Below are positions 1-40,378 of a DNA stretch of 40,378 nt, piece by piece. The translations under genes were made by a program, and so were the position numbers. The stretch comes from an uncultured bacterium. GTDB lineage: Bacteria; Chlamydiota; Chlamydiia; Chlamydiales; SM23-39. The first letter of the stretch is position 1, and the number at the start of each line of letters is the position of its first letter. The stretch is taken from positions 2,910 to 43,287 of the forward strand of contig CAZXVU010000002.1 in the NCBI GenBank assembly GCA_964644465.1. The letters are read 5' to 3'. The notes below the pieces were generated by a model. The model saw only the letters and a program-made list of their open reading frames with translations. It was not told the origin of the DNA and made no database searches.

Positions 1-7610: not shown

Positions 7611-8934
7611 GGGTTTCCTCCTTCAGGGATTGAGTTTCTGATTTTTTAAATACATGAAAAAGTAAAGCAGCCATATGGGGCACTGCCATCGAGGCCAAAA
7701 TGAGGTCCATTAAAGACCAAAAGGTTTTAACCTCGGCATTCGCTCCGATAAAGATCATGAGCGTAGTAGCCGCCAGATACCAGTACGTTTTTCGATTGTC
7801 AGTGAGATATCCATAGCATTGGCCTCCGTTATAGCTGTTGCCTAAGATCGTGCCGAAACCGAAAAGAAAGGTGCTCAGGAGCACGATCGCAATCCCAAAA
7901 GTGGAAAAATAGAGTTGGAAAGAAGAAGCGACCATGCTGATCCCCAAAGGGATCTCGGGATCTTGCCAAGTTCGAGTTACGAGCGATACGCATCCGGAAA
8001 GAAATGCGATAAAGCCTGCAGTGTACGTGGAGACCATGGCCAGCGCTGCTTGAGCTTCCGGATTTTGTGTCTCTGCCATCGAATGGGGAATCGCCTGGGT
8101 TCCAATGCCCGCTTCGCAGGCTTGAGTTCCTTTGAAAACTCCCCATCGCAATGCCGATACGATCCCTCCAACCAGAGTGCCGCTGGCCATGGCATAGGGA
8201 GAAAGAGCGGATTGAAACATGTCATGAAAAATGCTCCCCAGCCGGTCGGCATTCGAAAAAAGGATCCAAAGGCAGGAACCGATATAGAGAGAGAACATGA
8301 TCGGGATCAACTTCGCTGAGAAAGTGGCGATCCGCCGAATCCCTCCTAACAAAATGATGAATACTAAAAGAGCGATCAAACTGCCCGATAAGAGAGTCGG
8401 AATGCGGTAGGAGCCAAGCAGGGGAGAATCTAAAATCGCAGCTAACTGATTCGCTTGCGCTCCAGACCAGGCCGTCATGAGAAGGAGACAACATACTGCA
8501 TACCATTTTGCTGCAGCCGGCGAGAGAAGAATTTCAATGTATTGCATGGGTCCGCCCATGATAGCCCCTGACTTCAGCTTTTTTCGATACCGGATTGATA
8601 AATCCACCTCGGCGAACGTCGCTGCGCTTCCAAAAAAGGAAGTCAGCAAAAAGCCAAGCAGGGCTCCAGGGCCTCCTAAGTGGATGGCGATAACTGGAGC
8701 TACGATGGTTGAAATCCCCAATGTGGTCGACATGGCAGTGAAAAGGGCCTTATAGGGTGGAATCGTATTTTGGTTTTGAGACTGGTTTGCAAAAGAGCTT
8801 TTTAACAAGCTCGGGAGCGTTCGAAAGAATCGGATCTGAACGAATCGCAGTTTGAGGGTGATGAATAGACTCCCAGCCAAGATAAATAGGCAGGAAGCAA
8901 ATAAAATATAATCAGATGCTTGTTTGATAAACAT
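7603..8934 (-). CDS. Sodium:alanine (AGCS family) amino-acid symporter
   Basis: The protein is 443 aa with about 10-11 hydrophobic segments. The AGCS-like stretch is HLGGPGALLGFLLTSFFGSAATFAEVDLSIRYR, plus GIGTQAIPHSMAET. Confidence 0.8.
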   Translation of the reverse strand: MFIKQASDYILFASCLFILAGSLFITLKLRFVQIRFFRTLPSLLKSSFANQSQNQNTIPPYKALFTAMSTTLGISTIVAPVIAIHLGGPGALLGFLLTSFFGSAATFAEVDLSIRYRKKLKSGAIMGGPMQYIEILLSPAAAKWYAVCCLLLMTAWSGAQANQLAAILDSPLLGSYRIPTLLSGSLIALLVFIILLGGIRRIATFSAKLIPIMFSLYIGSCLWILFSNADRLGSIFHDMFQSALSPYAMASGTLVGGIVSALRWGVFKGTQACEAGIGTQAIPHSMAETQNPEAQAALAMVSTYTAGFIAFLSGCVSLVTRTWQDPEIPLGISMVASSFQLYFSTFGIAIVLLSTFLFGFGTILGNSYNGGQCYGYLTDNRKTYWYLAATTLMIFIGANAEVKTFWSLMDLILASMAVPHMAALLFHVFKKSETQSLKEETHA

Positions 8935-9220
8935 AAAAAAACGCCTAAATTTTAGAATAAAAAAAATGTACCAAAACTCTTTAATTTGAGTTTTGTGAAT
9001 AAAAATTGGTTTTAAAGTGAATTAATTCGAGAAATTGCAATTAGAGTTGCAATTATTATTGAGGGAGGAAGAGGAGGAAAGTTGGGATACAGACAGAACT
9101 TTTAGATGCGTCAATCGCATGCAGTGATGCATAAGAACCTCTCTTGTAAAGCTCGGTTTAAGAGCTCTTTGGAGTATATAAGAACTTCGCAATCTGCGCA
9201 ATATGTGGAAGAAATTTATA

Positions 9221-10114
9221 TTATGATCTGATCACATCCAACACATATTGCGGCAGAGCAAAGGACGCTTTATGAATCGCAGGGGTGTAATACTGCATCT
9301 TTCCTTTCACCTTCTTTAGTTTTTCTTGGAGCGTTTTTTCTGAAAGGCGGTATTTAAAATCAGACGCATAGCCGAAAGCCATAAAGCCTCCCACATAACT
9401 CGGGATTGGAGCTAGATAGAATTCTACATGTTTGAAATGGGGCTTCCGGTTTTCAAGAGTCAGAGTAAGTTCCTCTTTTTGTAAGAAGGGGACTCCATTC
9501 TGATTGACGAAGATCCCTTTAGGATTGAGAAGCTTTTTGCAATCTCCATAAAATTCGGTTGTAAAAAGCACTTTTCCCGGGCCAATAGGATCGGTAGAAT
9601 CACAGAGAATTACATCGAATTTTTCCTTAGAATCTTTCACGTAAACGGCAGCATCTTGGATGATGATTTTGGTTCGAGGATCCTCAAAAGCGCCCTGAGA
9701 AAGATGGGGGAGATATTTCTTGGACAGCTCGATGACGGATCCGTCGATTTCCACTAAGACAGCATTTTGGACAGTTTCATGTTTGAGGACTTCTCTCAAG
9801 GTCCCTCCATCTCCTCCGCCAATGATCAGGACTGAAAGGGGATTTCCATGAGCAAGAAGGGGAACATGAGCGAGCATTTCATGATAGATGGCCTCATCGG
9901 CCTCGGTGGTTTGAATGGTGCCGTCGATAGCGAGGACAGTTCCAAATCGGTTGTTCTTAAAAATAGCTAAGTCCCAAAAGTTGGTCTTTTCCTGGTAGAT
10001 CATCTCATCGATGGCAAAAGATTGTCCCCATTCAGGATACAATTTTTCCAGATAGCGGTCGGTTGCGCAAAGCGATACAGCGGCAAGGGTCAAAGGGATG
10101 ATTTTACCAAACAT
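9221..10114 (-). CDS. speE: Spermidine synthase (polyamine aminopropyltransferase) with a hydrophobic N-terminal extension
   Basis: Motifs seen are DEAIYHEML, VLIIGGGDGGTLREVLKH, LVEIDGSVI and CDSTDPIGPG. The N-terminus MFGKIIPLTLAAVSLCA looks like a signal or anchor. Confidence 0.85.
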   Translation of the reverse strand: MFGKIIPLTLAAVSLCATDRYLEKLYPEWGQSFAIDEMIYQEKTNFWDLAIFKNNRFGTVLAIDGTIQTTEADEAIYHEMLAHVPLLAHGNPLSVLIIGGGDGGTLREVLKHETVQNAVLVEIDGSVIELSKKYLPHLSQGAFEDPRTKIIIQDAAVYVKDSKEKFDVILCDSTDPIGPGKVLFTTEFYGDCKKLLNPKGIFVNQNGVPFLQKEELTLTLENRKPHFKHVEFYLAPIPSYVGGFMAFGYASDFKYRLSEKTLQEKLKKVKGKMQYYTPAIHKASFALPQYVLDVIRS

Positions 10115-10165
10115 GATGGGAGCTCCTAAATAAAAAAGAGCGCCATCTTACAGAGGGGAAAGAAT

Positions 10166-11086
10166 TTACAACCAGCGTTTTCTTTGGAAATAAAGAACGC
10201 CGCCGATTGAGGCGACAGCTATGATTCCCATCACCATTAGAAAAGCATGTTTATCCGAGGCTAGAGGGAGGGCGACGTTCATCCCGTAAATGGAGGCGAT
10301 GATCGTTGGAATGCTGAAGACAATTGTGAGGGCAGTGAGAAGTTTGATGGTTCTGTTCACATCGTTGGTGAAAATAATGTGGTAGGAGTCTCTCAAGGAG
10401 CGGATGCTTTTGATATTGACGCGGCAGACATCTTCCGACTGCCGAATGGCAATCATTAAGTCTTCAAGGAGATCTAAATCTTTTTCATAGAGATTGATAT
10501 TACGGCCTCCGGCCATTGTTTCGAGAAGGTTCCGCATGGGGACTAAGGAAGTGAGGTATTGATTGAGGATTTCCTCGTTTTTAGTAAGGACAATGATCGC
10601 GTTGCTATCGATGACCTGGGTGGGCTGTTCTGCCCCTAAAATGCTGTGGCGCACCCGTTTAATGCTATTGGTATAGTCTTGCGTGATTTTTAAAAGAATA
10701 TGAAGGATCAGTTTTGATTTTTGGGTAGTTCCCATAGCCGTATTGCTCATAATAAGCTGTTCGATGATCTCGCTGCGATGGGGAGAGATGGCGATGACGA
10801 AGGTATTTGTGAGGATCATAGTGAGAGTTTGCGTGTAGAGGCCGAACTCTTGTTCGCCCGGATGGCGGACGAAGAAAAGCATGTTTTCTCCCTTTTGCTC
10901 GATGCGGGGGAGTTCGTATTTATCCAAGCTATCTCGGATATCGGCAATATCTAACCCTGTGATCTCTGAAATCTTAGAGAGGTCTTCAAGATTTGCTTCC
11001 CGGGCATAAATCCAGCTGCCCGGACGAAAGTCTTCTATCTTTTTAAATTCAGTATCCCGGATGGTCTTGAAGTAGATTTCAATCAT
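10166..11086 (-). CDS. corA: CorA-family Mg2+/Co2+ transporter
   Basis: The GMN signature occurs in IASIYGMNVALP between two C-terminal TM helices. The soluble N-terminal domain is about 240 aa. Confidence 0.85.
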   Translation of the reverse strand: MIEIYFKTIRDTEFKKIEDFRPGSWIYAREANLEDLSKISEITGLDIADIRDSLDKYELPRIEQKGENMLFFVRHPGEQEFGLYTQTLTMILTNTFVIAISPHRSEIIEQLIMSNTAMGTTQKSKLILHILLKITQDYTNSIKRVRHSILGAEQPTQVIDSNAIIVLTKNEEILNQYLTSLVPMRNLLETMAGGRNINLYEKDLDLLEDLMIAIRQSEDVCRVNIKSIRSLRDSYHIIFTNDVNRTIKLLTALTIVFSIPTIIASIYGMNVALPLASDKHAFLMVMGIIAVASIGGVLYFQRKRWL

Positions 11087-11137
11087 AACCTCTAAATATC
11101 TCTAGAGGCATGGATAAGGCAAGTTAAAAGGAGGAGG

Positions 11138-12175
11138 TCACGGCGTTAGAGCTTCGACTTTCTTTTCGAGTTCTTTGATTCTCTGGACGTATTCTTCGAG
11201 TTTGCGGACGTGGACTTCTTGGCGATGGTATTCGTTGATGGGAATCGCTGGGCTGCCCCGGTATTTGCCGGTTTTCAGCGATTTGCTGACTCCAGCGCGA
11301 GTTGCGATCAGAACATGGTCTCCGAGTTCGACATGTCCTACAATGCCAGCTTGGCCGCCCATCATGACATATTTTCCTGTCTTGACAGAACCAGCGACGC
11401 CGGTTTGAGCTGCGATGATATTATGTTCGCCGACCTCTACATTATGGGCGATCTGGACCAGATTATCGATCTTGGTCCCTTTTTTGATGATCGTGGCCTT
11501 AAATCGGGAACGGTCAATGGTTGAATTAGCGCCAATTTCCACGTCATCTTCAAGAATGACAATCCCGAGCTGCTCGAGTTTTATATGCCGGCCGAGGTGA
11601 TCTGGAGTATATCCAAAGCCGCAAGAACCGATGACAGTACCCGGTTGAAGAATCACCCGGTTGCCAAGGCGGCATCGCTCTCGAATGACACAGGAAGGAT
11701 GGATAAAGCAGTTTTCTCCGATCTCTACTTCGTAACCAATCGAAACATTTGGACAGATGGTTGTATTTGCGCCGATTTTCACATGGCGGTCGATGACAGC
11801 ATTCGGACCTACAGTGACATTAGAGCCCAGTTGTGCCGTTGGATGGATTACAGCGGTGGGATGAATCCCTTGAAATCCAGAATCGCGGTTTTCAGAGAGG
11901 AGCAAAAGTTCGGCGATGATCTGGATGGCGCGGGAAGGATCAGAGGAAATGAGAAAATTTTTCCCTTCATGAATAGGACCGTTTGGGCCTACGCAGATAA
12001 CGCCCGCAATCGAAGTTTTCATGGCTTCTGTATAGCGGGTATTAGCTAGGAATGAGGCGTCGGATGAAGTAGCCTCTTCAAGGGTATTTACCCCAGTGAT
12101 GATATAAGAAGGATTGCCAATAAGCTGGGCGGCGCATTTCGCCGCCAGCTCAGATAGAGTATAACTCTTCTGCAT
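11138..12175 (-). CDS. lpxD: UDP-3-O-acylglucosamine N-acyltransferase
   Basis: The central region contains left-handed beta-helix hexapeptide repeats (IHPTAVIHPTAQLGSNVTVGPNAVI...). The N-terminal domain is LpxD-type and the tail is coiled. Its ATG overlaps the skp stop by 1 nt (TAATG). The position after bamA-skp matches Chlamydia. Confidence 0.9.
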   Translation of the reverse strand: MQKSYTLSELAAKCAAQLIGNPSYIITGVNTLEEATSSDASFLANTRYTEAMKTSIAGVICVGPNGPIHEGKNFLISSDPSRAIQIIAELLLLSENRDSGFQGIHPTAVIHPTAQLGSNVTVGPNAVIDRHVKIGANTTICPNVSIGYEVEIGENCFIHPSCVIRERCRLGNRVILQPGTVIGSCGFGYTPDHLGRHIKLEQLGIVILEDDVEIGANSTIDRSRFKATIIKKGTKIDNLVQIAHNVEVGEHNIIAAQTGVAGSVKTGKYVMMGGQAGIVGHVELGDHVLIATRAGVSKSLKTGKYRGSPAIPINEYHRQEVHVRKLEEYVQRIKELEKKVEALTP

Positions 12176-12786
12176 TAACCAGCCTTATCAAGTACAGTTT
12201 CGTCAACTGCATTGATCGGAGCAAGATCTTCGGCATTGTCAGAGAGTTTTCTAGATGTTTTTGCATCTAATTCATAGTTGCTGTCCATTTCGTTGATGAC
12301 GAGATTCGTCACATCGAGGTCTGGACGGATGTAGAAGCATGCTTCTTTGTTCATTACATAGTCGAGCTTCTTAGACTTTGCGATCTTCTCGGAAGCCTTA
12401 GCGATCGAGCCGCTCATTTTTTGGATCATTTGGTAATTGGCATGCTGAAGCACTTGATAGAACTGATTTTGATAGCGGCCATGATCTTCTTGAAGAGTTT
12501 GGAATTTTACTTTGAGCTCTTCTTCCGCTTTTGGGGATAGGCTGTCGAGATATTCTGTATCATCGAACTTTGAAGCGAGTTCTTTCAATTCTTTTTCAGT
12601 ATCTTCGATGAGAGAGGCCAGCTGTTTGCGGATGCTCTCCATGTTTTCCTGCTCTTTTTTGCCGACTTTCGAGTCAGTGATGCAAGATGTGAAATTGACG
12701 ACGCCGATTACGGGGCCATCAGCAGCTGATGCCGTTGCAGCAATAAGGCTGAAGGCCATAGCGGCTGAAAAGAAAAATTTTCGCAT
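12175..12786 (-). CDS. skp: Periplasmic chaperone Skp/OmpH
   Basis: I prefer ATG 12786, which gives the signal peptide MRKFFFSAAMAFSLIAATASA. The body is K/E-rich and coiled-coil-like. It is sandwiched between bamA and lpxD. Confidence 0.8.
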   Translation of the reverse strand: MRKFFFSAAMAFSLIAATASAADGPVIGVVNFTSCITDSKVGKKEQENMESIRKQLASLIEDTEKELKELASKFDDTEYLDSLSPKAEEELKVKFQTLQEDHGRYQNQFYQVLQHANYQMIQKMSGSIAKASEKIAKSKKLDYVMNKEACFYIRPDLDVTNLVINEMDSNYELDAKTSRKLSDNAEDLAPINAVDETVLDKAG

Positions 12787-12806
12787 AAATTCTCCAAAAG
12801 TTTTTG

Positions 12807-15239
12807 TTAAAATTGTCCACCCATTGAGAAGAAGACTTTCTGCCATTTTCCTTCATTTCGGTCCTTTTTGACTAGTGGGTATCCATATCCGACCATAATT
12901 GGGGTTCGGTTACCTATATCTAGCCGTATGCCAAGGCCGATGCTGGGACGGATTTTATCAATCTCAAATTCTCCGAAAGTCACGCTACCGACATCGATAA
13001 AGGTGAAGACATCGAGCATTCGAAAAATTTCTTGGTTGTATTCAAGAGAAAGAAGAGAGGAAGAAAGGCCGCCGAAGGGGGTATCTGTCGGTTGGGGATT
13101 TCCGCTTGCATCGAGGAGCTCAACAACAGGACCTAGTAAGAAAGGTTTATATCCGCGTACCGTTGTTTCACCGCCTAAGAAGAAGCGCTCGCTATAAGGA
13201 ACCCCGTTTTTCTTTGTCTTGCCGTAGGGGACGATGTATTTGAAGTCTCCTCGGAGTTTCAAAGTGCCTTTGCACCAAACAGGGAAGTAAATGGCATTGA
13301 GGTAGCTCAATTTAAAAAAGTCATACTTACCGCCAATCCCTGCGATTTCTGATTCGAAATAGGATCTCCATCCTCGATGGGGCTTATAAGCATTATCTGT
13401 TGAATCGTAGCTGAGGTTTCCGCTGAAAGCGGAGATCAGACCTTTCTGATCGAGCAATCTCTCCATTGCATCTGCTGAAGCTACAGAAAGCGCGGATTCC
13501 GGATCGATCGGATCGAGATTGAGGTGGTCTTTAGAATGTCGGACGCGCTGCCTCATACCCACGGTCCAATAATTGGTCAGGGGGTAATTTGTATAAACAG
13601 ATCCGCCGTAGGTCACAACAACCACGTCTTTTTGCAAATTATGGCTGAATGTGCGGCTGATCTCGACCCCTAAACGCCAGAGAGAGTCATTGACATAAGG
13701 GTTGAGCCAGGAAACTAAAATATTATTTTGTTTCTTACCGACGGTGCCTCTAACGTGGAAGAATTCGCCGCCGCCCCTTAAGCGGGAGATACGTCCGCCA
13801 AGAGCTCTGCCAACGCCTCTGATATTGAAATTTCTTTCTGTCAGGTCAAGACCGCCGAAAACATCGTCCATGGAGCTGAATCCCATGAAAAGACTGACGT
13901 TTCCAGTCGTTGTTTCTTCAACTTCGATGTAAACATCGCGATAATTATCGCCCAAGCCTACATCATCCGCAGTCCGCACTGCATAGACGTTGACGCTTTT
14001 AAAATAACCGACCGCTTCAAGACGCTGCTGGGTAGCTTTAAGCTTGCGGCAGTCGAAAGTATCGCCCGGGCAAAGCAATGATTCCCGTAGAATCACATTG
14101 TTCAGAGTAGAGGTATTTCCAAAAATATGGATCAACCCGATTTTGTACTGCTGTCCTTCTTCAATAGAGAAGTTGACGTCGAAAACGGGTTCGTCTTCTT
14201 TGAGGACTGTCTCATATTGGACGCTGGCATCGATATACCCTTTTTGGCCATAGAGATCTTTAATGGCCTGGGATGTGTCGCGCAATTTGTCGGGCGAGAA
14301 TGTTTCGTTGGATGAAATGAGCGATTTTCTTTGAATATCTTCAATGGGGATCAGAGTGTTTCCTTCGAAGAGTACGTTCCCGAAATGATAGAGCTGGCCG
14401 CGATGGGCGATGATTTCGACGATCATCTTACCGCTCTCTGGATCATCGAGAAGCTGAACTTGCACCCGTGCGTCTGCATACCCTTTATTATGCAAATAAT
14501 TCAGCGTCGTCATCCGGTCTTGTTCTAACGCTTCATCTCGGAATATGCCGGTACCTGTCATCCAGCTGGTGAGGAAGTTGTATTTTTTCAAAAAGACTTG
14601 ATCGCTGAGATCGCTCTGTTCTGATTTTGTAAAGCCTGAGAAGACGATCTTTTTAATGTAGCCAGGGCGGCCTTCCCGCACATCGATAACGACATCGATC
14701 TGATTCGTATTTGGGACAGCTTGGATTGTGTAGGATACTTGCGATTCAAAGTAACCTTTCTTGAAGTAGAGCTCTTTGACCTTATTGAATGCCTTATTGA
14801 ATTCTTGCCTGTTGAAAATCGTATTCGGCTTGATATCGAGTTCTTTCTGCAAGGTCGAAGTTTTGAACTGCTCATTTCCATACCACTGGATCGAATGGAT
14901 CAAAGGCTTCGGAGTGACTCGTATCGTAATAAATACCCGGCCGTCCTTCAGTCTCAACACCGGTTCAACCCGATCATATTCTTCGGAAAGGCTTTTCAAA
15001 TCATTATCAAAAGTGAGCTGCGAAAAATCATCGCCTTCTTTCGTTTTTAACCTGGAAAGAATCGGTTTCGCATCAAATGATGGCTCAGCATCTGGAGAGT
15101 CGACGACAACCTCGATCTGCGAAACGCGTTTGTCATCATAAAGTTCAGCAGCAACTAATGGACTCGCTGCGCTAGCAAAAAGTATGGAGAGAAGAACATA
15201 GGATCTAATGAAAGGATCGCGGCGTCGTTGTTTTGTCAT
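12807..15239 (-). CDS. bamA: Outer-membrane protein assembly factor BamA (Omp85)
   Basis: I prefer ATG 15239 (MTKQRRRDPFIRSYVLLSILFASAASPLVAA signal). Repeated POTRA-like units are followed by a barrel with FFLGGETTVRGYKPF and a C-terminal aromatic end, FFSMGGQF. Confidence 0.9.
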   Translation of the reverse strand: MTKQRRRDPFIRSYVLLSILFASAASPLVAAELYDDKRVSQIEVVVDSPDAEPSFDAKPILSRLKTKEGDDFSQLTFDNDLKSLSEEYDRVEPVLRLKDGRVFITIRVTPKPLIHSIQWYGNEQFKTSTLQKELDIKPNTIFNRQEFNKAFNKVKELYFKKGYFESQVSYTIQAVPNTNQIDVVIDVREGRPGYIKKIVFSGFTKSEQSDLSDQVFLKKYNFLTSWMTGTGIFRDEALEQDRMTTLNYLHNKGYADARVQVQLLDDPESGKMIVEIIAHRGQLYHFGNVLFEGNTLIPIEDIQRKSLISSNETFSPDKLRDTSQAIKDLYGQKGYIDASVQYETVLKEDEPVFDVNFSIEEGQQYKIGLIHIFGNTSTLNNVILRESLLCPGDTFDCRKLKATQQRLEAVGYFKSVNVYAVRTADDVGLGDNYRDVYIEVEETTTGNVSLFMGFSSMDDVFGGLDLTERNFNIRGVGRALGGRISRLRGGGEFFHVRGTVGKKQNNILVSWLNPYVNDSLWRLGVEISRTFSHNLQKDVVVVTYGGSVYTNYPLTNYWTVGMRQRVRHSKDHLNLDPIDPESALSVASADAMERLLDQKGLISAFSGNLSYDSTDNAYKPHRGWRSYFESEIAGIGGKYDFFKLSYLNAIYFPVWCKGTLKLRGDFKYIVPYGKTKKNGVPYSERFFLGGETTVRGYKPFLLGPVVELLDASGNPQPTDTPFGGLSSSLLSLEYNQEIFRMLDVFTFIDVGSVTFGEFEIDKIRPSIGLGIRLDIGNRTPIMVGYGYPLVKKDRNEGKWQKVFFSMGGQF

Positions 15240-15356
15240 GTCAGTAATGAATCCTTTTCGACTTCGTAGTCCATCGATTATAGAAATCGCCCCAAATATA
15301 ATCAACAAATTAGGGCTGAGGCGAGGCCGGCGCCAAATCAATCCTCCTCGCCCTTT

Positions 15357-15386
15357 CCCCAAAGATGATGCATCTTCGGGGACCCC
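15357..15386 (+). repeat. 30-nt conserved hairpin element, copy 1
   Basis: ccccaaagaTgatgcAtcttcggggacccc is 28/30 identical to 24476-24505. The two differences fall on the two sides of one stem base pair. Confidence 0.85.
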
Positions 15387-15574
15387 TTGGGAAAACGGCC
15401 CTATTTACTTAAATAGAGGCGCTCCTCGTTCGGACCACTCGCTTCCTTTCCCCAAAAAACTTCGATTTTTTGGGGACCCCTGTACGCTCGTTTTGATTTT
15501 GCTTGGCCTCGCTCAGCCTCGGACCGCAAACTTCGTTGCGGACTTTATCCGCAACTTTGTTGCGGCTTTTTTCT

Positions 15575-15606
15575 CTCTGTGATCTCTGTGCCTCTGTGTC
15601 TCTGTG
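15575..15606. repeat. Heptamer array CTCTGTG x4 with 1-2 nt spacers
   Basis: ctctgtg-at-ctctgtg-c-ctctgtg-t-ctctgtg, read directly from the sequence. Confidence 0.8.
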
Positions 15607-15685
15607 TTGAATAGAGCCAGGTACCCTTGTGCTCGGAAGCCGGCTTAGTAGATTCGCGGGGAGTTTTTATGTAGGTTCGCGGGGA

Positions 15686-16288
15686 TTATAAGGTCTGGCG
15701 GCCGACAAGGGCGCGGGCGAGAGTTCCGCCATCGATATATTCAAGAGTGCTTCCAACAGGCAAGCCAAATGCTAAACGGGAAATAGCAAGCTGGGGCCGA
15801 AGAAGCTGGTTTTTTAAGAAGAGAGCAGTCGTGTCGCCTTCAAGAGTGGAATCAAAAGCGATAATGACTTCCCGCACATTGTGCTCCGCGATCCGCTTTT
15901 CAATGCGGTCGACGCGCAATGAAGTTGCATGGCGGCCATCAAGCGGTGAGAGAAGATGTTCTACAACATGATAAAGTCCGCGATAGGATTTGGTCTCTTC
16001 AATGGAATATGCATCGCGGGGAGAGGCGAGTATGCAAAGAGATGTTGGGTCGCGGAGAGTAGGATTGCAAAAATGGCATGAACCTTGATGCGTCAAACAT
16101 CCGCAAGTTGGACATTGAGGGATTTTTTCCTGAATGTTTTTCAGCAATTCTCCCAATTCGAGAAGTTGATCTTGGGGCCAGCTTAGGAATTCAAAAGCAA
16201 ATCTCTCGGCTGTGCGAGTGCCAACGCCTGGCAGCTTTTTCAAATGGGCGATGAGTGAGAGTAGATCTTCGGGGTATTTATTTGGCAT
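15686..16288 (-). CDS. recR: Recombination protein RecR
   Basis: It has a helix-hairpin-helix LPGVGTRTAERFAF, a C4 zinc finger CPTCGC...CHFC, and a Toprim-like region VREVIIAFDSTLEGD. Confidence 0.9.
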   Translation of the reverse strand: MPNKYPEDLLSLIAHLKKLPGVGTRTAERFAFEFLSWPQDQLLELGELLKNIQEKIPQCPTCGCLTHQGSCHFCNPTLRDPTSLCILASPRDAYSIEETKSYRGLYHVVEHLLSPLDGRHATSLRVDRIEKRIAEHNVREVIIAFDSTLEGDTTALFLKNQLLRPQLAISRLAFGLPVGSTLEYIDGGTLARALVGRQTL

Positions 16289-16448
16289 AAAGCGGCTACC
16301 ATATCAAGTCAGTCTATTTTTAGTGCAATATTTAAATATTTCTTACCCCTTTTTGCCAGGAATCTCCATTTCTTCCCTTTTAAAGGGCGTTCGGCTAAAC
16401 TGATGCCCGATATTTTTACCCCATAAAAAGCCGGGTCTTTTCAAAAAA

Positions 16449-17438
16449 ATGATAGCAAAAGCAAAGATTAGAGGGACTGGTTCCTACCTGCCGGAACGAG
16501 TGCTGTCCAACCGCGATCTCGAGCAGATGGTCGAGACATCCGATGATTGGATCGTTTCTCGCACAGGCATGAAAGAGAGAAGATTGGCGCGAGCTGATGA
16601 GTTCACCTCTGATATGGGGCTTGCTGCTGCCCGGGCGGCTATTGCCGATGCGGGTCTTAAGACGGATGATATCGATTTCATTCTAGTCGCCACCCTGACC
16701 CCCGATTATCTCTTCCCAAGCACCGCGTGCTTAATCCAAAAAGGTCTGGGAGCGAAAAAAGCAGGGGGCATGGATATTCAGGCTGCTTGCACTGGCTATA
16801 TCTATGCTTTATCGATTGCAAAAGCTTTTGTTGAAACAGGCGCCTACAAAAATGTTCTTGTCATCGCGGCTGAAAAACTGTCATCAATCACCAATTATAA
16901 GGACCGATCTACTTGCGTTCTTTTTGGCGATGGGGCCTGCGCTTGCGTCGTTTCTGCAGAAGGAAAAGGTTTATGGATAGAGAGCATTCAGCTCGGCGCG
17001 GATGGAGAGCAAGCAGAACTTTTAATGCTCCCCGCTGGCGGAAGCCGTCTTCCCGCCTCGTTCGATACTGTCGCTAATGGCCAGCATTTTATTAAAATGG
17101 CTGGAAATGAGGTCTTCAAACACGCAGTACGAAGAATGGAAGCCGCTTGCAAGGAATGCTTGGACGCTGTGGGCGCTCAAGAAAAGGAGATCAGCTGGCT
17201 GATCCCTCATCAGGCGAACATGCGCATCATCGATGCAATGGCTAAAAGATTTGAACATTTACCCTCCGACAGAATTTTTAAAACCGTCCAAAAATATGGC
17301 AATACCTCAGCCTCATCGGTAGGGATCGCTCTTGACGAGCTTCTAAAAGCCCACGCTGTTCAAACTGGTGAAAAAATTCTGTTAACTGCTTTTGGATCGG
17401 GTTTCACATGGGGAGCAGCTGTTCTTAGGGCCGAATGA
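16449..17438 (+). CDS. fabH: 3-oxoacyl-ACP synthase III
   Basis: Motifs are the active-site Cys context DIQAACTGYIYAL, His IPHQANMRII, Asn YGNTSASS, and C-terminal GSGFTWG. Confidence 0.92.
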   Translation: MIAKAKIRGTGSYLPERVLSNRDLEQMVETSDDWIVSRTGMKERRLARADEFTSDMGLAAARAAIADAGLKTDDIDFILVATLTPDYLFPSTACLIQKGLGAKKAGGMDIQAACTGYIYALSIAKAFVETGAYKNVLVIAAEKLSSITNYKDRSTCVLFGDGACACVVSAEGKGLWIESIQLGADGEQAELLMLPAGGSRLPASFDTVANGQHFIKMAGNEVFKHAVRRMEAACKECLDAVGAQEKEISWLIPHQANMRIIDAMAKRFEHLPSDRIFKTVQKYGNTSASSVGIALDELLKAHAVQTGEKILLTAFGSGFTWGAAVLRAE

Positions 17439-18382
17439 AAAAGAAAATCGCATTTATCTTCCCGGGACAAGGCGCCCAATACACAGGTATGGGAAAAGAT
17501 TTCTTTGATGCTTTCCCCATCGCCCGGGAAACATTTGAAGAAGCAGATGAGATCCTCGGGGAAAACCTATCTAAAATCATTTTTTCCGGTCCTGAAGAAG
17601 TCCTGACGCAGACCAAATACAGCCAGACAGCGATTTTTGTGGTGAGCATGGCCCTTCTAAGGACCATCAAACAACAATTTCCAAATCTTATGCCCACTGT
17701 TTGCGCTGGATTGAGCCTAGGAGAGTATACCGCTCTTTGCGCTTCCGGAAGGCTGGGATTTGCGGACACCCTTAAACTTGTCCAAGAAAGAGCCCGGCTG
17801 ATGAATGAAGCCTGTGAAAAGACCTCCGGCACGATGGCTGCAGTATTAGGACTCGATGCTCTGGGTGTCGAAAATGCAGTAAAAGAGTTGAAAGGGATCT
17901 GGGTCGCCAATTATAATGCCCCAGGACAAACGGTCATTTCTGGTACGAAAGAGGGGATTGAGCAGGCCGCCTCGAGTTTAAAAGAGAAAGGGGCCAAGAG
18001 AGTAATCCCCCTTGCTGTTCATGGAGCATTCCATAGCGGACTGATGCAATCGGCCCAAGACGGGTTAGCTCCTTGGATTCAAAAAGCTCCTATTCAAGAC
18101 AGTCCCATTGGGTTTGTCATGAACGTGCCTGGAAACCAGGTCCAAGCGATCGATGAGATTCGCAAAAACTTAACGCTGCAAGTAACGCGATCGATTCGCT
18201 GGGAACAGGGAATTGAAGCGATGAAAAAAGCAGGAATAGAATTATTTTTAGAAATCGGCTGCGGGAAAACTTTAACCGGCCTCAATAGAAAAATGGGAAT
18301 TCCAGATCGAGCTCTCTCAGTGGATAAAGTGGCCGATTTGGATGAACTTGCCAAGGCATTAGATTTAATCGCGAAGGTATAG
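17435..18382 (+). CDS. fabD: Malonyl-CoA:ACP transacylase
   Basis: Motifs are FIFPGQGAQYTGMG and the nucleophile motif GLSLGEY. It has an ATGA overlap with fabH. Confidence 0.92.
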   Translation: MKKKIAFIFPGQGAQYTGMGKDFFDAFPIARETFEEADEILGENLSKIIFSGPEEVLTQTKYSQTAIFVVSMALLRTIKQQFPNLMPTVCAGLSLGEYTALCASGRLGFADTLKLVQERARLMNEACEKTSGTMAAVLGLDALGVENAVKELKGIWVANYNAPGQTVISGTKEGIEQAASSLKEKGAKRVIPLAVHGAFHSGLMQSAQDGLAPWIQKAPIQDSPIGFVMNVPGNQVQAIDEIRKNLTLQVTRSIRWEQGIEAMKKAGIELFLEIGCGKTLTGLNRKMGIPDRALSVDKVADLDELAKALDLIAKV

Positions 18383-18384
18383 GA

Positions 18385-19140
18385 ATGCAATTACTTAAAG
18401 GGAAAAAAGCGCTCATCACAGGCGGGACTGCGGGAATAGGAAAAGCGATCGCTTGCCTTTATGCCGAGCAGGGAGCCGACGTCGCAATTTTCGGGACAAA
18501 CCAAGACCGCGCAGAACTTGCAGTGAAAGAAATCGAAGCATGCAAGGTAAATCCAGAACAAAAAGTCGCTTCTTACCTTGTCAATGTCTCCAAATCGAAA
18601 GAAGTCGACGAAACCGTGGAACAGCTCCTGAAAAGCTGGGGCCAGATCGACATCCTTGTCAATAATGCAGGGATCACCCGCGATAATCTTCTAGTCCGCA
18701 TGAGCGAGGAAGATTGGGACCTTGTGGTCGATGTAAATTTAAAATCCGTCTATAACTTATGCCGCGCATTTGCGCGTCCGATGATGAAAGCAAGAGCAGG
18801 GACGATCATCAATATCACCTCTGTGATCGGCTTGACAGGAAATGCAGGACAGGTGAATTATGCTGCTTCGAAATCGGGCATGATCGGGTTCACCAAATCT
18901 CTGGCCAAGGAATTGGCTAGCCGCAACGTCCGCGCTAATTGCGTAGCGCCCGGTTACATTGAAACTCAGATGACCGAGGGTCTCTCTGACCAAATCAAAG
19001 AGTCAATCCTCACAAAGATTCCGCTCAGCCGTATCGGGAAACCCCGCGATATCGCCAATGCGGCTTTGTATTTAGCCAGCGATCTAGCCAGCTATGTCAC
19101 CGGACAGGTGATCACAGTCGACGGCGGAATGGTCATGTAA
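18385..19140 (+). CDS. fabG: 3-oxoacyl-ACP reductase
   Basis: SDR motifs are [16 protein letters not shown] and YAASKSG (YxxxK). The C-terminus is ITVDGGMVM. Confidence 0.92.
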
Positions 19141-19160
19141 TTTATGAAAAAAGGAACCCT

Positions 19161-19400
19161 ATGACAATACAACAAGAAGTAATCGATATTATTGTCGAGC
19201 AGCTAGGAGTTGACACTGCCGACGTGACGTTGGAAAAATCCTTCGTCGAAGATCTCAACGCCGACTCACTCGATCTCACCGAATTAATCATGACTTTTGA
19301 AGAGCGATTTGGTTTTGAGATTTCCGAAGAAGACGCCGAGAAACTGAAAACAGTAGGCGATGTCGTGGATTATATCGAAAAACGCAAAGTCAACGCGTAA
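19161..19400 (+). CDS. acpP: Acyl carrier protein
   Basis: The protein is 79 aa and acidic, with the phosphopantetheine attachment motif [13 protein letters not shown]. Confidence 0.92.
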
Positions 19401-19408
19401 TAATCAGG

Positions 19409-19430
19409 GTGCCAGTTTTGAGACTGGCAC
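19409..19430 (+). terminator. Hairpin after acpP (possible terminator shared with the convergent gene)
   Basis: GTGCCAGT-TTTGAG-ACTGGCAC forms a perfect 8-bp stem 9 nt after the acpP stop. The downstream T-tract is weak. Confidence 0.45.
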
Positions 19431-19484
19431 ACGATTTCATCTAAAAGAAATTCTTTTCTGAACCTGGTTCTATCTACTTGCAGC

Positions 19485-20021
19485 TTAAATAATTGGGTGC
19501 ATAGATTGATGTTTTGCAGCCCAATAAGAGATTTTTGCGAGTGTTTTATCGCTAAGGCCTGTCAATTCCTCTTCGAGAGCTTCAACAGTAGCGCCACCTT
19601 CCAAACGCTCAAAAGTGGCTTGCTTAAACTCTTTTTTTGCGGCTCGAGCTGCCATAACGGGTCTTGATTCTCTGGAAGCGAGGAAGGCTCTTTCAAAATC
19701 GGCGCAAGCGTTTTCAAATGATTTTGATTCACTTCCAACTTGAGGCTTTTTCAGTACCCACTCTTCGAATTTTTTGGCGGCTTTCTCTATTGCTAAAGGG
19801 TCTGCAAAATTATCATTCGCCAAATTATGGGTTCGAAAAATACTCATCCTAGTTCCAGGTTTCTGGATTTGATGAACAGTGAATGCTGTTTTCAGTTCCC
19901 CTTTTGCAGTTTTGTATGCGATGCCAGCTTCGGTTTGCCCTGCAGCGATTTTAGTTTGCTGGAAACGGGAAGCTAAATCAAAAAAAGAATTTGTTGCTGG
20001 ATGTGCCATAAGATACTCCAT
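19485..20021 (-). CDS. Hypothetical soluble protein (alpha-helical, charged)
   Basis: This is a 178-aa ORF with an alternative ATG at 20009. It has no TM segment and no motif I recognise. Coding status is inferred from length and non-overlap with neighbours. Confidence 0.5.
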   Translation of the reverse strand: MEYLMAHPATNSFFDLASRFQQTKIAAGQTEAGIAYKTAKGELKTAFTVHQIQKPGTRMSIFRTHNLANDNFADPLAIEKAAKKFEEWVLKKPQVGSESKSFENACADFERAFLASRESRPVMAARAAKKEFKQATFERLEGGATVEALEEELTGLSDKTLAKISYWAAKHQSMHPII

Positions 20022-20092
20022 TTTCTAAACGGAATTAATTCTAAACTAGCGATAAACTTATAACAAGATCGAGAAAACTTTTTAAATCCACA

Positions 20093-20112
20093 AATCCTTG
20101 AAATCAAGGATT
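20093..20112 (-). terminator. Hairpin spanning the stop codon of the HAMP gene (possible operon terminator)
   Basis: The minus strand reads AATCCTTG-ATTT-CAAGGATT, a perfect 8-bp stem. The T-rich tail (TGTGGATTTAAAAAGTTTT) is not immediately adjacent. Confidence 0.35.
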
Positions 20113-21084
20113 GAGAATCTGGAAGCAGAGGAGATGGATGTCTTCTTCCAGGTCTTTCCGCTTGGTGGCGAAGGAGAGCTCTTTTTGGAGCATGGCGGAG
20201 ATGGTCTCGAGGCCGTCAGAGGCGAAGACTTTGAGCACTTTTGCGAGGAGGTCTTGGATTTTTTGGGGATCTTTGTAGAAACGGAGAAAGCCGCGATTAA
20301 AAAGGAAAAAGAAATCTCCTGAATCGACTTTGAGTGATCCTTTGACAGGATCTAGAAATTTTTCGTCGTCGAGAGACCAGAAGATCGGCAAGTGGGGCCC
20401 TTTGAGTTGGAGATTCGAGGAGTTGCGGTCGAAGAGAAGGGAAGTGTGGGTCTGGCTTTCTTTGGAGAGTTTATATTGGGTGAGGAGCTGATACATCCCT
20501 TCAAAACCCTCTTCTTCTGCCTCTGCCATGTGTACATGGAAATGATCAGCATGATCTGTTTTCGGAAAATCGAGAAGGAGCCCTTTCGGACTATCAGAAA
20601 AAAGCGTGATCGATTTTACTGCAACAGCGTCGGATCTGCAGTCATCGATATTTTTCTGCAGCATCATATGCTGGAGCAGCATAGCGCACTCGTATTCTCC
20701 GTACATTCGCTCGCGGACTAGGGAATTTTCCTTGAGGCGGTTGATGTTCTCGAGAAGGCATTCGCTCATTGTGTTCAACGTATTGGCCAGTTCTGCAATT
20801 TCTCTGGGGCCGTTTACATGGATCGATTCTCCATATTGGCCGGCTGCAATGGCCAGAGCGGAATTATTGAGCTTTTGAATCGGCCGGGAGATTTTATTGG
20901 CGATGACAAAGAGAGTGATCACAACGATCGGAATTGTTATCCCTGCGCAAACAAGGATCAGAAATAAGCTTTCGTGGAATTTGGGATCGCCATAGAGGTT
21001 GTAAGCGAGCAGCGAAGAGACAAGCGCGATGCTGCCAATGATCGTGGGAAGTAAAAAAAGCAACAGGCGGGTCCTGATTTTCAT
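20104..21084 (-). CDS. Membrane signalling protein: 2 TM, HAMP, and a degenerate PP2C/SpoIIE-like (RsbU-like) C-terminal domain
   Basis: Two TM helices flank a loop of only about 12 aa. The HAMP-like segment is ISRPIQKLNNSALAIAAGQYGESIHVNGPREIAELANTLNTMSECLLENINRL. The C-terminal approximately 200 aa follow the SpoIIE layout (AMLLQHMML..., HTSLLFDRNSSNLQLKGPHLPIF, VDSGDFFFLFNRGF, EEDIHLLCF), but the usual GDVxGHG and TDG acidic positions appear substituted. It has an ATGA overlap with the upstream gene. Confidence 0.6.
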   Translation of the reverse strand: MKIRTRLLLFLLPTIIGSIALVSSLLAYNLYGDPKFHESLFLILVCAGITIPIVVITLFVIANKISRPIQKLNNSALAIAAGQYGESIHVNGPREIAELANTLNTMSECLLENINRLKENSLVRERMYGEYECAMLLQHMMLQKNIDDCRSDAVAVKSITLFSDSPKGLLLDFPKTDHADHFHVHMAEAEEEGFEGMYQLLTQYKLSKESQTHTSLLFDRNSSNLQLKGPHLPIFWSLDDEKFLDPVKGSLKVDSGDFFFLFNRGFLRFYKDPQKIQDLLAKVLKVFASDGLETISAMLQKELSFATKRKDLEEDIHLLCFQILNP

Positions 21085-21515
21085 GCTAGGATCGAGACTC
21101 CTTTATGCCGGCACGGAAGCTGTTGAGAATAGGATTGGATCAAAGAGACAGCCACCGAAGGGCATTCAGAGATAATAGAAAGGAGATGGCTGCGGGAAAG
21201 GGTCAAAAAGAGGGTGTCGGTCTTACAAATAGCTGTATAGCCCCGAGACTGTTCATTGAAAAGGGATTCGTCTCCGAAATAATCATTGGAATGGAGTTCC
21301 GTAATGGGTTTCATCCGTTCGTCGAGAATCTGAACGGATCCATGTACAATGAGATAAATCCGATTGGCGACCTGGCCTGATGAAAAGACTTTTTCATTGG
21401 CGTCGTAGTCATCTTCATGAAGCTTTTCAGCAACTGCGAGGAGGATCTCGAGATCCAGCTCGTTGAAGAGCCGCAATTTTTTGAGGAAGAAAGCTTTTTC
21501 AATCAGACTTTTCAA
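21081..21515 (-). CDS. Stand-alone cyclic-nucleotide-binding (cNMP/CAP-effector) domain protein
   Basis: The 144-aa protein reads FFLKKLRLFNELDLEILLAVAEKL...VFSSGQVANRIYLIVHGSVQIL...NDYFGDESLF...SRGYTAIC..DTLFLTLSRSHLLSII, matching the cNMP-binding beta-roll pattern (FGE...R.A). The start is apparently TTG at 21515, overlapping the upstream stop. Confidence 0.8.
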   Translation of the reverse strand: MKSLIEKAFFLKKLRLFNELDLEILLAVAEKLHEDDYDANEKVFSSGQVANRIYLIVHGSVQILDERMKPITELHSNDYFGDESLFNEQSRGYTAICKTDTLFLTLSRSHLLSIISECPSVAVSLIQSYSQQLPCRHKGVSILA

Positions 21516-24370
21516 GGGCTCTCCAGGAGTTCGTAAGCAAATTGATGGAACGTTTCATCCGATTGTTTCATCTGCTCGCGCAGTTGCTGTTTCCAATTCG
21601 GCATTTGGAGTTTTGCTTTGAGCCGCACAGCGACAACCTTATCGAAAAGAGAAGGGGATTGCTCGAGCTTACCGAGGAGCTCTGATAGAGTCAGCTTCGG
21701 ATAATCTCCTTGCCAGCTAAGGCATGCTGCCATTTTTTCTTCGAGAGGCAAATCGTCGACAAGAGGTGCTATGAGGCGGAAAATACGGGCATCGCACGTT
21801 TTTTCAAGGCTTTCTACGGCGTGTGAGTGGACTTTTGCATTGCGGCTATGAAGCGCGCGTACGAGTAATTCCGGATCTTCCAACGATCCAGCGGCACCCA
21901 AAAGGTGGATGATGAAATCGATCACCGATTGATAGCCGGTAAGAAGGGCGCTCTGGAGCATCTCGAGATCGTGAAGGGGATGCTGATTTTGAATGGTGTG
22001 GCCGAAGTAGAAGTAGAAATAGGCCCGCTCAATCTCAATGTCCAGAATGTCGATCAAGTTTGCTTGCAGTTGAGGAAGCGCCAAGCGGCCTAAAATTTTT
22101 CCAGCTAAAATGCGCGCCCGTTCAGGGAGTGCGATATCTTTGGTCAGAGTCAAAAGAAGCGGAACGATTTTCAAGCCCATCTGGACGATGATTTCCTCTG
22201 TGCGGCGCCGCTCATTGGGTCTAAAGTGGACGCTGGCAAGAAGGATCTCTTTGATGGTGGTAGAATCGGCAATCTTGCCCAAGGCATCGATCAAGGAAAG
22301 GCGGAATGCATTATCGCGAGCCGCGCACAGTTCCTCAATAAGACGGGGAGCATGGCGGCTGAGACGCTTATCGGCGATGCGGGCTGTGCAGCGAGCTGCA
22401 GCTCTTTTCACGTGGACTGATTCGTGGGAAAGGAAGGGAAGTGCTTTTTCCGCAGCTTCAAGAGAGGCGTCTTCTGCGAGGATATCAAGGCCTAAACTGA
22501 TCTCGTCGATGAGGTTTGATTTCAGCATCAGATCGAGTTTTTTTGCGGCGATAGTACGATTTAGGGCCGCATAATCGAGCGATTGATTGGCGAGCGATTT
22601 TTTCATGGTTAAAATGGCTGCGCTGCGGAGCAAAAGATCGGGATGGTCGAGATCGTCTTCAGCTTTTTCTGGATGATGGAGGCCCCGTTTCGCAAGGTAA
22701 TAATTGGCCCATTTCGAGAGCTCGGGAGATTCGTTTTCATAGCTCCAGTTGTCGATCGCATCGATGACGCGAGAATCGCTGGCAAAAGAGCTCACTTCAA
22801 GGAGCTTTAGGAATTGAATTTTTGAATGGGTGCCGAAATGTCCAGCCACCTGAAGGATGCGGGGCAGTACGCTTTGATCTCCAAGCTGCAGGAGCGACTC
22901 GATCGCTAAAAGCTGCGTCTCTTCAGAATTGGATCGGAGCGAGTCCAGAATATCTTTTTTTGCCTCTTTTTGTTCGCGGCGGGTCATTGAGAAAAGCCAC
23001 CCTTTTAGTTTCCGCTCAAAATGGAGGGCATTGTCCTTTAAATTGATCATCAAAGCATTCGAGTAGATGGCCCGGATGATGAATGCGAGAACTAGGACGA
23101 TTAGAGTTAAAGTGAATCCCAGCCAGCGGCTTCCTGATTGAAGGCCGAATAGAAGAAGCGCGCTGAGAAGCATCCCGATCGGTTCAAAGAAGGAATCGTT
23201 TATGATCCGCACCTTCGATTTGAGTTTTGCAGGTACTGCATTGGAAAGGAGATTGAAACAGTTGTCTTCGACAGTAAATAATATCCCATCCACTGCGACA
23301 AGTCCAAGAACTGCAAAAAGCATCGCGTCGTGAAGGACCCACCCTGAATAGACCGCTGCAAAGAAGAGGGGAGTGATGAGGATTGCATTATTGAGTCCCA
23401 TCCGCCGTACAAACCGGCCGTAGAAAAATACCCCAAAAATGATATTGCAAAGAGAAATCAAGGCGCGGCATTTGCCTAAGAATTCTGCGATCTGACCTTC
23501 AGCAAGCTTTTCTCCGCTGGAGTGGAAAAAACGTCCAAAAGAATCCATGTAGTTGAATTCAGTCACGGTCAGCAAGAGTTGCACAAAAAGGCTTAAGCAA
23601 AGGAGGACAATGGCGAATTTTGACCGGACAATCAGCTGTACAACGGAAGAAAAAGAGTCGCGGCTGCCGGAAAAGACCCCTTCCATCGTATCGTCATGGA
23701 CGGCCTTGGATTTTAGGGCGATCCCTCTTGCTTGCGCCATTGCGAAAAGGATCGAAATAGCGGCGCAGATCAAAAGGCCGGAAAAGCCCACTTTGTCCAA
23801 TAAAAGATTGATCGCCGTTCCAGATAGAATGGATCCAAAGAAATAGGCGGCGCTATAGATAGAATAGACCCTTTTGGCGTCTTGCAAGTCGTGATATTGG
23901 TCGGTAAAAGTCCAAGAGCAGGCGATCATGACTGCAAAGAACATTCTAGAGGCGATTTTCAAGGCGTAAAAAAACCAGACCGGAGGGGATGTCCCGACGA
24001 AAAAAGCCGCCGCAGCGCAGATGAGAACGCCAAAGCCTAAAGAAAAAATTAAAATCCGGTATGGGCTTGTGACTCGCAGGCTATAGAGGACCAGCGTCGA
24101 AACGCCGATCATCCCTAAAGCGATCGAAAGGTAGACCCTCGGCAGGAATTCCGCCCCGATTTTTTCAAGGAAAAGGCCATCGGATAGAGTATCTAGGCAA
24201 GAGCTTCCAAAAGCCCATAGGATCGCCAGGCGGGCAAATCTAAAGGCATGGCTGCCTTCGCCCGAATAAATCCCAAAAACCTTACGAAATATTCTTTGCA
24301 ACATCTCTCTAATAAAGTCCTTATAAAAGGTTAAATCCATTGTACGGCAATGGAGATTTTTCTCTACCAT
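21512..24370 (-). CDS. Polytopic NTT(TLC)/MFS-like transporter fused to a C-terminal HEAT-repeat domain
   Basis: The N-terminal approximately 450 aa contain about 11-12 hydrophobic helices. Their start, FRFARLAILWAFGSSCLDTLSDGLFLEKIGAEFLPRVYL, resembles the start of ATP/ADP-translocase-like carriers. The C-terminal approximately 480 aa are repeated helical pairs of HEAT/PBS-lyase type (e.g. VHVKRAAARCTARIAD, AFRLSLIDALGKIAD, AKVHSHAVESLEK). Confidence 0.65.
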   Translation of the reverse strand: MVEKNLHCRTMDLTFYKDFIREMLQRIFRKVFGIYSGEGSHAFRFARLAILWAFGSSCLDTLSDGLFLEKIGAEFLPRVYLSIALGMIGVSTLVLYSLRVTSPYRILIFSLGFGVLICAAAAFFVGTSPPVWFFYALKIASRMFFAVMIACSWTFTDQYHDLQDAKRVYSIYSAAYFFGSILSGTAINLLLDKVGFSGLLICAAISILFAMAQARGIALKSKAVHDDTMEGVFSGSRDSFSSVVQLIVRSKFAIVLLCLSLFVQLLLTVTEFNYMDSFGRFFHSSGEKLAEGQIAEFLGKCRALISLCNIIFGVFFYGRFVRRMGLNNAILITPLFFAAVYSGWVLHDAMLFAVLGLVAVDGILFTVEDNCFNLLSNAVPAKLKSKVRIINDSFFEPIGMLLSALLLFGLQSGSRWLGFTLTLIVLVLAFIIRAIYSNALMINLKDNALHFERKLKGWLFSMTRREQKEAKKDILDSLRSNSEETQLLAIESLLQLGDQSVLPRILQVAGHFGTHSKIQFLKLLEVSSFASDSRVIDAIDNWSYENESPELSKWANYYLAKRGLHHPEKAEDDLDHPDLLLRSAAILTMKKSLANQSLDYAALNRTIAAKKLDLMLKSNLIDEISLGLDILAEDASLEAAEKALPFLSHESVHVKRAAARCTARIADKRLSRHAPRLIEELCAARDNAFRLSLIDALGKIADSTTIKEILLASVHFRPNERRRTEEIIVQMGLKIVPLLLTLTKDIALPERARILAGKILGRLALPQLQANLIDILDIEIERAYFYFYFGHTIQNQHPLHDLEMLQSALLTGYQSVIDFIIHLLGAAGSLEDPELLVRALHSRNAKVHSHAVESLEKTCDARIFRLIAPLVDDLPLEEKMAACLSWQGDYPKLTLSELLGKLEQSPSLFDKVVAVRLKAKLQMPNWKQQLREQMKQSDETFHQFAYELLESP

Positions 24371-24400
24371 TTATATGGTCAAAAAAACTTTTTTTTCATA

Positions 24401-24610
24401 TATACTCAATTAACCTCAAAACTTGGTTTCTGACGGCGTCGGACAGCCACTGCCTTCGAGTCCGCCTGCACCCCACCCCAAAGACGATGCGTCTTCGGGG
24501 ACCCCGGCGCTAAACTTTTTAAGTTTAGCTGCTTCGGCGCCGGCTTCGCCTGACTCGAATTCAGGGCGCCTCCTTGTCATATTCCCAGGTTTTGAAATCA
24601 TTTGAGTATA
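24401..24610. repeat. GC-rich structured intergenic element B, bounded by 26-nt imperfect terminal inverted repeats (MITE-like)
   Basis: The left end TATACTCAATTAACCTCAAAACTTGG (24401-24426) matches the reverse complement of 24585-24610 (TATACTCAAATGATTTCAAAACCTGG) at 21/26 positions. The interior holds the 30-nt hairpin (24476-24505) and a perfect 9-bp hairpin GCTAAACTT-TTT-AAGTTTAGC. Confidence 0.7.
24476..24505 (+). repeat. 30-nt conserved hairpin element, copy 2
   Basis: ccccaaagaCgatgcGtcttcggggacccc pairs AAGACG with CGTCTT, where copy 1 pairs AAGATG with CATCTT. Confidence 0.85.
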
Positions 24611-24619
24611 GCTTAGAAG

Positions 24620-40378: not shown

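Follow-up and report, generated by a model that had tools for sequence, protein, structure and literature searches.

Bacterial genes that encode an NTT-type nucleotide carrier fused to HEAT repeats, followed by a separate cyclic-nucleotide-binding domain (cNBD) gene, were described by Major, Embley & Williams (2017, Genome Biol Evol; PMC5381601), who call them functionally uncharacterised, in agreement with the lack of an assigned function noted in a sequence-only reading of the present locus. The paper also reports NTT-HEAT-cNBD fusions and adjacent cNBD genes across phyla, assigns an NTT-HEAT fusion gene to the Chlamydiaceae, C. trachomatis among them, and already proposes cAMP-tuned nucleotide uptake for the NTT-HEAT/cNBD system. 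Genes 1 and 2 of our locus are the same system, an NTT (PF03219)-HEAT gene with a cNBD gene within a few nucleotides of it; in other phyla the cNBD is joined directly to the HEAT tail at its end. The pairing is already known and its function is still unassigned (PMC5381601). No mention of a third gene was found in the passages of that paper that were consulted; here, by contrast, a HAMP/pseudo-PP2C protein (gene 3) is coupled downstream and the HEAT tail co-varies with it. This strictly linked gene appears to be undescribed in the literature. Our analysis adds its dependence on the gene 1/gene 2 pair, its probable ancestral origin with repeated loss, the repeated deletion of its periplasmic domain and a co-varying patch in the HEAT tail of gene 1.

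Gene 3 has partial counterparts among described PP2C-fold proteins. Chlamydial RsbU (CT588) and its inactive paralogue CT589 span the membrane, as gene 3 does, and combine a periplasmic part with a PP2C-fold domain in the cytoplasm; a HAMP linker is present in RsbU as well, and CT589 likewise lacks metal-coordinating residues (PMC4552016). Both are recognised by the InterPro PP2C model, whereas no gene 3 member passes Pfam SpoIIE, and their locus numbers are neighbouring (ct588, ct589), whereas gene 3 always sits behind the NTT-HEAT/cNBD pair. SiaA of P. aeruginosa shares the HAMP-helix-PP2C layout, an NCBIfam SiaA match and a Foldseek match (6k4e) with gene 3, but is an active phosphatase that acts on SiaC and has no transporter linkage. 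RssB parallels our reading of gene 3 in having a C-terminal PP2C-fold domain for binding rather than catalysis (3f79), but is a soluble response-regulator adaptor for ClpXP, again without transporter linkage.

In the window, the whole 40,378-nucleotide stretch of DNA that was analysed, the ORF listing gives three minus-strand ORFs of 952, 144 and 326 aa linked by 4-nt stop/start overlaps. Read base by base on the minus strand, the TTG start of gene 2 (21515-21513) lies over the TGA stop of gene 1 (21514-21512), forming a TTGA junction at 21512..21515, and the ATG start of gene 3 (21084-21082) lies over the TGA stop of gene 2 (21083-21081), forming an ATGA junction at 21081..21084; both overlaps are therefore exact, where the sequence-only reading had placed them. 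GGAG motifs lie 5' of the two internal starts, at 5 nt and 13 nt. The tight translational coupling that had been proposed recurs among relatives: the gene 1/gene 2 junction is a 4-nt overlap in 58 of 72 distinct related loci (ATGA in 56, GTGA in 2), as is the gene 2/gene 3 junction in 50 of 56 (ATGA in 43, TTGA in 6, GTGA in 1). The remaining junctions overlap or are separated by gaps of about 40 nt or less, the few exceptions being uncertain start calls or a disrupted gene. This geometry is kept over 72 loci in which gene 1 identity falls as low as 37%, and the overlaps are not chance.

All five domains assigned earlier hold, TLC, HEAT_2, cNMP_binding and HAMP by Pfam and PP2C by fold. Gene 1 (21512..24370, minus strand) encodes an NTT/TLC-family carrier fused to a HEAT solenoid. 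Its longest ORF is indeed 952 aa, but homologues begin at a residue aligned with M23, so that the true start is probably the ATG at 24304 and the product about 930 aa. The HMM check suggested for its N-terminus gave TLC PF03219 above the cut-off (25.6 versus 21 bits); MFS_1 scored slightly under the Pfam cut-off, and HEAT_2 matched residues 642-724 (32.1 bits, cut-off 27.7). Homologues are named in public sources as ‘MFS transporter', ‘Npt1/Npt2 family nucleotide transporter', ‘ATP/ADP translocase' or ‘HEAT repeat protein'. The membrane domain (about residues 38-447; 23030..24259, minus strand) has 12 helices in an NTT-type MFS fold according to the AF2 model m730c33766fa1 and hydropathy. Its top three Foldseek matches in the PDB are AtNTT1 9j3m (E 2e-7, TMt 0.68), AtNTT1 9j3l and C. 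pneumoniae NTT1 9j3n, and a profile of this domain matched 9j3n as its sole PDB entry (E 3.6e-5), with WTF.DQYHDLQDAKRVYSLY of gene 1 paired with WGFANEITKIHEAKRFYALF.

The canonical NTTs (C. pneumoniae NTT1 9j3n; AtNTT1 9j3l and 9j3m; C. trachomatis Npt1/Npt2) thus share the 12-helix MFS-type fold with gene 1, and their conserved W-x-F...AKR-x-Y motif region aligns with it. Unlike them, gene 1 falls in an NTT clade of its own that is uncharacterised, and its membrane domain is followed by about 510 aa of cytoplasmic HEAT tail; identity to characterised NTTs is below 20%, and the sequence alignment is confined to one motif region. Within the NTT (TLC) family of nucleotide carriers gene 1 is divergent, and given this low identity and single alignable region it could have a substrate that is not a nucleotide. 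The HEAT fusion noted earlier is present, although the cytoplasmic tail measures about 517 aa and not about 480 aa. It forms an alpha-solenoid of HEAT/PBS-type repeats (about residues 455-950; 21521..23008, minus strand) by Pfam, profiles and AF2; profile matches are to alphaRep/HEAT proteins, the AF2 model shows helical hairpins throughout, and Foldseek matches are to the PP2A A subunit and Scc2.

Gene 2 (21081..21515, minus strand; 144 aa, TTG start) is a lone cyclic-nucleotide-binding (CNB) domain (Pfam cNMP_binding, E 2.3e-15), and among PDB sequences it is most similar to the CNB-D domains of apicomplexan PKG (E 1.7e-16) and of PKA R subunits. Its phosphate-binding cassette (F80-A95, FGDESLFNEQSRGYTA; 21231..21278, minus strand) aligns with FGERALLYDEPRTAS of PKG. 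Compared with the canonical cassette, the Arg is retained, Glu is replaced by Asp, Ala by Tyr and, in the window, [ST] by Gly. The consensus of 73 family sequences is FGDEsLFNe.pR.Y.A, in which FGDE, the Arg and the Tyr are almost invariant and the residue after the Arg is variable. Because this cassette is non-canonical, the ligand may be neither cAMP nor cGMP. Gene 2 directly follows gene 1 in all examined loci with room, and each of the 72 chlamydial loci examined has the cNBD as a gene of its own; the split state, which had been taken for a peculiarity of this DNA, is therefore the norm.

Gene 3 (20104..21084, minus strand; 326 aa in the ORF listing) encodes a membrane protein with two TM helices, a HAMP domain and a pseudo-PP2C domain. 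Hydropathy places the helices at residues 8-26 and 43-61 with an intervening loop of 16 aa, and the window protein, judged by its sequence, is a ‘short form' without periplasmic domain. In long homologues (409-525 aa) the two helices are separated by a domain of about 100-200 aa that gives weak Cache matches. This domain was deleted independently about eight times while the HAMP domain, linker and pseudo-PP2C domain stayed conserved, which argues that the cytoplasmic part is what matters in gene 3. The HAMP domain (residues 61-108; 20761..20904, minus strand; Pfam E 3e-11) has PDB profile matches to the HAMP regions of Tsr and NarQ, and the NCBIfam SiaA model matches residues 51-147. A linker helix and a PP2C-fold domain occupy residues 112-326 (20107..20751, minus strand; AF2 and Foldseek), and an RERMYGEYEC...LLQ segment in the helix before the PP2C domain is invariant. 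In the AF2 model mf64380381318, residues 131-326 mostly have a pLDDT of about 70-92, apart from a single drop near 201-210. The best Foldseek match is the RsbU domain of Rv1364c (3ke6, E 3e-7), and the RssB C-terminal domain (3f79), SiaA PP2C (6k4e), SpoIIE (5ucg) and RsbX (3w40) are further top matches, all at probability 1.00.

The PP2C-like character of this C-terminus is visible at the fold level only. Gene 3 itself has no SpoIIE/PP2C match, and a Pfam SpoIIE match above threshold was found in none of 33 family members; the HMM searches proposed for gene 3 returned the HAMP domain but not the phosphatase domain. Against what we take to be the RsbU/SpoIIE motifs, ‘GD' has become G-L, ‘DxSGHG' E-A-E-E-E-G and ‘TDG' N-R-G. 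The second residue of the third motif is R or Q across the family (N-R/Q-G), a weak SpoIIE alignment pairs ‘MSDGI' with ‘FNRGF', and the last Asp is not conserved in members of the Parachlamydiaceae clade. With neither a Pfam phosphatase match nor the metal-binding aspartates, the C-terminal domain is, on its sequence and predicted fold, a pseudo-phosphatase, and the earlier ‘pseudo-PP2C' call stands. E188 is invariant in the family and D257 nearly so; since E188 coincides with, or lies close to, the Asp of ‘DxSGHG', some residual metal binding is conceivable.

The gene 3 family is small, with 130 clusters at 50% identity, and every named member is a Chlamydiota-type MAG, so the suggested survey of co-occurrence across cyanobacteria does not apply to this gene. 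Co-conservation of the three genes, on the other hand, was found as anticipated: genes 2 and 1 lie immediately 5' of gene 3 in 43 of 43 gene-3-seeded loci with upstream room, and within the gene-3-seeded loci gene 3 was not seen at another genomic position. The linkage spans deep chlamydial clades. Gene 3 is probably ancestral and has been lost at least five times, and one of the clades affected contains a Chlamydiaceae-labelled MAG. Lineages without gene 3 retain genes 1 and 2 intact; gene 3 is therefore an accessory that the core function does not require.

Loss of gene 3 leaves a trace in gene 1. Five HEAT positions (R605, L733, V736, Q767 and Y946) keep the same residue in at least 96% of 47 gene-3-positive sequences, among them Waddlia and the Parachlamydiaceae clade, and L733, V736 and Q767 are invariant there. 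The same five positions are substituted in most of the gene-3-negative sequences, a small set (n=11, from at least five independent losses) compared with no formal phylogeny correction. The reverse class of gene 1 positions was empty in this comparison of 47 with 11 sequences, and the same test found no gene 2 positions linked to gene 3 presence. The pattern suggests that the HEAT tail of gene 1 and gene 3 are functionally coupled.

We favour, with a probability of about 0.5, a reading in which the three products form one membrane complex and the HEAT tail is the route by which genes 2 and 3 control the carrier. The proteins would assemble at the chlamydial inner membrane, with the HEAT solenoid (about 510 aa) as a cytoplasmic docking platform. 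In the bacterial cytosol, the CNB domain of gene 2 would bind a small ligand that bears phosphate, most probably a cyclic nucleotide, and act in trans on gene 1. Gene 3 would be of dimeric-sensor type, composed of two TM helices (with a Cache-like domain in the periplasm in its ancestral state), a HAMP domain, a signalling helix and a PP2C fold that, having lost the metal-binding aspartates, would not dephosphorylate. Its HAMP-driven switch would instead take effect when it binds the solenoid in its C-terminal half, in a proposed contact zone around residues 605, 733-767 and 946. A cytosolic nucleotide signal through gene 2 and an envelope or membrane signal through gene 3 would then jointly set carrier activity.

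The module might instead be mainly a signalling device rather than a regulated importer, tying sigma-factor availability to host-derived nucleotide supply. Genes 1 and 2 would sense nucleotide or energy status and signal via the HEAT tail to gene 3, whose pseudo-PP2C domain would sequester phospho-RsbV or RsbU itself as a partner-switching component. We consider this possible but doubtful. RsbU-type phosphatases are the closest fold to gene 3 by Foldseek, the helix preceding the PP2C domain is kept with its invariant segment, and it has been suggested that C. trachomatis CT589, a membrane-spanning RsbU paralogue without metal-binding residues, interacts with RsbU or sequesters RsbV1/2 (PMC4552016; PMC5177608); RssB (3f79; see also PMC6546054) illustrates that a PP2C-fold domain can serve for binding alone. 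However, no RsbV, RsbW or STAS gene lies in or adjoins the operon in the window, and the ‘partner-switching-type module' of the sequence-only reading is thereby reduced to the RsbU fold of gene 3, which has no catalytic residues and no RsbV (STAS) or RsbW partner in the locus. The co-variation also indicates the gene 1 HEAT tail, not an external protein, as the partner of gene 3; the gene 3 family has no detectable sequence link to a large cluster of Chlamydiaceae size, as would be expected for CT589; and environmental chlamydiae are reported to have lost RsbU and RsbV while keeping RsbV2, RsbW and ‘RsbU2' (Domman & Horn, PMC4652624).

That the operon is shared by history alone, with gene 3 acting as a HAMP sensor in its own right and its output having nothing to do with genes 1 and 2, is unlikely. 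Bacterial operons can mix unrelated functions, and gene 3 has been lost repeatedly while genes 1 and 2 persist, but such a history fits poorly with linkage in all 43 loci across deep clades, a conserved 4-nt start/stop overlap, the fact that gene 3 was not seen at another genomic position and the relaxation of specific HEAT residues upon its loss. We give still less credence to gene 3 as an atypical active phosphatase on gene 1 or 2, with a non-canonical metal site formed by, for example, E188 and D257. The conservation of these two residues speaks for it, but of the four canonical Asp positions three have either lost their acidic residue or vary across the family (G-L, N-R/Q-G and the last Asp, which the Parachlamydiaceae-clade forms lack), no member passes the Pfam SpoIIE thresholds, and D257 falls, in our mapping, on the ‘pGD' motif, at a position that is structural and not a metal ligand in true PP2Cs (PPM family). 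A further point for it is that Asp-to-Glu changes at one metal site of CT259 (Cpp1) were deemed compatible with metal coordination, although CT259 did not dephosphorylate RsbV1 or RsbV2 (PMC4552016).

Genes 1, 2 and 3 are best read as a single operon. A scan of the operon found no terminator-like site between them, and the first terminator-like hairpin 3' of the operon lies at 19409..19430 (minus strand), past an unrelated 178-aa ORF. A candidate sigma-70-like promoter, TAGAGA-16-TACAAT (24339..24366, minus strand), picked out by a consensus scan only, lies 5' of the probable gene 1 start, at a position that would be compatible with initiation at 24304.

Genes 1, 2 and 3 lie on the minus strand, as a longest ORF of 952 aa (21512-24370), a 144-aa ORF with a TTG start (21081-21515) and a 326-aa ORF (20104-21084), respectively. 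Reading that strand base by base, we found the two 4-nt stop/start overlaps claimed by the sequence-only reading to be exact: the TTG of gene 2 (21515-21513) overlaps the TGA of gene 1 (21514-21512), and the ATG of gene 3 (21084-21082) overlaps the TGA of gene 2 (21083-21081). GGAG lies 5′ of both internal starts, at 5 nt and 13 nt. Among related loci, the first overlap is kept in 58/72 and the second in 50/56, and a simple scan found no terminator-like hairpin within the three genes. Because homologues of gene 1 begin at a residue aligned with M23, its true start is probably the ATG at 24304, which would make the 952-aa call about 22 residues too long. The extension (24304-24370, minus strand) corresponds to 22 codons that lie 5′ of the position at which nearly all homologues begin, and a consensus scan places a sigma-70-like promoter match within it (24366-24339, minus strand).

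The operon is flanked by chlamydial core synteny, with fabH-fabD-fabG on the plus strand, BamA and RecR. All of the approximately 150 related loci come from MAGs labelled Chlamydiota, Chlamydiales or Parachlamydiales, bar a few labelled ‘Verrucomicrobia’ or ‘bacterium’ whose genes are 75-80% identical to those of the window. Because of this core synteny and the chlamydial labels of the related loci, the source of the window is an environmental chlamydia. A 178-aa ORF (19485-20021, minus strand) adjoins gene 3 downstream and has no predicted TM helix. It was considered as a fourth operon member and rejected, as it returned no Pfam or NCBIfam match and no homologue in 46 related loci, and has a promoter-like site of its own (20066-20038); the first minus-strand terminator-like hairpin 3′ of the operon (19430-19409) lies past it. 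It looks like a lineage-specific orphan outside the module.

Pfam assigns gene 1 a TLC domain (PF03219; 25.6 bits against a cut-off of 21, residues 132-338), a match that is also precomputed for many homologues, and a HEAT_2 domain (PF13646; 32.1 bits against a cut-off of 27.7), in agreement with the TLC/NTT carrier and HEAT repeats read from the sequence alone; MFS_1 scores just under threshold. The AF2 model (mean pLDDT 72.9) has 12 membrane helices followed by helical hairpins spanning residues ~455-950. The best three Foldseek matches in the PDB were NTTs (AtNTT1 9j3m and 9j3l, and C. pneumoniae NTT1 9j3n; E 2e-7 for 9j3m to 1e-6, TMt 0.63-0.68), with other MFS transporters ranking below, and the tail resembled the PP2A A subunit and Scc2. 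Profile searches gave a similar picture, the membrane domain finding one PDB sequence, C. pneumoniae NTT1 (E 3.6e-5), and the tail matching alphaRep/HEAT proteins down to E 5e-12. In the profile alignment, the conserved NTT motif region (W-G-F-A-N-E ... E-A-K-R-F-Y) pairs WTF.DQYHDLQDAKRVYSLY of gene 1 with WGFANEITKIHEAKRFYALF of C. pneumoniae NTT1; W153, F155, K166 and R167 are invariant in three alignments of homologues (A2, A5 and A6), and Y169 is invariant or nearly so. Homologues carry the public names ‘MFS transporter’, ‘Npt1/Npt2 family nucleotide transporter’, ‘ATP/ADP translocase’ and ‘HEAT repeat protein’. With its NTT domain, C-terminal HEAT repeats and adjoining cNBD gene, gene 1 falls within the NTT-HEAT clade of Major et al. 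2017. At one related locus (L046/L111, CAVQKJ010000004.1), gene 1 matches only in fragments (residues 98-311), and 1.9 kb then separate these from an apparently intact gene 2, followed by an apparently intact gene 3. Either gene 1 is disrupted here or the assembly contains frameshift errors.

Gene 2 had been read as a bare cyclic-nucleotide-binding domain, and cNMP_binding (PF00027) matches it at E 2.3e-15 (56.8 bits against a cut-off of 27.5). Among solved structures, the CNB-D domains of apicomplexan PKG and PKA R subunits come nearest to it in sequence, and its phosphate-binding cassette FGDESLFNEQSRGYT aligns with FGERALLYDEPRTAS of PKG. Compared with the canonical cassette (F-G-E-x-A-L ... 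R-[ST]-A), the consensus of 73 family members, FGDEsLFNe.pR.Y.A, retains Gly81 and Arg91, both conserved across the family. The canonical Glu is always Asp (Asp82) and has a conserved neighbour, Glu83; the residue after Arg, canonically [ST], is variable (Gly in the window), and the canonical Ala is replaced by a near-invariant Tyr93. The ligand site thus defined appears strongly constrained yet unlike the textbook cAMP/cGMP cassette, and the ligand is likely to be a phosphate-bearing molecule. The C-terminal tail of the protein (residues ~113-137; 21081-21180, minus strand) equals the ligand site in conservation (LSRSHLLSIISECPSVAV..L..Y...LPCR), has two near-invariant cysteines, in ECP and PCR, and could be a docking or redox element.

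Gene 3 encodes two TM helices separated by a 16-residue loop (TM2, residues 43-61), directly followed by the HAMP domain that had been proposed for it (PF00672, E 3e-11, residues 61-108), the sole domain found by Pfam and NCBIfam. The possibility of a histidine kinase was set aside: many NCBIfam matches bear that name, but they span just TM2-HAMP and are uninformative on a kinase. For the C-terminal part, sequence searches had little reach. SpoIIE (PF07228) was absent above the Pfam threshold from gene 3 of the window, from 10 diverse homologues and from the 10 most distant representatives, as well as from 23 isolated C-terminal domains (best E 0.2). Against the PDB, the full-length profile retrieved HAMP matches only, and the C-terminal profile a non-significant SpoIIE (E 0.5) and a spurious TNF-ligand match. 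Because the PDB sequence searches gave HAMP or non-significant matches, a fold search was needed to reveal the relation to PP2C. The AF2 model, built with 54 homologues, has a pLDDT of ~70-92 over most of residues 131-326, with a dip near 201-210, and Foldseek identifies it as a bacterial PPM fold (probability 1.00, E 3e-7 to 1e-6), matching the RsbU domain of Rv1364c (3ke6), the RssB C-terminal domain (3f79), SiaA-PP2C (6k4e), SpoIIE (5ucg) and RsbX (3w40).

We compared the family alignment with the RsbU/SpoIIE motifs, a mapping backed by the weak SpoIIE alignment. What we take to be the ‘GD’ position is G168-L169, that of ‘DxSGHG’ presumably E188-A-E-E-E-G193, and that of ‘AGHxPP’ presumably G-P-H-L-P. 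We likewise assign ‘TDG’ to N263-R/Q-G265 (N263-R-G265 in the window) and the terminal ‘DD’ to E314-D315, whose Asp is not conserved in members of the Parachlamydiaceae clade. On this mapping, gene 3 lacks the full set of four metal-coordinating Asp (GD, DxSGHG, TDG, DD). The C-terminal domain is therefore best described, from fold model and alignment, as a predicted PP2C-fold pseudo-phosphatase, much as the sequence-only reading had guessed. Conservation along the protein peaks in the helix that joins HAMP to the PP2C-fold domain (RERMYGEYEC..LLQ), and for this reason the family pattern suggests that gene 3 kept a HAMP-driven conformational switch and lost catalysis.

The membrane-proximal part of gene 3 has had a different history. 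Long forms carry a Cache-like periplasmic domain (weak sCache/dCache matches), which has been deleted with differing boundaries in many lineages, the window among them; across 56 loci, 20 forms are short, 5 intermediate and 31 long. Because these forms are interleaved on the tree, about eight deletion events are implied. HAMP, linker and pseudo-PP2C are conserved despite these deletions, and the periplasmic domain is dispensable. The gene 3 homologue at L091/L157 (CAVWGN010000001.1), in a Parachlamydiaceae-clade MAG that bears the label ‘uncultured Chlamydiae bacterium’, is a 381-aa ORF that aligns with query residues 42-184 only, which suggests a truncated or rearranged C-terminal domain.

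We searched 1.84 billion representative proteins (phmmer) with the 215-aa C-terminal part of gene 3, and recovered a family of only 130 clusters at E <= 1e-3, whose proteins are all 300-550 aa long and end in this domain. The named relatives are all MAG proteins (Chlamydiota, Chlamydiales, Parachlamydiales and a few ‘Verrucomicrobia’), deposited as ‘HAMP domain-containing protein’ or ‘hypothetical’. Most of the loci collected with gene 1 as seed have gene 3 after gene 2, among them those of a Waddlia-labelled MAG (gene 1 44% identity), of further deep branches and of the Parachlamydiaceae clade (41-44%). Conversely, we collected loci seeded by gene 3 with a pattern drawn from one alignment (A4), the diverse alignment A3 offering no conserved stretch. 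Genes 2 and 1 stood directly upstream in 43/43 loci with upstream sequence, four further loci being cut by contig ends; gene 3 is strictly linked to the gene 1/gene 2 pair.

In the gene 1 tree (neighbour-joining), every major clade contains gene-3-positive loci, while gene-3-negative loci form one clade and at least four scattered lineages. Given this distribution, parsimony favours a three-gene operon as the ancestral state, from which gene 3 was lost at least five times. The negative clade holds the sole Chlamydiaceae-labelled MAG, whose locus (L108) reads g1-g2-acpP-fabG-fabD-fabH-recR. This order matches C. trachomatis CT234-CT240, and by the L108 synteny CT234 and CT235 are the probable orthologues of genes 1 and 2.

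Five positions of the gene 1 HEAT tail (R605, L733, V736, Q767 and Y946) track gene 3. Across 47 gene-3-positive sequences, which include deep clades, each reaches at least 96% conservation, and L733, V736 and Q767 are invariant. Most of the 11 gene-3-negative sequences, a small set, have various other residues there; these counts ignore phylogeny. The substitutions also occur in recent independent losers of gene 3 among positive kin (L028, L031, L032, L097, L087 and L101). No gene 1 position shows the reverse pattern in the same 47 and 11 sequences, a control partition with the deep positive clades as outgroup yielded one position, and no gene 2 position was found to track gene 3 presence. 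The simplest explanation of the alignment is that gene 3 constrains these five residues, which most likely form a contact surface for it.

Part of this system has been described. Major et al. 2017 (PMC5381601) report monophyletic NTT-HEAT fusions with a cNBD gene a few nucleotides downstream, both maybe ‘part of the same operon’, together with three-domain NTT-HEAT-cNBD fusions; they note a single, uncharacterised NTT-HEAT gene in C. trachomatis that is conserved across Chlamydiaceae, and speculate that cAMP binding could tune ATP uptake. A preprint on marine-sediment chlamydiae analysed the same clade, and CTL0486 appears in an iron-starvation table as a ‘putative membrane transport protein’. 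Our literature search found no functional study of the pair, including under CT234, CT235, CTL0486 and CTL0487. Because genes 1 and 2 were described in 2017 and no functional study was found, they are a known system without a characterised function. The passages covered of Major et al. and of the preprint make no mention of gene 3, and the papers retrieved by a search aimed at a chlamydial HAMP pseudo-phosphatase all concerned RsbU and CT589. What is new here is a third subunit, strictly linked and found in Chlamydiota-type genomes only, that is predicted to be a pseudo-enzyme and has repeatedly lost its sensor domain, together with the HEAT patch that tracks its presence.

We favour, with a probability of about 0.5, a single inner-membrane assembly in which two accessory proteins would act on the HEAT solenoid of an NTT-type carrier and so regulate it. 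Of the two, the CNB protein would read a cytosolic nucleotide-like ligand, and gene 3 would read an envelope or membrane signal and bind the C-terminal half of the gene 1 solenoid. The main rival, which we regard as rather unlikely, reverses the flow: the carrier-like protein and the CNB protein would be sensors, and the pseudo-PP2C an output that titrates Rsb partner-switching proteins, the role that the literature proposes for CT589, an RsbU paralogue in C. trachomatis that is catalytically dead. However, no RsbV or RsbW gene is present at the locus. Pfam detected no STAS or HATPase domain among the window neighbours checked, namely fabH/fabD/fabG (by sequence), a proC-like gene, a thioredoxin-reductase-like gene, BamA, RecR and two ORFs without a Pfam match. 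The HEAT co-variation, moreover, points to gene 1 as the partner of gene 3, and no Chlamydiaceae-size cluster lies within phmmer reach of the gene 3 family, which consists of small MAG-derived clusters; this argues against a close relationship with CT589 and is compatible with remote paralogy.

A far-reaching version of the rival would make the operon an ancestral chlamydial ‘nucleotide-status transceptor’, in which the NTT-like and CNB proteins would signal the supply of nucleotides or energy from the host, by way of the HEAT tail, to a pseudo-RsbU; this protein would titrate partner-switching components, gating sigma-66 activity and developmental timing, and CT589 would be a relocated descendant of gene 3; this we consider improbable. 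Similarly poor odds attach to mere co-location of gene 3 with genes 1 and 2, a reading to be set beside its strict linkage and the HEAT patch. An active but atypical phosphatase we hold to be the most doubtful of the alternatives; gene 3 is not to be filed as a phosphatase because its metal-coordinating Asp motifs are replaced. The sequence-only interpretation is supported in part: the coupled three-gene arrangement and its co-conserved domains stand, and the partner-switching-type module is an overstatement, given the neighbours checked and the replaced Asp motifs.

NTT carriers are the hallmark of chlamydial energy parasitism, and attention was drawn in 2017 to the NTT-HEAT/cNBD branch, which pathogenic chlamydiae conserve and which lacks an assigned function. 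The predicted HEAT contact patch and the dedicated third subunit offer experimental handles: four or five residues, a candidate partner and hosts that can be cultured, for example Waddlia. Gene 3 would be a second, independent membrane-anchored PP2C-fold pseudo-enzyme in Chlamydiota, beside CT589; it shows that such proteins can lose the periplasmic sensor domain in evolution but not the core of HAMP and pseudo-PP2C. If the module does join nucleotide import to signalling, it would bear on how chlamydiae sense host energy supply.

Elsewhere in the window, a two-partner-secretion pair occupies opposite strands, with a 573-aa ShlB/FhaC-type TpsB transporter (105-1826, plus strand) and a 1441-aa protein bearing an N-terminal TPS secretion domain (1841-6166, minus strand). 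A 268-aa ORF (27203-28009, plus strand), which shares 4 nt with the end of the thioredoxin-reductase-like gene, has an N-terminal signal-peptide-like sequence and no Pfam match, and may be an outer-membrane protein.
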